DNA of 64,000 nucleotides. Origin: a bacterium. Its GTDB lineage: Bacteria > Synergistota > GBS-1. Both the position numbers and the translations under genes were made by a program. The notes under the pieces are model-generated. The model worked only from the letters and a program-made list of their open reading frames with translations. It did no database searches and was not told the DNA's origin. The stretch is from assembly GCA_030153785.1 (NCBI GenBank), contig JASKLF010000004.1, positions 17,551-81,550 on the forward strand, given 5' to 3'. Below are positions 1 through 64,000 of this stretch, in pieces (positions within the stretch are counted from its first letter, which is position 1; each line of letters opens with the position of its first letter).

Positions 1-2
1 AG

Positions 3-167
3 AGATATTCTATATTAAAAGATGAAAGGCTTGATTTATCTCAAAAGGAATTTAAGTTGAGAAATATAGAGAGGAAAATAAAGGAAATAGAAAGACTTCT
101 AACCATGTTGAACATGGGAGTGGATGTTATCTTTGATGTGCCTGCCTTTTTAAATCTAATCGCTTAG
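3..167 (+). CDS. 3' end of an ORF that starts upstream of the window (C-terminus ...KIKEIERLLTMLNMGVDVIFDVPAFLNLIA); function unknown
   Basis: Frame 3 is open from the window edge to TAG 165-167. The peptide is charged and coiled-coil-like. There is no start codon inside the window. Confidence 0.25.
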   Translation, partial: RYSILKDERLDLSQKEFKLRNIERKIKEIERLLTMLNMGVDVIFDVPAFLNLIA

Positions 168-188
168 TTCTATCCTTTAGGTGGTGAT

Positions 189-2012
189 ATGAGCCTCTTA
201 TCGAGAAATCTACAGGTTTTGAAACATAAGGATAGAAGTTTATTTGACAGGCTGAAGAAGGTAGAAAGAGCACCTTATGTATCTTTCATTTCTTCAAAAT
301 CAGGCCATGTTGTAGCTCGGGTTTTGGGTAAGGATAAGAGGGTTTATCTTCTTCATAGTTCTTATGACCCTTTATCTGAGGCTGAAGATGTAGCCTCTAA
401 GGTTAATTGGTTTGGTGTTTCTCATGTGGTAGTTATGGGAATAGGGTGTGGCTATCAACTTTTGCCTATACTCAGAAGGGTCCCCAAGAATGTTAGGGTT
501 TACGCTGTTGAACCAGACATCGCCTTGTTTAAAGCGGTCTTTGAGACTATTGATTGGACAGAAATACTTTCTTTTCAGAACTTGCATTTGGTGGTAGGGT
601 TACCTCCCTTAAATGCTGCTGATGCCATAATGAGGACTTTAAATCCTTCTGAATTGAAAGCTATAGAGTTTTTGAAGCATCCTGTTTATTATAGATTGCT
701 GCACGGTTACTTTTCTGAGCTGGAGAGGCGTATCTCTGAATCTATAAGGATATCTCTCGTTAATTTAATTACGGCTTTACAATTTAGCTTTAGAGATCAA
801 AAAAATACGTTATTGAATTTAAAATGGTTATTTAGGGGGTCCCCTGTCAAAAATATTTTTAGGAGCTTTGTTAAAAAACCTGCGGTAGTAGTTTGTGCAG
901 GCCCTTCCCTTGATAAGAACATTTATTACCTTAGGGAGGTAAAGGATAAAGCTCTTTTAATTGCGGTAGATACTGCTTTGAGGCCGCTCTTATACCGAGG
1001 AATTCACCCTCATGTTGTAGTTGCAGGTGATCCCCAGGATGCCAATTTTGACCATTTTAGATTAATCGATCCGAAGGAAACCCAAAACATTTTTTTAGTG
1101 GCTGATTTGAGAGTGTCTCCCCTGATTTTTGATTTTTGGAGGGGAAAGATTTTTATATGTGATTTTGGTTCAGAGATAGTCAGGTGGGTTACCCGCCTTG
1201 CGGGGGAGATGGGGCGAATTTCTGTGTGGGGGTCTGTTTCCACAGTGGCTATAAGTTTGGCATATGAGCTTGGTTGCGACCCCATAGCTCTGATTGGTCA
1301 GGATCTTGCTTATACTGGTGCAAGAAAATATGCTTCGTATACTTGGATTGATGAAACAGGCATTAACTCGGTAGATGCAGAGGGAGACGGATTACTCGTA
1401 GAGAAAAATATATGGGGCAGGGATACGCATACAGCGAAAAACATGCTTAGTTATCGAGATTGGTTGTCCCAGTTTTTTAGAAAAAATCGTGGGAATTATA
1501 TAAATTCTACAGAAGGCGGCATTTTGAAAGATGATGTCATGGTCGCAAATTTTGTGGAGGTGGCTTATAATTTTTTACGTGAGCCATTGGGGATTTTGTC
1601 CATTTTAGAAAATAGGTGGATGCCATTTAGAAAAAAGGATAAATTTAAGAGTGTTATCTTAAGGGAGCTTGGGATGCTTGAAAAGAGAATAAGAGAGATA
1701 AAATCTTTTTGCGAGGAAAAGTTGTCCATCTTTGAAAAACTGTATGATAAAATAGGTAAGGACCTTCAAGAAGCGGAAGAAAAACTTAAATCGATGTGGA
1801 GGGATTATCCGTTCTTAAATGAGGTTTTTCTTCCTGTAATATTTTCTTTTAACCGAAACATAGAAAAGGCGAGGTTAGCATCAGAAGAGGAATACTTAAG
1901 AAGGGAGCGCGAAGCCTACTTTCTTTTATTTGCTGGAATTGTAGAGATAGCTTCCAATTACGAAAAAGTAATTGGCTCTTCAATGAGATTGCTTAGGGGG
2001 GAAGAACCATGA
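189..2012 (+). CDS. Maf-like (motility accessory factor) / DUF115 (MptE-like) family protein, putative nonulosonic-acid glycosyltransferase
   Basis: 607 aa ORF with RBS AGGTGGTGA before ATG 189. The N-terminus (NLQVLKHKDRSLFDRLKK...) and the ~600 aa length resemble Campylobacter Maf/DUF115 proteins. The family assignment is from memory and was not searched. Confidence 0.5.
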   Translation: MSLLSRNLQVLKHKDRSLFDRLKKVERAPYVSFISSKSGHVVARVLGKDKRVYLLHSSYDPLSEAEDVASKVNWFGVSHVVVMGIGCGYQLLPILRRVPKNVRVYAVEPDIALFKAVFETIDWTEILSFQNLHLVVGLPPLNAADAIMRTLNPSELKAIEFLKHPVYYRLLHGYFSELERRISESIRISLVNLITALQFSFRDQKNTLLNLKWLFRGSPVKNIFRSFVKKPAVVVCAGPSLDKNIYYLREVKDKALLIAVDTALRPLLYRGIHPHVVVAGDPQDANFDHFRLIDPKETQNIFLVADLRVSPLIFDFWRGKIFICDFGSEIVRWVTRLAGEMGRISVWGSVSTVAISLAYELGCDPIALIGQDLAYTGARKYASYTWIDETGINSVDAEGDGLLVEKNIWGRDTHTAKNMLSYRDWLSQFFRKNRGNYINSTEGGILKDDVMVANFVEVAYNFLREPLGILSILENRWMPFRKKDKFKSVILRELGMLEKRIREIKSFCEEKLSIFEKLYDKIGKDLQEAEEKLKSMWRDYPFLNEVFLPVIFSFNRNIEKARLASEEEYLRREREAYFLLFAGIVEIASNYEKVIGSSMRLLRGEEP

Positions 2013-2278
2013 AGTTCTTTTTTTGGGATTTGGGGACATATGTTGGAAGGGTTCTTTTGTCTCTTTTAGCAGGTGGAGGTATTGCTTTAGTTGCAATCGT
2101 TTTAGCTTTTATATTCTGGGATAAAGCAGATATTATTAAAGAAGAACTGGAGGAGAAGGGAAGATCTTCTGAAAAGTTTGCTTCGCTAATTTGGAGGTTT
2201 TTGGCTTTATTTGTTGGAATCCTTGGATGTTTATGGGGTTTATCTGCTTTTATAGATTTGGTAAGATTCTTCTTTTAG
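2009..2278 (+). CDS. small two-TM membrane protein of unknown function, translationally coupled to the Maf-like gene
   Basis: 89 aa with two hydrophobic helices. An ATGA start/stop overlap with the upstream gene and an AGGGGGGAAG RBS support it. Confidence 0.4.
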   Translation: MKFFFWDLGTYVGRVLLSLLAGGGIALVAIVLAFIFWDKADIIKEELEEKGRSSEKFASLIWRFLALFVGILGCLWGLSAFIDLVRFFF

Positions 2279-2290
2279 GGAGGGAAGGAC

Positions 2291-2518
2291 ATGAAGTTAC
2301 TTTTGGTAATGCTCCATCTTTTAATAGCAGTAGCTTTAATATCTTTGATTGTGATTCAAGGGAGAAAAAGTTCAAGATTTTCTGGAATTTTTGGCGGAGG
2401 AACATTAGCAGATTTGAGTGGGGGACAGAGGAAAAAGTTGCCGTTTCTTACGAAAGTAACCGCAATCTTGGGGGCTATCTTTATGTTTACCTCTTTTTTA
2501 ATGGTTCTTTATAAGTGA
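2291..2518 (+). CDS. secG: preprotein translocase subunit SecG
   Basis: 75 aa with two TM helices flanking a Gly-rich loop (IQGRKSS..FGGG..LSGG), the SecG signature. A GGGAGGGAAGG RBS precedes the start. Confidence 0.7.
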   Translation: MKLLLVMLHLLIAVALISLIVIQGRKSSRFSGIFGGGTLADLSGGQRKKLPFLTKVTAILGAIFMFTSFLMVLYK

Positions 2519-2534
2519 AAAGCGAGGGATACAT

Positions 2535-3563
2535 ATGGTTTGGACTTTTGAGGAGATTAGGAAGCTTAGAGTAAACTCTAACCGTTTTCACTCTGCAACT
2601 CACGACGAGATAAAAGAGGGGTTAACTACGGATATTTATTTTATTAAAACAATTGAAGTTTTGAAACACCTTGGTCTTGAGTCTGTAAATGTGGTTGCAG
2701 ATATATTTCCTCGGCGTGCTGGTGTGTTAGCGGGTGTTGAGGAGGTTCTAAAGCTCCTCGAGGACAAGAAAAACATAAAAGTTTGGTCCTTACAAGAGGG
2801 AGAGGAGTTTGAAAAAAAAGAAGTGATTATGCAAATAGAGGGACCTTATTGCGAATTTGGCCCGCTGGAGACTGTTATTTTGGGTATGCTTGCTAGTGCT
2901 TCTGGTTGGGCTTCTGCAGCTCGGGAGTGTAAAAAAGCTGCAGGTGGGAAAATTGTGTTGTGCTTTGGTGCAAGACATGTTCACCCGGCAGTGGCGCCAG
3001 TGATGGAAAGGGCTGCGATTATTGGAGGTGCTGACGCTGCAAGTTGTATCCTTGGAGCAAAGCTTTTGGGTAAAGAACCTCGGGGAACGATACCTCATGC
3101 AGCCATTTTGATAGCTGGTGATACGGTGGTTTTCGCGAAGGGGTATGACGAGGTTATGCCTGAGGATGAACCAAGAATTGTTCTTGTTGACACTTTTAAA
3201 GATGAGGCTGAAGAAGCCCTGAGAGTAGCAAGCGTGTTGAAAGAGAGGCTTGCGGGCATAAGATTGGATACTCCTGATGAGAGAGGAGGAGTGACCTCGG
3301 AGCTTATTAAGGAGGTTAGGGCACGATTAGACCAAGCGGGCTTCAGTCATGTCAAAATCTTTGTTTCTGGGGGATTGACCCCTGAGAGGATAGCTTTTTT
3401 AAAAGACGCTCCTGTTGATGGTTTTGGTGTTGGGAGTTATATAGTTCACGGGGTTTATATTGATATGACGATGGACATAAAGGAGGTTATGGGAAAGCCC
3501 ATTGCCAAGAGAGGTAGAATTCCTGGTAGGGCAAATAACCCTCGTCTCAAACGAATGCTGTAG
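2535..3563 (+). CDS. pncB: nicotinate phosphoribosyltransferase, archaeal/short type
   Basis: 342 aa. The motifs DIYF, GARHVHPAVAPVMERAAIIGGADAAS, GTIPHA and a C-terminal GKPIAKRG match short NAPRTases (recalled alignment to Thermoplasma-type enzymes). Confidence 0.7.
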   Translation: MVWTFEEIRKLRVNSNRFHSATHDEIKEGLTTDIYFIKTIEVLKHLGLESVNVVADIFPRRAGVLAGVEEVLKLLEDKKNIKVWSLQEGEEFEKKEVIMQIEGPYCEFGPLETVILGMLASASGWASAARECKKAAGGKIVLCFGARHVHPAVAPVMERAAIIGGADAASCILGAKLLGKEPRGTIPHAAILIAGDTVVFAKGYDEVMPEDEPRIVLVDTFKDEAEEALRVASVLKERLAGIRLDTPDERGGVTSELIKEVRARLDQAGFSHVKIFVSGGLTPERIAFLKDAPVDGFGVGSYIVHGVYIDMTMDIKEVMGKPIAKRGRIPGRANNPRLKRML

Positions 3564-3574
3564 GGGGGAAGAAT

Positions 3575-4696
3575 ATGAAGATCCCTTTGCTTGATCTTAA
3601 GGCTCAATATGAGCGCATTAAAGATGAAGTTCAAAGGGCGATTTTTTCTGTTTTAGAAACTCAGCAATTTGTATTGGGTGAAAAGGTTGCTAAGTTTGAA
3701 GATGAAATAGCTAAATATGTTGGTGTTAAGCACGCTATAGGGGTAGCTTCAGGAAGTGATGCGCTTTTATTGGCTTACATGTCTTTAGGATTAAAGGAAG
3801 GTGATGAGATAATAACTTCTCCTTTTACGTTTTTTGCTACTGCTAGTTCTGCTGCTCGTTTAGGGATTAAGGTTGTGTTTGCCGATATTAGGGAAGACAC
3901 TTTTAATATAAGTGTAGATTCTCTTCGCGAGAGAATTACAAGTAACACGAAGGCGATAGTTCCTGTCCATATTTTTGGACAGCCTGCAGATATGGATAAA
4001 ATAATGGAAGTTTCTGACTCTATGGGTATTCCTGTGGTAGAGGATTTAGCTCAAGCAATAGGAGCGAAGTATGAAAACAAGAAAGTAGGTAGTTTTGGTT
4101 TAGTAAATTGTGTGTCTTTTTTCCCCTCGAAGAACTTAGGAGGGTATGGAGATGGAGGAGCAGTTTTGACTAATGATGATATTCTTGCTAAGAAGGTTCG
4201 GGTTCTTCGGGTTCACGGGAGTTCTGAGAGGTATTACCATGAATTTTTGGGGATTAACAGCCGTTTGGATGAAATTCAGGCTGCAGTCCTTTTAGTCAAG
4301 ATTAAATATCTGGATTTATGGAATGAGGAGAGAAGGAGTCGTGCCAATTATTACAACTATCTGTTTAAGGAAGCTTCTTTAGATGAGTTTTTGATTCCCC
4401 CTGTTGAACTCGAAAGGTGTTATCATGTGTATCATCAATATGTAGTTAGGGTTAAAGACAGAGATGAACTTAGGTCCTATCTTGCTGAAAAGGGTATTTC
4501 TACACAAGTTTATTACCCCCTTCCTCTCCATCTTCAGCCGTGTTTTAGCGGTTGGGGTTATAAGCGAGGATATTGTCCGATAGCTGAGAAAGTTTGCGAT
4601 GAAGTTTTAGCGCTTCCGATGTATCCAGAGCTTTCCCCTTCTATGCAGGAGTATATCGTTGAATCAATTGCCAATTTTTATGGTAAGAGGATTTAA
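3575..4696 (+). CDS. DegT/DnrJ/EryC1/StrS family PLP-dependent sugar aminotransferase
   Basis: 373 aa. The N-terminus IPLLDLKAQYERIKDEV, the GSDALLLA motif and a Lys in the SFFPSKNLGGYGDGG region are typical of the DegT family. Confidence 0.85.
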   Translation: MKIPLLDLKAQYERIKDEVQRAIFSVLETQQFVLGEKVAKFEDEIAKYVGVKHAIGVASGSDALLLAYMSLGLKEGDEIITSPFTFFATASSAARLGIKVVFADIREDTFNISVDSLRERITSNTKAIVPVHIFGQPADMDKIMEVSDSMGIPVVEDLAQAIGAKYENKKVGSFGLVNCVSFFPSKNLGGYGDGGAVLTNDDILAKKVRVLRVHGSSERYYHEFLGINSRLDEIQAAVLLVKIKYLDLWNEERRSRANYYNYLFKEASLDEFLIPPVELERCYHVYHQYVVRVKDRDELRSYLAEKGISTQVYYPLPLHLQPCFSGWGYKRGYCPIAEKVCDEVLALPMYPELSPSMQEYIVESIANFYGKRI

Positions 4697-4698
4697 AA

Positions 4699-5559
4699 AT
4701 GAGGGACTTTTGGCAGGAAGTTGTGGATCTAATTGCTGAGGATGCGGCTCATAGAGGAATAGCCGATAATAAGAACAAGTTTGATTTATTAAAAGCATGT
4801 GAGAAGCTATTGCAATCTAAAAAGGTTGCTATATTTACAGGATTTACTATAATGCCTTTTGTAAAGTGTGAGACTGATGGCCCGCTGGGAGCTATCTTTC
4901 TTGCAAGAGCGCTTCTGGAGTTGGGTAAAAATGTGTCTATATGGACAGATGACCTTTATTCTTCTGTTGTAGAAAAAGGAGTAAATAGCTTAGGTATCAG
5001 GATTCCCGTTTATGGTGTTCCTTTTAAATGGGGTGGTTGGTTTTTCCAGCTATTTTGGAAAGAAGGCTTTGATTTATTAATTTCCATAGAGAGGCCGGGA
5101 AGAGGTATAGATGGTAGATATTATAGTTCGCGAGAAGAAGATATAACCTGTTACGTCTCTCCTCTGGATGAGTTTTTCATAGAGGCTAAAAGAAGGAAGA
5201 TTCCGACTATTGGTATTGGTGATGGTGGGAATGAAATTGGCATGGGTAATATTAGGGAAAAACTTTTGTTTAAATTTCCCGAGAAAGGGAAGATATTTAG
5301 CATAGTAAAGGTTGATCATCTTATAATTGGAGGGATTTCCAATTGGGGAGGATATGGTCTTATTGCTGGATTAGCCAAATTGTTGAGTAATGGCAGACTT
5401 TTGCCTTCCCCCGCTGAAGAGGAATTCCTTTTAAACGTCATGGTGGATAGTGGAAGCATAGATGGTGTTACATTGGAGTATTCTTTGAGTGTGGATGGAG
5501 TTAATAAAGCTATTTTGCAACGCAAACTAAGGGAATTGAGACTTTGCTTAGGAAGTTAG
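4699..5559 (+). CDS. conserved hypothetical protein with GIGDGGNEIGMGN motif (possibly a DUF4392-like fold)
   Basis: 286 aa ORF with RBS and tight spacing to neighbours. No confident family assignment from sequence alone. Confidence 0.55.
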   Translation: MRDFWQEVVDLIAEDAAHRGIADNKNKFDLLKACEKLLQSKKVAIFTGFTIMPFVKCETDGPLGAIFLARALLELGKNVSIWTDDLYSSVVEKGVNSLGIRIPVYGVPFKWGGWFFQLFWKEGFDLLISIERPGRGIDGRYYSSREEDITCYVSPLDEFFIEAKRRKIPTIGIGDGGNEIGMGNIREKLLFKFPEKGKIFSIVKVDHLIIGGISNWGGYGLIAGLAKLLSNGRLLPSPAEEEFLLNVMVDSGSIDGVTLEYSLSVDGVNKAILQRKLRELRLCLGS

Positions 5560-5993
5560 TAAGTTTAACTTGTTTTCTTTCTTTGTTGTTTTTTGCATAC
5601 GGTTGTGTAGGGTTAAGCAAGTGGAGGAGCTACTACTATGCTGGCGATTTAGAGATTCAGGAAGCATATATTTGTGCTGATGTTGATGAAGAGTTGAATC
5701 CTTTGGATATTAAAAATATATTTAGTTATGGCGTTACTAAAGTGTGTCTCTACTTTAAATATAAGTATACAAATGGAGGAACAGCTATTTTAAGATTAAG
5801 ATTATATTATGAAGGAGTTTTCGTTTATCAAGATAGTTACTACTTGGACAAGGGTGAGGGTAAAAAAGCTTATTACTTCTTTTTATCCTCGGGTAAACCT
5901 CTTCCGCAAGGTTCTTATGAAGTCCGAATGATGTTCAAGGGAAGGGTTATTAAGGTTTTATCTTTTATGGTAAAGGGTGGGGGTGAAACCTGA
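5544..5993 (+). CDS. putative lipoprotein (signal peptide plus Cys), Tyr-rich
   Basis: 149 aa with N-terminal signal LVSLTCFLSLLFFAYGC ending in a lipobox-like AYGC. Confidence 0.5.
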   Translation: MLRKLVSLTCFLSLLFFAYGCVGLSKWRSYYYAGDLEIQEAYICADVDEELNPLDIKNIFSYGVTKVCLYFKYKYTNGGTAILRLRLYYEGVFVYQDSYYLDKGEGKKAYYFFLSSGKPLPQGSYEVRMMFKGRVIKVLSFMVKGGGET

Positions 5994-6774
5994 TTTGAGA
6001 AAATTTATTCTTATGTTGGCTCCTGTGGGTGGAAAAGAGATACCTTCTACCTTTGAAGTTATCGAAGAGGCTGTTAGGTTGAGAATTAAAGGGGTTTCCG
6101 TTTTGCACTTTCAGAGTATTTCTTCTGAAGATAAACAGCTTAGTTATAACATAGAGCCCTATTCTCAAGCCATAGCTTGGTTAAGGGAAAGCAGTGATAT
6201 TCTGATGGAATTCCCGGCATGGGGAACATTAAAACATAGCTTGGAAGAAAGAGTAGCTCCCTTGGTTTTAAAGCCGGATTTCATAGAAATTATTCCTGGC
6301 TCTATTAATTTGGGGGATCAGGTTATATATAATCCTCTTAGCTACATAGACTTTATTATACAGGTAAGTTCAGAAGTTTTTGTTAAACCAGTTTTTAATG
6401 TGTTCTCTCCTTCTATGCTTATTTATGTTAGAAACTTAATAGATAGAGGGAAGCTAAATCCTCCATATATATTTACTCTCACTTTTACAGAAGAATACTT
6501 CCCTCCTACGATAGATAACTTGCTTTACATTTATAAGCTTTTACCCCAAAATAGTAAATGGTTTTTAAGTGTCAAAGGAAAAACATCAGGCTCCTTATTT
6601 GCTGTTGCTTTAGAGCTTGGCGGTAATATAAGGGTTGGTCTGGAGGATTGGTGTGATGGCCAAGACCTAACTAATGAAAGACTTGTTACTGAGGTTTTAA
6701 GGATTGCCACTTCTTTAGGCTTTGAACCTGCAACTCCGAAGGAAACTTCTGAGATTTTGGGGAAGGTGATGTAG
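5977..6774 (+). CDS. BKACE/DUF849 family (3-keto-5-aminohexanoate cleavage enzyme-like) TIM-barrel protein
   Basis: The pattern FILMLAPVGG...VLHFQ...EFPAWGT matches the BKACE N-terminal pattern (IIT.A.TG / V.H.H.R). The likely real start is TTG 5995, preceded by a GGGTGGGGGTGA RBS. Confidence 0.55.
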   Translation: MGVKPDLRKFILMLAPVGGKEIPSTFEVIEEAVRLRIKGVSVLHFQSISSEDKQLSYNIEPYSQAIAWLRESSDILMEFPAWGTLKHSLEERVAPLVLKPDFIEIIPGSINLGDQVIYNPLSYIDFIIQVSSEVFVKPVFNVFSPSMLIYVRNLIDRGKLNPPYIFTLTFTEEYFPPTIDNLLYIYKLLPQNSKWFLSVKGKTSGSLFAVALELGGNIRVGLEDWCDGQDLTNERLVTEVLRIATSLGFEPATPKETSEILGKVM

Positions 6775-6800
6775 AAACGTCTTTAGTCACTGGAGACGTT

Positions 6801-7631
6801 TTGTTAAAAAGGGCTATGGAGGGGAAATATGGTGTAGGAGCTTTTAATTTTAACAATCTTGAGTTCCTACAGGCCATATTAGAGGCGGCAAAAGAAACGA
6901 ATTCACCGGTTATACTTCAGGTTAGCGAAGGTGGCATGAAATATATGGGCTTGTCGTTTTTAGAGGGAATTATTAAGCACCTCCTTTATAAGGTTGAAGT
7001 TCCTGTGGCTATTCATCTTGATCATGGTTCGAGCTTAGATGCCGTACTTTATGCGATAAGGATAGGTTTTACTTCTGTAATGATAGATGCGTCGAAAAGG
7101 CCTTTTGATGAGAATGTTAATATAACTCGGGAGGTTGTTAAGATTGCTCATACTGTTGGGGTTTCTGTAGAAGCCGAACTTGGGAAGATAAAGGGAACAG
7201 AGGAGCATGTAGAAGTTTCTGAGCGAGAGGCTCTTTTCACCGATCCCGATGAGGCGGCAAAGTTTGTGGAATTGACGGAAGTGGATTCCCTTGCTGTTGC
7301 TATAGGTACGGCTCATGGAATCTATAAAGGTGAACCAAAGCTTGACTTTGATAGACTTTATGATATAAAAAGAAAGGTAGGCATTCCCCTAGTTCTTCAT
7401 GGGGCTTCTGGAGTTCCACTAGACGACGTGAGGAGAGCTATATCTTTGGGAATATGTAAGATTAATATCGATACTGATTTAAGGGTAGCCTTTAGGAACA
7501 AGCTGGCGGAAGTACTTTCTATCAGGAGAGATGAGATTGATCCGCGTAAATTCTTGGGTCCTGCAAGAGATGCGGTTAAAGAGGTTGTTATTGAAAAGAT
7601 AAAAGCTTTTGGTTCCGAAGGGAGGGCGTGA
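6801..7631 (+). CDS. fba: class II fructose-1,6-bisphosphate aldolase
   Basis: 276 aa with GKYGVGAFNFNNLEFLQAIL, the HLDHG Zn site and GASG, all typical of class II FBA. The start is TTG. Confidence 0.85.
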   Translation: MLKRAMEGKYGVGAFNFNNLEFLQAILEAAKETNSPVILQVSEGGMKYMGLSFLEGIIKHLLYKVEVPVAIHLDHGSSLDAVLYAIRIGFTSVMIDASKRPFDENVNITREVVKIAHTVGVSVEAELGKIKGTEEHVEVSEREALFTDPDEAAKFVELTEVDSLAVAIGTAHGIYKGEPKLDFDRLYDIKRKVGIPLVLHGASGVPLDDVRRAISLGICKINIDTDLRVAFRNKLAEVLSIRRDEIDPRKFLGPARDAVKEVVIEKIKAFGSEGRA

Positions 7632-7637
7632 TGGAGA

Positions 7638-8294
7638 ATGAAACTCTTTTTGGATACTGCGAATATTGAGGAAATAAAACAAGCTTTAAGTTGGGGAGTG
7701 ATTTCGGGTGTAACAACCAATCCTACTCTTGTTAGTAGGGAAGGGGATAAGGATTTTCATTCTCTTATCAGGGAAATATGTGACCTCGTTAAAGGCCCTG
7801 TCAGCGCAGAAGTAATAAGCTTGGATGCAGATGGCATGATCAGGGAGGCTGAAGAGCTTGCATCTTTAAGTGAGCATGTGGTCATAAAAATCCCGATGAC
7901 TCCAGAAGGTATGAAGGCGGTTTCTGTGTTATCCAAGGAAGGAATAAAGACAAATGTTACACTTGTTTTTTCCGTTGAGCAGGCTCTCTTAGCTGCAAAT
8001 GCAGGTGCCACTTATGTAAGCCCTTTTATAGGGAGACTAGATGATATTGGTGGGGATGGGGTAGGACTCGTGGCAGACATAGTTTCAGTATTTAAAAGGG
8101 GGAATTTTGAGACTCAAGTTATAGCAGCTAGTATAAGACATACTAGGCATGTTCGGGAGTGTGCATTGATAGGTGCTCATATAGCTACAGTTCCTTTCAA
8201 TGTGTTAAGAGGAATGTTTGTTCACCCTCTTACAGATATTGGTATACAGAGGTTTCTTAAAGATTGGGAATCCTTTAAGAATAGAGCAAGATAA
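7638..8294 (+). CDS. tal: transaldolase / fructose-6-phosphate aldolase, short (MipB/TalC) type
   Basis: 218 aa with N-terminus [22 protein letters not shown], typical of this family. Confidence 0.85.
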
Positions 8295-9205
8295 TGTCCT
8301 TTTGGTTTATAGTTTTTTTTCTTTCCTCCATTGGTGTGGTAGGGGGAGGTATCGTTTTAGAAAGAGCTACTGAAGAGTGGGCTGAGCGAAAAGGGGTTAC
8401 TAAAGAATGGGCTGGTTTTATAATCCTTTCGATTATTACTTCCTCGCCAGAACTTGCTACTGCTATAAGTGGGGCTTTGAAGGGATACCCAAATATGGTT
8501 GTTGGTGATATACTTGGTGGAAATCTCCTTAATATAGCTGTTTTTTCCCTTTTATCTTTCTTGTGGTATAACCTTTTTCGACATCTTAATCGCAGAGTTT
8601 TTTTTGAGTTAATATGGTGGAATATAGGTTTTAGTTTTGTGATGCTGTTTGCTCTTAAATTGAAGACAAACCTGCTTTGGGTTTTTCTAATTTATCCACT
8701 TGTAGCTTTTCGGGTTTTTGAACGCCCTAGTGAGTTAGGTGTTTCTCACAAAAGTAGCAGTAAAGCAAATTTTGTCGTTTACTTTGGAATTAGTGTGATC
8801 ACGGTAATTGTGTCTAGCTACTTTTTGATGGTGTCTGGTGCGCAATTATCTAAGCTTACTAATATAACCGATACTTTTATAGGGACTTTGTTTATTGCTA
8901 TTGTGACTTCTGCTCCGGAGCTTTCTGTTTCTTTTACTGCTCTTTTAAGAAAAGCTCATGGGTTATGCGTTGGGAATATCTTGGGGAGCAACCTTTTGAA
9001 CTTTTTTATACTTCCGGTGGCTGATATTTTCTTCAAAGGTCCGTTTGTTGCTTTTACATCTTCTGAACATATGGTTACCGTCTCCGGATTGATTTTTGCA
9101 AGTTTGCTTTCTTTAATTTCTATACTCTTTTCTGTTAAGTTCCTGAGACTGATACCTGTTGTTGTTTACATAGTTGTCATTTTCTTTTTGAGCAGGGGGG
9201 TATAA
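8294..9205 (+). CDS. Na+/Ca2+ exchanger (CaCA family, YrbG-like) membrane protein
   Basis: 303 aa and polytopic. It has two alpha-repeats, GDILGGNLLNIAVF and GNILGSNLLNFFIL. Confidence 0.7.
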   Translation: MSFWFIVFFLSSIGVVGGGIVLERATEEWAERKGVTKEWAGFIILSIITSSPELATAISGALKGYPNMVVGDILGGNLLNIAVFSLLSFLWYNLFRHLNRRVFFELIWWNIGFSFVMLFALKLKTNLLWVFLIYPLVAFRVFERPSELGVSHKSSSKANFVVYFGISVITVIVSSYFLMVSGAQLSKLTNITDTFIGTLFIAIVTSAPELSVSFTALLRKAHGLCVGNILGSNLLNFFILPVADIFFKGPFVAFTSSEHMVTVSGLIFASLLSLISILFSVKFLRLIPVVVYIVVIFFLSRGV

Positions 9206-9208
9206 AAA

Positions 9209-10450
9209 TTGCTCGAGTTTAGCGAATTAAGCACGAAAACGTTGTCGGAATTACAATCCATAGCAAAGGAGATGGGAGTTACAGGTTATTCTCGCCTCAG
9301 GAAGCAAGAAGTGATTTTTGAGATTCTTAGAGCCAAAGCAAAGAATAAAGGTCTTCTTTTTGGAGGGGGAATCCTTGAAATAGTTCCAGAAGGTATAGGT
9401 TTTTTAAGAACCAACGGATATCTTCCAGGTCCCTCGGATGTTTATGTTTCTGCTTCTCAGATAAAAAGGTTTAATCTGAGGACAGGTGATATAGTTTGGG
9501 GACAAACTCGTCCTCCTAAAGAGCAGGAACATTATTACTCTTTGTTAAGGGTTGAGGTAGTGAACTTCGAGGATCCAGAAAAGGCAAGAAATAGACCGTA
9601 TTTTGATGAACTTACTCCAATTTACCCATGTGAAAAGTTTAAACTTGAAAGTGATCCTACGGAGATATCAACCCGCCTGGTTGATCTTTTCGTTCCCATA
9701 GGTAAAGGACAAAGGGGGCTTATCGTTTCTCCACCTAAAGCTGGAAAAACTACCCTTTTGAAGAATATAGCGAATAGCATAACTGCAAATCATCCAGAGG
9801 TATTCCTTATAGTTTTGCTTATTGATGAGAGGCCTGAGGAAGTCACTGATATGCAAAGATCTGTCAAGGGAGAGGTTGTGAGTTCTACCTTCGATAGGCC
9901 TGTCCATGAACATCTTAAGGTTGCAGAACTTGTTTTGGAAAAAGCTAAGAGATTGGTAGAATATGGAAAAGATGTCGTAATTCTTTTAGATAGTTTAACT
10001 CGGTTGGCTAGAGCTTATAATTTAACCGTTCCTCCGAGTGGTAGAACTTTATCTGGAGGAATGGATTCTGTGGCTATTCACTATCCTAAGAGGTTTTTGG
10101 GAGCGGCTAGAAACATAGAGGAAGGCGGAAGCTTGACTATAATAGCTACAGCCTTAATAGATACAGGAAGCAGAATGGATGACTTGATTTATGAGGAGTT
10201 CAAGGGAACGGGGAACATGGAAATCCATCTGAGCAGAAAACTCGCTGAACAGAGGATTTTCCCTGCCATAGATTTGAAAAAATCTGGAACTCGTAAGGAA
10301 GAGCTTTTATTGCCTGAGGAGGACTTACAGAAGATATGGCTTTTAAGAAGAAGAACAGCTAATCTTGATGAAGCAGAGGTTTTACAGCTTCTCATTAAAA
10401 AGCTTCAAGAGACGAAAAGTAATGCCGAGTTTCTTAAGGCAATCAAATAG
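9209..10450 (+). CDS. rho: transcription termination factor Rho
   Basis: 413 aa with an N-terminal RNA-binding domain plus RecA-like ATPase (Walker [18 protein letters not shown]). The start is TTG. Confidence 0.9.
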
Positions 10451-10460
10451 GGGGGTGCTT

Positions 10461-11669
10461 TTGAGGTTTTCCTTCTCAAAGTTTGTGTTTTTGGTGTTAG
10501 GGGTTTCCTTTATGTTTTTTTTCTTGGCGTGGAAGGAATGTGGGACTTTATGGTTGATTAAGCGGGAGTTTTATGAGGAAACAAGATACGATTTTGAGAA
10601 GGAGCAATTAAGGGCTAGCAGAAGAGAGAGGCTTTATTCTTATTATGAATTGGCAACTTCCGATATGCGTATGGTGCTTGGTTCTTCAGCGGAGGGTTCC
10701 CTGGAAATTCCTCCCCTTCCGGAGATTAAGAAAATCCCATTCGTGGCTTATAGAATCGATGGAGTAATTGGTAGGGGGCTAAGTTTAGCTATTTCAGTTG
10801 ATAGGCTTGGCAAGCTATTTGCTTTAGGGGTTAACTCCTATTTGGGCGTAAAAGTCCCAAGTGGGGGGAAGCTGTTTTTGGAAATTGAAGGTGAAGTCCT
10901 TGCCAAAGAAAAGGAAAACCCGCTTAGGGTTGTTACCTATGTTGTTAAGCCGGGAGATACGTTGTGGGATATATCTAAAAAATTTAATATTTCAATTGAT
11001 ACTATAATAAGTGCGAATGAGCTTAAAAATCTGGACCTTCTGAAAATAGGCCAGGTATTGAAAATACCTAATGTGTCTGGGGTATTTCATAAAGTTAAAG
11101 CTGGAGATAGCTTATACGAGATTGCCAAGCTTTATAAGGCAGACATCAAGGAAATAGAAAAATATAACATAGATAAGGACTTGAAAACCTTAAAAGTGGG
11201 GACGTTAATTTTTGTTCCTGGCGGGAAACTCCCAGAAAAACCGAATCCTTCGCGGCCTCGTTGGCTTGCCTCTCGTGGAACTTCACGGACATTTATGTGG
11301 CCTTTAAGGGGGAGAATTACGTCACGATTTGGTTGGAGGCGGGATCCATTGTCAAGACGAAGGGAGTTTCATACCGGTTTAGATATTGCTGCTGAAAGGG
11401 GGGCGTATATAAGGGCTTCTCGTAGTGGCAAAGTTGTTTACGCAGGATGGCGGTCGGGATATGGGCTCTTGATAGTTATAGATCATGGTGGTGGATGGGA
11501 GACTTATTACGCTCATTGTAGCCGTGTAAATGTTAGGAAGGGACAGTATGTAAGGCGAGGAGAAGTAATTGGTAGAGTTGGAAGTACAGGTAGAACTACA
11601 GGTCCTCATTTGCATTTTGAAGTGAGGAAAGGTGGTAGACCCTTGAACCCCTTATGTTATCTTCGTTGA
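10461..11669 (+). CDS. LysM-domain / M23 family metallopeptidase (NlpD-like)
   Basis: An N-terminal TM anchor, two LysM repeats (YVVKPGDTLWDISKKF; HKVKAGDSLYEIAKLY) and a C-terminal M23 domain (HTGLDIAA...GSTGRTTGPHLHFEV). The start is ambiguous: GTG 10455 and TTG 10461 are both possible. The ATG 10365 listed in the ORF track overlaps rho. Confidence 0.75.
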   Translation: MRFSFSKFVFLVLGVSFMFFFLAWKECGTLWLIKREFYEETRYDFEKEQLRASRRERLYSYYELATSDMRMVLGSSAEGSLEIPPLPEIKKIPFVAYRIDGVIGRGLSLAISVDRLGKLFALGVNSYLGVKVPSGGKLFLEIEGEVLAKEKENPLRVVTYVVKPGDTLWDISKKFNISIDTIISANELKNLDLLKIGQVLKIPNVSGVFHKVKAGDSLYEIAKLYKADIKEIEKYNIDKDLKTLKVGTLIFVPGGKLPEKPNPSRPRWLASRGTSRTFMWPLRGRITSRFGWRRDPLSRRREFHTGLDIAAERGAYIRASRSGKVVYAGWRSGYGLLIVIDHGGGWETYYAHCSRVNVRKGQYVRRGEVIGRVGSTGRTTGPHLHFEVRKGGRPLNPLCYLR

Positions 11670-11683
11670 GGGTGGTTTTGAAC

Positions 11684-12130
11684 ATGGGAGAATGGGAACG
11701 TTTACTTAAGAGCCTTAGTGAAGAAGTCGAGAGTGCTAAAGTTTTAGAGTTGTTAGATGCCATTAAGCCTTTTGCTAATGAAGAACAAGTTAAAGAGAAA
11801 GTTGTTGAACTTTTACTTAATTCAAGTGATAGACTGGTCAGAATAAAGGCCACAGAAGTTCTTGAAGAGTTAACTTCTGCTGATGGTAGGGTGGTAGATG
11901 TGCTTATAACCTCTCTTTTGAATGATCCAGACGCTTTCGTTAGAGGATTTTCTGCCAAGGTGTTGGGAAAGCTTGGTGATGTTCGTGCGATAGATTTTCT
12001 AAAAAAAGCTCAAGAAGATGAAGATGGGTTTGTCAGGCATTATGCTTCCGAGGCTCTGAAAGTCCTTGAGATGAAGGGTAGACTATTAAGCATTATACAG
12101 AAAGCGAAAGGAGGATTAGTGAGTGGCTAA
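11684..12130 (+). CDS. HEAT/PBS-lyase repeat protein
   Basis: Repeated ...D..VR..A..ALG.LGD units. ATG 11684 is preceded by a GAGGGTGG RBS. The 3' end overlaps the pyrG start. Confidence 0.65.
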
Positions 12131-13727
12131 ATATATATTTGTTACTGGTGGAGTTTGCTCATCTTTGGGTAAAGGGATAACCGTTTCTTCTATAGGAGCC
12201 ATACTTAAGGCGCGGGGATTTAACGTGAGTGCTTTGAAATTTGATCCTTATTTGAACGTGGATGCGGGTACAATGAATCCCTATCAACACGGTGAGGTTT
12301 TTGTCACGGAGGACGGAGCCGAAACTGACCTCGACCTGGGGCATTATGAAAGATTTATGGATGTATATCTTACTTCAGACCATAATGTTACGGCAGGTAA
12401 AGTTTATCAATCGGTCATTCTAAAAGAGAGAGAAGGTAGATTTCTTGGTGCTACGGTTCAAGTTATCCCCCATGTCACAGATGAGATAAAAAACAGGATA
12501 AGAAAAGTAGCGAAAGGGCTTGATGTCTTGATTGTCGAAGTGGGAGGAACGGTGGGAGATATAGAGGGGCTTCCTTTTTTAGAAGCGATAAGACAATTGC
12601 GGGTTGAGGAAGGATTTGAAAACACGCTTTATGTTCACGTTACGCTTGTCCCTTATTTAAAAACTGCTGGGGAAACTAAAACGAAGCCTACACAACATAG
12701 TGTAAACGAGCTTCGAAGAATAGGTATTCAGCCGGATATATTGGTATGTAGGACCGAACGAGCGTTATCTGAAGAGGCTATTAAGAAGATAGCTCTCTTC
12801 TCAAATCTTCCTGTTAGTGCGGTCATAGAAGCAAGGGATGCGAGACTAATTTATGAAGTTCCGTTAAATCTGGAGAATAAAGGATTGGGAAACTTAATTT
12901 GTAGGAAGCTTGGCCTCCCAGCTGTAAATCCGAATTTGACAGTTTTTGCTGAGTTCTTGGAATCGTGGCTGAATCCTGTTGGGGAAGTAAATGTAGCCGT
13001 GGTTGGTAAGTATGTGAAACATAAAGATGCCTATATAAGCGTTGCAGAGGCTTTAATGCATGCGGCCGTTTATTGGAAAAGGAAGTTAAACCTTCGTTGG
13101 ATAGATGCTGAGGAGATAAAGGAAGGGACTGAGGAGAAATACTTAAGCGGTGCGGATGGTATTCTTGTGCCTGGCGGATTTGGTTTCCGCGGGATAGAAG
13201 GAAAGATGAGGGCTATTAAGTATGCACGAGAGAATAAAATACCGTTTTTAGGGTTATGCTTCGGAATGCAGTGTGCTGTAATAGAATTTGCAAGAAACGT
13301 ATGTGGTTTGTCTGGTGCCAATACTACGGAAGTAGATCCTGCTACTCCTCATCCTGTTATTGATCTCTTGCCTGAGCAAAGAAAGCTTAAAGATTTAGGG
13401 GGAACTATGAGATTGGGAAGTTACCCATGTAGGTTGCTAAGGGAAAGCAAATCATTTCTTGCATATGGTGAGGAACTCATCTATGAAAGGCATAGACATA
13501 GATATGAATTCAATAATGAATATAGAGAATTGTTATCTTCCAAAGGATTGAAGATTGTAGGAACTTCTCCTAATGGGAGCCTTGTGGAAATAGTAGAGCT
13601 TGATGAGCATCCTTGGTTTGTTGGTGTTCAATTTCATCCCGAGTTTAAATCAAGGCCCTATAGGCCCAATCCGTTGTTTAGGGAGTTCTTGAATGCTTGT
13701 ATAAAACAGAGGGAGGGGAGACTATGA
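12123..13727 (+). CDS. pyrG: CTP synthase
   Basis: 534 aa with N-terminus [17 protein letters not shown] and a C-terminal GATase (GLCFGMQ). Confidence 0.95.
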
Positions 13728-14737
13728 GAAAAATAGTGGTAATCTTTAGCATATTGACTTTTTGGGCACTATTTTGTTCGTTTTCGATCGTAGTTGCGCA
13801 GGAATCCTTTATAAGTGACCTTGTTAAAGTGGAGAGTATTGTATACGGTGAACCGCAAAGCGGTGCTGTGCTGGAAAGATTGAATAAAATAGAGAACCTA
13901 CTTTTCGGTAGAACGTTACCGGGAACTGTGGCAGAAAGGCAAAAAAGGCTTGTGGAGTTTGTTCTTAATGGAATGGAAGGGGATTATCCTTTAACTTTTA
14001 AGATATCTTCCTTGGAGTGGCTAGTTTTGCAGGAAGTTACTTCTGGACCTTTAGCCAATAGAATAGATAAACTTGAAGAGTTGATTTTAGGAGAACGGAG
14101 AGCGGATAAGCCTGTAGCTTGGAGAGTTGAGAATTTGATGAAACTATGTGTTCCTACAGGTGAAATAAAAATGGAAGATGTAGAGTTGCCCAAGGGACAG
14201 CTAATCAAGGTTTCTCTTTTGACCCCTATGGATTCGAGGAATAATAAACCTAAGGACGAGGTTAAGTTCAGGGTAGTTGAGGATTTGGTTTTTGAGAATG
14301 TGCTTGTGATTCCAAGGGGAGCCATAGGTGTTGGTGAAATTGTTAAGGTGGAAAGAGCTGGTGCTTTTGGAAAGACTGGGAAGATAGAGGTAAGGTTCAA
14401 ATATGTAGAAAGTATAGCAGGCCAAAAGATACCTGTTTATGTTGGGGAGCGTGCGGCTGAAGAGACCAAGAAAGAAGTTGAAAGCAGAGCATGGGCAGCG
14501 ATAACAAGCTTCGTAGGGTTAGGTGTTTTTGGCCCTGTCGGGTTAGTTGCAGGAGCTTTCGTTCATGGCGCAGAAGCTAAAATTCCCGCGGGTACTAAGT
14601 TTTACTTGGAGGTTAGCGAAGATGTAAGCGTTAAGGGATTAGCTACAAGTTTTCTTAAAGAAGAAGGCAAGGAGCCTTCGGAGGTAGAGAAAGAAGGTGG
14701 AGAAGAGACAAAGGTTGAAAAAGAAAGTCAGCCCTAA
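13724..14737 (+). CDS. secreted hypothetical protein (signal peptide, Gly-rich hydrophobic C-terminal segment, acidic tail)
   Basis: A GGGAGGGGAG RBS lies before ATG 13724 ([17 protein letters not shown]...). No family recognised. Confidence 0.6.
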
Positions 14738-15917
14738 AAGTAGTTATGTTTTTCTGTTTTTCCTTTTATGTTTTTTGATAAGTGTTCATCTTTCCGATGC
14801 TTGCGCTCAAGTAGGAGATAGTAGTGCCGTTGAGCTTAAAAAAAACTTTGTCGAGTTGATGAATCGTTGGGTTGCTTTTAGGTGGGGGCTAAACTGTATA
14901 GTTTATGTCTTGTATTATGATTCTTCTATATTAGATCCTTGGATAGAGCTGAATGCTAAATTGAATGGATGGGATGATGTAGAGAAAGAGGAGTTCAAGA
15001 AGAGCGTTATGGAAGCTCTTAAAGTGGGGAAGTATTCGGCTTTTTTGGTTACCATTGAGAACTTAGGTAAAGAACCCATATCTTTGTCCCCTTTTTCTGA
15101 TAAAGTTTTTCTGGAAGACTCAAAAGGTAGGAAATACAAGGTTTCAAGTTACGAATCTCAGTTAGATTCTCCGATAACTGGTAAAGTTCAGGGATTGGTT
15201 TTCTTTCCGTTGCTTTCTGATGACGCTAGTAGGATAACTTTTAAAATGTTAGGTTTACCAGATGGGGAAGCCTCACTTTCATGGGAGTTGAAAAAGAAAG
15301 AAGCGGTAAAAGCGGTCAAGGAGGAGAAAAAAGAACTCACATGGGAACAAATTATGGCCAGTACTCCGAAAGGCAAGGAAGAAAATAAGGCAAAAAAAGA
15401 AAAGATAGAGGTTAAGGTTGTTAAGCCCAGCACCAAAGTAAAGACACCCCCAAAGCCAAACCTTCCTGAATTACCGAAATCGAAAAAGGCTTATCCACCC
15501 CAAGGGGGAAAGAGTAGTAAAGTTTTAGAACAACCCGTGTCTAACTCTACCCCGAAGATTGAGATAAATACTGATAATAAGGCGATCGTTAATGAGTTAG
15601 GGAAAAAGAAAACGGCTTCACAGATTGTTGTAGAGTTTTTAGAAGCTTGGAAATTAAAAGAGTATGAGAGGATGTATTCTATGTTAGCTTCTCCCACTCG
15701 TGAGAAAATGTCTTTAGATGAATTTAAGAAGTTGGTTGAAGAAAAACTGCCGGGTTGGCTTAAAAGCGGCGATTGGAAGATGTTACCCTCGAAAGAGAAA
15801 GACGGAGAAGCTCGTGTTAGCCTTATTTCTACCATAAAGCTCGGCTTTATAAGGTTATTGGAGAGTTACACCTTTGCCTTAACTTTAGAAAAGGAAGGGT
15901 GGAAGGTTAAATTTTAG
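14697..15917 (+). CDS. secreted Lys/Glu/Pro-rich hypothetical protein
   Basis: 406 aa with a signal-like segment FLFFLLCFLISVHLSDACAQ and a low-complexity KKEKIEVKVVKPSTKVKTPPKPNLPELPKSKK stretch. The start is uncertain. Confidence 0.5.
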   Translation: MEKRQRLKKKVSPKSSYVFLFFLLCFLISVHLSDACAQVGDSSAVELKKNFVELMNRWVAFRWGLNCIVYVLYYDSSILDPWIELNAKLNGWDDVEKEEFKKSVMEALKVGKYSAFLVTIENLGKEPISLSPFSDKVFLEDSKGRKYKVSSYESQLDSPITGKVQGLVFFPLLSDDASRITFKMLGLPDGEASLSWELKKKEAVKAVKEEKKELTWEQIMASTPKGKEENKAKKEKIEVKVVKPSTKVKTPPKPNLPELPKSKKAYPPQGGKSSKVLEQPVSNSTPKIEINTDNKAIVNELGKKKTASQIVVEFLEAWKLKEYERMYSMLASPTREKMSLDEFKKLVEEKLPGWLKSGDWKMLPSKEKDGEARVSLISTIKLGFIRLLESYTFALTLEKEGWKVKF

Positions 15918-15979
15918 GATCCAAAAAAAATTTTGTTATAATTATAATAGTTTTTTCTGGAGTTTTTGTAAGTTACCTT

Positions 15980-16453
15980 TTGATGCTTTCAATGGATATA
16001 AGGGAAAATCGTGTTGAAAATTTTGATGACGATACACAATTTACGATAGAGGATGTAAATTTTTTTGAATCAATGGGGAAAGACGAGACTTTAGCTATAT
16101 CTGCCAAGAAAGTTGTTAGGACTGAAAACGTTATAGATGGAGAAAAGATATTCTTGGAATTGAGAAAGGGTGATAGTGCTCTTTTAGGAGTTACAGGAAG
16201 ACGTGGTACTTATTACTTTGATAAGTTAGAGGCCATACTTGAGGGGAACGTTCGTGGAAAATTTGGTGATCTCGAGTGGGAAGCACTTCGCATGCATTGG
16301 TATGTCAAGCTTGGTGAAATTGTTTCGGAGGAAGGAGTCAGGTTTACTTTTAAAGATGGGGTTGGTAAATCGTCTAAGATGGTCATACGTCCAACTGAGG
16401 GGGTTGTGGAGTTTGTTGGAAGGGTGGAAATCAGTGTTCTTGAAAATAAGTAA
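15980..16453 (+). CDS. LptC/LptA-like (OstA-fold) protein without signal peptide or TM anchor
   Basis: 157 aa. The stretch LEAILEGNVRGKFGDLEWEA resembles the LptC/LptA jellyroll signature (L.L.GNV...). It overlaps the lptD start. The start is TTG. Confidence 0.4.
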   Translation: MMLSMDIRENRVENFDDDTQFTIEDVNFFESMGKDETLAISAKKVVRTENVIDGEKIFLELRKGDSALLGVTGRRGTYYFDKLEAILEGNVRGKFGDLEWEALRMHWYVKLGEIVSEEGVRFTFKDGVGKSSKMVIRPTEGVVEFVGRVEISVLENK

Positions 16454-18125
16454 AAAGAGTCTTTTTTTGCTGTTTCTTGGTTTTATGGTTATTCCACTTC
16501 CATCCTATTGCGAAGAAGTGGCGGAAATAGAAGCTGTTAGCTTGATTTATATTCCTGAGGAGCATAAAGTTGTAGGAGAAGGTGACGTTTGCATAAAGCA
16601 TAGGGATTTTAATATACGCGCTGATAAAGTTATTTATTTAGTGGAGGAAGGAGAAATTTTTGCAGAAGCTGTATTAGGTAGGAAAGTTGAGATATCTCGT
16701 AATGGGTATAAACTTTATGGTGATAGCCTTTATTATAATCTTTTTGAAAATAAGGGTTTTATGACAGGGGCTGAGTCCAGCGCAAATGGTGTAAATCTAA
16801 AAGGCGATAGGTTAGAATTTTATATGACTGATGAAGTTCCTCCTAAAAAGTTTCTCTTTTTTAGGAGTTCCCCCAAAAAGTTAAAAAAGCCAGCTTTTGA
16901 GTTTTCCATGGTTAATGGAAGGTTTACTACCTGTAAACTTTATCGACCTTCATACTATGTAATAGGTTCGAAGATAATTCTCTACCCTGATAGAAGTATT
17001 AGGATTGTAAAGCCTACTATATTTATTGGAGAAGAAAGGTTTTTAACTTTTCCGTTTGATTATACTTTCAGTATCGAGCGTAGAGAGTTCTCCTTCGTTG
17101 CTCCTGTTTTAGGCTTCACTTCTACCCTTGGATGGTATGGGGGTTTTTCTTTCAGGAATGCCTCAACCGATTTTCCTTTTAGTATAACTTTACTTTATTC
17201 TGAAAAGCAAGATCTTGTGGGGAAAGCGAGTGGAGGTTTTGGCCTCTATGATAACTGGCGCTTTTATTTTGACTTGGAGAGATCAGAGGAGTGGCAAGAT
17301 GAAAAACTTAAGTGGAGGACGTTATTGAGGCTTGCTAAAATAAGCAAGGACTTAGATATATCCTTGTCTTATATAAAGAATAGAAAGCTTTGGGTTCTTC
17401 GGGATGATGCGGATATAAAGGCGGTTTATTCTGCTGTTCCTGAGTTGTACTTTAAATATTCTGTTAAGCCTTTTGTTCTTTTTGCTAGATGGGGGGATTA
17501 TGAGGAAGGAGGATTAAGAGAAGGCAAGCTTACTTTAGGAGGGGCTATAAATCTAAGTGAGAAAATAAAAGAAAATATCGTTTTTGATTCGACCCTTGTT
17601 TACTTAAAGGACTATTACGAAAGTGAATATGAAAGGGAGATTTTATATCACGAAGAGATTCTTAAGTGGAGCGTGGGAATGTTTACTGTAGTGGGAGGAT
17701 ATCTTGAACGTAAAGTTTCGGGGGAAACCCCATTCTATTTCGATAAGTATGAAGTGCTCCGAAAGTATCTTGTTGGAGTAGAGTACTCCTCCGATATGGC
17801 CAAATTAAAGAATTACTTTTATTATGACGACTTTAAGGATAATTGGAGAGATTTTATTGGTGAGTTTTCTTTAAACTTGGGAGCGAGAGTGTATTTTTCT
17901 ATTAAGCCTTGGTATTATCTTGATGAGGGGAATTGGCGTGAAATCGATTATAATATAGTTTACTATTTGTGTCCGTGTGGTTGTACAAGCTTGGAACTTA
18001 CATTCCATGATGACTTAAGGAAAGAAAACGATGATGTGCTTTGGCTAAAGTTTTACATTTCTTCGGCTGCCTTTTCTCTTGTTTCTGGCTCATTGCCGGA
18101 AAAGGATAGCTTGATTCCTCGCTAA
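16434..18125 (+). CDS. lptD: LPS-assembly protein LptD (OstA) homolog
   Basis: A signal peptide (FLKISKKSLFLLFLGFMVIPLPS) starts at GTG 16434, preceded by GGTGGA. It has an OstA_N-like domain (IRADKVIY...LYGDSLYYN) and a large Tyr/Phe-rich beta-barrel region. Confidence 0.6.
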   Translation: MFLKISKKSLFLLFLGFMVIPLPSYCEEVAEIEAVSLIYIPEEHKVVGEGDVCIKHRDFNIRADKVIYLVEEGEIFAEAVLGRKVEISRNGYKLYGDSLYYNLFENKGFMTGAESSANGVNLKGDRLEFYMTDEVPPKKFLFFRSSPKKLKKPAFEFSMVNGRFTTCKLYRPSYYVIGSKIILYPDRSIRIVKPTIFIGEERFLTFPFDYTFSIERREFSFVAPVLGFTSTLGWYGGFSFRNASTDFPFSITLLYSEKQDLVGKASGGFGLYDNWRFYFDLERSEEWQDEKLKWRTLLRLAKISKDLDISLSYIKNRKLWVLRDDADIKAVYSAVPELYFKYSVKPFVLFARWGDYEEGGLREGKLTLGGAINLSEKIKENIVFDSTLVYLKDYYESEYEREILYHEEILKWSVGMFTVVGGYLERKVSGETPFYFDKYEVLRKYLVGVEYSSDMAKLKNYFYYDDFKDNWRDFIGEFSLNLGARVYFSIKPWYYLDEGNWREIDYNIVYYLCPCGCTSLELTFHDDLRKENDDVLWLKFYISSAAFSLVSGSLPEKDSLIPR

Positions 18126-18142
18126 AAGGAGTATATAATAAG

Positions 18143-19174
18143 ATGAAGTTTTTGGCGTTAGATTCTGGTAGTAAGAAATGGGGTTATGCAATCTTCCTTG
18201 GAAAGGAAGTCAAAGAGAAGGGTATAATTGGTGCCTCTAAGTTGGAAGATTTCTTGATTAGGGTCAGAATTGCTGAAAACCTTGATTTTGTGGTCGTTGG
18301 AAGGAGAAAGGGTGCTATAGAAAAGCTTAAGTCATTGGATAAAGTTGATATATTTACGGTAGACGAAATGGACACTACTATAAAGGCGCGAGATTTGTAC
18401 TTTTCTGAATTTCCCCCAAGGGGCCTACTTAATTTACTTCCGAAGGGATTAAGGCTTCCACGTAGGCCAATTGACGATTTTGCTGCCGTGATTATTGGGA
18501 GAAGGTTTTTAGAGAGTCCTTTAGGAATCTTTAAGCTCTTGGAAGAGGCTTTTTTAAAGATCGTTAGGGAAAATAGAAATATTGAGGAAGAAACTGTGTC
18601 TATCAAGAGTTTTTCGTTGGATGTTTGTGAGGGTAAAGTAGATGATGGTTATATAATAGAAGTTGAAATCGCAGGTTTTAAAGGACGTGCATTTGGTAAC
18701 GTTCGTTATAAAAGTACTGTTGTTAAGCTAAAAGATTTGATTAATAAAAGGTTAATTTCGTTTAAAAACAGGTTTCTTTTGGTAGCACTTTTAAATGCGC
18801 TTTTTTGTTTTAGTGGTGGAGTTGAGCATACTCTGCATTGTGAGAAAAATGAGCGCTCTGTTTGTGCTGAAAATCTTGTTACCATGATAACTAAGACATG
18901 GGGAAAAGTAAAGATTTGTGTAAGTGGAAATGACCCTGTCATTATTGAAAAACTAAAGAAAAGATTCAATGTTAGCTTGTTCGATAGTAATTCTGATGAA
19001 GAAAGCTTGTTGAAAAATAGCGATCTTTTCCTTGCCTTCGGTGGGTCGCTTTTTGATGGTAGACTGAGTAAGTTTTTGGCTTTAAAGAGGCCCATATTAT
19101 GTTGTGGGCCTACCATGATATCACCTTCTATAATTTTAGAGGAGATTCAAGGATATTGTCCTTTAAGCAAGTAA
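18143..19174 (+). CDS. YqgF/RuvC-like (RNase H fold) nuclease domain fused to a ~200 aa C-terminal domain of unknown function
   Basis: The N-terminus [18 protein letters not shown]...VVVG...DEMDTT...[11 protein letters not shown] resembles the ~140 aa YqgF/pre-16S nuclease. The ORF continues to 343 aa. Confidence 0.55.
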
Positions 19175-19193
19175 TTTGGGGAGGTGTAAGGAT

Positions 19194-19412
19194 ATGAAAA
19201 AAGAGATTCATCCACCCTATGGAGAATGCACGGTAGTTTGTGCGTGTGGTAACACATGGAAAACTCGTTCTACTAAGAAATTTATAAGAGTTGAGGTGTG
19301 CTCGAGTTGCCATCCTTTTTATACTGGAAAGCAAAAGACAATTGCAGCTACAGGAAGAATAGAACAGTTCCTTAAGAAATATGGAACAAAAGATGAAGGT
19401 CAAGCTTCTTAA
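19194..19412 (+). CDS. rpmE: 50S ribosomal protein L31
   Basis: MKKEIHPPY...CACGNTW...[13 protein letters not shown] matches L31. A GGGAGGTG RBS lies before ATG 19194. Confidence 0.85.
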
Positions 19413-20058
19413 TTTTACGCCAAAGCCTGACCTTACAGTTTATCTTGCAGCCAGGGTTTGTTATTCTAAGGTTGGTATAGAGGAGCTTGAAGAAGAAATT
19501 AGCGATGAAAGGGTAAAAAAACTTATAAGGAAGGTTGTTATGTCGGGTCATCACTCGGTGTTGGAGCATGCTTATTTTACTTTTGGTGTAGAGGGTGTTT
19601 CTCGAGTTACCACTCATCAGCTTGTGAGGCATAGAATAGCAAGTTACTCTCAGCAAAGCTTGCGGTGGGTTGATGCGAAGGATATGGAAGTAGTTGTTCC
19701 TCCATCCATATTGGAGAGACCAGAAGCTTTGATGCTATTCAATGAAGCCATTGAAAAAACGAGAGAGGTATACGATAAACTTTTAAGAATTGGAGTTCCT
19801 AAAGAAGATGCGAGATTTGTAATTCCTCAAGGGATCTCGTCAAAAATTGTGTTCTCTATGAATGCCAGGGAATTGCATCATTTCTTTAGGCTAAGGTTAT
19901 GTACCAGAGCTCAGTGGGAAATTAGGGAGTTAGCGCGTCTTGTTCTTGCTGAAGTAAGAAAAGTTGCACCTATAATATTTGAGAAGGTAGGTCCTCCTTG
20001 TGTTATGGAGGGGAAGTGTTTTGAAGAGAAGCCTTGTGATAGCCCTCCAAGCCTCTAA
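19393..20058 (+). CDS. thyX: FAD-dependent thymidylate synthase ThyX
   Basis: ThyX motifs [14 protein letters not shown] and HSVLEH are present. The likely start is MKVKLL at 19393; the ORF track gives 19381. It overlaps the rpmE 3' end. Confidence 0.85.
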
Positions 20059-20929
20059 GGGTTTTTTCCTTGGGGGGCAAGCTGTTATAGAGGGGGTAGT
20101 GATAAGAAGCAAGAATAAGGTTTCTCTTGCTGTTAGAGGCAAGGGGGGAAATATAAAGGTTCGTAGTTGGAAAGTAAGACCGTATTCTGAAGTTAGTCCT
20201 ATTTTTGGTCTCCCAATAGTCCGAGGAATCGTTTCTTTGTACGATGCTATAGTGTGGGGGATAAAGACGTTATATCATTCTGCAAATGAAGTATTAGATG
20301 AAAAGGAAAACCTTTCTCTCTGGGAGTTGTCTGCAAGTATAGCTTTAGCAATAGGCTTAACGATCGGCCTTTTTATAATTTTTCCTGCTTTCGTATCGCG
20401 ACTTTTCGAACTAAAGTTTGGGTTGGGGAAGCTGAGTCTAAATCTGGTTGAGGGGTTTTTAAGAGTAGTTATCTTTATAATGTATTTGGTACTTATTGGT
20501 TTCTCGAAAGAAGTTAAGGGTGTTTTTGCCTATCATGGTGCGGAACATAAGACTATAAATGCTTATGAGACGTTAAAGACAGATCTTACACCGGATATTG
20601 TAGAGAGATTTAGCAGATTTCATTACAGATGTGGCACATCCTTTATTCTCTCTGTTTTGGTGATAAGCATTTTGTCTTTTGCTATATTTGAGCAAGATGA
20701 ATTGATAAATAGGATTTTTCTCAGGCTTGCACTTATTCCTTTTATTGCTGGAGTATCTTATGAGGTTTTAAGGTTCAGCTTTTCTTCGTCTTTTACAAAA
20801 TTTTTGGCCAAGCCTGGTTTGTGGCTTCAGTATCTTACTACTCGAGAACCTTCGAGAGAGCAGATAGAAGTTGGGATAGTGGCCTTAAAGGAGGCTTTGG
20901 GAGATGTGGGAGAGGCTAAAGAAGATTGA
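20021..20929 (+). CDS. DUF1385 (YqhQ-like) membrane protein
   Basis: The [23 protein letters not shown]-terminus is typical of DUF1385. TTG 20021 is preceded by a GGAGGGG RBS. The family is commonly found next to prfA/prmC. Confidence 0.6.
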
Positions 20930-21971
20930 GGAAGAATATGAAAGCCTATCTAAGAAATTATCGGATCCTGCAATAGTTCAAGATCCCAAAGAATTTCAAA
21001 GAGTAGCTAAAACGCATGCAGAGCTTGAGGATATTGTGATTAAGTATAGAAAATATAAGAAACTGTCTAAGGAGTTAGAGGAGGCCAAACTTATAGCGGA
21101 GGAAGATGAAGAATTAAGAGAGGTTGCTAAAGAGGAAGCCAAGCTTATAGAAGAGGAACTCGTCAGGTTAGAGGAAGAACTTAAGACGGCTCTTATTCCT
21201 AAGGATCCTATGGATGATAGGAATATCATAATGGAAATAAGGGCGGGAGCTGGCGGTGAAGAGGCGGCTCTATTTGCTGCTGATCTTTTCAGAATGTATG
21301 CACGTTATGCAGAGCGTAAAGGCTGGGATGTTGAAGTTCTTGATAGAAATGAAACTGGGATCGGTGGTTATAAGGAAATAGTTTTTAGAATAATTGGCAA
21401 AGGAGCCTATAGTAGGTTAAAGTTTGAAAGCGGTGTTCATAGGGTTCAAAGAATTCCTGTAACCGAGTCGAGCGGAAGGATTCATACTTCTACAGCAACG
21501 GTAGCGGTACTTCCAGAGGTAGAAGATGTAGAGGTGGAAATAAAAGAGGAAGATCTTAAGATAGAGACTTTTAGAGCAAGTGGTAAAGGCGGTCAATATG
21601 TTAACAAAACGGATACTGCGGTTAGAATAACTCATATTCCAACAGGTATAGTGGTGTCCTGCCAAGATGAAAGATCTCAATATAAGAACAAACAGCGAGC
21701 CCTGAGTATCTTGAGGGCTAAGCTTTATGAGATCGAGAGAGAAAAACAAGAGAGTGAAATAGCCTCTTTGAGAAAAAGTCAAGTGGGAAGTGGCGAAAGA
21801 AGCGAAAAAATCCGCACTTACAATTTTCCACAAAATAGGGTAACTGATCATAGGATAGGCTTAACACTTTATAATCTTGAGGAAGTTCTTGACGGAGATC
21901 TTGATGATATAATAGAGGCCCTTATTGTTGCAGACAGAGCAGAAAAACTTGCGAAGTTAGTTGCCGCATGA
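20904..21971 (+). CDS. prfA: peptide chain release factor 1
   Basis: 355 aa with the GGQ motif ([26 protein letters not shown]) and a PxT-region. Confidence 0.95.
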
Positions 21972-22792
21972 AAATCATAGAAGCTAAGCGTTGGGCAAAA
22001 GAAGCGTTTGAAAGAGCAGGAGTACCTTTCCCGGAAAGGGAAAGTGAGATACTCTTGTCCTCCTTTTTGAAAAAAGGTATTGCTGAGTTAATTTTACATC
22101 CAGATGAGGAAATTCCTGATGAACGGGAATTTAGGTATTGGGTTGCTCGAAGATGTTGTAGAGAGCCATTGCAGTATATAATTGGGAAGACGCAGTTTTT
22201 AAACTTTACCTTCAAAGTGAAAAGAGGGGTGTTTATTCCTCGCCCAGAGACGGAAATATTGGTTGAGGAAACCCTAAAATGGATAGAAAAAGGGTTAGTT
22301 CTTGATTTGGGAACAGGATGCGGAAACATAGTTATCTCAATTCTTGCTCTTAAAAAAGATTTAAAAGGAATTGGAATAGATGTTTCTGATTTGGCTTTAG
22401 AGGTGGCAGTGGAAAATGCCAAAGTTTTAGGTGTTAGCGATAGAGTAATGTTTCTGAAAAGTGATTGGGGACAGGGCTTAGAAGGCTGGTTTGAGTTTGA
22501 CCTTGTAGTTTCTAATCCTCCTTATATCCCTTCCTCTGAAATATGGCATTTGGACCCGGAGATATTGTTATACGAACCTGTTGAGGCTTTGAATGGAGGA
22601 AAGGATGGCCTTTCCTTCTATGAGAGAACTATTGATCTTGCTAAGCTCTTATTGAAGAAGGGAGGAATCCTAGCTCTTGAGTTGGGCAAAGAGAGCTATA
22701 TTGATATCTTAGATTTAAGAGGTTTTTCTATTCTCTCTATCAGATCCGATTATATTGGTCAGAGAAGGGTCCTTATTTTGAAGAAAGATTGA
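21968..22792 (+). CDS. prmC: release factor glutamine N5-methyltransferase PrmC/HemK
   Basis: 274 aa with the NPPY motif (VVSNPPYIP) and a SAM-binding DLGTGCG. ATGA overlap with prfA. Confidence 0.9.
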
Positions 22793-22810
22793 GTTAAAGG
22801 GGTGATTTTT

Positions 22811-24247
22811 ATGGAGTCGACAATAAAATTTGGCACAGATGGTTGGAGAGGCATAATAGCTTTAGATTTTACCTTCGAAAATGTGAGGAGAGTTGCTAAA
22901 GCGGTAGCTGCTTATCTTTATTCTGAAGAGAGAAGCAAGCTCAGGATGTATTCTTTTGGAGTTCCCTTTAGAAAGCCGGAAGATGGTGTTGTAGTTGGAT
23001 ATGATAGAAGGTTTTTGTCGGATGAGTTTGCTTTAGCCTTTTCTGAGGAGCTTGTAAAATACGGAATTCCCGTTTTTCTTTCAAAGGATCCTGTTCCAAC
23101 ACCTGCAGTTTCTTACGGGGTTTTGTATAACAAAGCAGCTTTAGGTGTTATGGTTACTGCGAGTCATAATCCTCCCAAATATAATGGTATAAAGTTGAAA
23201 CCCGAGTATGGAGGCCCTGCTCTTCCTGAGGTGACCTCTCTTGTTGAAAGTTTGCTTGATTTTAAAATGCCTTTATCCTCTAACCCAGCTTCCATAGATT
23301 TTGTTGACTTGAAGGGAAACTATATTGAAGCCTTGAAAAATAAAGTGTCAATGATAAATATAAAGAGTTTGCCGTTCAAGGTAGTTTTGGATGTGATGTA
23401 TGGTCCCGGTGAAGGGTTACTTTCGAATATATTGGATTCCGTTGGAGTAAAAGTTGAAGAAATTCATGCAGAAGCTAATCCGTATTTTGGTGGTTTGCAT
23501 CCGGAACCTATACCTCCTAACATTGATTTTCTGTCCAATTTCGTGACAGAGAAGGGATTCGACATTGGAATAGCTTTGGATGGAGACGCTGACAGGATAG
23601 GATTGGTTGATGAAAAAGGAAATTTTGTTAATCCTCATCAAGTTTTTGCTCTTATAATGAAACATCTTATAGAGGATAGAGGGAAAAGGGGAAAGATAGT
23701 TTGGACATGTTCCTTAGGAAGGGAACCCGAAAAATTAGCTAAGAAATATGGTATAGAGTATTATATAACTCCTGTTGGTTTCAAGTATGTATGTGAGTAT
23801 ATTTTGGAGGGTGGTGTGCTGTTGGGAGGAGAAGAAAGTGGGGGATATGGCTTTGTGGAACATATCCCGGAGAGAGATGGTTCAATGTCAGCACTTTTAG
23901 TTTTGGAGATGATGTCTTGTAGAAAGAAATCCGTTGGTGAGCTTCTCAAGGAACTTTATGAAGATTTTGGTCCTTATTATTATAAAAGATTAGATCTCAA
24001 ACTCGAGAGGAAAATGTCTTCAGCAGAATTAAAAGGGTTAGGTGATAAACTGGTTGTATTACTCGAGGAGAATCCTGTTAAGGTTGAAGATATAGATGGA
24101 TTAAAATTCCATTTCTCCGACGAAAGTTGGCTTTTAATAAGACCTTCAGGAACGGAGCCACTTTTAAGGCTTTACGCCCAGGCTCCTTCTTTGGAAAGAC
24201 TTGATTTTCTTCTTACCAAATCCAGGGAAGCCGTCGAAAATGTATAG
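22811..24247 (+). CDS. phosphoglucomutase/phosphomannomutase family (alpha-D-phosphohexomutase)
   Basis: Motifs GTDGWRG, TASHNPPKYNGIK and GDGDADR are present. ATG 22811 follows an AAAGGGGTGA RBS. Confidence 0.85.
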   Translation: MESTIKFGTDGWRGIIALDFTFENVRRVAKAVAAYLYSEERSKLRMYSFGVPFRKPEDGVVVGYDRRFLSDEFALAFSEELVKYGIPVFLSKDPVPTPAVSYGVLYNKAALGVMVTASHNPPKYNGIKLKPEYGGPALPEVTSLVESLLDFKMPLSSNPASIDFVDLKGNYIEALKNKVSMINIKSLPFKVVLDVMYGPGEGLLSNILDSVGVKVEEIHAEANPYFGGLHPEPIPPNIDFLSNFVTEKGFDIGIALDGDADRIGLVDEKGNFVNPHQVFALIMKHLIEDRGKRGKIVWTCSLGREPEKLAKKYGIEYYITPVGFKYVCEYILEGGVLLGGEESGGYGFVEHIPERDGSMSALLVLEMMSCRKKSVGELLKELYEDFGPYYYKRLDLKLERKMSSAELKGLGDKLVVLLEENPVKVEDIDGLKFHFSDESWLLIRPSGTEPLLRLYAQAPSLERLDFLLTKSREAVENV

Positions 24248-25607
24248 TTTCCTTTTGGGAATAGTCGGTGGCGTTATAACCTTATTTTCGTTTCCTCCCT
24301 TTGGGTTAGATTATCTTATATGGTTTTTCCCGATTCCTATTTTTCATGCTTATTTTAGTGAAAGGTCTGTTTTTTTAACCCTCTTGGGATGGGGGATAAC
24401 CTTTTATACCTTTAGCTTTTTGGGGTTGCCTTTTGGGATTTTTTCTCTTCTTTTGGTTAGTTCTCTCGCTCAGCTTCTTGTTTTTACTTTGATTATTGTT
24501 AAGCTTTCGAGGGCAAAATTCGCTACCTCTTTTTACATTCTTTTTCCGTCGATTTGGGTTTTTTTTGAGTTCCTTCAGAGTAAAGGGTTTTTGGGGTTAC
24601 CATTCTATTTTCTTAAGCATCTTTCCGCTCCGTGGCTTTCTTTAGGGGTTTCTTTGTATTCCCATCCTTTAGCTCGTTTTGCTGCTTTTTTGGGAGTATG
24701 GGGTCTTTCTCTCCTTATATTGGTAATAGGTGGTATCCTTCACAAATTGTTGGCTTCTAAGAAGATAGTGCTTTTTAGCATTACCGTTTCTATCCTTGTT
24801 TCTCTCAGCTTTTTACCAAAACCAGCATATCAAGAGGAAGGAAATATAAAGATAGGGTTGGTTCAACCTTGCATTAGTGAGGAACAGGCTCATCTTCTTA
24901 CTGCAGCATTGTCTAGGAGCATTAGGTTATCTACTCTCTTGTTTTTTCAGCAAAGTTTAGATTTGGTAGTCTGGCCTCTTTCTTATTTTTCCTTTGCTGT
25001 TCCTGAAGACTCTCTCGCGAAGTATATATCCCATTTTGCTAAGGAATATCATTGTTATATAATTGTAGGGTTTGATGGAGAAAGGCTCCAAGTTTATTCT
25101 TTGGATGGGAAATTAAAGAAGGCAATAGAAGGTTATTCGGATTTGCCAGACTGGAAGAAATTATTTGCTATTCATGAGGAAAATATGAGGTCAGGAAATA
25201 GAGTTGTAGAAACGGAAAGATTTAAGTTCGCCGTTATTAGAGGTCTGGAGTTGGGTTACCCGTCTCTTTTACTTGATTTCACAAATGAAGGGGTGGACTT
25301 TGTTATAGGCGTAGGTGATGAGTTTTTCCTTGATTTACTTAAGGCTAATACTGTAATAAGGTCTATCGAGACAGGATTATATGTAGCTTTATCCACTAAT
25401 ATGGGTCCTTCCTTATTAGTGTCTCCAAACGGTGGGATTAAAGAAATCCCACCGTTTTTGCAATCCACACTTTTTGGAAAAATGTCTAGGTCCCAGGTTC
25501 AAACTTTCTTTTCCAAAATAAAGGGTTACTGGGTATTCTTGATCATATTGCTACTTTTTGTAGATTATGTTTTCAAGTTCCGCTATTCTCGCTCTAATTT
25601 CTTTTAG
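24240..25607 (+). CDS. lnt: apolipoprotein N-acyltransferase (Lnt)-like membrane CN-hydrolase protein
   Basis: An N-terminal polytopic region, a central nitrilase/CN-hydrolase-like domain starting at IKIGLVQP, and a C-terminal TM helix. The expected nucleophile-elbow Cys is not evident (see findings). Confidence 0.6.
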   Translation: MYSFLLGIVGGVITLFSFPPFGLDYLIWFFPIPIFHAYFSERSVFLTLLGWGITFYTFSFLGLPFGIFSLLLVSSLAQLLVFTLIIVKLSRAKFATSFYILFPSIWVFFEFLQSKGFLGLPFYFLKHLSAPWLSLGVSLYSHPLARFAAFLGVWGLSLLILVIGGILHKLLASKKIVLFSITVSILVSLSFLPKPAYQEEGNIKIGLVQPCISEEQAHLLTAALSRSIRLSTLLFFQQSLDLVVWPLSYFSFAVPEDSLAKYISHFAKEYHCYIIVGFDGERLQVYSLDGKLKKAIEGYSDLPDWKKLFAIHEENMRSGNRVVETERFKFAVIRGLELGYPSLLLDFTNEGVDFVIGVGDEFFLDLLKANTVIRSIETGLYVALSTNMGPSLLVSPNGGIKEIPPFLQSTLFGKMSRSQVQTFFSKIKGYWVFLIILLLFVDYVFKFRYSRSNFF

Positions 25608-26339
25608 TTCCTTTTCTATGTCTTGTATCTGTTTCAATAGATCTTTTTTCTTTTCTTCAAGTAATTCTACTCTTCTGTATAGTCTCTCAAGTTCAATTTT
25701 GGCTTCACCGCTTGTGTATTCTTCAAGAGATACTTTTTCATAGGGATTGCTCCAACGGAAGATGAAATCGAACCCCTTTTCATCTGTCAGAGGACTTATT
25801 TCTTTAGAAATAATCAAGACCATGTTTTTTGTATTTGGAGTTATTAATTCCTTTTCTGTTTCTGGGTCTCTCCTCGGAAAGAAAACCATACCGTCTCTTG
25901 ATCCTATTAATTTAAAGTTAAATACCCTATCGTAGTCTATGGGGGAGTAACTTTTATTATCAATCATGAGTTTTACTTTTTTGTCAAAAGGCCCCATATG
26001 CATAGCTGGTCCATAATTCGTTATTTCTACTTTAAAAGGTAGACAGTCTGCAAATCTTAGATTTTCAAGAAGTTTGTATTTGAAATTTTCTTCCTCTTCC
26101 TTTGTCCATAGATTTTTTTCCGCTTCATAAGCCACTATTGCTCTTATAAGTTCCATGGAGTAGTAAGTTACTTTCACTGTTACTCTGGAAGATGGATCCG
26201 TAACTGTTCTTTCCCAGCGTTCTAAGGCCTTTTCATATTGAACAGTAGCTGGGCTTTCTTGTTTTGCCATAGATGGGGTATTACCCATAATTATGTTAGT
26301 AAGTAACATCATCAATGTTAAGTAAATGAGTTTTTTCAT
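25551..26339 (-). CDS. secreted hypothetical protein with C-terminal coiled coil
   Basis: 262 aa with a signal peptide MKKLIYLTLMMLLTNIIMG and a heptad-rich tail. Convergent with lnt, overlapping it by 57 nt. Confidence 0.55.
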   Translation of the reverse strand: MKKLIYLTLMMLLTNIIMGNTPSMAKQESPATVQYEKALERWERTVTDPSSRVTVKVTYYSMELIRAIVAYEAEKNLWTKEEEENFKYKLLENLRFADCLPFKVEITNYGPAMHMGPFDKKVKLMIDNKSYSPIDYDRVFNFKLIGSRDGMVFFPRRDPETEKELITPNTKNMVLIISKEISPLTDEKGFDFIFRWSNPYEKVSLEEYTSGEAKIELERLYRRVELLEEKKKDLLKQIQDIEKELKEIRARIAELENIIYKK

Positions 26340-26465
26340 TTCTTTTATCCCTCCCTACCTGTTACAGGTTCAATTGCAATTATACCATGAAAAAACATCT
26401 TTAGTATATCGCAAGTTTTTGATTTAAATTGCTTGACATGTAATTGTTAAAGAGTCACCAAAGTC

Positions 26466-26494
26466 TTGACTTTGTGTTTTTAAGCGGGTAGAAT
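26466..26494 (+). promoter_or_regulatory. sigma70-type promoter TTGACT-N17-TAGAAT for the liv-type ABC transporter operon
   Basis: Hexamers at 26466-26471 and 26489-26494, ~35 nt upstream of ATG 26531, which has an AAGGAGGG RBS. Confidence 0.5.
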
Positions 26495-26530
26495 TTTTTC
26501 GAGTACTTTAATGAAAGGAGGGATTTTTTT

Positions 26531-27649
26531 ATGAAGCGTTTGTGGTTGTTGGTGGTAATAGGTTTGGTTTTTTCTTCGTTTTCCGTGGCATGGGCTGAGG
26601 ATAAGATTCGCATTGGTGTAGTCATGCCTATGACTGGCCCTGTCGCTGCTTATGGTCAGATGGAATGGGCTGGTATTCAAGTAGCTAAAGAGCTTGTCCC
26701 TACAGTATTGGGGAAAGAGATTGAACTTGTCTTGGTCGATAGTAAGGGCGATAAGGTTGAAGGAGCTAACGCTGTTGAGAGGCTTATTAAGCTTGAAAAA
26801 GTTTGTTCTATTATTGGCGAAGTTACCAGTTCGGTTACTATGTCTGGTGGGGCTGTTGCTGAACAATATAAGGTGCCTATGATATCCCCGACTGCTACTA
26901 ATCCCTTGGTAACCCAGGATAAGAAGTACTTGTTCCGTGTATGCTTTATCGATCCCTTCCAAGGTAAAATTGCGGCAAAGTATGCCTATGATGTTCTTAA
27001 GGTGCGCAAGGTTGCCATAGTTATTGATGTTCAACAAGATTACTGTGTAGGTTTGGCTAATTTCTTTGAGGAGAATTTCAAGAAGCTTGGTGGAGAAGTT
27101 GTAGCGAAAGTCCAGTATAGAACAGGGGATCAGGACTTTACGGCTCAGGTTACCGCTGTTAAAGCAAAGAATCCCGACATGATTTACATTCCTGGCTATT
27201 ACAATGAAATAGCACTTTTTACGAAGCAAGCTCGTGAACTCGGTGTTAAATCTATAGTCTTTTCGGCTGACGGTTCTTATGCTCCTGAGTTAATTCAGAT
27301 AGGAGGTAAAGCCGTTGAAGGAATTTACTTTACTAACTTTTATGATCAAAGCGCCGTTACAACCGACATAGGTAAGAAGTTTGTAGAGGCCTATCGTAAA
27401 AAGTATGGTAAAGATACAGATTCTTTTGCTGCTTTAGCTGCTGAGGCATATCTTGTTTTAGTTCATGCTATCGAAAAAGCTGGGGAGCCCGACCCTGAAA
27501 AAATAAGAGATGCATTGGAGGGGATAAAGAGCTTTACGGGATTCATGGGTGAATTCGGTTTTGACGAAAACCACAATGCAATAAGGCCTGTGGTCATACA
27601 AACTGTCAAAGATGGCAAGTTTGCGTATGTAGATATAGTCAAACCGTAG
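26531..27649 (+). CDS. branched-chain amino acid ABC transporter substrate-binding protein (LivJ/LivK family)
   Basis: 372 aa with a signal peptide and type I periplasmic binding-fold motifs. It is followed by LivHMGF homologs. Confidence 0.85.
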   Translation: MKRLWLLVVIGLVFSSFSVAWAEDKIRIGVVMPMTGPVAAYGQMEWAGIQVAKELVPTVLGKEIELVLVDSKGDKVEGANAVERLIKLEKVCSIIGEVTSSVTMSGGAVAEQYKVPMISPTATNPLVTQDKKYLFRVCFIDPFQGKIAAKYAYDVLKVRKVAIVIDVQQDYCVGLANFFEENFKKLGGEVVAKVQYRTGDQDFTAQVTAVKAKNPDMIYIPGYYNEIALFTKQARELGVKSIVFSADGSYAPELIQIGGKAVEGIYFTNFYDQSAVTTDIGKKFVEAYRKKYGKDTDSFAALAAEAYLVLVHAIEKAGEPDPEKIRDALEGIKSFTGFMGEFGFDENHNAIRPVVIQTVKDGKFAYVDIVKP

Positions 27650-27778
27650 GATGCTGATATTTGTATAGGGGATTATAATTTATAACTGTTCTTAAAACCG
27701 GTGGCTTTCCGAAGAAGAAGGCCCCCGGTCCTGTTTTGTTTGGCTATTCTTTTGTATGATAAACTATCAGAAAGGAGG

Positions 27779-28684
27779 ATGCTTGGAAGAGTGGGCATAG
27801 TTGATTTGTTTCAGCAATTGGCTAATGGATTGTCTTTAGGAAGTTTATATGCTCTTATAGCGATCGGTTATACCATGGTTTATGGAATAATACGGTTGAT
27901 TAACTTTGCGCATGGAGATGTTATGATGGTTGGTTGTTATTTGGCTTACTTTGGAGTGCTTATGTTTCGTTTGCCGTGGCAGATATCCTGGATTTTAGCA
28001 GTATTATTAACCAGTTTGTTGGGAGTTTCTATTTACATAGGGGCATATAAACCTTTAAGAAGGGCGCCAAGAATCTCCGCTTTGATAACCGCCATAGGGG
28101 TTTCCTTTTTTCTTGAAAGCCTCGGCCTTGTTATATTCGGGGGGAGGCCAAAGGCTTTTCCTCGTCCACCAGCTTTTGATATAGGTTTAAACATAGGGGG
28201 AGTTTATTTGGTCTCTTTCACCTTGTGGATACCCCTTATAACAGCGATTCTTCTTGTGGGATTGGTTTATCTAATTTATAAGACTAAAATCGGCATGGCA
28301 ATGCGATCGGTAGCTACTGATATAGAGACTACAAGCCTTATGGGAGTTGATGTAGATAAAGTCATTTCCTTTACTTTTGCGATTGGGTCTGCCCTTGCTG
28401 CGGCAGGTGGCATAATGTGGGCTATAAAATTTCCACAGATTAATCCTTATATGGGGATAATGCCAGGGTTAAAAGCTTTTATAGCAGCAGTTTTTGGAGG
28501 AATAGGAAACATCTTTGGAGCGATGTTAGGCGGTTTTCTCCTTGGCATGATCGAGATTTTAGTTGTTGCTTTTATGCCAAGCATCGCAGGATATAGAGAT
28601 GCGATAGCCTTTGGTATACTAATAGTTGTTTTGCTTTTTAAACCTACAGGACTTTTGGGTGAACCTTTGAAAGAAAAGGTGTGA
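27779..28684 (+). CDS. livH: branched-chain amino acid ABC transporter permease LivH
   Basis: ATG 27779 follows an AGGAGG RBS. The N-terminus LSLGSLYALIAIGYTMVYG is typical of LivH. Confidence 0.85.
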   Translation: MLGRVGIVDLFQQLANGLSLGSLYALIAIGYTMVYGIIRLINFAHGDVMMVGCYLAYFGVLMFRLPWQISWILAVLLTSLLGVSIYIGAYKPLRRAPRISALITAIGVSFFLESLGLVIFGGRPKAFPRPPAFDIGLNIGGVYLVSFTLWIPLITAILLVGLVYLIYKTKIGMAMRSVATDIETTSLMGVDVDKVISFTFAIGSALAAAGGIMWAIKFPQINPYMGIMPGLKAFIAAVFGGIGNIFGAMLGGFLLGMIEILVVAFMPSIAGYRDAIAFGILIVVLLFKPTGLLGEPLKEKV

Positions 28685-28685
28685 T

Positions 28686-29786
28686 GTGAAAATGGTAGCG
28701 CTTGATAAGGAAGTTTTAATCAGAAAGAGAAGGAAAACGCGGTTCCTCTTAAATGTTCTTTTAGTAATTGGCATCTTTCTTTTTCTATCAAGAGCTGACC
28801 ACTTATTAGATCCTTACACCATAAGAATTCTTAATGTATCGGCTGTATACATGGTTTTAGCCATGGCCTACAATCTTGTTAACGGTACTCTGGGGCAATT
28901 TATGCTTGGGCCGAATGCTTTTATCGCTTTAGGAGCATACACGGTTGCTCTTCTTACCATGCCTGTGGATAAGAAGGCGATGTCCTACATAATAGAACCC
29001 TTAATATGGCCGTTTAATTCAATTTGCTTGCCTCTTTTTCCTTCGCTTCTAATCGCGGGTATTATTGGAGCTGGTGCAGCTTACTTGGTTGGGATGCCTT
29101 CTTTCAAGTTAAGGGGAGATTATCTCGCCATAGTTACCTTGGGGTTCGGAGAAATGGTTGTTGTTTTAGCTAACAATTTGGTTCCGATTACTAATGGTGC
29201 TTTGGGGTTAAAGGATATTCCAAGATACGTTAATTTATATTGGACTTGGGGATGGGCCTTGCTTACCTATTTCTTTATGAGGCTTCTTAGGACTTCTTCT
29301 TATGGGAGAGCTTTTGAAGCTATAAGAGAGGACGAGATAGCCGCTGAGGGGATTGGAATAGATGTTAGACGGCATAAACTCCTTGCTTTAACGATTGCAG
29401 GATTTTTCTTGGGTGTGGGTGGAGGACTTCTAGCATCTCTCTTAGGTACAATAGATCCGAAGCTCTTTTCATTTTTCTTTACTTTTAATTTGCTCATAAT
29501 TATTGTCTTTGGAGGTCTGGGTAGCTTTACAGGAGCTGCAATCGCTTCTTTGGTATTTGTGGTTCTATCTGAACTTCTAAGGGCTGTGGAAAACCCAATA
29601 AATATAGGTCCCATTCATATTCCTGGTATTCCTGGAATGAGAATGGTCGTTTTTTCATTACTGCTTATATTTGTTATGCTTTATTGGCAGAGGGGATTAT
29701 TTGGTAGGAAGGAGCTTTCTTGGGACTTTTTGCTTAATCGTCTCTTTCCACTTGAGGGGGTGGAAAAGGATGAAGGTTCTTCTTAA
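28686..29786 (+). CDS. livM: branched-chain amino acid ABC transporter permease LivM
   Basis: 366 aa polytopic permease of the LivM type. Confidence 0.8.
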   Translation: MKMVALDKEVLIRKRRKTRFLLNVLLVIGIFLFLSRADHLLDPYTIRILNVSAVYMVLAMAYNLVNGTLGQFMLGPNAFIALGAYTVALLTMPVDKKAMSYIIEPLIWPFNSICLPLFPSLLIAGIIGAGAAYLVGMPSFKLRGDYLAIVTLGFGEMVVVLANNLVPITNGALGLKDIPRYVNLYWTWGWALLTYFFMRLLRTSSYGRAFEAIREDEIAAEGIGIDVRRHKLLALTIAGFFLGVGGGLLASLLGTIDPKLFSFFFTFNLLIIIVFGGLGSFTGAAIASLVFVVLSELLRAVENPINIGPIHIPGIPGMRMVVFSLLLIFVMLYWQRGLFGRKELSWDFLLNRLFPLEGVEKDEGSS

Positions 29787-30540
29787 ACTGGATGGGGTTA
29801 CTATGGACTTTGGGGGCTTAAGAGCGGTAAGTGATTTCTCTATAGAGATTAAAGAAAAAGAACTTGTGGGGCTCATCGGACCTAATGGTGCCGGTAAAAC
29901 TACTGTATTTAATCTGATAACGGGTATTTATACGCCGGTATCTGGTAAAATATATTTTGATGGCGAGGATATAACGGGAAAACCTACCAATTTTATAGTG
30001 TCTAAGGGAATAGCAAGAACATTTCAGAATATAAGGCTTTTTAGAGAATTGACGGTTTTAGAGAATGTAATGGTTTCTTATCATTACCAAATGAAGTCTG
30101 GTTTATTTAGTTCCGTTTTAAGACTGCCACAGTATTTGGATGAGGAAAAGAGGTGGAGAGAGGAAGCTCGGGAGCTTCTTTCTAAGGTTGGTCTTGTAGG
30201 ATATGAGAATTTTATCGCTGGTGGTTTGCCTTATGGTCAGCAAAGGAGGCTAGAAATAGCGAGGGCTCTTGCTACTCATCCAAAGCTTCTTTTGCTTGAT
30301 GAGCCTGCTGCAGGAATGAACCCTAATGAAACTCAGGAATTAATGGATTTTATTAAAATGGTCAGAGACGAGTTCGGGGTTACTATTTTTCTCATAGAAC
30401 ACGATATGAAGGTCGTTATGGGAATATGTGAAAGGATAAGAGTTATGGACCACGGAGTGAGTATTGCTGAAGGACCGCCGGAAGTTATTCAGAGAGACCC
30501 TAAGGTTATAGAAGCGTATCTTGGGGAGGCTGAAGAGTAA
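29770..30540 (+). CDS. livG: ABC transporter ATP-binding protein LivG
   Basis: Walker A GPNGAGKTT, the LSGG-like LPYGQQRRLEIARAL and Walker B LLLDEPAAG. ATG 29770 follows a GGGGGTGGAAAAGG RBS. Confidence 0.85.
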   Translation: MKVLLKLDGVTMDFGGLRAVSDFSIEIKEKELVGLIGPNGAGKTTVFNLITGIYTPVSGKIYFDGEDITGKPTNFIVSKGIARTFQNIRLFRELTVLENVMVSYHYQMKSGLFSSVLRLPQYLDEEKRWREEARELLSKVGLVGYENFIAGGLPYGQQRRLEIARALATHPKLLLLDEPAAGMNPNETQELMDFIKMVRDEFGVTIFLIEHDMKVVMGICERIRVMDHGVSIAEGPPEVIQRDPKVIEAYLGEAEE

Positions 30541-30541
30541 G

Positions 30542-31243
30542 ATGCTCAAGGTTGAAAATCTTCATGTTTATTATGGAGGAATTCATGCTCTTAAAGGGAT
30601 TAGCTTTGAGGTTCCTGAAGGGAAAATTGTTACCCTTATAGGTGCTAATGGTGCTGGTAAGACCACTACATTAAGGGCTATTTGTGGCCTTGTGGATGCT
30701 AAAGGCTCTATAAAATTAAAGGGGGAAGAGCTAATTGGGAAACCCACTCATGAAATAGTCCAGAAAGGGATAGCGATGGTGCCTGAAGGAAGGCGAGTTT
30801 TTCCTAATTTGACTGTGATGGAGAATTTACTGATGGGAGCTTATTACAGGAATGATAATAGTATTGAAAAAGACCTTGAATGGATTTTCAATTTATTTCC
30901 AAGACTTCAAGAAAGGAAGTGGCAAAAGGCTGGTACCCTTTCTGGTGGAGAACAACAAATGCTGGCTTTGGGAAGGGCTCTCATGGGTAGACCTCAGCTT
31001 CTTATGATGGACGAACCTTCGTTGGGATTGGCTCCTCTTCTTGTAAGGGAAGTATTTAAGGTTATAAAAAAGATAAATGAAGAAGGAAAGACTATTCTGT
31101 TAATAGAGCAGAACGCTCGTGCTGCGTTAAAAATTGTCCATTATGGTTATGTGCTTGAAACCGGAAGAATAGTTATGGAAGGTCCAGGTGAAGAGCTTTT
31201 GAATGATGACCGAGTCAGGAGGGTATACTTGGGTGAAGCGTAA
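30542..31243 (+). CDS. livF: ABC transporter ATP-binding protein LivF
   Basis: GANGAGKTT, LSGGEQQMLALGRAL and LLMMDEP. ATG 30542 lies just after the livG stop. Confidence 0.85.
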   Translation: MLKVENLHVYYGGIHALKGISFEVPEGKIVTLIGANGAGKTTTLRAICGLVDAKGSIKLKGEELIGKPTHEIVQKGIAMVPEGRRVFPNLTVMENLLMGAYYRNDNSIEKDLEWIFNLFPRLQERKWQKAGTLSGGEQQMLALGRALMGRPQLLMMDEPSLGLAPLLVREVFKVIKKINEEGKTILLIEQNARAALKIVHYGYVLETGRIVMEGPGEELLNDDRVRRVYLGEA

Positions 31244-32144
31244 TTTACTGGAAGACATTCTGGGTGAGATAGTCATAGAGACCCCCTTTTTTTTAAGGAA
31301 CCTTGTTATTTATCCTCTTAAGTTTCCCGAAATTGATGTAGGGGGAGAGTTTTTGACGCTTGAGGATGATGGCTTTTCTGTATCTGAGCTTGATCCCCCC
31401 ACGATCGAACGGGTAAGGTTTACTAACTTATCTGGAAAACCATTTTTTATCCTTGATGGAGAGGAGTTGTTGGGCGCTCGACAGGATAGGGTAGTTAATA
31501 CTTCTCTATGGATAGGAAAAATGGGGGATTTTGAGATCCCGGTATCTTGTATAGAACGGAGAAGATGGGGTGGAGGGACTATTTTCGAAACGGGGGTCGT
31601 TTTGCTTAACCCTTCTCTAAGAGGGACGCTTTGTGAAGGTGTTACCGGGTCGCTTTTCCGAGGAGAAGGTTATAAATCGGATCAGCGGGCGCTTTGGGAT
31701 TCTGTGGAAAGAACGTTGGCAAGCTTGAAAATTTCTTCTAAAACCTCTTCTTTCAATGATGTTTACGCTACTTTAAGAACGGAAATAGAGGGTTATCTGG
31801 AAGAGTTGCAGGGATTGAATGGAGATTTTTCTGGCTTTGTTGTGGAGACGCCTACACTCATTTCTGTAGATCTTTTCGGTAGCAGGAAGATTTTAGCAAA
31901 ATTTTTGAAAAAGCTCCTGAGAAGTTATTTAATAGAAGGCTTTCTGGCTAAAAGAGGGGTTAACCCCTCTCTTAGGAGGGTGAGAAGTCTGATAAAACCG
32001 ATTATTGTTAAGGATGTTATTGAACATTCAACGCCTACAGGTTTAGGTAAAGAAGTGAGATTTGGAGATGGTAAAAAAACTATAGGGAAAATTCTTGTAT
32101 TGGGTGAAACTTTTCTACACTTTTCTTTGTTTAAGGTGAAGTAG
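31233..32144 (+). CDS. hypothetical protein, no recognisable family
   Basis: 313 aa ORF contiguous with livF and the downstream receiver gene. The start is ambiguous (ATG 31203 or GTG ~31233). Confidence 0.45.
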   Translation: MKRNLLEDILGEIVIETPFFLRNLVIYPLKFPEIDVGGEFLTLEDDGFSVSELDPPTIERVRFTNLSGKPFFILDGEELLGARQDRVVNTSLWIGKMGDFEIPVSCIERRRWGGGTIFETGVVLLNPSLRGTLCEGVTGSLFRGEGYKSDQRALWDSVERTLASLKISSKTSSFNDVYATLRTEIEGYLEELQGLNGDFSGFVVETPTLISVDLFGSRKILAKFLKKLLRSYLIEGFLAKRGVNPSLRRVRSLIKPIIVKDVIEHSTPTGLGKEVRFGDGKKTIGKILVLGETFLHFSLFKVK

Positions 32145-32150
32145 CGTTTG

Positions 32151-32528
32151 ATGAAAAGAAGTATCCTTGTTATTGATGACTCGCCTTTGGTTAGAGATCT
32201 TATAAAACAAATTCTTTCAAGAGAAGATGCGGAAGTAGTTGAGGCTTCTAATGGTGCTGAGGCTCTTGCTTTTTTGAAGAAAAATAAACCAGACCTTATA
32301 TTTTTAGATATCATGATGCCTGGGTTAGATGGCTTATCTCTTTTAAGGGAGATTCGCAAGATGGGACACCTTAAGGGCGTTCCAATAGTAATAGTAACGG
32401 CAATTGCGGAGAAAGATATTATCGGTGAATTGAAAGCTCTTGGGGTAGAAGAAGTAATATTTAAGCCGTTTAGCCCTGTTCAATTTAGAACGCTGGTTAA
32501 TAAGTATATTGGAAAGCAAGCAGAGTAG
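32151..32528 (+). CDS. single-domain CheY-like response regulator receiver
   Basis: Canonical receiver residues are present: LVIDDS, the phospho-acceptor D in IFLDIMMPGLDG, T in VTAI and K in FKPF. Confidence 0.8.
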   Translation: MKRSILVIDDSPLVRDLIKQILSREDAEVVEASNGAEALAFLKKNKPDLIFLDIMMPGLDGLSLLREIRKMGHLKGVPIVIVTAIAEKDIIGELKALGVEEVIFKPFSPVQFRTLVNKYIGKQAE

Positions 32529-32553
32529 AGCTTTAGAGGTAGGCTATTCTTTG

Positions 32554-32562
32554 TGGTATAAT
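32554..32562 (+). promoter_or_regulatory. extended -10 element TGgTATAAT upstream of cstA
   Basis: TGGTATAAT at 32554-32562, 38 nt before ATG 32600 (RBS AAGGGAGGTGGG). The -35 element is weak. Confidence 0.35.
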
Positions 32563-32599
32563 ATCACTTGGATTGCTAGTTAAAAGGGAGGTGGGTTTT

Positions 32600-34357
32600 A
32601 TGTCAACTCTGGTGGTTCTTGTGGCGGCGGTGATTTATCTGGTGGCATATTTTACTTATGGTAAAGGTCTCGAAAGAAATGTAGCTAAGGCCGATCCTGC
32701 AAGACCAACACCTGCTGTTGCTTTGAAAGATGGCGTGGATTATTATCCCGCACATCCTTTTGTTCTTTATGGGCATCATTTTGCTTCTATAGCCGGTGCC
32801 GGACCTATTTTAGGACCTGCAATGGCCATGGCGTGGGGGTGGCTTCCAACATTAATATGGATATGGCTTGGTAATATTTTTATTGGAAGCGTTCACGATT
32901 ATCTTTCGCTAATGGCTTCTATAAGATACGAAGGAAAGTCCATTCAATACGTGGCTGGCAGGATTATGAGCAAAAGGACTTCTTATCTCTTTGAGGTTTT
33001 TGTATACTTTGCTTTAATCCTTGTAGTGGCCGCTTTTGCTGTTGCATTAGCAAGGACGTTTGTTTCTAATCCGTCGGTTCCTACTGCTTCTATAGGTTTC
33101 ATAATAGCAGCGATGATTTCAGGTTTTATCATGTATAGGTCAAGGTGGGGAATGAAGGGAGGAACAATTGTTGGTCTTGCTTTGCTCGCTTTATCTATAT
33201 GGCTTAGTTTCTACTTCCCGTTGAAGCTTTCCAGGGAAACGTGGTATGTCTTGACCTTCATTTATATTATTGTGGCAGCTTCATTACCGGTTTGGGTCTT
33301 GCTTCAGCCAAGAGACTATCTTAATGCTTATATTCTCTGGATAGGGTTAATTTTAGGAGGAATATCGTTCCTTATTTTGGCAAAGGGCTTCTCGTTCCCT
33401 TCGTTTACATCATTTAGTCCTAACATTGTTGGCGGGAAACCATCTCCTTTCTGGCCTACAGTGCCTTTAGTGGTAGCTTGTGGTGCGCTTTCAGGTTTTC
33501 ATTCTCTGGTAGCTTCTGGTACTTCTTCCAAACAGCTCGATAATGAATTAAGCGGTCTTTTGGTTGGTTACGGTTCGATGTTTACTGAAGGGTTTCTTTC
33601 AACAATAGTGGTTGTTTCAGTTGCGGTTTTTGGTTTTTCAGTTTTGGAGGGTTCAGCTGAAAAACTTTCTCAGATGAACATCAATTTAGATATGTTAAAG
33701 GCGGGAGGGGCCTATCTTGGGCAGAACTATCTGAAAGCTGCTGGAACAGTTGGTGGCCCATTGGGACCATTTTATTCGGGATATGCTATGGGGCTTGAAA
33801 ATGCTTTGGGTATACCATTCCACGTCGGAAGAACATTTGCTGGCCTTTGGGTATCCTGTTTCATCTTAACTACGCTGGATACTACTAACAGACTTGCGCG
33901 TTTTGCTTGGGCTGAGCTATTTGAGCCTCTTCGTGAAAGTGCGCCAGGATTTTATTCCTTTATCGCCAATAGATGGGTTGCTTCATTCATAGCTGCTTTC
34001 TTTGGTGTAGGCCTTGCTTGGGGAGGGGCTTTAAGTTTGCTTTGGCCTGCCTTTGCGGGAGCAAATCAGCTTCTTGCTTCTATAGCGTTGCTCACGGTTG
34101 CTGTTTGGGCAATTAACGTTCAAAAAGCATCCACAGGTTATAAGTGGTTCTTGCTAATTCCAAGCTTGTTCTTGTGGCTTACCGTTACTGTAGCGCTATT
34201 CTGGTATCTTATAGTTGTAGTTCCTGCGCAAGCTGGTGTTGCCAAATACAGCATTGGTGGTATGATATTGGTTATGTTAATACTCAACTTCTGGCTACTT
34301 TATGACTTCTCCAAGGCGCTTAGGAAGGGTTCTCAATTAATAGAACCTACGGTGTAG
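32600..34357 (+). CDS. cstA: carbon starvation protein CstA (peptide/pyruvate transporter family)
   Basis: Polytopic membrane protein with CstA-type N-terminal motifs (YYPAHPFVLYGHHFASIAGAGPILGP). The likely start is ATG 32600, not the track's 32573. Confidence 0.85.
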   Translation: MSTLVVLVAAVIYLVAYFTYGKGLERNVAKADPARPTPAVALKDGVDYYPAHPFVLYGHHFASIAGAGPILGPAMAMAWGWLPTLIWIWLGNIFIGSVHDYLSLMASIRYEGKSIQYVAGRIMSKRTSYLFEVFVYFALILVVAAFAVALARTFVSNPSVPTASIGFIIAAMISGFIMYRSRWGMKGGTIVGLALLALSIWLSFYFPLKLSRETWYVLTFIYIIVAASLPVWVLLQPRDYLNAYILWIGLILGGISFLILAKGFSFPSFTSFSPNIVGGKPSPFWPTVPLVVACGALSGFHSLVASGTSSKQLDNELSGLLVGYGSMFTEGFLSTIVVVSVAVFGFSVLEGSAEKLSQMNINLDMLKAGGAYLGQNYLKAAGTVGGPLGPFYSGYAMGLENALGIPFHVGRTFAGLWVSCFILTTLDTTNRLARFAWAELFEPLRESAPGFYSFIANRWVASFIAAFFGVGLAWGGALSLLWPAFAGANQLLASIALLTVAVWAINVQKASTGYKWFLLIPSLFLWLTVTVALFWYLIVVVPAQAGVAKYSIGGMILVMLILNFWLLYDFSKALRKGSQLIEPTV

Positions 34358-34484
34358 ATGAGATAGCATGCTTTTTAGACATATTGCGAGATTTTTAAAA
34401 GGATTTTCGCAAGGCTTTAAAGAAAACGCTGTTAGTCTCATAGAGTTAGAGTGCGCGGAGTATGAAAATCTCTTTGCCTTATTG

Positions 34485-34540
34485 GTGGTTGGAGGGCTTG
34501 TCGGCTTGCCAAGCCCTCCAACCACTTTATCTTTTAGGTT
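34485..34540 (+). terminator. putative intrinsic terminator or structured element downstream of cstA (16-bp perfect stem, 9-nt loop, T-rich tail)
   Basis: GTGGTTGGAGGGCTTG (34485-34500) pairs with CAAGCCCTCCAACCAC (34510-34525). TTTATCTTTT follows. Confidence 0.45.
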
Positions 34541-34633
34541 GCTTCCTCTCTTGGAGCATGAGCTAAAGGTAATGTCTTCGATAACTTTGAATCTTGACGA
34601 TGCTTTTGGGAGGGTAGCGGGATACTTTGAAGC

Positions 34634-35539
34634 ATGAAAATAAAGTTCTTTGTGGGTAAGGGTGGGGTCGGTAAGACCAGTGTTGCTGCATCTTATGCTG
34701 CGTATCTTTCCTCACAAGGTTATAAAACGCTTGTTGTTTCTCTTGATCCTGCGCATAATTTGGGAGATATTTTAGGAGTTAAGCTTTCTGACAAGGTCTC
34801 TCGCATAGATAAAAACCTTTTCGCCCGAGAGGTAGATTTGGATAAAGAAATATCTTCTTACCTTAACAAGATAGCTACAAGCTTGAGAATGACTTATAGA
34901 TATCTTTCTGTTCTTAATATGGATAGATACTTCAATGTTTTGCGTTTTTCTCCTGGCATGGAAGAACAGGCTACGCTTGAGGCAATCAAAAGACACATTT
35001 TTTCTGATAATTTTGATATCCTCCTTTTTGATACTGCGCCTACGGGACATACCTTGAGAGTGTTAAGCCTGCCATCGGTTTCTAAAATATGGTTAGATGA
35101 GTTAATCAAAATAAGAAGGCTTATATTAGATAGGCGAGGGATGATGGAGAGGGTGAAGGGTAGATGCTTGAACGGTGTTCCTTCTAAAGAAGAAGACGAT
35201 GATGTTATAAAGGAGCTTTTTAAAATGAAGGAAGAGTATATTACCTTGGATAGAAAGCTTAAAAGTGAAGACGTAACTTTTATACCTGTTTTAAATGCAG
35301 AGGAAGTGCCTTTGCTGGAGACGGAAAGGCTTGTTCGTTTTCTCACGAGATTGGATATGAGCATAGAAAAGATAGTGGTAAATAAATATATGCCTGATAG
35401 GGTTCCTAAGCAAAAAGAGGTGATGGAGAAAATTTTCTCGACTTTTTTAAATTATGAGATAAGGGTTATCCCATATTCTGATGAAAGTCCAAGGGGATTA
35501 TCTAAGCTTAGGGAGGTTTGTCTTGCTTGCCTAATCTAA
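34634..35539 (+). CDS. ArsA/GET3-family anion-transporting ATPase homolog (half-size)
   Basis: P-loop FVGKGGVGKTS and the ArsA signature DTAPTGHTLR. Confidence 0.8.
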   Translation: MKIKFFVGKGGVGKTSVAASYAAYLSSQGYKTLVVSLDPAHNLGDILGVKLSDKVSRIDKNLFAREVDLDKEISSYLNKIATSLRMTYRYLSVLNMDRYFNVLRFSPGMEEQATLEAIKRHIFSDNFDILLFDTAPTGHTLRVLSLPSVSKIWLDELIKIRRLILDRRGMMERVKGRCLNGVPSKEEDDDVIKELFKMKEEYITLDRKLKSEDVTFIPVLNAEEVPLLETERLVRFLTRLDMSIEKIVVNKYMPDRVPKQKEVMEKIFSTFLNYEIRVIPYSDESPRGLSKLREVCLACLI

Positions 35540-36153
35540 TACTCGTTTTTCTTATTATTTCGGCGGTGCTTACCTTACAGTTCTTTAAGGGAAGAAGATT
35601 AAACTTACTTTTGATGAAAAACTATTTACAAGAGATAGAGTCTTTGTTAAAAATAAAAGATAAGGACTATACGTGGATAGGTGGTTATGTGGGATTTAAG
35701 GCGGGCTATAAGATAGAAAACAAGTTATTTTCTGTATTAGAGGTTTCTCTGGTTTTGTCTCCTCGGCAAAGTCTCCTTTACTTGCCCATCTCCTTGTTGC
35801 TATTTAGGGGAGATCGGGCTTTCTTTTTATTGACCCCTCGTGATAAGAAAATATCAAGAGAGATTCATATCATAAGAGAAAAGGCCTTTTGGTTTAAACC
35901 TAAAATTAGAAGGATGAGGGAACTTCAGGAAAAAGAATTTTCTATTTCGGAGGTAACTTTTAAGGCTTTTCATGAGAGCGATGTTTTGCTTGAAAGGCTT
36001 TTAAGGATAATAAGGAGGTATAAAGGAGATTTAAGGATGATAAAGCATATCGCTATGGTTCCATCTACAAATAGGATTTACCTAAATCTAAGACCAAAGC
36101 CTGGTGAGCTTAAAAAGTTTTTAAAGCTTGTCTTGGAGGAATTAGAGCTATAG
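35518..36153 (+). CDS. hypothetical membrane-anchored protein
   Basis: 211 aa with an N-terminal TM helix. Sits between the ArsA-like gene and the V-ATPase promoter. No family recognised. Confidence 0.4.
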   Translation: MSCLPNLILVFLIISAVLTLQFFKGRRLNLLLMKNYLQEIESLLKIKDKDYTWIGGYVGFKAGYKIENKLFSVLEVSLVLSPRQSLLYLPISLLLFRGDRAFFLLTPRDKKISREIHIIREKAFWFKPKIRRMRELQEKEFSISEVTFKAFHESDVLLERLLRIIRRYKGDLRMIKHIAMVPSTNRIYLNLRPKPGELKKFLKLVLEELEL

Positions 36154-36172
36154 ATTTTGAGCTTGGAGAATC

Positions 36173-36201
36173 TTGACATAGCGTATGTTGATTATTAGAA
36201 T
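36173..36201 (+). promoter_or_regulatory. sigma70-type promoter TTGACA-N17-TAGAAT for the V/A-type ATPase operon
   Basis: Hexamers at 36173-36178 and 36196-36201. A GGAGGTG RBS at 36219-36225 follows. Confidence 0.5.
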
Positions 36202-36231
36202 ATTAAAATAAAGTGTTTGGAGGTGTTTAAG

Positions 36232-36555
36232 TTGGAGGAGAACATCATAGAGGAAATAAAGAAGATCGAGGCAGAGGCAGATGAGATAATTAAAGAAGCT
36301 AAAAGAAAGGCGAGAGAACTTATAGAGAAAGCTAGCATGGAGGTTTCCGATATCCTTGCAGAGGCAAAGAAAGAAGCTGCCAAGATAAGAAGAAAAGCTG
36401 TAGATGATGGAATACAGGAGGGAGAAAAACTTTTTGCAGAAATGGTGAAAGAGGGAAAGGAAAAGGCAGAAAGGCTTGAGAGACATTATAAGAATAGGAT
36501 AGAAGAAACGGTAGAGTTTTTGTTGAAAGAGGTGCTGAACAAATATGGCAGTTAA
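36232..36555 (+). CDS. atpH: V/A-type ATPase subunit H (G-like, peripheral stalk)
   Basis: ~107 aa, highly charged and Ala/Lys/Glu-rich coiled coil, first gene of the operon. The likely start is TTG 36232, 6 nt after the GGAGGTG RBS; the track start is 36217. Confidence 0.6.
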   Translation: MEENIIEEIKKIEAEADEIIKEAKRKARELIEKASMEVSDILAEAKKEAAKIRRKAVDDGIQEGEKLFAEMVKEGKEKAERLERHYKNRIEETVEFLLKEVLNKYGS

Positions 36556-38554
36556 CGAGATGCTCAAGCTTAGGGTTATATCTCATAAGTCGGTGAAAGA
36601 AGAAATAGTTGATGCTCTCTTAAGGTTGGGAGTAATAGAATTTGTTAGCCTTCCTTCTGCATTGGGGGACAAAATTCAGGCTCTTGGTGTGATTAGAGAA
36701 GAGGATGGAAGGGCTTTATCGGAAATGGAGTCCTTTCTCAACGACTTAAGGATTGCCATAGAATTTCTTGATAATGCTAATGAAGATAGAAGGGGCTTAT
36801 TTGATTCTCTTCTTGGAAGGAAAATTTACATTCAGAGCAGTGAGTTCGAAGATAGAGTTAAAAAACTGGATTACAAAAGGGTAGTTGAGGAAATAAGGGG
36901 TGTTGAGAGAAAGCTTACAGAACTTAGAAATAAAAGAGCTCAGTTGTCTTCAGAGAGAAAGCTTCTTGAGGACTGGAAGGATTTAAATATTCCATTGGAG
37001 TTTTTTGAAGAAGGAACTTTGGTAACAGCGGGGCTTCTTGGTTCTATCAAAACAGAGGAGTTTGATAAATTTTTGCGGGAAGTAGAAGAGAAGCTTTCCT
37101 TGTGGGAATTGTATACCCTTCCTTCTTCTCCTCAATTTAAGACATTTGCTTTAGTTTATTTAAGAGAAGAGCACGAGAATCTGCAAGATATCATTAAAAA
37201 TTATAGTTTTAACGCTGTGGTTTTGCCCAAGAGGAGGGGAACAGTAAGAAGGGTTCTTGAGGAACTAGATAGGGAAATAAAGGAACTGGACAAAGAAAGA
37301 GAGTTGCTGGTTTCAAAAGTTAAGGAGTATGTTTCCTTCCTCGATGACCTTAAAATAGTGTACGATTATCTTTTGATTGCCTTTACTAAGCAAAAAGCTA
37401 GTATGGATTTTTTGTCCACTTCAAAGGTTTTTGTCTTTGAAGGGTGGGTAAGAAAGAAAGACAGGGCTAAAGTGGAATCTCTCTTTAAGAGATATTCAGC
37501 CGTTGTAGCCTATTCTTTTGAGGAGCCTTCTATTGATGAGGAAGTTCCCGTGGTAATAGAAAATCATCCTTTGATTAGACCTTTTGAGGTTTTAACAGCT
37601 CTTTATGGGCTTCCTCAATATGGTAAAGATATAGATCCTACTCCGTATGTTGCCCCCTTTTTCTTTGTTTTCTTTGGGCTTTGTTTGTCTGATGCCGGTT
37701 ATGGGGTTATAATGACTTTCTTAATAGGTTGGTTGTTGCTAAAACACGGTTCTAGACTTTCCTTTAGTGTTAAAAGATTTATGATGCTTTTACTGTTAGG
37801 TGGAATATCGACCATTCTATTCGGGGCTCTCCAAGGAGCATGGTTTGACGGTTTGTTTGCTCAAGTTTCTTGGTTAAAGGGGTTAGACATAGCCTTGAAT
37901 AGAATTAAGATTATGGATCCCCTTGAAGATCCTATGAAGCTTTTAGTTATAGCTTTGGCATTGGGTATAGTTCATGTTTTTCTTGGACTTATTCTTAAGG
38001 CTTATGTAAACGTAAGGCAGGGCAATATTAAGGATGCCTTGTTTGATCAGATAGGATGGCTCTGGTTTCTTACTTCCCTCCTTTTCCTTGGTTCTGTCAG
38101 GGCTGGATGGGTTTCGAGTTCCTTAGCGGGTCTTTCTAAAGCTATGGCTATAGGAGGAGCGTTATTTTTGATTCTTACCCAAGGGAGAGGGGAAAGAAAC
38201 ATTTTGAAAAAGGCGATTAAAGGGGTAATTAGCTTGTACGATGTTATGGGATATTTAAGCGATGTGCTTTCGTATAGCAGAATTCTTGCTCTGGGATTGG
38301 GAACCACGGTAATAGCTATGATAGTTAACCTTTTGGCCTCAATGGTTCTTAAGGTTCCTGTGATAGGGATTGTTATCGCTTTGCTTATTCTTATCGTTGG
38401 CCATACCTTAAGTCTTTTAGTAAATGCGCTGGGGGCTTTTGTTCACTCCACGCGTTTGCAGTATGTGGAGTTCTTTAGTAAGTTTTACTCTGGTGGTGGA
38501 AAGGCTTTTGAGCCATTTACTATTAAAACGAGATTCACGGAGATAAAAGAGTAG
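36545..38554 (+). CDS. atpI: V/A-type ATPase subunit I (a-subunit, 116 kDa family)
   Basis: 669 aa. An N-terminal cytoplasmic coiled-coil half and a C-terminal polytopic half with a conserved Arg-containing helix (LSYSRILALG). Confidence 0.85.
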   Translation: MAVNEMLKLRVISHKSVKEEIVDALLRLGVIEFVSLPSALGDKIQALGVIREEDGRALSEMESFLNDLRIAIEFLDNANEDRRGLFDSLLGRKIYIQSSEFEDRVKKLDYKRVVEEIRGVERKLTELRNKRAQLSSERKLLEDWKDLNIPLEFFEEGTLVTAGLLGSIKTEEFDKFLREVEEKLSLWELYTLPSSPQFKTFALVYLREEHENLQDIIKNYSFNAVVLPKRRGTVRRVLEELDREIKELDKERELLVSKVKEYVSFLDDLKIVYDYLLIAFTKQKASMDFLSTSKVFVFEGWVRKKDRAKVESLFKRYSAVVAYSFEEPSIDEEVPVVIENHPLIRPFEVLTALYGLPQYGKDIDPTPYVAPFFFVFFGLCLSDAGYGVIMTFLIGWLLLKHGSRLSFSVKRFMMLLLLGGISTILFGALQGAWFDGLFAQVSWLKGLDIALNRIKIMDPLEDPMKLLVIALALGIVHVFLGLILKAYVNVRQGNIKDALFDQIGWLWFLTSLLFLGSVRAGWVSSSLAGLSKAMAIGGALFLILTQGRGERNILKKAIKGVISLYDVMGYLSDVLSYSRILALGLGTTVIAMIVNLLASMVLKVPVIGIVIALLILIVGHTLSLLVNALGAFVHSTRLQYVEFFSKFYSGGGKAFEPFTIKTRFTEIKE

Positions 38555-38570
38555 GGAAGGAGGTATGTGA

Positions 38571-39047
<477 letters not shown>

Positions 39048-39060
39048 GGAGGCTCAAGGG

Positions 39061-39654
39061 ATGTCCTTGGATAAGATAAAGCAAAAGATTTTAGAGGATG
39101 CTAAGAGAGAGGCTGAGAAAATAATTAAAGATGCGGAGGGTAAGAAGGACAAAATATTGAAAGATGCGAAGGCAAGGGCGGAGGAGATAGTTACTAAAGC
39201 TAAGCTTCAATATGATGAGTTGAAAAAGCGGGAGATAGAAAATAAGAGGATTTTAGCGGAGCTCGAAGTTGGAAAGCAATTGTTGGCTGCAAGGAGAAAA
39301 ATTCTTGATGAGGTTTTCGATGAACTTCGCTCGAGGTTGGAAAAGTTGGGAAAGGAAGACTACTGTGCCTTCTTTGAAAGGTTGCTGAAGAAATCTGTTG
39401 AGACGGGCAAAGAGGAAGTTGTATTAGGGAAAGAAGAAAAATTCCTTGATGGGGACTTTTTTCAAGAAATAAACAAAAAGCAAGGCTGGAACCTGAGAGT
39501 TTCTAAGCATAGAGGTGGCTTTAGAAGGGGATTTATTCTTTCTCAAGGGGATATAGAGGTTAACCTTTCCATAGATGCGATAATTAGGGATGTGAAGGAA
39601 AAATGGGAAGACATTGTGGTAAGGAAGCTTTTTACGGAGGAGGGCACTAGCTAA
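39061..39654 (+). CDS. atpE: V/A-type ATPase subunit E
   Basis: 197 aa. A charged N-terminal coiled coil and a C-terminal globular domain, at the expected position in the operon. Confidence 0.8.
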   Translation: MSLDKIKQKILEDAKREAEKIIKDAEGKKDKILKDAKARAEEIVTKAKLQYDELKKREIENKRILAELEVGKQLLAARRKILDEVFDELRSRLEKLGKEDYCAFFERLLKKSVETGKEEVVLGKEEKFLDGDFFQEINKKQGWNLRVSKHRGGFRRGFILSQGDIEVNLSIDAIIRDVKEKWEDIVVRKLFTEEGTS

Positions 39655-39655
39655 G

Positions 39656-40669
39656 GTGGAAAGAAACTTTAAGTATACCTATGCGGTGTCTCGCATTAGG
39701 TGCTTAGAAAATGAACTTCTACCAATGTCTTTCTTCCATAGATTGATTGGAGCAAATTCTATAGATGAGATTAAGAAAATGTTGGGGGAAACTGTATATG
39801 GCTTAAAGGAAGCGGAAAATTTTGATGTTCTTTGGGAAGACGAGTTAAGGAGAACTGCCGGTATAGTGAGAGAAATAATAAGGGAAAAGAGAATAAGAGA
39901 TTTCTTTGCTTATAGCTACGATATTTTTAATGTTAAGGTTCTGTTTAAGAACAAGATTTTGGCGAAACGTGGTTTAAAGAAGAACTGGGATATACTCATT
40001 GATATGGGGACAGTTCCAGTTGAAAAGATGATTTCTTATATAGAAAATGAACAATACGTTTTTTTACCCTTTTACAGAAAGGACGGGGTTTATATACTTT
40101 TCGATTTGTTGGAAAAAATCGAGAAAATGGAATTGGATACAAAGTTCGTAGATATTTATCTGGATAAGCTTTATTTTCACTTCATGCTTGATGAAGCAAA
40201 GGCCTTAGGTGAGCCCTTTTTGCTTACATACATAAGGACGCTTATAGATCTCACCAATATTATGGTCTTTTTTAGGTCTAAGCTTGTAGATAGACCGAAG
40301 AGCTTTGTAAATGATGTTTTGATCCCGGGAGGCTTTGTGGATAAAGATAAATTTGTGGAGGTTTATCAGGATACCCCTGACATGCTCGTCAAGTCTCTAA
40401 GTTATTCTCCATATAGTGGCGTTTTGGAGAAGATGGTAGCTTTATTTGAGCAGGGGAGGAATATTTCCTTAATAGAAAAGCTGAAAGACAATTACCTTAT
40501 TACTTTTATGAAGCAAGCTAAACATGTAATGTTTGGGATTCAGCCCATAGTTGCCTTTATGGTGGCTAAGGATATGGAAGTGAAAAATTTAAGAATCATA
40601 ATTACAGGGAAGCAGGCCGGTCTTTCCGAGGACCTATTGAAGGAGAGGTTGCGAGATGTCTATGTCTAA
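39656..40669 (+). CDS. atpC: V/A-type ATPase subunit C (d-subunit)
   Basis: 337 aa. Operon position and size fit subunit C. Confidence 0.75.
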   Translation: MERNFKYTYAVSRIRCLENELLPMSFFHRLIGANSIDEIKKMLGETVYGLKEAENFDVLWEDELRRTAGIVREIIREKRIRDFFAYSYDIFNVKVLFKNKILAKRGLKKNWDILIDMGTVPVEKMISYIENEQYVFLPFYRKDGVYILFDLLEKIEKMELDTKFVDIYLDKLYFHFMLDEAKALGEPFLLTYIRTLIDLTNIMVFFRSKLVDRPKSFVNDVLIPGGFVDKDKFVEVYQDTPDMLVKSLSYSPYSGVLEKMVALFEQGRNISLIEKLKDNYLITFMKQAKHVMFGIQPIVAFMVAKDMEVKNLRIIITGKQAGLSEDLLKERLRDVYV

Positions 40670-40979
40670 AATTGCTATGATAGGGGATTACGAATCTTCC
40701 ATAGGTTTTAAGGCGGTCGGTATAGATACATATGTTCCAAAAGATAGGGAGGAAGCAAAGGAAATAATATCCTCCTTGGTTAAAGGAGGATATGGAATCG
40801 TATTTGTTACCGAAGAAATTGCTGACTCTCTGGGAGAGGTAGTTGATCAGATAAATAGGGAGAGCAGGTGTACAGTTCTCATTATTCCAAGTGTGAGGGG
40901 ATCGAAAGGATTGGGGATAGAGAAAATAAGAAAGAGTGTTGAAAAGGCAGTAGGGATAGATATTTTTAAAACGTCGTGA
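40656..40979 (+). CDS. atpF: V/A-type ATPase subunit F
   Basis: 107 aa with N-terminus KIAMIGDYESSIGFKAVGI, typical of subunit F. Confidence 0.8.
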   Translation: MSMSKIAMIGDYESSIGFKAVGIDTYVPKDREEAKEIISSLVKGGYGIVFVTEEIADSLGEVVDQINRESRCTVLIIPSVRGSKGLGIEKIRKSVEKAVGIDIFKTS

Positions 40980-40999
40980 TTCTGAAATAAAAGGAGAGG

Positions 41000-42775
41000 T
41001 TGGGTATGAAGGAAGGCAGAATTATAAGAGTTTCTGGTCCTCTTGTGGTGGCTGATAATATGTTAGGTGCTAAGATGTACGATGTGGTTTATGTTGGTAA
41101 ACATGGTCTTGTGGGAGAGATAATAGAGCTTAAAGGGGATCAGGCCTTTATTCAGGTGTATGAGGAGACCTCTGGAATAGGTCCGGGTGAACCTGTTGTT
41201 TCCACTGGAATGCCCTTGAGCGTGGAGCTTGGCCCAGGCCTAATAGAGTCCATATTTGATGGGATTCAAAGACCCCTTAATCTTGTGGAGGAAATGGCCA
41301 GGAGTCCCTTTATAACTCGTGGACTGAAGGTTAATGCCCTTGATAGGGATAAGAAATGGCATTTTGTTCCCAAGGTGAAAGAGGGAGAGGATCTGGAGGA
41401 AGGAGACATCTTAGGCGTTGTCCAGGAAACTGTCCTTGTTGAACATAGAATAATGGTTCCTCCTGGTAAGAAGGGTAGGTTAAAGAAGATAGTTAAAGAA
41501 GGAGACTATACTGTTGAAGAAGTGATAGCTGTCCTTGAGTGCGAGGGCGAGGAAGTAGAACTTACGATGATGCAAAAATGGCCTGTTAGACAGCGAAGAC
41601 CTTATAAAAAGCAACTTCCTCCTGCTGAACCTTTAACAACAGGGCAGAGAGTAATAGACACGTTCTTTACTTTGGCAAAAGGCGGAACTGCTTGTGTTCC
41701 TGGTCCCTTTGGTAGCGGTAAAACGGTAATTCAACATCAGCTTGCTAAATGGGCTAGTGCTGATATAGTGGTTTACATAGGTTGTGGTGAAAGAGGTAAC
41801 GAAATGACCGATGTTCTTATTGAATTTCCCGAGCTTACCGATCCTAAATCGGGTGAACCATTAATGAAGAGAACGATCTTAGTTGCTAACACTTCGAATA
41901 TGCCAGTTGCAGCTAGGGAAGCTTCAATATATACTGGGATAACGATGGCAGAATACTACAGGGATATGGGATACGATGTTGCCTTAATGGCTGATTCTAC
42001 ATCAAGATGGGCAGAGGCTTTAAGGGAAATCTCGGGAAGGTTGGAAGAAATGCCGGGTGAAGAGGGGTATCCTGCTTATTTAGGAACGAGGTTAGCTTCT
42101 TTCTACGAAAGAGCCGGGAAGGTAATATGTTTGGGCAAGGATAACCGTTTGGGTTCTATAAGTGTAATAGGAGCGGTTTCTCCACCGGGGGGAGACCTTT
42201 CAGAGCCCGTTACGCAAAACACTTTGAGAGTTGTAAAAGTTTTCTGGGGATTGGATGCAGAGCTTGCCTATCAAAGGCATTTCCCAGCTATAAATTGGCT
42301 TAATAGCTATTCTCTCTATATGGAAGATCTTGAAGAATATTGGAGAAGGGAGATAGGTGACGAGTGGATTGAGATAAGGAAGGAAGCTATGAAGCTTTTG
42401 GAAGAGGAAGCAGAGCTTAAAGAGATCGTTAGATTGGTTGGGATAGATGCTCTATCCAAGGAGGATAGGCTTAAACTTTTAGCGGCGAAGTCTATCAGAG
42501 AAGATTTCCTCCATCAAAACGCTTTCCACGAGATCGATACTTATACGTCTTTTACCAAGCAGTATAGAATGCTCAAAATAATAATGGATTTTTATAATTT
42601 AGCTCGAGATGCTCTAAAAAAGGGAGCAGATCTAAGGGATATAGAGAATTTGGCCATTCTTGAAGACATAGCATGCATGAAGTATACGCCTGAAAATAGC
42701 ATGGAGCTATTTGACAAGATAGAAGAGGAGCTTAAGAGGCAAATATACGCTCTCATTCCTACTGGAGGTGAATAG
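41000..42775 (+). CDS. atpA: V/A-type ATPase catalytic subunit A
   Basis: 591 aa. Walker A GPFGSGKT, the non-homologous insert region and the GER/PSA motifs of A subunits are present. Confidence 0.95.
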
Positions 42776-42777
42776 AG

Positions 42778-44187
42778 TTGATAAAGGAATACAAAACCAT
42801 AAGCGGTATTTCCGGTCCGCTTATCATAGTTGAAAAAGTTACCGATGTTAAATATGATGAGCTTGTTGAGATTCAACTTGGAAATGGGGAAATTAGAAGA
42901 GGACGTGTTCTTGAAATAACCACTGATAGAGCTCTTGTTCAGGTTTTTGAAGGGACTTCGGGTTTGGATATAAGAGATGCCAAGGTCAGGTTTTTGGGTA
43001 AGGCTCTAGAACTCCCTGTGAGTAGGGATATGCTTGGTAGAATATTTGACGGTTCTGGTAAGCCCATCGATGGAGGTCCTGAGATAATTCCTGAAAAGAA
43101 ACTTGACATAAATGGTAACCCAATAAATCCGTATTCTCGTGATTATCCCTCTGAGTTTATTCAGACCGGTATATCTACCATTGATGGCATGAATACTTTG
43201 GTTAGAGGACAGAAATTGCCGATTTTCTCAGGAAGTGGGCTACCACATTCGAGGATGGCCGCACAAATAGCAAGGCAGGCTAAAGTTTTGACTTCTCACG
43301 AAGAATTTGCAGTGGTATTTGCTGCTATGGGGATTACTTTTGAGGAGGCCAATTTCTTCATAGAAGATTTTAACAGAACTGGTGCCATTAAAAGGGCGGT
43401 CATGTTTATAAACCTGGCTGATGACCCAGCTATAGAACGTATAGCTACTCCACGATTGGCTTTAACTGCTGCTGAGTACTTGGCTTTCGACCTGGACATG
43501 CATGTCCTTGTTATATTAACGGATATGACCAATTATTGTGAGGCCTTGAGAGAAATATCTGCTGCAAGGAAGGAAGTTCCTGGAAGAAGAGGTTACCCTG
43601 GCTATCTTTATACGGATCTTGCTACTCTCTACGAAAGAGCGGGAAGGATAAAAGGGAAGAGAGGCTCCATAACTCAAATTCCTATACTTACTATGCCGGA
43701 AGATGATAAGACTCATCCAATTCCTGATCTTACTGGTTATATAACTGAGGGGCAGATAATATTAAGTAGAGAGTTGCATAGAAAAGGTATATACCCTCCT
43801 GTTGATGTTTTGCCTTCTTTGTCTCGCCTTAAGGACAAGGGTATTGGAGCAGGCAAAACGAGAGAGGATCACGCTGATCTTTTGAATCAGCTATTTGCGG
43901 CTTATGCGAGAGGGAGGGAAGCGAGAGAACTTGCTATCATTCTTGGCGAGGGCGCTTTAACCGAAGAAGATAGGGCATTTGTGAAGTTCGCTGATGAGTT
44001 CGAGAACAGGTATGTAAAACAGGGTGAGTATGAAGATAGGTCTATAGAGGAGACTCTTGAGTTAGGTTGGGATCTTCTTGCTATGCTTCCTCTCAAGGAA
44101 CTCAAGAGGATAAGTGATGAGTTTAAAGAGAAATGTCTTATACCGAGAATAAAGGCTGGGGAGAAAGCTTATGAAGCTGCGGGTTAA
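42778..44187 (+). CDS. atpB: V/A-type ATPase subunit B
   Basis: 469 aa with motifs typical of the B (regulatory) subunit. Confidence 0.95.
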
Positions 44188-44791
44188 TCCGAACAGGATG
44201 GAGCTACTCCGCCTTAGGCGGAGGCTTGCAATTGCAAAGAGGGGACATAAGCTTTTAAAGGATAAGCAGGATGCTCTTATAAAGAGATTCATCGAATTGG
44301 CCAGAGAGAGTAAGAGACTAAGAGAAGAGCTGGAAAAAGAACTTCAAAAGGCTTATGGGAGCTTTTTGGGAGCAAGGGCGATTATGAGTAGTAGAAGCCT
44401 TGAGGAAGCATTGCTTATATCTGGTATAAGGTCTCAGCTTAAGGTCAGTATGATAAACATGATGAGCGTTTTAGTTCCTCAATTTGAATTTTTGTATGAA
44501 GGAGATCCCGCAAACTATGGTTTTTGGGAAACCTCTGGGGAGTTAGATTTAGCTTTATATACCTTTATAAATTTTCTTCAAAAGTTAATCAAGCTTGCGC
44601 AAATGGAAAAGGCTGTTGTCTTGCTTGCTGACGAGATAGAAAAAACGAGGAGAAGAGTAAATGCGTTAGAGTATGTATTGATTCCTGCTCTTGAGGAGAC
44701 CATATCTTTTATAAAAATGAAGCTTGATGAAATGGAAAGGTCCACGTTAACGAGATTGATGAAGATAAAGGAGATAGTTAGAAAGCACTAA
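44171..44791 (+). CDS. atpD: V/A-type ATPase subunit D (central stalk)
   Basis: 206 aa with N-terminus [31 protein letters not shown], typical of V-type D. Confidence 0.9.
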
Positions 44792-44809
44792 GAAGGGAGA
44801 GTAAAGTTG

Positions 44810-45286
44810 ATGCGGGGGGAGAAAGTTTTTATTGCAGATACAGCAAAGTTAATCGGAGATGTAAGATTGGGTGAGAAAGTGAGTGTTTGGTTCGGTGCCG
44901 TTTTAAGAGGAGATATAGCTCCAATAGAAATAGGGGATTTAAGCAATATCCAGGATAACGTGGTTATTCATGTTGATAAGGGCGTTCCAACCATAATAGG
45001 CAGGGGAGTTACTGTAGGACATGGCGCTATCATACATGCGTGTAAAGTTAACGATTACGCTTTAATAGGTATGGGGGCAATCTTGCTTGACAATTGTATT
45101 ATAGGGGATCATTCTATAATAGCAGCGGGGACAGTTATAACGCCTGGAAGGGAAATACCTCCAGGCGTTCTTGTTATGGGGATTCCCGGAAAGGTGGTCA
45201 GGGAGCTCACGGAGGAAGAGAAAAGAAACTTGGAAGAGCATGCCCTTAACTATTGGGAGCTTGCTAAAACTTATTTAACTCGTTGA
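44810..45286 (+). CDS. gamma-class carbonic anhydrase / hexapeptide-repeat (LbH) family protein
   Basis: A left-handed beta-helix repeat pattern and Zn-ligand His residues (VVIHVD...GHGAIIHAC). Confidence 0.75.
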   Translation: MRGEKVFIADTAKLIGDVRLGEKVSVWFGAVLRGDIAPIEIGDLSNIQDNVVIHVDKGVPTIIGRGVTVGHGAIIHACKVNDYALIGMGAILLDNCIIGDHSIIAAGTVITPGREIPPGVLVMGIPGKVVRELTEEEKRNLEEHALNYWELAKTYLTR

Positions 45287-46077
45287 TAGAAAAAGGGTTT
45301 GATGGATTTAAAGCCTATTTCTCTGTATCCAAATATTTGTTCAGTGTTGCCTACCATTAAAACACCACCTATACGGAGTGCGTCTCTAAATTTGAGGTAA
45401 AGTTTTTCTTTTATTTCTTTTTCGAAGTATATTACTACATTTCTACAAAGTATTAAATCAAATTCTTTGTCGAACGGATCATTAAGAAGGTCGTGTTTCT
45501 TAAATTCTACCCTGTCCTTAATGTTTTGAGAAATTTCATATAAGTTTTGGGTTCTTTTTATAAAATACTTATTAAGGCGTTCAGCGGTAACATTTTGCAG
45601 TTGCTTAATATCGTAAACGCCCTCTCTTGCTTTCTCCAAAACGTTGGGGTCTATATCGGTAGCCAGAATGCGCGGATACCTTTTTATTCTTAAATCTTCA
45701 AATATTATCGCAAGGGAATATGGCTCCTCTCCTGTAGAACAACCTGCACTCCAAGCCTTTATACTCCTGTCAGTTTTTGTTTCAAGGATGAGTGGAAGAA
45801 CCTCTTTTTCAAGGATTTCAAATCTATCAGGATTTCTGAAGAACTCAGAGACATTGATTGTAAGGTAGTCAACAAATGTTCTGTATTTTTCTTTGTCGGA
45901 TTTTATGTTTTTTAAAAGGTCATCGTAGGTTTCTATATTCCATCTTCTCATAAACATGTGAACTCTTCTGTGTATCTGATGTTTGTAATAGTTTAGGTCT
46001 ATTCCTGATATCTCTAGAAATTTCTTTTTAAAATCTTCATATTCTTTAGGGAAAGATGCAAAATCGTTTTGAGCCAT
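45271..46077 (-). CDS. cheR: chemotaxis protein methyltransferase CheR
   Basis: 268 aa with a CheR N-terminal domain and a SAM-MTase domain (WSAGCSTGEEPYSLAI). RBS GGGAGGAGG. Confidence 0.85.
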   Translation of the reverse strand: MAQNDFASFPKEYEDFKKKFLEISGIDLNYYKHQIHRRVHMFMRRWNIETYDDLLKNIKSDKEKYRTFVDYLTINVSEFFRNPDRFEILEKEVLPLILETKTDRSIKAWSAGCSTGEEPYSLAIIFEDLRIKRYPRILATDIDPNVLEKAREGVYDIKQLQNVTAERLNKYFIKRTQNLYEISQNIKDRVEFKKHDLLNDPFDKEFDLILCRNVVIYFEKEIKEKLYLKFRDALRIGGVLMVGNTEQIFGYREIGFKSIKPFFYQRVK

Positions 46078-46112
46078 TTTAGAAATCCTCCTCCCCTGTT
46101 TTCTTTCTAAAG

Positions 46113-46121
46113 ATTATACCA
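46113..46121 (-). promoter_or_regulatory. extended -10 element (TGgTATAAT on the minus strand) in the trpA-cheR intergenic region
   Basis: The plus-strand sequence attatacca at 46113-46121 is the reverse complement of TGGTATAAT. It lies ~35 nt upstream of cheR ATG 46077. Confidence 0.3.
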
Positions 46122-46156
46122 TTTTTATTTATGTATGAGTAAAATTTAGGTTGTGC

Positions 46157-46981
46157 TTATTTAGGTCCTTCTATTGCCAATTTGAATTTTCTTGTGAAAT
46201 TTTTGACTTCCTCAAGGATGGTTTCTTTTTCTAGCATTCCTGTTGATATAAGATTATCAATCATTTTTATAAAGGCGCTTCCTACAACTATACCATCAAC
46301 AAAAGGGGAAACTCTTTGAGCTGTTTCAGGAGAGTCTACGCCGAAGCCCAGAACCATCGGTAGGGGAGAGAGCTTGCGTATCTGAGGTAGGTCTCGGGAT
46401 ATCCAATCGAATAGAGGCTTTTTACTGTCTCCTGTAATTCCTATTAATGATACGCAGTATATAAACCCGCTTGCATATTTAATGATTTCCTTCACTCTTT
46501 GTATTGGTGTAACAGGCGTTATCATCATTATAGTTTTTAACCCTGCTCTTTGGGCTTCTAAGTATAAGGTTTCGTTTTCGTCGAAAGGAAGATCAGGAAT
46601 TATTATGCCTGCTATTCCTGCTTTTTTAGCATCGCTCACAAAATTTTCTATTCCATAAGCTAAAATAGGATTGTAATAGCTCATTATAACAAGCGGTGTA
46701 TCCACTTTATAAGATACTTTTGAAAGCATCTTGAGTACGGACTTTAGACCGATACCTTGTTTTAATGCAATTTGGCTTGACTTTTGAATTGTTACTCCGT
46801 CTGCAAGGGGGTCTGAGAAGGGTATGCCAATTTCTATGATATCTGCTCCACTTTCACTTAGACTGTATACTATTTCTTCGAACAGTTCTATGCGAGGGTA
46901 ACCTGTTGTTATGAATGGGATGAGTACCTTTCCTTTTTTAAAGATTTCTTCAAACAAGTGTTTCTCATTCATTGTTATCAC
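46157..46981 (-). CDS. trpA: tryptophan synthase alpha subunit
   Basis: The PFSDPLADG motif is present. It is the last gene of the trp operon. Confidence 0.9.
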
Positions 46982-48179
46982 CTTCTTCTACTCCAAGACT
47001 TTTTATCAAGGTTGACATGTCTTTGTCTCCTCTTCCCGAGAGATTTACGATTATAATCTCATTATTTTTAACTACCTTCGTGAGCTTGAGGGCATAAGCT
47101 ATCGCATGAGCGCTTTCAAGTGCTGGAATTATCCCCTCTGTTCGGATAAGGGTCATAGCTGCTTCTATGGCTTCCTCGTCACTTACAGTTACGTAAAGCG
47201 CCCTTCCAGTTTCTTTCAAAAATGCGTGTTCTGGCCCTACGCCAGGGTAGTCTAGACCGGCGGAAATAGAGTAGGGATTTATTATTTGTCCATTTTCGTC
47301 TTGAAGAACATAGGACTTGCAACCGTGTAGAACTCCTATCTTACCTGCATTAAGCGAGGCTGCATGAAGTCCAGACTCTACCCCTTTTCCTCCTGCCTCG
47401 ACGCCTATCAATTTTACTTGGACGTCATCTATAAAGGGATAAAATATACCAATTGCGTTACTTCCTCCTCCTACACATGCCACTATATAATCCGGTAATC
47501 GATTTTCCTTTTCTAATATCTGTTGTTTTGTTTCCTCCCCGATGATTTTTTGGAAATCCCTTACTATAGTGGGGTATGGATGAGGTCCTACTACAGAGCC
47601 TATAAGGTAATATGTGGTTTCTACGTTTGAGACCCAGTCTCTTATGGCTTCATTAGTTGCATCTTTTAAAGTTTTGCTTCCCGATGAGACTGGAATGACT
47701 TTAGCTCCTAGCATTTTCATTTTGTAAACGTTAGGCTTTTGCCTCTCTATGTCCTCTTCCCCCATGTATATATTACACTCCAAGCCGAGCTTAGCGCACA
47801 CGGTGGCTACAGCAACTCCATGTTGACCGGCCCCTGTTTCCGCTATGATTCTTTTTTTTCCCATTTTTTTCGCTAAAAGTATTTGTCCTATAGCGTTGTT
47901 TATTTTGTGTGCTCCCGTATGGGCTAAGTCTTCCCTTTTAAGGTAAATTTTTCCTCTACCTTGTTCTTTAGATAGCCTTTCTGCATAATACAAGGGAGTT
48001 GGTCTACCACAGTAATCTCGGAGTAAAAGGTTTAACTCTTCTCTGAAAGAGGGGTCATCTTTGAGCGAGTAGTATACTTTTTCAAGTTCCTCTAATGCGG
48101 GAATTAATGTTTCTGGAACAAATCTTCCCCCAAATTCCCCGAAATATCCTGTTTTCTTTCTTTGGTCTAACATATTCAA
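46965..48179 (-). CDS. trpB: tryptophan synthase beta subunit
   Basis: 404 aa with the PLP-Lys motif [10 protein letters not shown]. Confidence 0.95.
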
Positions 48180-48799
48180 TCCTCCTTTATCGATCTTACC
48201 AATTTTATAAGCTTTTCCATTTTAGAGTGGTCCTTTATACCAGGTTCCACTTCTAAAGAGCTATTGACATCTATGGCGTCTGGTTTTACCTTTTTTATGG
48301 CATCCATAACGTTATGAATTCCTATCCCTCCCGCTAAGATGAAGGGTTTTCTCTTGCTATAGTTTCTAATTATAGACCAATCGAAGGTCTTTCCTGTTCC
48401 ACCTGTTTCTTTGCCGACTTTTGTGTCGAAGAGTAGCATATCCGCTACCTTGGTGTAGGATTCTACTAAATTAAGATCTTCTTTCCCTTCTATTGGAATT
48501 GCTTTTATGGTTTTTAACGGAACTTTTTCTATCAATTCCGGGCTTTCTGACCCGTGAAATTGTATGTGGGTGAATATGCGCGATCTTATTATTTTTTCTA
48601 TCTCTTCGGGTGATGGGTCTTTAACGACGGCAACTAAAGGATAAAAGGGGGGAACTGCTTTTGATAGATTTATAGCTTCATCAAGGGATACCTGTCTTTT
48701 ACTTTCACAAAGTATGAATCCTATTGCATCAAAGTTTAGTTCTACTGCCTTCTTGAGGTCTTCCTCCCTTTTAATCCCACATATCTTTACCTTGAGCAA
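48176..48799 (-). CDS. trpF: phosphoribosylanthranilate isomerase
   Basis: 207 aa PRAI TIM barrel (KICGI...GFIL). Confidence 0.85.
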
Positions 48800-48815
48800 C
48801 TTGGGTAAACCTCCC

Positions 48816-49565
48816 TTAAGCAGAGATTAGCTCCCTTACCTTTTCTAAAGGATTTTCTGATGTTAGAAGGGAGTATCCTACAAGTATCCCTTTTATTCCT
48901 GACTTTTTTAGCTTCCTTACCTGATCTGGTGAGGATATACCGCTTTCAGATATTACCGTTACTTCCTTATCTCCGAAGATTTCCTTTATGACGGGCATTA
49001 ATCTTATGGTGTTTTCTATTGAGACTTTAAGCGTTTTTAGATTCCTGTTGTTTATTCCTATCAAGCTTACATCTGCTTTAAATGCTTTTTCGATGTCTTT
49101 TTTATCGTGAACCTCTACAAGAGGAATCAAACCCAGTTTACGGCAAAGCGTTACAAAGGATCGTAGTTTTTTTGAAGACAATATAGAGCTTATGAGCAAA
49201 ACTAAATCTGCGCCCAAGAAAAAGCTTTCGTATATTTGGATTTCGTCTATGATAAAGTCCTTTCTAAGGATGGGAAGTTTTGTTAGATTTCTTACTTTCT
49301 TTAATAGTTCTGCATCGCCGTTGAAGAATTTTTCTTCTGTAACTACAGATATTGCGCTTGCTCCTCCTTTTTCATAGGCTTCTATTTGAGATGCTATATC
49401 AAGATTGGCCTTTATAACTCCTGTAGAGGGAGAGGAGAGTTTTATTTCCCCTATTAGGAAAAAATCCTTTTCTTTGAAAAACGGATTGAGAGACTCTCCC
49501 TTTTTTATTCGATTTAATGTTTCTTTTTTGGCGTTAATAACTTCTGAAAGAAAGTTTCTTTTCAT
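48816..49565 (-). CDS. trpC: indole-3-glycerol phosphate synthase
   Basis: 249 aa with the IGEIKLSSPSTG motif. Confidence 0.9.
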   Translation of the reverse strand: MKRNFLSEVINAKKETLNRIKKGESLNPFFKEKDFFLIGEIKLSSPSTGVIKANLDIASQIEAYEKGGASAISVVTEEKFFNGDAELLKKVRNLTKLPILRKDFIIDEIQIYESFFLGADLVLLISSILSSKKLRSFVTLCRKLGLIPLVEVHDKKDIEKAFKADVSLIGINNRNLKTLKVSIENTIRLMPVIKEIFGDKEVTVISESGISSPDQVRKLKKSGIKGILVGYSLLTSENPLEKVRELISA

Positions 49566-49567
49566 TT

Positions 49568-50596
49568 TTAATTCATCTCCCTGGTAAGCTCTATTAGCTC
49601 TTTTAACTTTTGTTTTGCTTTTCCACTGTCGACGATTTCGGCTGCAAACTCTATTCCCTCTTTGATTGTTTTTGTCTTTCCAGCAATCATGAACACAGCT
49701 CCTGCGTTGAGTAATACTATGTCTCGTTTCGGGCCTTTTTCTCCATTTAGAATTCTTAGAGCTATAATTGCATTTTCTTTTGGTTTTCCTCCCTTAACTT
49801 CGTTTAGGTTGCTCCTTTTGATACCTACTTCTTCAGGGGAAAAAGCAAATTCATTTATTTTCCCATCCTCATCTAGCAGGGCAACTTTGTTAATTCCCCA
49901 TGTGCATAGTTCATCGGCACCGCTTCCGTGAACAACCATTGCCTTTTTTCTTCCCAATTTTTTAAGGGCTTGGGCAATTATTCCGAGCAGGTTTTCATCG
50001 TATACCCCTATTAATTGATGTGTCGGTAAAGCTGGGTTGATAAGAGGTCCTAGCAGGTTGAAGAGTGTTCTTGTTTTTAACTCTCTTCTTACAGGAGCCA
50101 CGTTTTTCATTGCAGTGTGGAATGCAGGGGCAAATATGAAGCCGATATTGACCTCTTCTATACATTGTTGAACTTTTTCGGGTGAAAGTTCTATTTTGAC
50201 TCCAAGTTCTGCTAATAAATCTGCACTACCACTTTCGCTGGAAATGGACTTGTTGCCGTGTTTTGCAATGGGAACTCCTCCTGCTGCGCAGATTATAGCT
50301 ACTATTGTAGAAATGTTAAAGGTTTTTAGCATGTCTCCACCTGTTCCACAGGTATCTACTAAGACTTCCTTTTTTACATTGACCTTGACAGCTTTTTCCA
50401 ATAATGTAGTAGCAGCCCCGCTTATTTCTTCTGGGGCCTCCCCCTTTGCTCGAAGGGCTATTAATAAAGCTCCTGTTTGAGTACTTGTAATTTCTTTTGA
50501 TATAATTAGGTCCATCATTTTTGCTGCTTCTTCAGAGGAAAGGTTCTCTTTTCTAAGCATCTTTTCTAACAGTTCCTTGTAAATCATTTCAGACAT
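49568..50596 (-). CDS. trpD: anthranilate phosphoribosyltransferase
   Basis: 342 aa with the GTGGD motif. Confidence 0.9.
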   Translation of the reverse strand: MSEMIYKELLEKMLRKENLSSEEAAKMMDLIISKEITSTQTGALLIALRAKGEAPEEISGAATTLLEKAVKVNVKKEVLVDTCGTGGDMLKTFNISTIVAIICAAGGVPIAKHGNKSISSESGSADLLAELGVKIELSPEKVQQCIEEVNIGFIFAPAFHTAMKNVAPVRRELKTRTLFNLLGPLINPALPTHQLIGVYDENLLGIIAQALKKLGRKKAMVVHGSGADELCTWGINKVALLDEDGKINEFAFSPEEVGIKRSNLNEVKGGKPKENAIIALRILNGEKGPKRDIVLLNAGAVFMIAGKTKTIKEGIEFAAEIVDSGKAKQKLKELIELTREMN

Positions 50597-51182
50597 TTTT
50601 TAATTCCACCGTCCTTTTTATCTCCGTCTTTAGGAAATTTTTTAGAATTTTTTTCCCTTCGGTGGTTAGAATGGATTCTGGATGAAATTGGAGTCCAAAC
50701 GTGGGAAATCTCTTGTGCATGATTCCCATGATTTCCTTATCTTCGCTTTCTGCAATTATTTCAAGATCTCCTGGTAAACCGTGCCTTTTAACCACCAATG
50801 AGTGATACCTTGTAGCTAAGAAGGGGGAGGGGAGTCCTTCAAGGATTCCTTTATTGGAATGGTAAATCATTGATGTTTTTCCATGCATTGGAGCTTTGGC
50901 TCTTTCAACTCTTCCTCCAAATACAAAACCGATACATTGATGTCCTAAACATATTCCTAATATGGGAATATACTTGTAAAATCTTTTTACAACTTCGTTT
51001 GAGATCCCAGCATCTTGAGGGGTTCCTGGTCCGGGCGATATAACTATATGGGAGGGGTTTAACTTCTCTATATCTTCTATCTTTAACTTATCGTTCCTGA
51101 ACACAATTACCTCGTCCATTTCAGATAGATATTGAACCAAGTTATATGTAAAGGAATCATAATTATCTATTACTAAAATCAT
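50589..51182 (-). CDS. trpG: anthranilate synthase component II (glutamine amidotransferase)
   Basis: 197 aa class I GATase with catalytic GICLGHQ and His/Glu residues. Confidence 0.9.
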   Translation of the reverse strand: MILVIDNYDSFTYNLVQYLSEMDEVIVFRNDKLKIEDIEKLNPSHIVISPGPGTPQDAGISNEVVKRFYKYIPILGICLGHQCIGFVFGGRVERAKAPMHGKTSMIYHSNKGILEGLPSPFLATRYHSLVVKRHGLPGDLEIIAESEDKEIMGIMHKRFPTFGLQFHPESILTTEGKKILKNFLKTEIKRTVELKNV

Positions 51183-51184
51183 CT

Positions 51185-52669
51185 TTATCCCTCCTTTATC
51201 TTTGTTAATGGTTGTTTATGATGGCGATTTTCTATCACCCTCTTGACTGCTTTAAATAGGCCTCGTGCCTTATGTAGCGTTTCTTCGTATTCCGTTTCTG
51301 GTTTTGAATCGCTTACTATACCTGCTCCCGTTTGAATGTGGAACCTGTCGTTGAAGAAATAAATCGTTCTGATGCTTATACACATTTCCATATTGCCGTG
51401 GAATCCTAAGTATCCTACTGCTCCGGCATACGGGCCTCTTGCTTCTTTCTCGAGGTCATTTATTAACTCCATGGCTCTAACTTTAGGGGCTCCTGTTACT
51501 GTTCCTGCTGGGAATGTAGCTTTCAGAACATCTATGAGGGTTTTATCATCTCTAAGGTCTCCCTCAACCTGGGAAGCAATGTGCATTACATGAGGGTAAT
51601 ATTCTATTTTCATTAATTCGGGGGCAACGACACTCCCAGGTTTACAAACCCTTCCTAAGTCGTTTCGGGCTAAATCTACCAGCATCACATGTTCTGCCTT
51701 TTCTTTTATGTCTTCGATAAGTTCTTTTTCTAAGTATTTATCTTCTTGAGGATTTTTCCCCCTTTTTCTTGTTCCTGCAAGAGGTCTTGTCACTACCCTT
51801 TTGTCTTTGACTTCTACAAGTATTTCAGGCGAGGATCCTATAAGTTTGATTTCTGGGAAATTAATAAGGAACATATAGGGAGAGGGGTTTTCGTTTTCCA
51901 AGGCGAATAGAAGGTCTATGGGATCGATATTGCTCTCAAAAGAAAACCTCTGGGATATTACTATCTGAAAAATTTCTCCTGCCAGAATGTAGTTTTTTGC
52001 CTCCTCCACCATCTTCAAGTATTCTTTTCTCCGAGTATTTGAGACAAAGTTTCTAATGTAAAAAAACTCTTCCGTTTCTGTATTTTCTTCCGCTCCTCTT
52101 AAAGCTTTTTCTATCATAAAAGAAGCTTCTCTAAATAGCCTTGTTAATACAGTTTTTTCATCTTCACCCTTTTCAAAGTTTTTGATTACATATAGTTTCT
52201 GATTTTCGTGGTCGATGGCTATTATGTCTTTAAAAAGCCCGAAATAAGCTGTTGGGAGATCGAGAGTTTTTAACTTCCTATGATGTTCTGCATGGTATAA
52301 TTCTTCCCATCTGTCTATCATTTCATAGCCTATGTAGCCAAATAACCCTCCACAAAAAGGGGGTAGTTCTTTAGGAAACTTTTGAAAAGCTATTTCTTTC
52401 TCTAATAGCTGTTCGAAGTCGGACCCTCTGTCTTCTCTGATATGCCCGTTTACTTCGTAGAAGAAATTGTTATTTTTCTTGTAAAGCTTAAGCACCTTGT
52501 GGGGATTAGCTCCTATGTAGGTGTATTTTTTGCCTCCTCTGTAAGAGGCATCTACGCTCATGACAAAGGAATGAGAGGTTTCCGAGAGTAGGTTTTTCAA
52601 TATTTCTGGGGAGTAAAAGTTTGCGGGAAGAGGGAGAGAAATGTAAATCGTCTTTATCTCTTTCTCCAC
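51185..52669 (-). CDS. trpE: anthranilate synthase component I
   Basis: Chorismate-binding domain. There are two in-frame GTG candidates (52678 and 52669). The second has better SD spacing (GGAGG-8 nt-GTG). Confidence 0.9.
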   Translation of the reverse strand: MEKEIKTIYISLPLPANFYSPEILKNLLSETSHSFVMSVDASYRGGKKYTYIGANPHKVLKLYKKNNNFFYEVNGHIREDRGSDFEQLLEKEIAFQKFPKELPPFCGGLFGYIGYEMIDRWEELYHAEHHRKLKTLDLPTAYFGLFKDIIAIDHENQKLYVIKNFEKGEDEKTVLTRLFREASFMIEKALRGAEENTETEEFFYIRNFVSNTRRKEYLKMVEEAKNYILAGEIFQIVISQRFSFESNIDPIDLLFALENENPSPYMFLINFPEIKLIGSSPEILVEVKDKRVVTRPLAGTRKRGKNPQEDKYLEKELIEDIKEKAEHVMLVDLARNDLGRVCKPGSVVAPELMKIEYYPHVMHIASQVEGDLRDDKTLIDVLKATFPAGTVTGAPKVRAMELINDLEKEARGPYAGAVGYLGFHGNMEMCISIRTIYFFNDRFHIQTGAGIVSDSKPETEYEETLHKARGLFKAVKRVIENRHHKQPLTKIKEG

Positions 52670-52697
52670 TTTCCTCACCTCCTCTAAGCTTATGCTT

Positions 52698-52731
52698 ATA
52701 AAATAAAAAGGGCCGCTCTCCTGAGCGGCCC
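52698..52731 (-). terminator. second (trpE-proximal) intrinsic terminator in the trp leader
   Basis: The minus-strand RNA GGGCCGCUC-AGGA-GAGCGGCCC is followed by UUUUUAUUUU. It lies ~25 nt upstream of the trpE RBS. Confidence 0.5.
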
Positions 52732-52747
52732 TTTTACACGCAGTAAA

Positions 52748-52787
52748 CTAAAACAAAAAGGGCCGCGACCTTTTAGTGCCGCGGCCC
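52748..52787 (-). terminator. trp attenuator terminator (3:4 hairpin)
   Basis: The minus-strand RNA GGGCCGCGGC-ACUAAAAG-GUCGCGGCCC is followed by UUUUUGUUUU. Confidence 0.6.
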
Positions 52788-52807
52788 CTGCTTTCTTAAG
52801 GAATATT

Positions 52808-52915
52808 TTAGCAACAGGGTAAATACCGCGGCAGGCTTTCAACCTGCCACCACCAGTTATTTATTTCTCTTAAAGTTGTTAAGCTTGAAAGCTTAAAGCT
52901 TCTAAATATGCTCAT
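52808..52915 (-). CDS. trpL: trp operon leader peptide (35 aa) with three consecutive Trp codons
   Basis: ATG (52915-52913) ... TGG TGG TGG (52855-52847) ... TAA (52810-52808) encodes MSIFRSFKLSSLTTLREINNWWWQVESLPRYLPCC. A GAGGAGG RBS lies 6 nt upstream. It is absent from the ORF track because it is short. Confidence 0.7.
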   Translation of the reverse strand: MSIFRSFKLSSLTTLREINNWWWQVESLPRYLPCC

Positions 52916-52941
52916 CTTTATCCTCCTCACTGTTGAGTTAG

Positions 52942-52970
52942 AGTATACATTTTCTGTCTTCTTTTGTCAA
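52942..52970 (-). promoter_or_regulatory. sigma70-type promoter TTGACA-N17-TATACT driving trpL-trpEGDCFBA
   Basis: On the minus strand, the -35 is at 52970-52965 and the -10 at 52947-52942. The leader RBS starts ~15 nt downstream. Confidence 0.5.
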
Positions 52971-53125
52971 GGGGTTGGTGTTCTATTTTGTGGGAGGTTC
53001 AGTTTTATTTGAGATGTATTGTGAAATATGTGGTCTTTAAAGATATGTTTCATAGATATTTCATATATGCATTTTGATGTATACTTTTTACTTAATCAAA
53101 ATCTCGAAACTTAGTTTTAAGAATC

Positions 53126-53154
53126 TTGACAAACTAGAGTATGATGGATATACC
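53126..53154 (+). promoter_or_regulatory. sigma70-type promoter TTGACA-N17-TATACC for the glutamate synthase operon
   Basis: Hexamers at 53126-53131 and 53149-53154. An AGAGGGGTGA RBS precedes ATG 53190. Confidence 0.45.
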
Positions 53155-53189
53155 TAATAACTAACCTTATTTTGAAAGAGAGGGGTGAA

Positions 53190-54284
53190 ATGATGAACCA
53201 TTTAAATGGCGAAAGACTAATGTATGATCGAGAGCTTAGAAACCCATCTGCTTGTGGTATTACAGGAGTGATGAATCAGAAGGGAGAAGTTTTTTCTGGT
53301 GAAGTTATCTTAAATTCGATATGTTGTATGCTGGAACGCGGAAATGGTTTGGGAAGCGGTTTTGCAGGGTATGGTATTTACCCTGACTTTAAGGATTATT
53401 GGTGCTTCCATATAATGTATGATAAAGAAACGGCAAAAGATATTGTTGAAGATTATCTGGAGAATCTCTTTATCATAGTTCACAGCGAACCTATACCTGT
53501 TAAAAAAATAGGAGTTCTTGGTGAAATACCCTTGCTTTGGAGGTACTTTTTAAGCTTTAAGGGAGAGGAGGAAAGCGAGGAGTTCATTGTTCATACGGTT
53601 ATGAGGGTAAATAGAGAAATTGAGGGCGCATATGTTTTTTCTTCCGGTAAGAATATGGGAATCTTTAAGGGTGTTGGGAGTCCTGATGCTATAGGAGAAT
53701 TCTTTAGAGTTTCAGAGTATAAAGGTTACATTTGGTTGGCTCATAATAGGTTTCCTACCAATACTCCTGGATGGTGGGGAGGAGCCCATCCTTTTGGATT
53801 GCTTGACTGGGCTCTTGTTCATAATGGAGAGATATCTTCCTATGGGGTGAATAAAAGGTACTTGGAGAGTTTTGGTTACTATTGCACTCTTTCTACAGAT
53901 ACGGAAGTCATGGCTTATCTTTTTGACTTATTGGTTCGTAAACATGGGCTTGATTTTGGAATTGTAGCTAAGATTCTTTCTGCTCCCTTTTGGTCTCAGA
54001 TAGAGAAATTCGAAGACGAAAGGGAAAAAGCCTTTCTGAAAACTTTACGCATAATATATGGTCCTGCTCTGGTGAATGGACCTTTTGCAATAATCGTGGC
54101 GAACAATAAGTATATGGTTGGATTAAACGATAGAACAAAATTGCGTCCCCTTGTGGCGGCTAAGAATGGTGATTTTATTTACATTGCTTCTGAAGAGTCG
54201 GCTATAAGGATAATTTCAAGAAATTTAGAGGAAGTATGGATGCCTCGGGCTGGTGAACCTGTTATTGGTAAGGTGGTGATGTGA
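53190..54284 (+). CDS. glutamate synthase glutamine amidotransferase domain protein (archaeal-type GltB domain 1, class II/Ntn GATase)
   Basis: The CGITGV nucleophile motif sits ~20 residues after the start. Ntn-hydrolase fold motifs (WLAHNRFPTNT, HNGEI) are present. Confidence 0.8.
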   Translation: MMNHLNGERLMYDRELRNPSACGITGVMNQKGEVFSGEVILNSICCMLERGNGLGSGFAGYGIYPDFKDYWCFHIMYDKETAKDIVEDYLENLFIIVHSEPIPVKKIGVLGEIPLLWRYFLSFKGEEESEEFIVHTVMRVNREIEGAYVFSSGKNMGIFKGVGSPDAIGEFFRVSEYKGYIWLAHNRFPTNTPGWWGGAHPFGLLDWALVHNGEISSYGVNKRYLESFGYYCTLSTDTEVMAYLFDLLVRKHGLDFGIVAKILSAPFWSQIEKFEDEREKAFLKTLRIIYGPALVNGPFAIIVANNKYMVGLNDRTKLRPLVAAKNGDFIYIASEESAIRIISRNLEEVWMPRAGEPVIGKVVM

Positions 54285-55774
54285 GTATGGCGAAGGCAAG
54301 GTATAGATCTGAATTTAAGGTAGAAAGGGACGATGAAAAATGTATTCGCTGTCAGGTTTGTGTGAGAATGTGTGCTTTCGATGTGCACGCTTATTATCCT
54401 GAGCTGGATACTATTGTTTCAGATGAGAGTAAATGTGTTGGATGTCATTTCTGCGAAGACCTTTGTCCCACTAATGCTATAACTATTGTTAGGAATTCAT
54501 TTAGAATTAAGTCCAATCTTCATTGGAACGATAAAGATGTTTATGACATAGTGAAGCAGGCAGAAAGCGGAGGTATCTTGCTCAGTGGCATGGGGTGTGA
54601 TAGGGGATATAAAGATTATTTTAGACATCTTGTTCTAAATGCGGCGCAAGTTACCAATCCTTCTATAGATCCTATAAGAGAACCTATGGAGCTAAAGACT
54701 TTTATAGGTCGGAAGCCTGATAAGCTTACAACATCTATTCCACCCCAGCTGGAGTTAGAAGTTCCAATCATGTTTTCTGCGATGAGCTTTGGCTCTATTT
54801 CTTTGAATGCTTGCAAATCTTTGGCTAAGGCAGCGTGCGAATTTGGAACATATTGGAACACAGGAGAGGGAGGTTTGCATCCGGAACTTTATCCTTACGC
54901 TCATAGAGCAATAGTGCAAGTGGCTTCGGGGCGCTTTGGAGTTAACAAAGAATACCTAGAGGCTGGTGCTGCAATAGAAATTAAGATAGGTCAAGGAGCT
55001 AAACCAGGGATTGGGGGACATCTTCCTGGCGAGAAGGTTACAGAGGAGGTTTCAAGGACTAGAATGATCCCTGAGGGAAGTGATGCACTTAGTCCAGCTC
55101 CTCATCATGACATTTATTCTATAGAGGATTTAAGGCAATTGATATATGCTTTGAAAGAAGCTACAAGGTATGAGAAGCCTGTTGGAGTTAAGATAGCTGC
55201 CGTTCACAATGTTGCTGCTATTGCTTCTGGAATAGTTAGAGCAGGTGCCGATTTTGTCGTAATAGATGGTATAAGGGGAGGGACTGGTGCGGCTCCTACT
55301 GTGATAAGAGATAACGTTGGTATTCCAATAGAGATGGCGATAGCTGTAGTAGACCAGCGGCTTAGAGATGAGGGAATAAGGCATTGGGCAAGCATAATAG
55401 CAGCTGGTGGTTTTAGAAGTTCGGCTGATGTTATAAAGGCTATAGCTTTAGGGGCTGACGCGGTTTACATAGCGACTTCAGCTTTGATTTCTTTAGGGTG
55501 TCACTTATGCCAAAAGTGTTATACGGGTAAGTGTAATTGGGGGATAGCTACTCAAGACCCTTATCTTACTAAAAGGCTGAATCCAGAAATAGGAGCTAGG
55601 AGGGCTTACAATTTACTTAGGGCTTGGTCGTTGGAGATAAAGGAGATGTTAGGTGGGATGGGAATAAACGCTATAGAATCCTTACGTGGAAATAGGGAAC
55701 AATTAAGGGCGGTTGGTTTAAGTGATACTGAAAGGAGGCTTCTGGGAGTAAAATGCGCAGGGGAAGCTTGGTAG
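54281..55774 (+). CDS. glutamate synthase FMN-binding domain protein (GltB domain 2) with N-terminal 2x[4Fe-4S] ferredoxin module
   Basis: CIRCQVCVRMC and CVGCHFCEDLCP clusters, followed by the GOGAT FMN/Fe-S core (MSFGSIS, GEGG, IKIGQGAKPG). Confidence 0.85.
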   Translation: MSMAKARYRSEFKVERDDEKCIRCQVCVRMCAFDVHAYYPELDTIVSDESKCVGCHFCEDLCPTNAITIVRNSFRIKSNLHWNDKDVYDIVKQAESGGILLSGMGCDRGYKDYFRHLVLNAAQVTNPSIDPIREPMELKTFIGRKPDKLTTSIPPQLELEVPIMFSAMSFGSISLNACKSLAKAACEFGTYWNTGEGGLHPELYPYAHRAIVQVASGRFGVNKEYLEAGAAIEIKIGQGAKPGIGGHLPGEKVTEEVSRTRMIPEGSDALSPAPHHDIYSIEDLRQLIYALKEATRYEKPVGVKIAAVHNVAAIASGIVRAGADFVVIDGIRGGTGAAPTVIRDNVGIPIEMAIAVVDQRLRDEGIRHWASIIAAGGFRSSADVIKAIALGADAVYIATSALISLGCHLCQKCYTGKCNWGIATQDPYLTKRLNPEIGARRAYNLLRAWSLEIKEMLGGMGINAIESLRGNREQLRAVGLSDTERRLLGVKCAGEAW

Positions 55775-56247
55775 AGGGAATTAAAAGAGTTATTGTTAGG
55801 GAAGAATATTGTATGGGATGCAGACTATGTGAGATTCATTGTATTACTCAGCACTCTAAGTCTAAGAACATACTAAAGCTTTTTAAGGGAGAAGAGCCTA
55901 AGCCTCTTTCTGGTATTTATTTCGAAGAGAGGGGTCCCACTTCTTTTGCCCTTCAATGTAGACATTGTGATGATGCTCCTTGTCTTGAAGCTTGTATTGG
56001 AGGAGCTATGTATAGGGATCCGATAACTAAGAGGGTTTTACACAATAGAGAAAAATGTGTAGGGTGTTGGATGTGTATAATGGTTTGTCCTTACGGGGTT
56101 ATAAAGGCGGATCATTCTGAGAAGAAGGTTGCCTCTAAGTGTGATTTGTGCATCGAAGCGGGTTTCCCTGCCTGTGTCGAGAATTGTCCTAACGAAGCTG
56201 TTATTCTGATCGATCAGTACGGTAGGAGAGTTCTGAAGGAGGGTTAA
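55753..56247 (+). CDS. four-cluster [4Fe-4S] ferredoxin (HycB/HydN-like)
   Basis: Four Cys motifs: CMGCRLCEIHC, CRHCDDAPCLEAC, CVGCWMCIMVCP and CDLCIEAGFPACVENCP. Confidence 0.75.
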   Translation: MRRGSLVEGIKRVIVREEYCMGCRLCEIHCITQHSKSKNILKLFKGEEPKPLSGIYFEERGPTSFALQCRHCDDAPCLEACIGGAMYRDPITKRVLHNREKCVGCWMCIMVCPYGVIKADHSEKKVASKCDLCIEAGFPACVENCPNEAVILIDQYGRRVLKEG

Positions 56248-56250
56248 TGT

Positions 56251-57543
56251 ATGGAGAGTAAGTATGCAATTATAGGAAATTCAGTGGCTGCTGTGGGAGC
56301 TATAGAGGCTATAAGGGAAATAGATAAAGAGGGGTTAATAACGGTGGTTTCAGACGAAAATGTTTATAACTATTCCCGACCTTTAATTTCTTACTATCTT
56401 GGTGGCAAAGTTGAGGAGAGGAACATGTATTTCAGAGACAAGGGTTTTTACGAAAGAAATAACGTAAAGCTGATTTTGGGAAAGAAAGCTCAGAGGTTGG
56501 ATGTTAATAAACACGTTGTTTACTTGGCTGACGAAACCATTATAAGGTTTGAAAAGCTCTTGATATGCACTGGAGGAAAGCCGATAGTTCCTAACATAGA
56601 AGGGCTTAGTGAAGTAAGAGAAGGAGTTTTTAGTTTCACTAAGTTTTCGGATGCAAAATCGATGCTTAGCTATATAAAATTAAATGGCATAAAATCGGCT
56701 GTAGTCTTAGGTGGAGGATTGATAGGTCTTAAGGCTGCGGAAGGCTTGCTAGCAAGAGGGTTGAGGGTTACGATTGTAGAGTTAGCTGACAGGATACTTC
56801 CCAACACTTTGGACAAAGAAGCTTCCGAAATGTTAGAAAGAGCTTTAGTGGGCTTAGGTTGTAGTGTACTGAAAGGAGATACTATTATTGGAGTTTCTAC
56901 TACCGATGGAGTATTGAAGGAAGTATACCTTAAAAGCGGGAGAGTAATACCCTCATCTTTGTTGGTTATTGCTATAGGAGTGAGGCCAAATTTAGATTTG
57001 ATAAGAGGTACCTCGATAGGTTACGACAGAGGAATAATTGTTGATGATCAAATGCAGACTAATATAGCTGGAATATATGCAGCAGGGGATGTAGCTCAAG
57101 CTAAAGATTTTTTAACTTCGATGAATTCTGTTTTGGCTTTATGGCCAGTGGCCTTTCGTCAGGGCAAGGTAGCAGGATTCAACATGGCAGGCAAGGAGAC
57201 AAAATATGAGGGGCTTTTCCCAATGAACTCTGTGGAGATAGCTGGCATTCCTACAATATCTTTTGGTCTGTCTAATCCACAAGATGGAGAAAATTATGAG
57301 GTCTTGGTTAAGAAGGATGGCAGAGTTCCTTTGTACCGCAAGATAGTTTTAAAAGATGGAAGAATAGTGGGGGGTATTTTCTTGGGCAAGATAGAAAGAA
57401 CCGGCATTTTCGTGGGGCTCTTGAAGGCTGGTATGGATGTTTCATCATTTAAAGAAGAATTGCTTCAAGATGATTTTGGTTTTGTTGTTTTGCCTGAAAG
57501 TTACAGAAAGCATATGATTGTAGGGGAGGTTATAGAAACATGA
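56251..57543 (+). CDS. FAD-dependent pyridine nucleotide-disulfide oxidoreductase family NAD(P)H flavoprotein (ferredoxin/rubredoxin-reductase-like)
   Basis: Two Rossmann GxGxxG/A motifs (AIIGNSVAAVGA; VVLGGGLIGLKAAE) and YSRPLISYYL in the FAD domain. Confidence 0.8.
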   Translation: MESKYAIIGNSVAAVGAIEAIREIDKEGLITVVSDENVYNYSRPLISYYLGGKVEERNMYFRDKGFYERNNVKLILGKKAQRLDVNKHVVYLADETIIRFEKLLICTGGKPIVPNIEGLSEVREGVFSFTKFSDAKSMLSYIKLNGIKSAVVLGGGLIGLKAAEGLLARGLRVTIVELADRILPNTLDKEASEMLERALVGLGCSVLKGDTIIGVSTTDGVLKEVYLKSGRVIPSSLLVIAIGVRPNLDLIRGTSIGYDRGIIVDDQMQTNIAGIYAAGDVAQAKDFLTSMNSVLALWPVAFRQGKVAGFNMAGKETKYEGLFPMNSVEIAGIPTISFGLSNPQDGENYEVLVKKDGRVPLYRKIVLKDGRIVGGIFLGKIERTGIFVGLLKAGMDVSSFKEELLQDDFGFVVLPESYRKHMIVGEVIET

Positions 57544-58298
57544 AACAAATAGAGGCTATGGATAGAGTTATAACTGCCGATGGTATTCATTATAAAGTTT
57601 TGAACGATATGGTTTGGCAAGCTGTAAGTGATGGTGCCAAAAGAATAATTTTAGAGGATGTTGTTGGCCAAAGATATATTGGTTGTGGCTTGAAGGGTGA
57701 AGACGTAGAGATCATTATTAGGGGAGTCCCAGGCAATGATTTGGCTGCCTTTATGGATGGTCCCAGAATTATTGTTGAAGGTAATGCTCAGGATGGTGTT
57801 GGCAATACTATGAATGCAGGAGAGGTAATAGTTCATGGCAATGCTGGTGACATTATAGGGTATGCTATGAGAGGAGGAAGGATTTTTGTAAAAGGAAATG
57901 TAGGATACAGGGTAGGTATACATATGAAGGCCTACAGGGATTTGTTTCCTGTTATCGTGATTGGAGGGGTTGCAGGGGACTTTTTAGGAGAGTATATGGC
58001 GGGGGGACTTTTGATAGTCCTGGGATTGGGTAGTGAGGAAAAGGATATAGTGGGGGATTTTGTAGGGACAGGGATGCATGGAGGAAACATATTTATCCGC
58101 GGAGGCGTGAAAAATGCAATACTTGGCAAAGAGGTTGGTATCAGCCTTGTGAGTGAAGATGATATGACTTTAATAAGAAAGCATATAGAAGATTTTTGTA
58201 ATCACTTTTCCTTCGACATTGATGAAGTACTGAGTGTGCCCTTTTTTAAGCTTTATCCTCACTCTCATCGCCCCTATGGCAAGTTATATGCTTATTGA
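57540..58298 (+). CDS. glutamate synthase C-terminal GXGXG domain protein (GltB domain 3)
   Basis: Repeated G-x-G motifs (IIRGVPGND, IIVEGNAQDGVGNTMNAG, IVHGNAGD, IFVKGNVGYRVG), typical of the GXGXG beta-helix domain. Confidence 0.8.
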   Translation: MKQIEAMDRVITADGIHYKVLNDMVWQAVSDGAKRIILEDVVGQRYIGCGLKGEDVEIIIRGVPGNDLAAFMDGPRIIVEGNAQDGVGNTMNAGEVIVHGNAGDIIGYAMRGGRIFVKGNVGYRVGIHMKAYRDLFPVIVIGGVAGDFLGEYMAGGLLIVLGLGSEEKDIVGDFVGTGMHGGNIFIRGGVKNAILGKEVGISLVSEDDMTLIRKHIEDFCNHFSFDIDEVLSVPFFKLYPHSHRPYGKLYAY

Positions 58299-58341
58299 TG
58301 TTTCAATTTTAACATTAATGTAAACTCCAAGCAAAAGACCT

Positions 58342-58393
58342 GTAACCTCTCCCCGTTAAAATACCTAAAAACAAAGGAAAGGGGAGAGGTTAC
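58342..58393 (+). promoter_or_regulatory. 13-bp perfect inverted repeat whose 3' arm is the amt Shine-Dalgarno (candidate translational regulatory hairpin)
   Basis: GTAACCTCTCCCC (58342-58354) is complementary to GGGGAGAGGTTAC (58381-58393). ATG follows at 58394. Confidence 0.4.
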
Positions 58394-59755
58394 ATGAGAA
58401 ATTTGTACAAGTATTTAATTTATGTGTCTTTAGCTACTTTTACATGTATTAATTCTTCCTTTGCAAGAGATCCCGTAGGAGCGGCGACTTTGAAGGAAAA
58501 TCCTAACTTGCCGGTTGATTATGTATGGATTTTGATATGTGCTTTTCTTGTCATGTTTATGCAGGCTGGTTTTGCCATGCTGGAATCTGGTTTTTGTAGG
58601 GCAAAGAATGTGACCAACATCATTGCAAAAAATTTAATTGACTTTTGTTTAGGTTCGATTATTTTCTTCGCTTTCGGTTATGCCTTGATGATGGGGGACG
58701 ATTGGCACGGTCTAATTGGAACTACAGGCTGGTTTATGTTTGGGGAGTATTACGATGTAAGCAAGTACTTGAACATGTTTTGGATGTTGGTGTTTTGTGC
58801 TACTAGTGCCACGATAGTTTCTGGAGCTGTTGCTGAAAGGCTCAAGTTTGGAGCATACCTTATTTACACTTTAGTGGTTACGGGTATTATTTACCCTATA
58901 TACGGACACTGGGCATGGGGAGGTGGTTGGCTTTCTAAGATTCCTTTAGGTTTGGGTTTTTTAGATTTTGCAGGAAGTGGAGTTGTACACGCTTTAGGTG
59001 GATTTGTTGGTTTAGCGGGGGCTTTAGTTTTGGGCCCCAGGTATGGTAAGTATAAAAATGGAGTGCCTCAGGCTATTCCCGGACACAGTGTATCTTTAGC
59101 CGCTTTAGGTGTTTTAATATTGTGGTTTGGTTGGTTTGGTTTTAATCCAGGAAGCACATATAGTGCTCACCACTTAAAAATCTCTATTGTGGCTCTTAAT
59201 ACGAACTTAGCTGCTGCGGCAGGTGGGATATCTGCGCTATTAATTTCTTATTTCAATACTGGAAAGTGGGATATTACTATGGCATTAAATGGAGTTATTG
59301 CGGGATTAGTTGCTATAACCGCATCTTGTGCCTGGGTTGAGGGATGGGCTGCTATACTTATAGGCTTTATAGCTGGTGGTTTGATGTATTTCAGTGTTAG
59401 ATTATTAGATTCAGCTGGTATTGATGATCCTGTTGGCGCTGTTAGCGTTCATGGAATTTGCGGATTATGGGGACTGTTGACGGTAGGAATTTTTGCTGAT
59501 GGAACTTATGGCGTATATTCTGTTGAGCCTCCTTATGCTGTTGGTTTGCTTTATGGTGGTGGATGGGGACAGTTCTTGGCTCAGCTTGTGGGATTAGTGG
59601 TGTTGTTTATATGGGCTTTTGGTGCGGGGTATGTGTTGTTTAAGGTAATGGATAGACTGTTCGGTATTCGCGTTTCACCAGAAGAGGAGCTTAAAGGATT
59701 GGATATTTATGAGCATGGTGTTCCAGCTTATCCTGATTTTTATAGTAAGGTATAA
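58394..59755 (+). CDS. amt: ammonium transporter (Amt family)
   Basis: 453 aa with a signal peptide and polytopic Amt/MEP/Rh motifs (FAMLESGF, GAVAERLKF, twin-His region). Confidence 0.9.
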   Translation: MRNLYKYLIYVSLATFTCINSSFARDPVGAATLKENPNLPVDYVWILICAFLVMFMQAGFAMLESGFCRAKNVTNIIAKNLIDFCLGSIIFFAFGYALMMGDDWHGLIGTTGWFMFGEYYDVSKYLNMFWMLVFCATSATIVSGAVAERLKFGAYLIYTLVVTGIIYPIYGHWAWGGGWLSKIPLGLGFLDFAGSGVVHALGGFVGLAGALVLGPRYGKYKNGVPQAIPGHSVSLAALGVLILWFGWFGFNPGSTYSAHHLKISIVALNTNLAAAAGGISALLISYFNTGKWDITMALNGVIAGLVAITASCAWVEGWAAILIGFIAGGLMYFSVRLLDSAGIDDPVGAVSVHGICGLWGLLTVGIFADGTYGVYSVEPPYAVGLLYGGGWGQFLAQLVGLVVLFIWAFGAGYVLFKVMDRLFGIRVSPEEELKGLDIYEHGVPAYPDFYSKV

Positions 59756-59772
59756 TAAGGGGGGTGTTGGGT

Positions 59773-60114
59773 GTGAAGAAGGTTGAAGCTATCATAAGGC
59801 CGGAAAAGTTTGAGGAAGTAAAGGAAGCTCTTAAATCAATAAAAGGATGTTCTGGGATGAGTGTCACTCGTGTAGAGGGACATGGTAGGCAAAAGGGGTT
59901 GGTAGAGCAATTCCGAGGAAGAGAATTCAAGGTTGAATTTTTGCCGAAGGTTAAAATTGAGTTGGTTTGCTCAGATGAAGACTTAAAGGATGTAGTAGAT
60001 TCTATCTTAAAAAGCGCATATACTGGAGAAATAGGTGATGGGAAAATTTTTATTTCGGAAATCTTAGATGTCGTGAGAATAAGGACAGGAGAGAGGGGCA
60101 AAGAAGCTCTTTAG
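59773..60114 (+). CDS. glnK: nitrogen regulatory protein P-II (GlnK type, encoded after amt)
   Basis: The T-loop GHGRQKG and the B-loop signature TGEIGDGKIF. The likely start is GTG 59773, 6 nt after an AAGGGGGGTG RBS. Confidence 0.85.
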   Translation: MKKVEAIIRPEKFEEVKEALKSIKGCSGMSVTRVEGHGRQKGLVEQFRGREFKVEFLPKVKIELVCSDEDLKDVVDSILKSAYTGEIGDGKIFISEILDVVRIRTGERGKEAL

Positions 60115-60141
60115 CTTTATGGGGAAGAAGGTTACTTCATT

Positions 60142-60816
60142 ATGAGGATATCGCTGTTGGTTAGAAAAGATGAAGGGGAAAACATATGGAATATACTTTC
60201 AAGAAAGGGATATGAGTTCCAAGCCCTCGATGATTTAGAGGATGTGATTATGGAACTCGAAGAGAAAGGCACGGACCTTGCCATTGTCGATATGGATTTG
60301 CTTACAGGGGGTAGTGACTCACTGAGAAAATTCAAGGATATTGTCCTTGACTCTTGTATTCCAGTTATAGTTCTCGTATCTAAGGTGGATTTGTTCCTAT
60401 TGTTTGAAGATATTTGGTTTACAGATTTCTTGGTAAAGCCTTTTAGTTCAGAGGAGCTATTAATAAGAGTAACGAAAGCCCTAAAAGGTAGTAGAACCAA
60501 CCTTGAAGAAACGGGTATTATAAGGCATGGGGATTTAATAATAGATACTGAAAGATGTAAGGTGATTTTTAAAGGTAAGGATATTTCTCTGACCTTTAAA
60601 GAATATGAGTTGTTAAAGCTTCTCGTTTCTAATAAGGGAAGAGTCTTTAGGAGAGAAGAGCTTTTAAGCAAATTATGGGGTTATGACTATTATGGTGGAG
60701 ACAGAACAGTGGATACTCATATAAGTAGGCTTAGGAACAAGCTTGGGGATTACGATCACAAATACATTCAAACTGTGAGAAACATAGGTTACAAATTTAA
60801 TGAAGAGGAGTTTTAG
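60142..60816 (+). CDS. OmpR/PhoB-family winged-helix response regulator with atypical receiver domain
   Basis: A C-terminal trans_reg_C domain (LTFKEYELLKLLVSNKGRVFRREELL...GGDRTVDTHISRLRNKLG). The receiver has the phospho-acceptor D (LAIVDMD), but the N-terminal acidic pair is degenerate. Confidence 0.75.
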   Translation: MRISLLVRKDEGENIWNILSRKGYEFQALDDLEDVIMELEEKGTDLAIVDMDLLTGGSDSLRKFKDIVLDSCIPVIVLVSKVDLFLLFEDIWFTDFLVKPFSSEELLIRVTKALKGSRTNLEETGIIRHGDLIIDTERCKVIFKGKDISLTFKEYELLKLLVSNKGRVFRREELLSKLWGYDYYGGDRTVDTHISRLRNKLGDYDHKYIQTVRNIGYKFNEEEF

Positions 60817-62576
60817 TGAAAATGAGGCTTTTGAGGATAGGTTTGGCTCAAATAAACCCAATAGTCGGTGACTTTGATCATAATTTAGGCAAAATTTTCA
60901 GTTTTGTTACTGGAGCAAAGGAGAAGGAAATAGATCTGTTATGCTTTCCAGAACTCTGCTTAACTGGATACCCTCCAGAGGACCTTCTTCTTAGGCCAGC
61001 CTTTTTAAGAGATGGTCTTAAAGCTCTTTATAAGATAATTGAATTTACCAAAGGCAAAAGGATTGTATTGATAGTCGGCTTTGTGGATGTAAATGTCGAC
61101 ATATTTAATGCTGCGGCTATCGTAAGTGATGGTGAGCTTAAAGGTGTTTATCATAAGATGTATCTGCCTAATTATGGCGTATTTGATGAGGAAAGATATT
61201 TTAGGGCGGGAGACGCTCCTCTTCTCATTGAGTTAAACGGGATTAAGATTGGTATAACGATTTGTGAAGATATGTGGTATCCCATAGGTCCTGCTGTAAC
61301 CGAAGTGGTGAATGGTGCAGAACTTATAGTGAACATAAGCGCTTCCCCGTATCATATGGGGAAAAGGGAATTAAGGGAGAAAATGTTTTCCATTAGGGCA
61401 TTTGACATGCTTACTCCGGTAGCTTATGTGAATATGGTGGGTGGTCAAGACGAGCTGGTATTTGATGGTTATAGCTTCATCGTTGACGAAAATGGCGAAA
61501 TAATAGCTAGGGGTGATGGGTTTGAGGAGTGTTTGGTTATAGCAGACATTTTATTTGGAGATGTCTCAAGGCATAGATTGCGTGACCCAAGACTTCGAAA
61601 GGAAAAATTTAGGAGCATGGTAAAACAGGCGGAAGCGAAACTTATCTGTATTGATGGAGGTAAGGGAAAGAAGAAGGGTAGCTTCTACTTTAAGCAAAAC
61701 GGTATTAAAAATCCGTTATCTCCCCTTGAGGAGGTTTACAAAGCTCTTGTTACAGGAGTTAGAGACTATGTTAGGAAAAATGGTTTTAAAAAAGTTGTAA
61801 TAGGACTTTCCGGAGGGATAGATTCTAGCCTTGTTGCTACCATAGCTGTTGATGCTCTTGGTGCTCAAAACGTCGTTGGGGTTTTTATGCCATCACGGTT
61901 TTCCTCTACAGAGAGTAAAGAAGATGCGGAAAAGCTTGCTACCAACTTAGGAATAGAGTTCAGGGTAATTCCTATTGAACCTGTCTTTCAAGCCTATCTT
62001 GATGTGCTTTCACCACATTTTGTGGGAACTGAACCTAACGTGGCTGAAGAAAATATCCAAGCGAGGATAAGGGGAAACATATTAATGGCCCTATCTAATA
62101 AATTTGGTTGGTTGGTCTTAACTACAGGTAATAAAAGCGAGATGGCGTGTGGCTATGCCACTCTTTATGGAGATATGGCAGGAGGATTTGCTGTTATAAA
62201 GGACATTCCTAAGACGCTCGTTTATAAGCTTGCTCTTTGGAGGAATGAGTTGGAAGGCAGGGATATCATTCCTAAAAGAGTTCTTGAAAAACCTCCTTCG
62301 GCTGAATTGAGGCCGAATCAAAAAGATACTGATAGTTTACCGCCTTATGATATTTTAGATGAGGTACTTAAGATGTATGTTGAGGAAAATCTTCCTATTG
62401 ACCATATTATTTCATTGGGATTAGACCCTATGGTTGTATTAAAGGTTGCAAGGATGGTGGACAAAAGCGAGTATAAGCGTAGACAGGCTCCTCCAGGGAT
62501 TAGAGTATCTAAACTGGCTTTTGGTAGAGACAGGCGTGTTCCTGTAACCAACAGCTATAGGGAAAACGATTTGTAA
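60816..62576 (+). CDS. nadE: glutamine-dependent NAD+ synthetase
   Basis: An N-terminal CN-hydrolase domain (CFPELCLTGYPPED) and a C-terminal PP-loop SGGIDSS. The start overlaps the RR stop by one nucleotide (TAGTG). Confidence 0.9.
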   Translation: MKMRLLRIGLAQINPIVGDFDHNLGKIFSFVTGAKEKEIDLLCFPELCLTGYPPEDLLLRPAFLRDGLKALYKIIEFTKGKRIVLIVGFVDVNVDIFNAAAIVSDGELKGVYHKMYLPNYGVFDEERYFRAGDAPLLIELNGIKIGITICEDMWYPIGPAVTEVVNGAELIVNISASPYHMGKRELREKMFSIRAFDMLTPVAYVNMVGGQDELVFDGYSFIVDENGEIIARGDGFEECLVIADILFGDVSRHRLRDPRLRKEKFRSMVKQAEAKLICIDGGKGKKKGSFYFKQNGIKNPLSPLEEVYKALVTGVRDYVRKNGFKKVVIGLSGGIDSSLVATIAVDALGAQNVVGVFMPSRFSSTESKEDAEKLATNLGIEFRVIPIEPVFQAYLDVLSPHFVGTEPNVAEENIQARIRGNILMALSNKFGWLVLTTGNKSEMACGYATLYGDMAGGFAVIKDIPKTLVYKLALWRNELEGRDIIPKRVLEKPPSAELRPNQKDTDSLPPYDILDEVLKMYVEENLPIDHIISLGLDPMVVLKVARMVDKSEYKRRQAPPGIRVSKLAFGRDRRVPVTNSYRENDL

Positions 62577-62590
62577 CATGATTGTAACAA
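62573..62590 (+). promoter_or_regulatory. direct repeat TGTAACA-GATT-TGTAACA upstream of glnA (candidate OmpR-family operator)
   Basis: The 7-mer repeats at 62573-62579 and 62584-62590 have an 11-bp period. They lie ~30 nt upstream of a TATAAT -10 at 62621-62626. Confidence 0.35.
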
Positions 62591-62679
62591 ACGGGAAAAG
62601 CTTTTGTAAAATGTTTGATATATAATGTCTGAAAAATCAGGGTATGAAGCGAAGTAGAATAGTTAAGGAGGGATAGTTT

Positions 62680-64000
62680 ATGGAAAAGCGTGATGAGGCA
62701 AAAGAATACGTTTTAAAAGTAGTTAAGGAGCGTAACATTAAATTTATCAAGCTGTGGTTCACTGATATTTTAGGATTCTTGAAGAGTTTTACTATTACGG
62801 CTGAAGAACTTCCTGGAGCTTTAGAGCGTGGTGTTGCTTTCGATGGCTCTTCGATAGAGGGCTTTGTTAGGATTGAAGAAAGTGATATGATAGCTATGCC
62901 CGACCCTTCTACTTTTTGTGTTCTTCCTTGGCGTCCTAAGGATTATGGTGTAGCGAGAATGTTTTGTGATATTTTGAACTCCGATGGAACTCCTTTTGAA
63001 GGTGATCCGCGTTATGTCCTCAGGCGTAATTTAAAGAAGGCTGCCGAAAAAGGTTTTACATATTATGTTGGTCCAGAATTAGAATATTTCTACTTCAAAA
63101 ATTCTGAGTCAACGGAGTTTTTAGACTTTGGAGGCTATTTTGATGCGACTCCTCTGGATATGGCAATAGATTTGAGGCGTCAGACGGTTCTTTTGCTTAA
63201 TGAAATGGGAATAAATGTGGAGGTAAGCCATCATGAAGTGGCTTACAGCCAGCATGAGATAGATATAAAATACGCGGATGCCTTGACTATGGCTGACAAT
63301 GTTATGACTCATAAGATGGTTGTTAAGCAGGTTGCCTTGATGAATGGTGTATATGCGACTTTTATGCCTAAACCTGTATATGGGATTAATGGCAGTGGTA
63401 TGCATGTTCATCAGTCGCTTTTTAAAGATGGTAAAAATGCCTTCTATGACCCAAATGGATACTATGGCCTTTCTAAGATAGGACTTGGCTTTGTTGCTGG
63501 GCTGTTGAAATATGCTCCGGAGATTACCGCTGTTACATGTCAGTGGGTTAATTCTTATAAACGATTGATTCCTGGATATGAAGCGCCAGCTTACATTTGT
63601 TGGGGGAGAAGAAACCGCTCTGCCTTGGTTCGCGTTCCTGCAGTGTCTGAAGGTATGGGGAATGCTACCCGCGCGGAGTATCGTGCACCCGATCCAGCAT
63701 GTAATCCATATCTTGCTTTCTCGGTTATGTTGGCTGCTGGTCTAAAAGGAATTGAAGAAAATTTGGAACCCCCAGAGCCAGTGGAAGTGGACGTTTATGA
63801 ATTAACTGAAGAGGAAAGAAAGAGACTTGGGATAGAAACTCTTCCAGGTAGCTTGGGAGAGGCCATAACTGTCATGGAAAAAAGTGAACTCGTCAGAGAG
63901 TGCTTAGGAGATCATGTTTTTGAAAGCTTCATTCGTAATAAGAAGAAAGAATGGGATGTTTATCGTGCACAGGTAACAGAGTTTGAAGTAAAAAGATATT
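62680..64000 (+). CDS. glnA: glutamine synthetase type I, 3'-truncated by the window end
   Basis: An AAGGAGGG RBS precedes ATG 62680. GS motifs FDGSSIEGF and ...EVSHHEVA are present. The frame is open to the window end. Confidence 0.9.
   Translation, partial: MEKRDEAKEYVLKVVKERNIKFIKLWFTDILGFLKSFTITAEELPGALERGVAFDGSSIEGFVRIEESDMIAMPDPSTFCVLPWRPKDYGVARMFCDILNSDGTPFEGDPRYVLRRNLKKAAEKGFTYYVGPELEYFYFKNSESTEFLDFGGYFDATPLDMAIDLRRQTVLLLNEMGINVEVSHHEVAYSQHEIDIKYADALTMADNVMTHKMVVKQVALMNGVYATFMPKPVYGINGSGMHVHQSLFKDGKNAFYDPNGYYGLSKIGLGFVAGLLKYAPEITAVTCQWVNSYKRLIPGYEAPAYICWGRRNRSALVRVPAVSEGMGNATRAEYRAPDPACNPYLAFSVMLAAGLKGIEENLEPPEPVEVDVYELTEEERKRLGIETLPGSLGEAITVMEKSELVRECLGDHVFESFIRNKKKEWDVYRAQVTEFEVKRY

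Follow-up and report, generated by a model that had tools for sequence, protein, structure and literature searches.

A predicted trp attenuator of Synergistota in which one leader-peptide sensor may control two serial terminators

The trpE-trpG-trpD-trpC-trpF-trpB-trpA operon on the minus strand of the window (by which we mean the whole 64,000-nucleotide stretch of DNA analysed) is preceded by a promoter, a short Trp-rich open reading frame and two terminator-like hairpins in series. This arrangement raises two questions: by what mechanism is the operon controlled, and how could one leader deal with two terminators? We propose that trpEGDCFBA is governed by a ribosome-mediated attenuator built as a six-segment relay, in which two successive intrinsic terminators would stand under a single sensor. 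We put the probability of this reading at roughly 0.6. That the leader is a trp attenuator at all is, to judge from the sequence, near certain.

The genes of the operon were assigned from Pfam matches (Chorismate_bind/Anth_synt_I_N, GATase, Glycos_transf_3, IGPS, PRAI, PALP and Trp_syntA). The trpE product read from 52669 has 494 amino acids and is 100% identical to a database protein, P0001, from an uncultured 'bacterium' MAG. The gene 5' of the leader, which encodes a GATase_2 / glutamate synthase protein, is divergent, and so no transcription enters the leader from that side. Across the window (1-64000), GC skew is very strong, at +0.25 to +0.35 for the most part, but declines to about -0.07 in the 48-52 kb interval occupied by the minus-strand trp operon; thus the excess of G tracks the coding strand. 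The features of the leader are collected in Table 1.

Table 1. Features of the trp leader and its operon in the window. Helices and their roles are predicted.
Feature	Position	Strand	Details
sigma-70-type promoter	52942..52970	minus	TTGACA 52970-52965, 17-nt spacer, TATACT 52947-52942
Shine-Dalgarno GAGGAGG of leader ORF	52922..52928	minus	read directly; 6 nt 5' of ATG
Leader-peptide ORF (trpL-like), 35 codons + UAA	52808..52915	minus	ATG 52915-52913, UAA 52810-52808
Three tandem Trp codons (proposed sensor)	52847..52855	minus	UGG x3; DNA UGGUGGUGG invariant in eleven distinct relatives
P1 (segments 1:2), anti-antiterminator hairpin	52828..52850	minus	GUGGCAGGUU-GAA-AGCCUGCCGC; opens in Trp codons 2 and 3
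Antiterminator AT (segments 2:3)	52777..52833	minus	outer 52833-52825/52785-52777; inner 52819-52813/52792-52786; -26.7 kcal/mol
Terminator T1 (segments 3:4)	52750..52788	minus	GGGGCCGCGGC-ACUAAAAG-GUCGCGGCCCU (52788-52759), then UUUUGUUUU
Proposed second antiterminator AT2 (segments 4:5)	52725..52766	minus	GCGGCCCUUUU (52766-52756) with AAAAGGGCCGC (52735-52725)
Terminator T2 (segments 5:6)	52700..52735	minus	AAAAGGGCCGCUC-AGGA-GAGCGGCCCUUUU (52735-52706), then UAUUUU
trpE ribosome-binding site and start	52667..52684	minus	GAGGAGG 52684-52678, GTG 52669-52667
Regulated operon trpE-trpG-trpD-trpC-trpF-trpB-trpA	46157..52669	minus	Pfam matches

The promoter agrees with the consensus at 11 of 12 positions, reaches the joint top score in a scan of 20 kb, and is the only promoter-like match on the minus strand of the leader. 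The same TTGACA -35 box, in most cases followed by 17 nt of spacer, lies 5' of the leader ORF in five related loci (L001, L002, L004, L094 and L096), and the leader ORFs of relatives are likewise preceded by purine runs resembling a Shine-Dalgarno (SD) sequence. The window ORF encodes a 35-residue peptide, MSIFRSFKLSSLTTLREINNWWWQVESLPRYLPCC. Tryptophan makes up 1.2% of the residues in the long ORFs of the window, which contain no WWW in 18,032 residues, and the probability that a 35-residue ORF would contain WWW by chance is ~6e-5; the leader pattern exceeds chance. The string TGGTGGTGG occurs four times in the window, against 0.34 expected. Its plus-strand copies (11486-11494, 38491-38499 and 59554-59562) are GGU-GGU-GG glycine runs in long genes and do not encode Trp.

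Downstream of the Trp codons, the RNA can form two mutually exclusive sets of helices. P1 is a stem of 10 bp (52850-52841 with 52837-52828) that contains GGCAGG-UUGAAAG-CCUGCC (52848-52830), with an energy of -17 kcal/mol at 37 C and, when the isolated piece is refolded, -7.2 at 70 C. Within AT, UGCCGCGG (52833-52826) can pair with CCGCGGCA (52784-52777), which belongs to the 5' arm of T1, and the stop codon of the leader ORF sits in the AT loop. T1 has 12 pairs, 9 of them G-C, and a U-tract (-23.7 kcal/mol); T2, with 13 pairs, 8 of them G-C, and a U-tract of its own, is on a par with it (-23.8 kcal/mol). No other terminator-like hairpin in 20 kb comes close to these two in strength, and a second terminator was found in every relative examined. 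The 3' arm and U-tract of T1 also form a perfect 11-bp duplex with the A-tract and 5' arm of T2 (AT2, -20.6 kcal/mol). All five helices retain negative free energies at 70 and 80 C.

Much of this layout had been recognized in the initial annotation, which placed the promoter and SD where we find them and gave the ORF and its three UGG codons correctly to the base. The hairpin that it described at 52848-52830 is real and does open in the third Trp codon, but is longer than described, and the antiterminator pairing of UGCCGCGG with CCGCGGCA, though correct, extends further and includes an inner helix. The initial annotation regarded the whole as a complete device. The parts that it described are all present, but it missed T2, and was in that respect incomplete rather than wrong; similarly, the parts inside its interval of 52808-52970 are right, while the interval ends before either terminator.

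How might such a leader work? Transcription would start ~20 nt 5' of the leader ORF. When charged tRNA-Trp is plentiful, a translating ribosome would pass UGG-UGG-UGG and reach the stop codon. Since that codon lies in the AT loop, the ribosome would there cover segment 2b together with the inner helix, and P1 (1:2) would re-form in its wake. T1 would then arise from the pairing of segments 3 and 4, and transcription would end; any polymerase leaking past T1 would meet T2 (5:6). If the leader were not translated, 1:2, 3:4 and 5:6 would likewise form. If tRNA-Trp were in short supply, the ribosome would stall at the Trp codons and cover segment 1, leaving segments 2 and 3 to pair as AT and block T1. 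The freed segment 4 could then pair with segment 5 as soon as it is made (AT2), blocking T2 and letting the polymerase enter trpE. The leader thus reads best as a relay in which the 1:2/3:4/5:6 set would terminate twice and the 2:3/4:5 set would read through both terminators.

To examine these alternatives in silico, we folded the leader and its relatives, both complete and as nascent prefixes. Unmasked, the window leader adopts P1+T1+T2, its fold scoring z = -4.6 against dinucleotide shuffles. As a mimic of the stalled ribosome, 16 nt were masked from the first UGG, this footprint being an assumption. With the Trp region masked, the prefix up to the T1 loop (before segment 4) has AT as its minimum free energy (MFE) fold in eight of the initial nine leaders. 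In the remaining one, L093, T1 had been misidentified and the prefix was therefore cut wrongly, but a longer L093 prefix shows AT; in both leaders added later, AT is the MFE fold too. When the masked prefix is extended to the T2 loop (before segment 6), AT+AT2 is adopted by the window, L092, L093, L002 and L004, and L001 falls ~1 kcal short of it, a near tie. When the ribosome is instead placed at the stop codon, T1 forms in 9/9 leaders. Within this model, therefore, the claim of the initial annotation that a stall at WWW favours the antiterminator holds. What these folds capture is the thermodynamic preference of each nascent prefix; timing, kinetics, the extent of the ribosome footprint and the response to Trp itself are inferred. 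At equilibrium, the complete RNA still favours T1+T2 when segment 1 is masked (it folds at -61.1 kcal/mol, whereas AT and AT2 add up to about -47), so only prefix (co-transcriptional) folding is informative and read-through would depend on kinetic trapping and the order of synthesis. Read-through relies on the order of synthesis in every attenuator.

Relatives were gathered through TrpE homologues and exact-pattern scans; the scans also returned ~75 chance matches in high-GC coding DNA, which were discarded on reading. The layout with three Trp codons 5' of trpE is present in eleven distinct Synergistota-type sequences. Five further leaders are of the window type, all directly 5' of trpE: L001 ('Synergistetes bacterium' GCA_026414785.1; TrpE 65% identical), L092 and L093 (65% and 64%), L002 ('bacterium GBS-1', a name that presumably points to a hot spring; 59%) and L004 (an uncultured Synergistia of 60% G+C; ~41%). 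Although TrpE identity is only 41-65%, the blocks UGGUGGUGGCAGG, GCCUGCCGCGG, GGGCCGCGG and CGCGGCCC are invariant in the six leaders. Their peptides, by contrast, have 14-20 residues of unrelated sequence before WWW, differ in frame after WWWQ, and stop 2, 8, 12 or 13 codons past WWW. Across relatives the peptide keeps only (N)WWW(Q), while its length, N-terminus, C-terminus and stop position vary. Thus, the constraint is on the RNA and the Trp codons and not on the peptide product.

Within the window's group P1 is invariant, and the outer helix of AT, 97.9% paired in the 6 sequences, is almost so. Among the leaders compared, the inner helix stays paired while its sequence changes (CCCUG/CAGGG, CCUGCU/AGCAGG, CUUGCU/AGCAAG and CCCUU/AGGGG). 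Because MAFFT misaligns the L004 T2 and the inner antiterminator helix, helices were compared sequence by sequence. A contig scan with patterns back-translated from non-conserved stretches of TrpE gave no matches, and a protein search for close relatives of the L004 TrpE, meant to yield more leaders of its lineage, found none.

More distant Synergistia share the anatomy: a short leader with (N)WWW(Q/R), a third Trp codon that opens P1, then AT, a long 3:4 helix and a final terminator. Their peptides include MLFLRLQNWWWRAP in Thermanaerovibrio velox, MIHAFSNQNWWWQAF in a Synergistaceae MAG, MKRILSGQNWWWQTY in Dethiosulfovibrio peptidovorans, MIRVPTTRNWWWQAF in a Thermovirgaceae MAG and MTQILTNRNWWWQAFQVCRQEPA in a JGI metagenome contig. 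P1 shows compensatory changes here, from A-U to G-C in L094 and from G-C to A-U in L098. In L102 (JGI Ga0236240_1002375), CAA replaces the UGA/UAA stop that the closest relatives have in the P1 loop, and the peptide is 7 codons longer (...NWWWQAFQVCRQEPA); the position of the stop is thus flexible within the family. In L094, L096, L098, L101 and L102 alike (5/5), segment 3 carries the motif UUGGAGG(C/U)GGAUCC in the 5' arm of the 3:4 helix, which holds an SD-like GGAGG. A covariance model built on the window's group gives 70-114 bits for its six members but only 24-28 bits for the distant Synergistia, which is no more than for chance loci picked by pattern. The model therefore does not establish that the two groups are homologous, a view that is based on context and anatomy; the same model finds no second copy of the leader in the window.

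Taken together, the SD and ORF, the Trp codons, the exclusive helices, the lack of a later promoter and the conservation in orthologous leaders support the ribosome-mediated trp attenuator predicted by the initial annotation. The orthologous leaders, to which it had pointed as a possible source of contrary evidence, possess both the Trp codons and the alternative pairing, an outcome in its favour.

Whether the attenuator extends to T2 is less clear. An attenuator of four segments could act at T1 only, with T2 an unregulated or leaky back-up that lowers expression and with the complementarity between segments 4 and 5 a legacy of terminator duplication. The window's clade offers some grounds for this: T1 and T2 share the GGGCCGC/GCGGCCC core, so that terminator duplication could by itself have produced the 4:5 complementarity, and a six-sequence alignment of the group gives no covariation signal in the P1, AT and T1 cores, which are invariant. 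We compared the 4:5 duplex with those formed after segment 4 had been shuffled 1000 times with its dinucleotides preserved. Four of the five distant Synergistia leaders show complementarity no better than that of the shuffles (p = 0.16, 0.46, 0.28 and 0.30), L098 alone reaching 0.02. In the window, the duplex is stronger than 999/1000 shuffles (p = 0.001), and the remaining members of its group give p = 0.000, 0.005, 0.003, 0.004 (L002) and 0.002 (L004).

The case of L004 speaks against control of T1 alone. Its T2 stem is unrelated (GGGGGAGGGGUCGA...), and its segments 4 and 5 pair through entirely different sequences, CGGCCCCUCCUCUU with GGGGGAGGGGUCG, the partner consisting of the end of the T1 arm and the tail (GGCCCCUCCUC). 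Its own two segments bind at -27.2 kcal/mol, better than all swapped combinations (-14.8 to -23.6). In addition, the inner stem and loop of T2 vary freely across the four closest relatives, while the stretch that would face segment 4 (AAAAGGGCCGC) does not change at all; in L002 a single base of that stretch is different. The only four copies of GGGCCGC in the 64 kb lie in the arms of T1 and T2, and the string is not a genome-wide terminator motif. Finally, T2 is as strong as T1, its tail ends 15 nt from the trpE SD, and the promoter scan detected no promoter-like site between T2 and trpE, where none would fit. A device countering T1 alone would therefore not express the operon, and an unregulated T2 would cancel what is gained by regulating T1. 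For these reasons we consider control of T1 alone unlikely, if still a serious competitor. The 4:5 relay is likely but unproven, and switching of the two terminators together by a base-pair relay appears to be the most likely arrangement. That one sensor with two serial terminators, the 3' arm and U-tract of T1 serving as antiterminator of T2, was the ancestral, phylum-wide form of trp control in Synergistota is a broader proposal, to which we give even odds.

Could the operon be controlled without a ribosome, by a T-box that binds uncharged tRNA-Trp, a TRAP-like protein or a Trp riboswitch? Such systems govern trp operons in Bacillota, and the nearest non-Synergistota TrpE relative that we examined, L100 from a Halanaerobiales MAG (GCA_029981855.1), has no Trp-rich ORF in its trpE leader. 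Instead, (G/U)AG triplets with 2-nt spacing (UAGUUUAGAUGAGUUGAGUUUAG) lie 5' of trpE at 1846-1868, with GAGUUGAG further upstream and terminator-like hairpins after the run. This run looks like a TRAP-type binding site, and the nearest relatives of TrpE outside Synergistota seem to use a different trp control. In the window leader, a TRAP site was considered and rejected: the longest (G/U)AG chain has 3 triplets, at the trpE SD, where nine to eleven are required, spaced by 2-3 nt and overlapping the antiterminator. Rfam 15 contains no family that matches the window leader or seven related loci at the gathering score, T-box (RF00230) has no match in them even at E <= 10, and, of the 32 matches that the window leader gives at E <= 10, none is to Trp_leader (RF00513). 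Two sub-threshold matches, BjrC1505 (36 bits, gathering score 50) and ylbH (29 bits, gathering score 50), were terminator-driven and were rejected. An invariant in-frame run of three UGG codons, with SD and start codon, would moreover have no role in any such system, and we regard them all as very improbable here.

With its strong promoter, SD, ORF and pair of terminators, the leader also has the shape of a stand-alone small gene. The ORF might then be a small-protein or sRNA gene in its own right, closed by the tandem terminators, with separate transcription of trpE. Here the 15-nt gap without a promoter-like site again tells against separate transcription; the unit is always immediately 5' of trpE, and the peptide is conserved at WWW only, with frame and length changing in relatives, all of which makes a stand-alone gene hard to credit. 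Arrest of the ribosome by a TnaC-like nascent peptide that senses free tryptophan rather than tRNA-Trp charging, which a short Trp-rich leader peptide might bring to mind, is the least credible of all, since only WWW and an RNA-constrained next codon are conserved in the peptide, and since tnaC is induced by free Trp, the wrong logic for a biosynthetic operon.

We therefore return to the six-segment relay. If it operates as proposed, it would multiply the efficiency of termination in the off state while not lowering the on state, and since hairpins are weaker in thermophiles, this could be of importance there. The leader would be a compact natural case of a single sensor gating two terminators, and possibly a design template for synthetic attenuators of high dynamic range. 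For annotation, it suggests that a leader ORF and a cis-regulatory RNA be marked upstream of trpE in such genomes. A full-text literature search found no paper linking Synergistota with a trp leader peptide. An entry in a genome-wide ncRNA survey, Thermovirga lienii NC_016148.1 1708951-1709286 upstream of trpB, is listed as an 'Unnamed' candidate (Stav et al., 2019; PMC6429828) and might hold a related Trp leader.

Among the closest known systems is E. coli trpL (RF00513), which likewise has a short ORF with tandem Trp codons in segment 1, a 1:2/2:3/3:4 switch upstream of trpE, and a ribosome at the stop codon that masks segment 2. However, the two have no similarity in sequence or structure model. 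The window leader has three Trp codons instead of two and 35 codons instead of 14, and, unlike trpL, a two-helix antiterminator with the stop codon in its loop and a second full terminator. Two serial terminators are also found in some Bacillota, where tandem T-box leaders of trp operons sharpen the response; there each T-box has a tRNA sensor of its own, whereas in the window leader one ribosome sensor would switch both terminators.

The chain of helices has a parallel in the hisL attenuator of Salmonella and E. coli, which Johnston and co-workers reportedly divided in 1980 into six segments, A-F. In hisL, A:B, C:D and E:F alternate with B:C and D:E to relay the position of the ribosome, much as 1:2/3:4/5:6 would alternate with 2:3/4:5 here. 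In hisL, however, only the last helix terminates, whereas 3:4 in the window leader has its own U-tract, and the codons are Trp instead of His. Helix chains in attenuators are a recognized concept (PMC4833913). Lineage-specific trp attenuators outside enterobacteria are represented by trpL/rnTrpL of Sinorhizobium meliloti and by the trp leaders of Corynebacterium and Streptomyces (PMC6614838, PMC1262725). In Sinorhizobium the released leader RNA and peptide have been shown to act in trans. These leaders differ from that of the window in having four segments, a single terminator and unrelated sequences. The attenuator predicted here overturns no concept. Its mechanism is of a known kind, while its form is new, lineage-specific and previously uncatalogued; with it, trp attenuation of the classical Yanofsky type reaches into Synergistota and one of the deep uncultured branches of that phylum.
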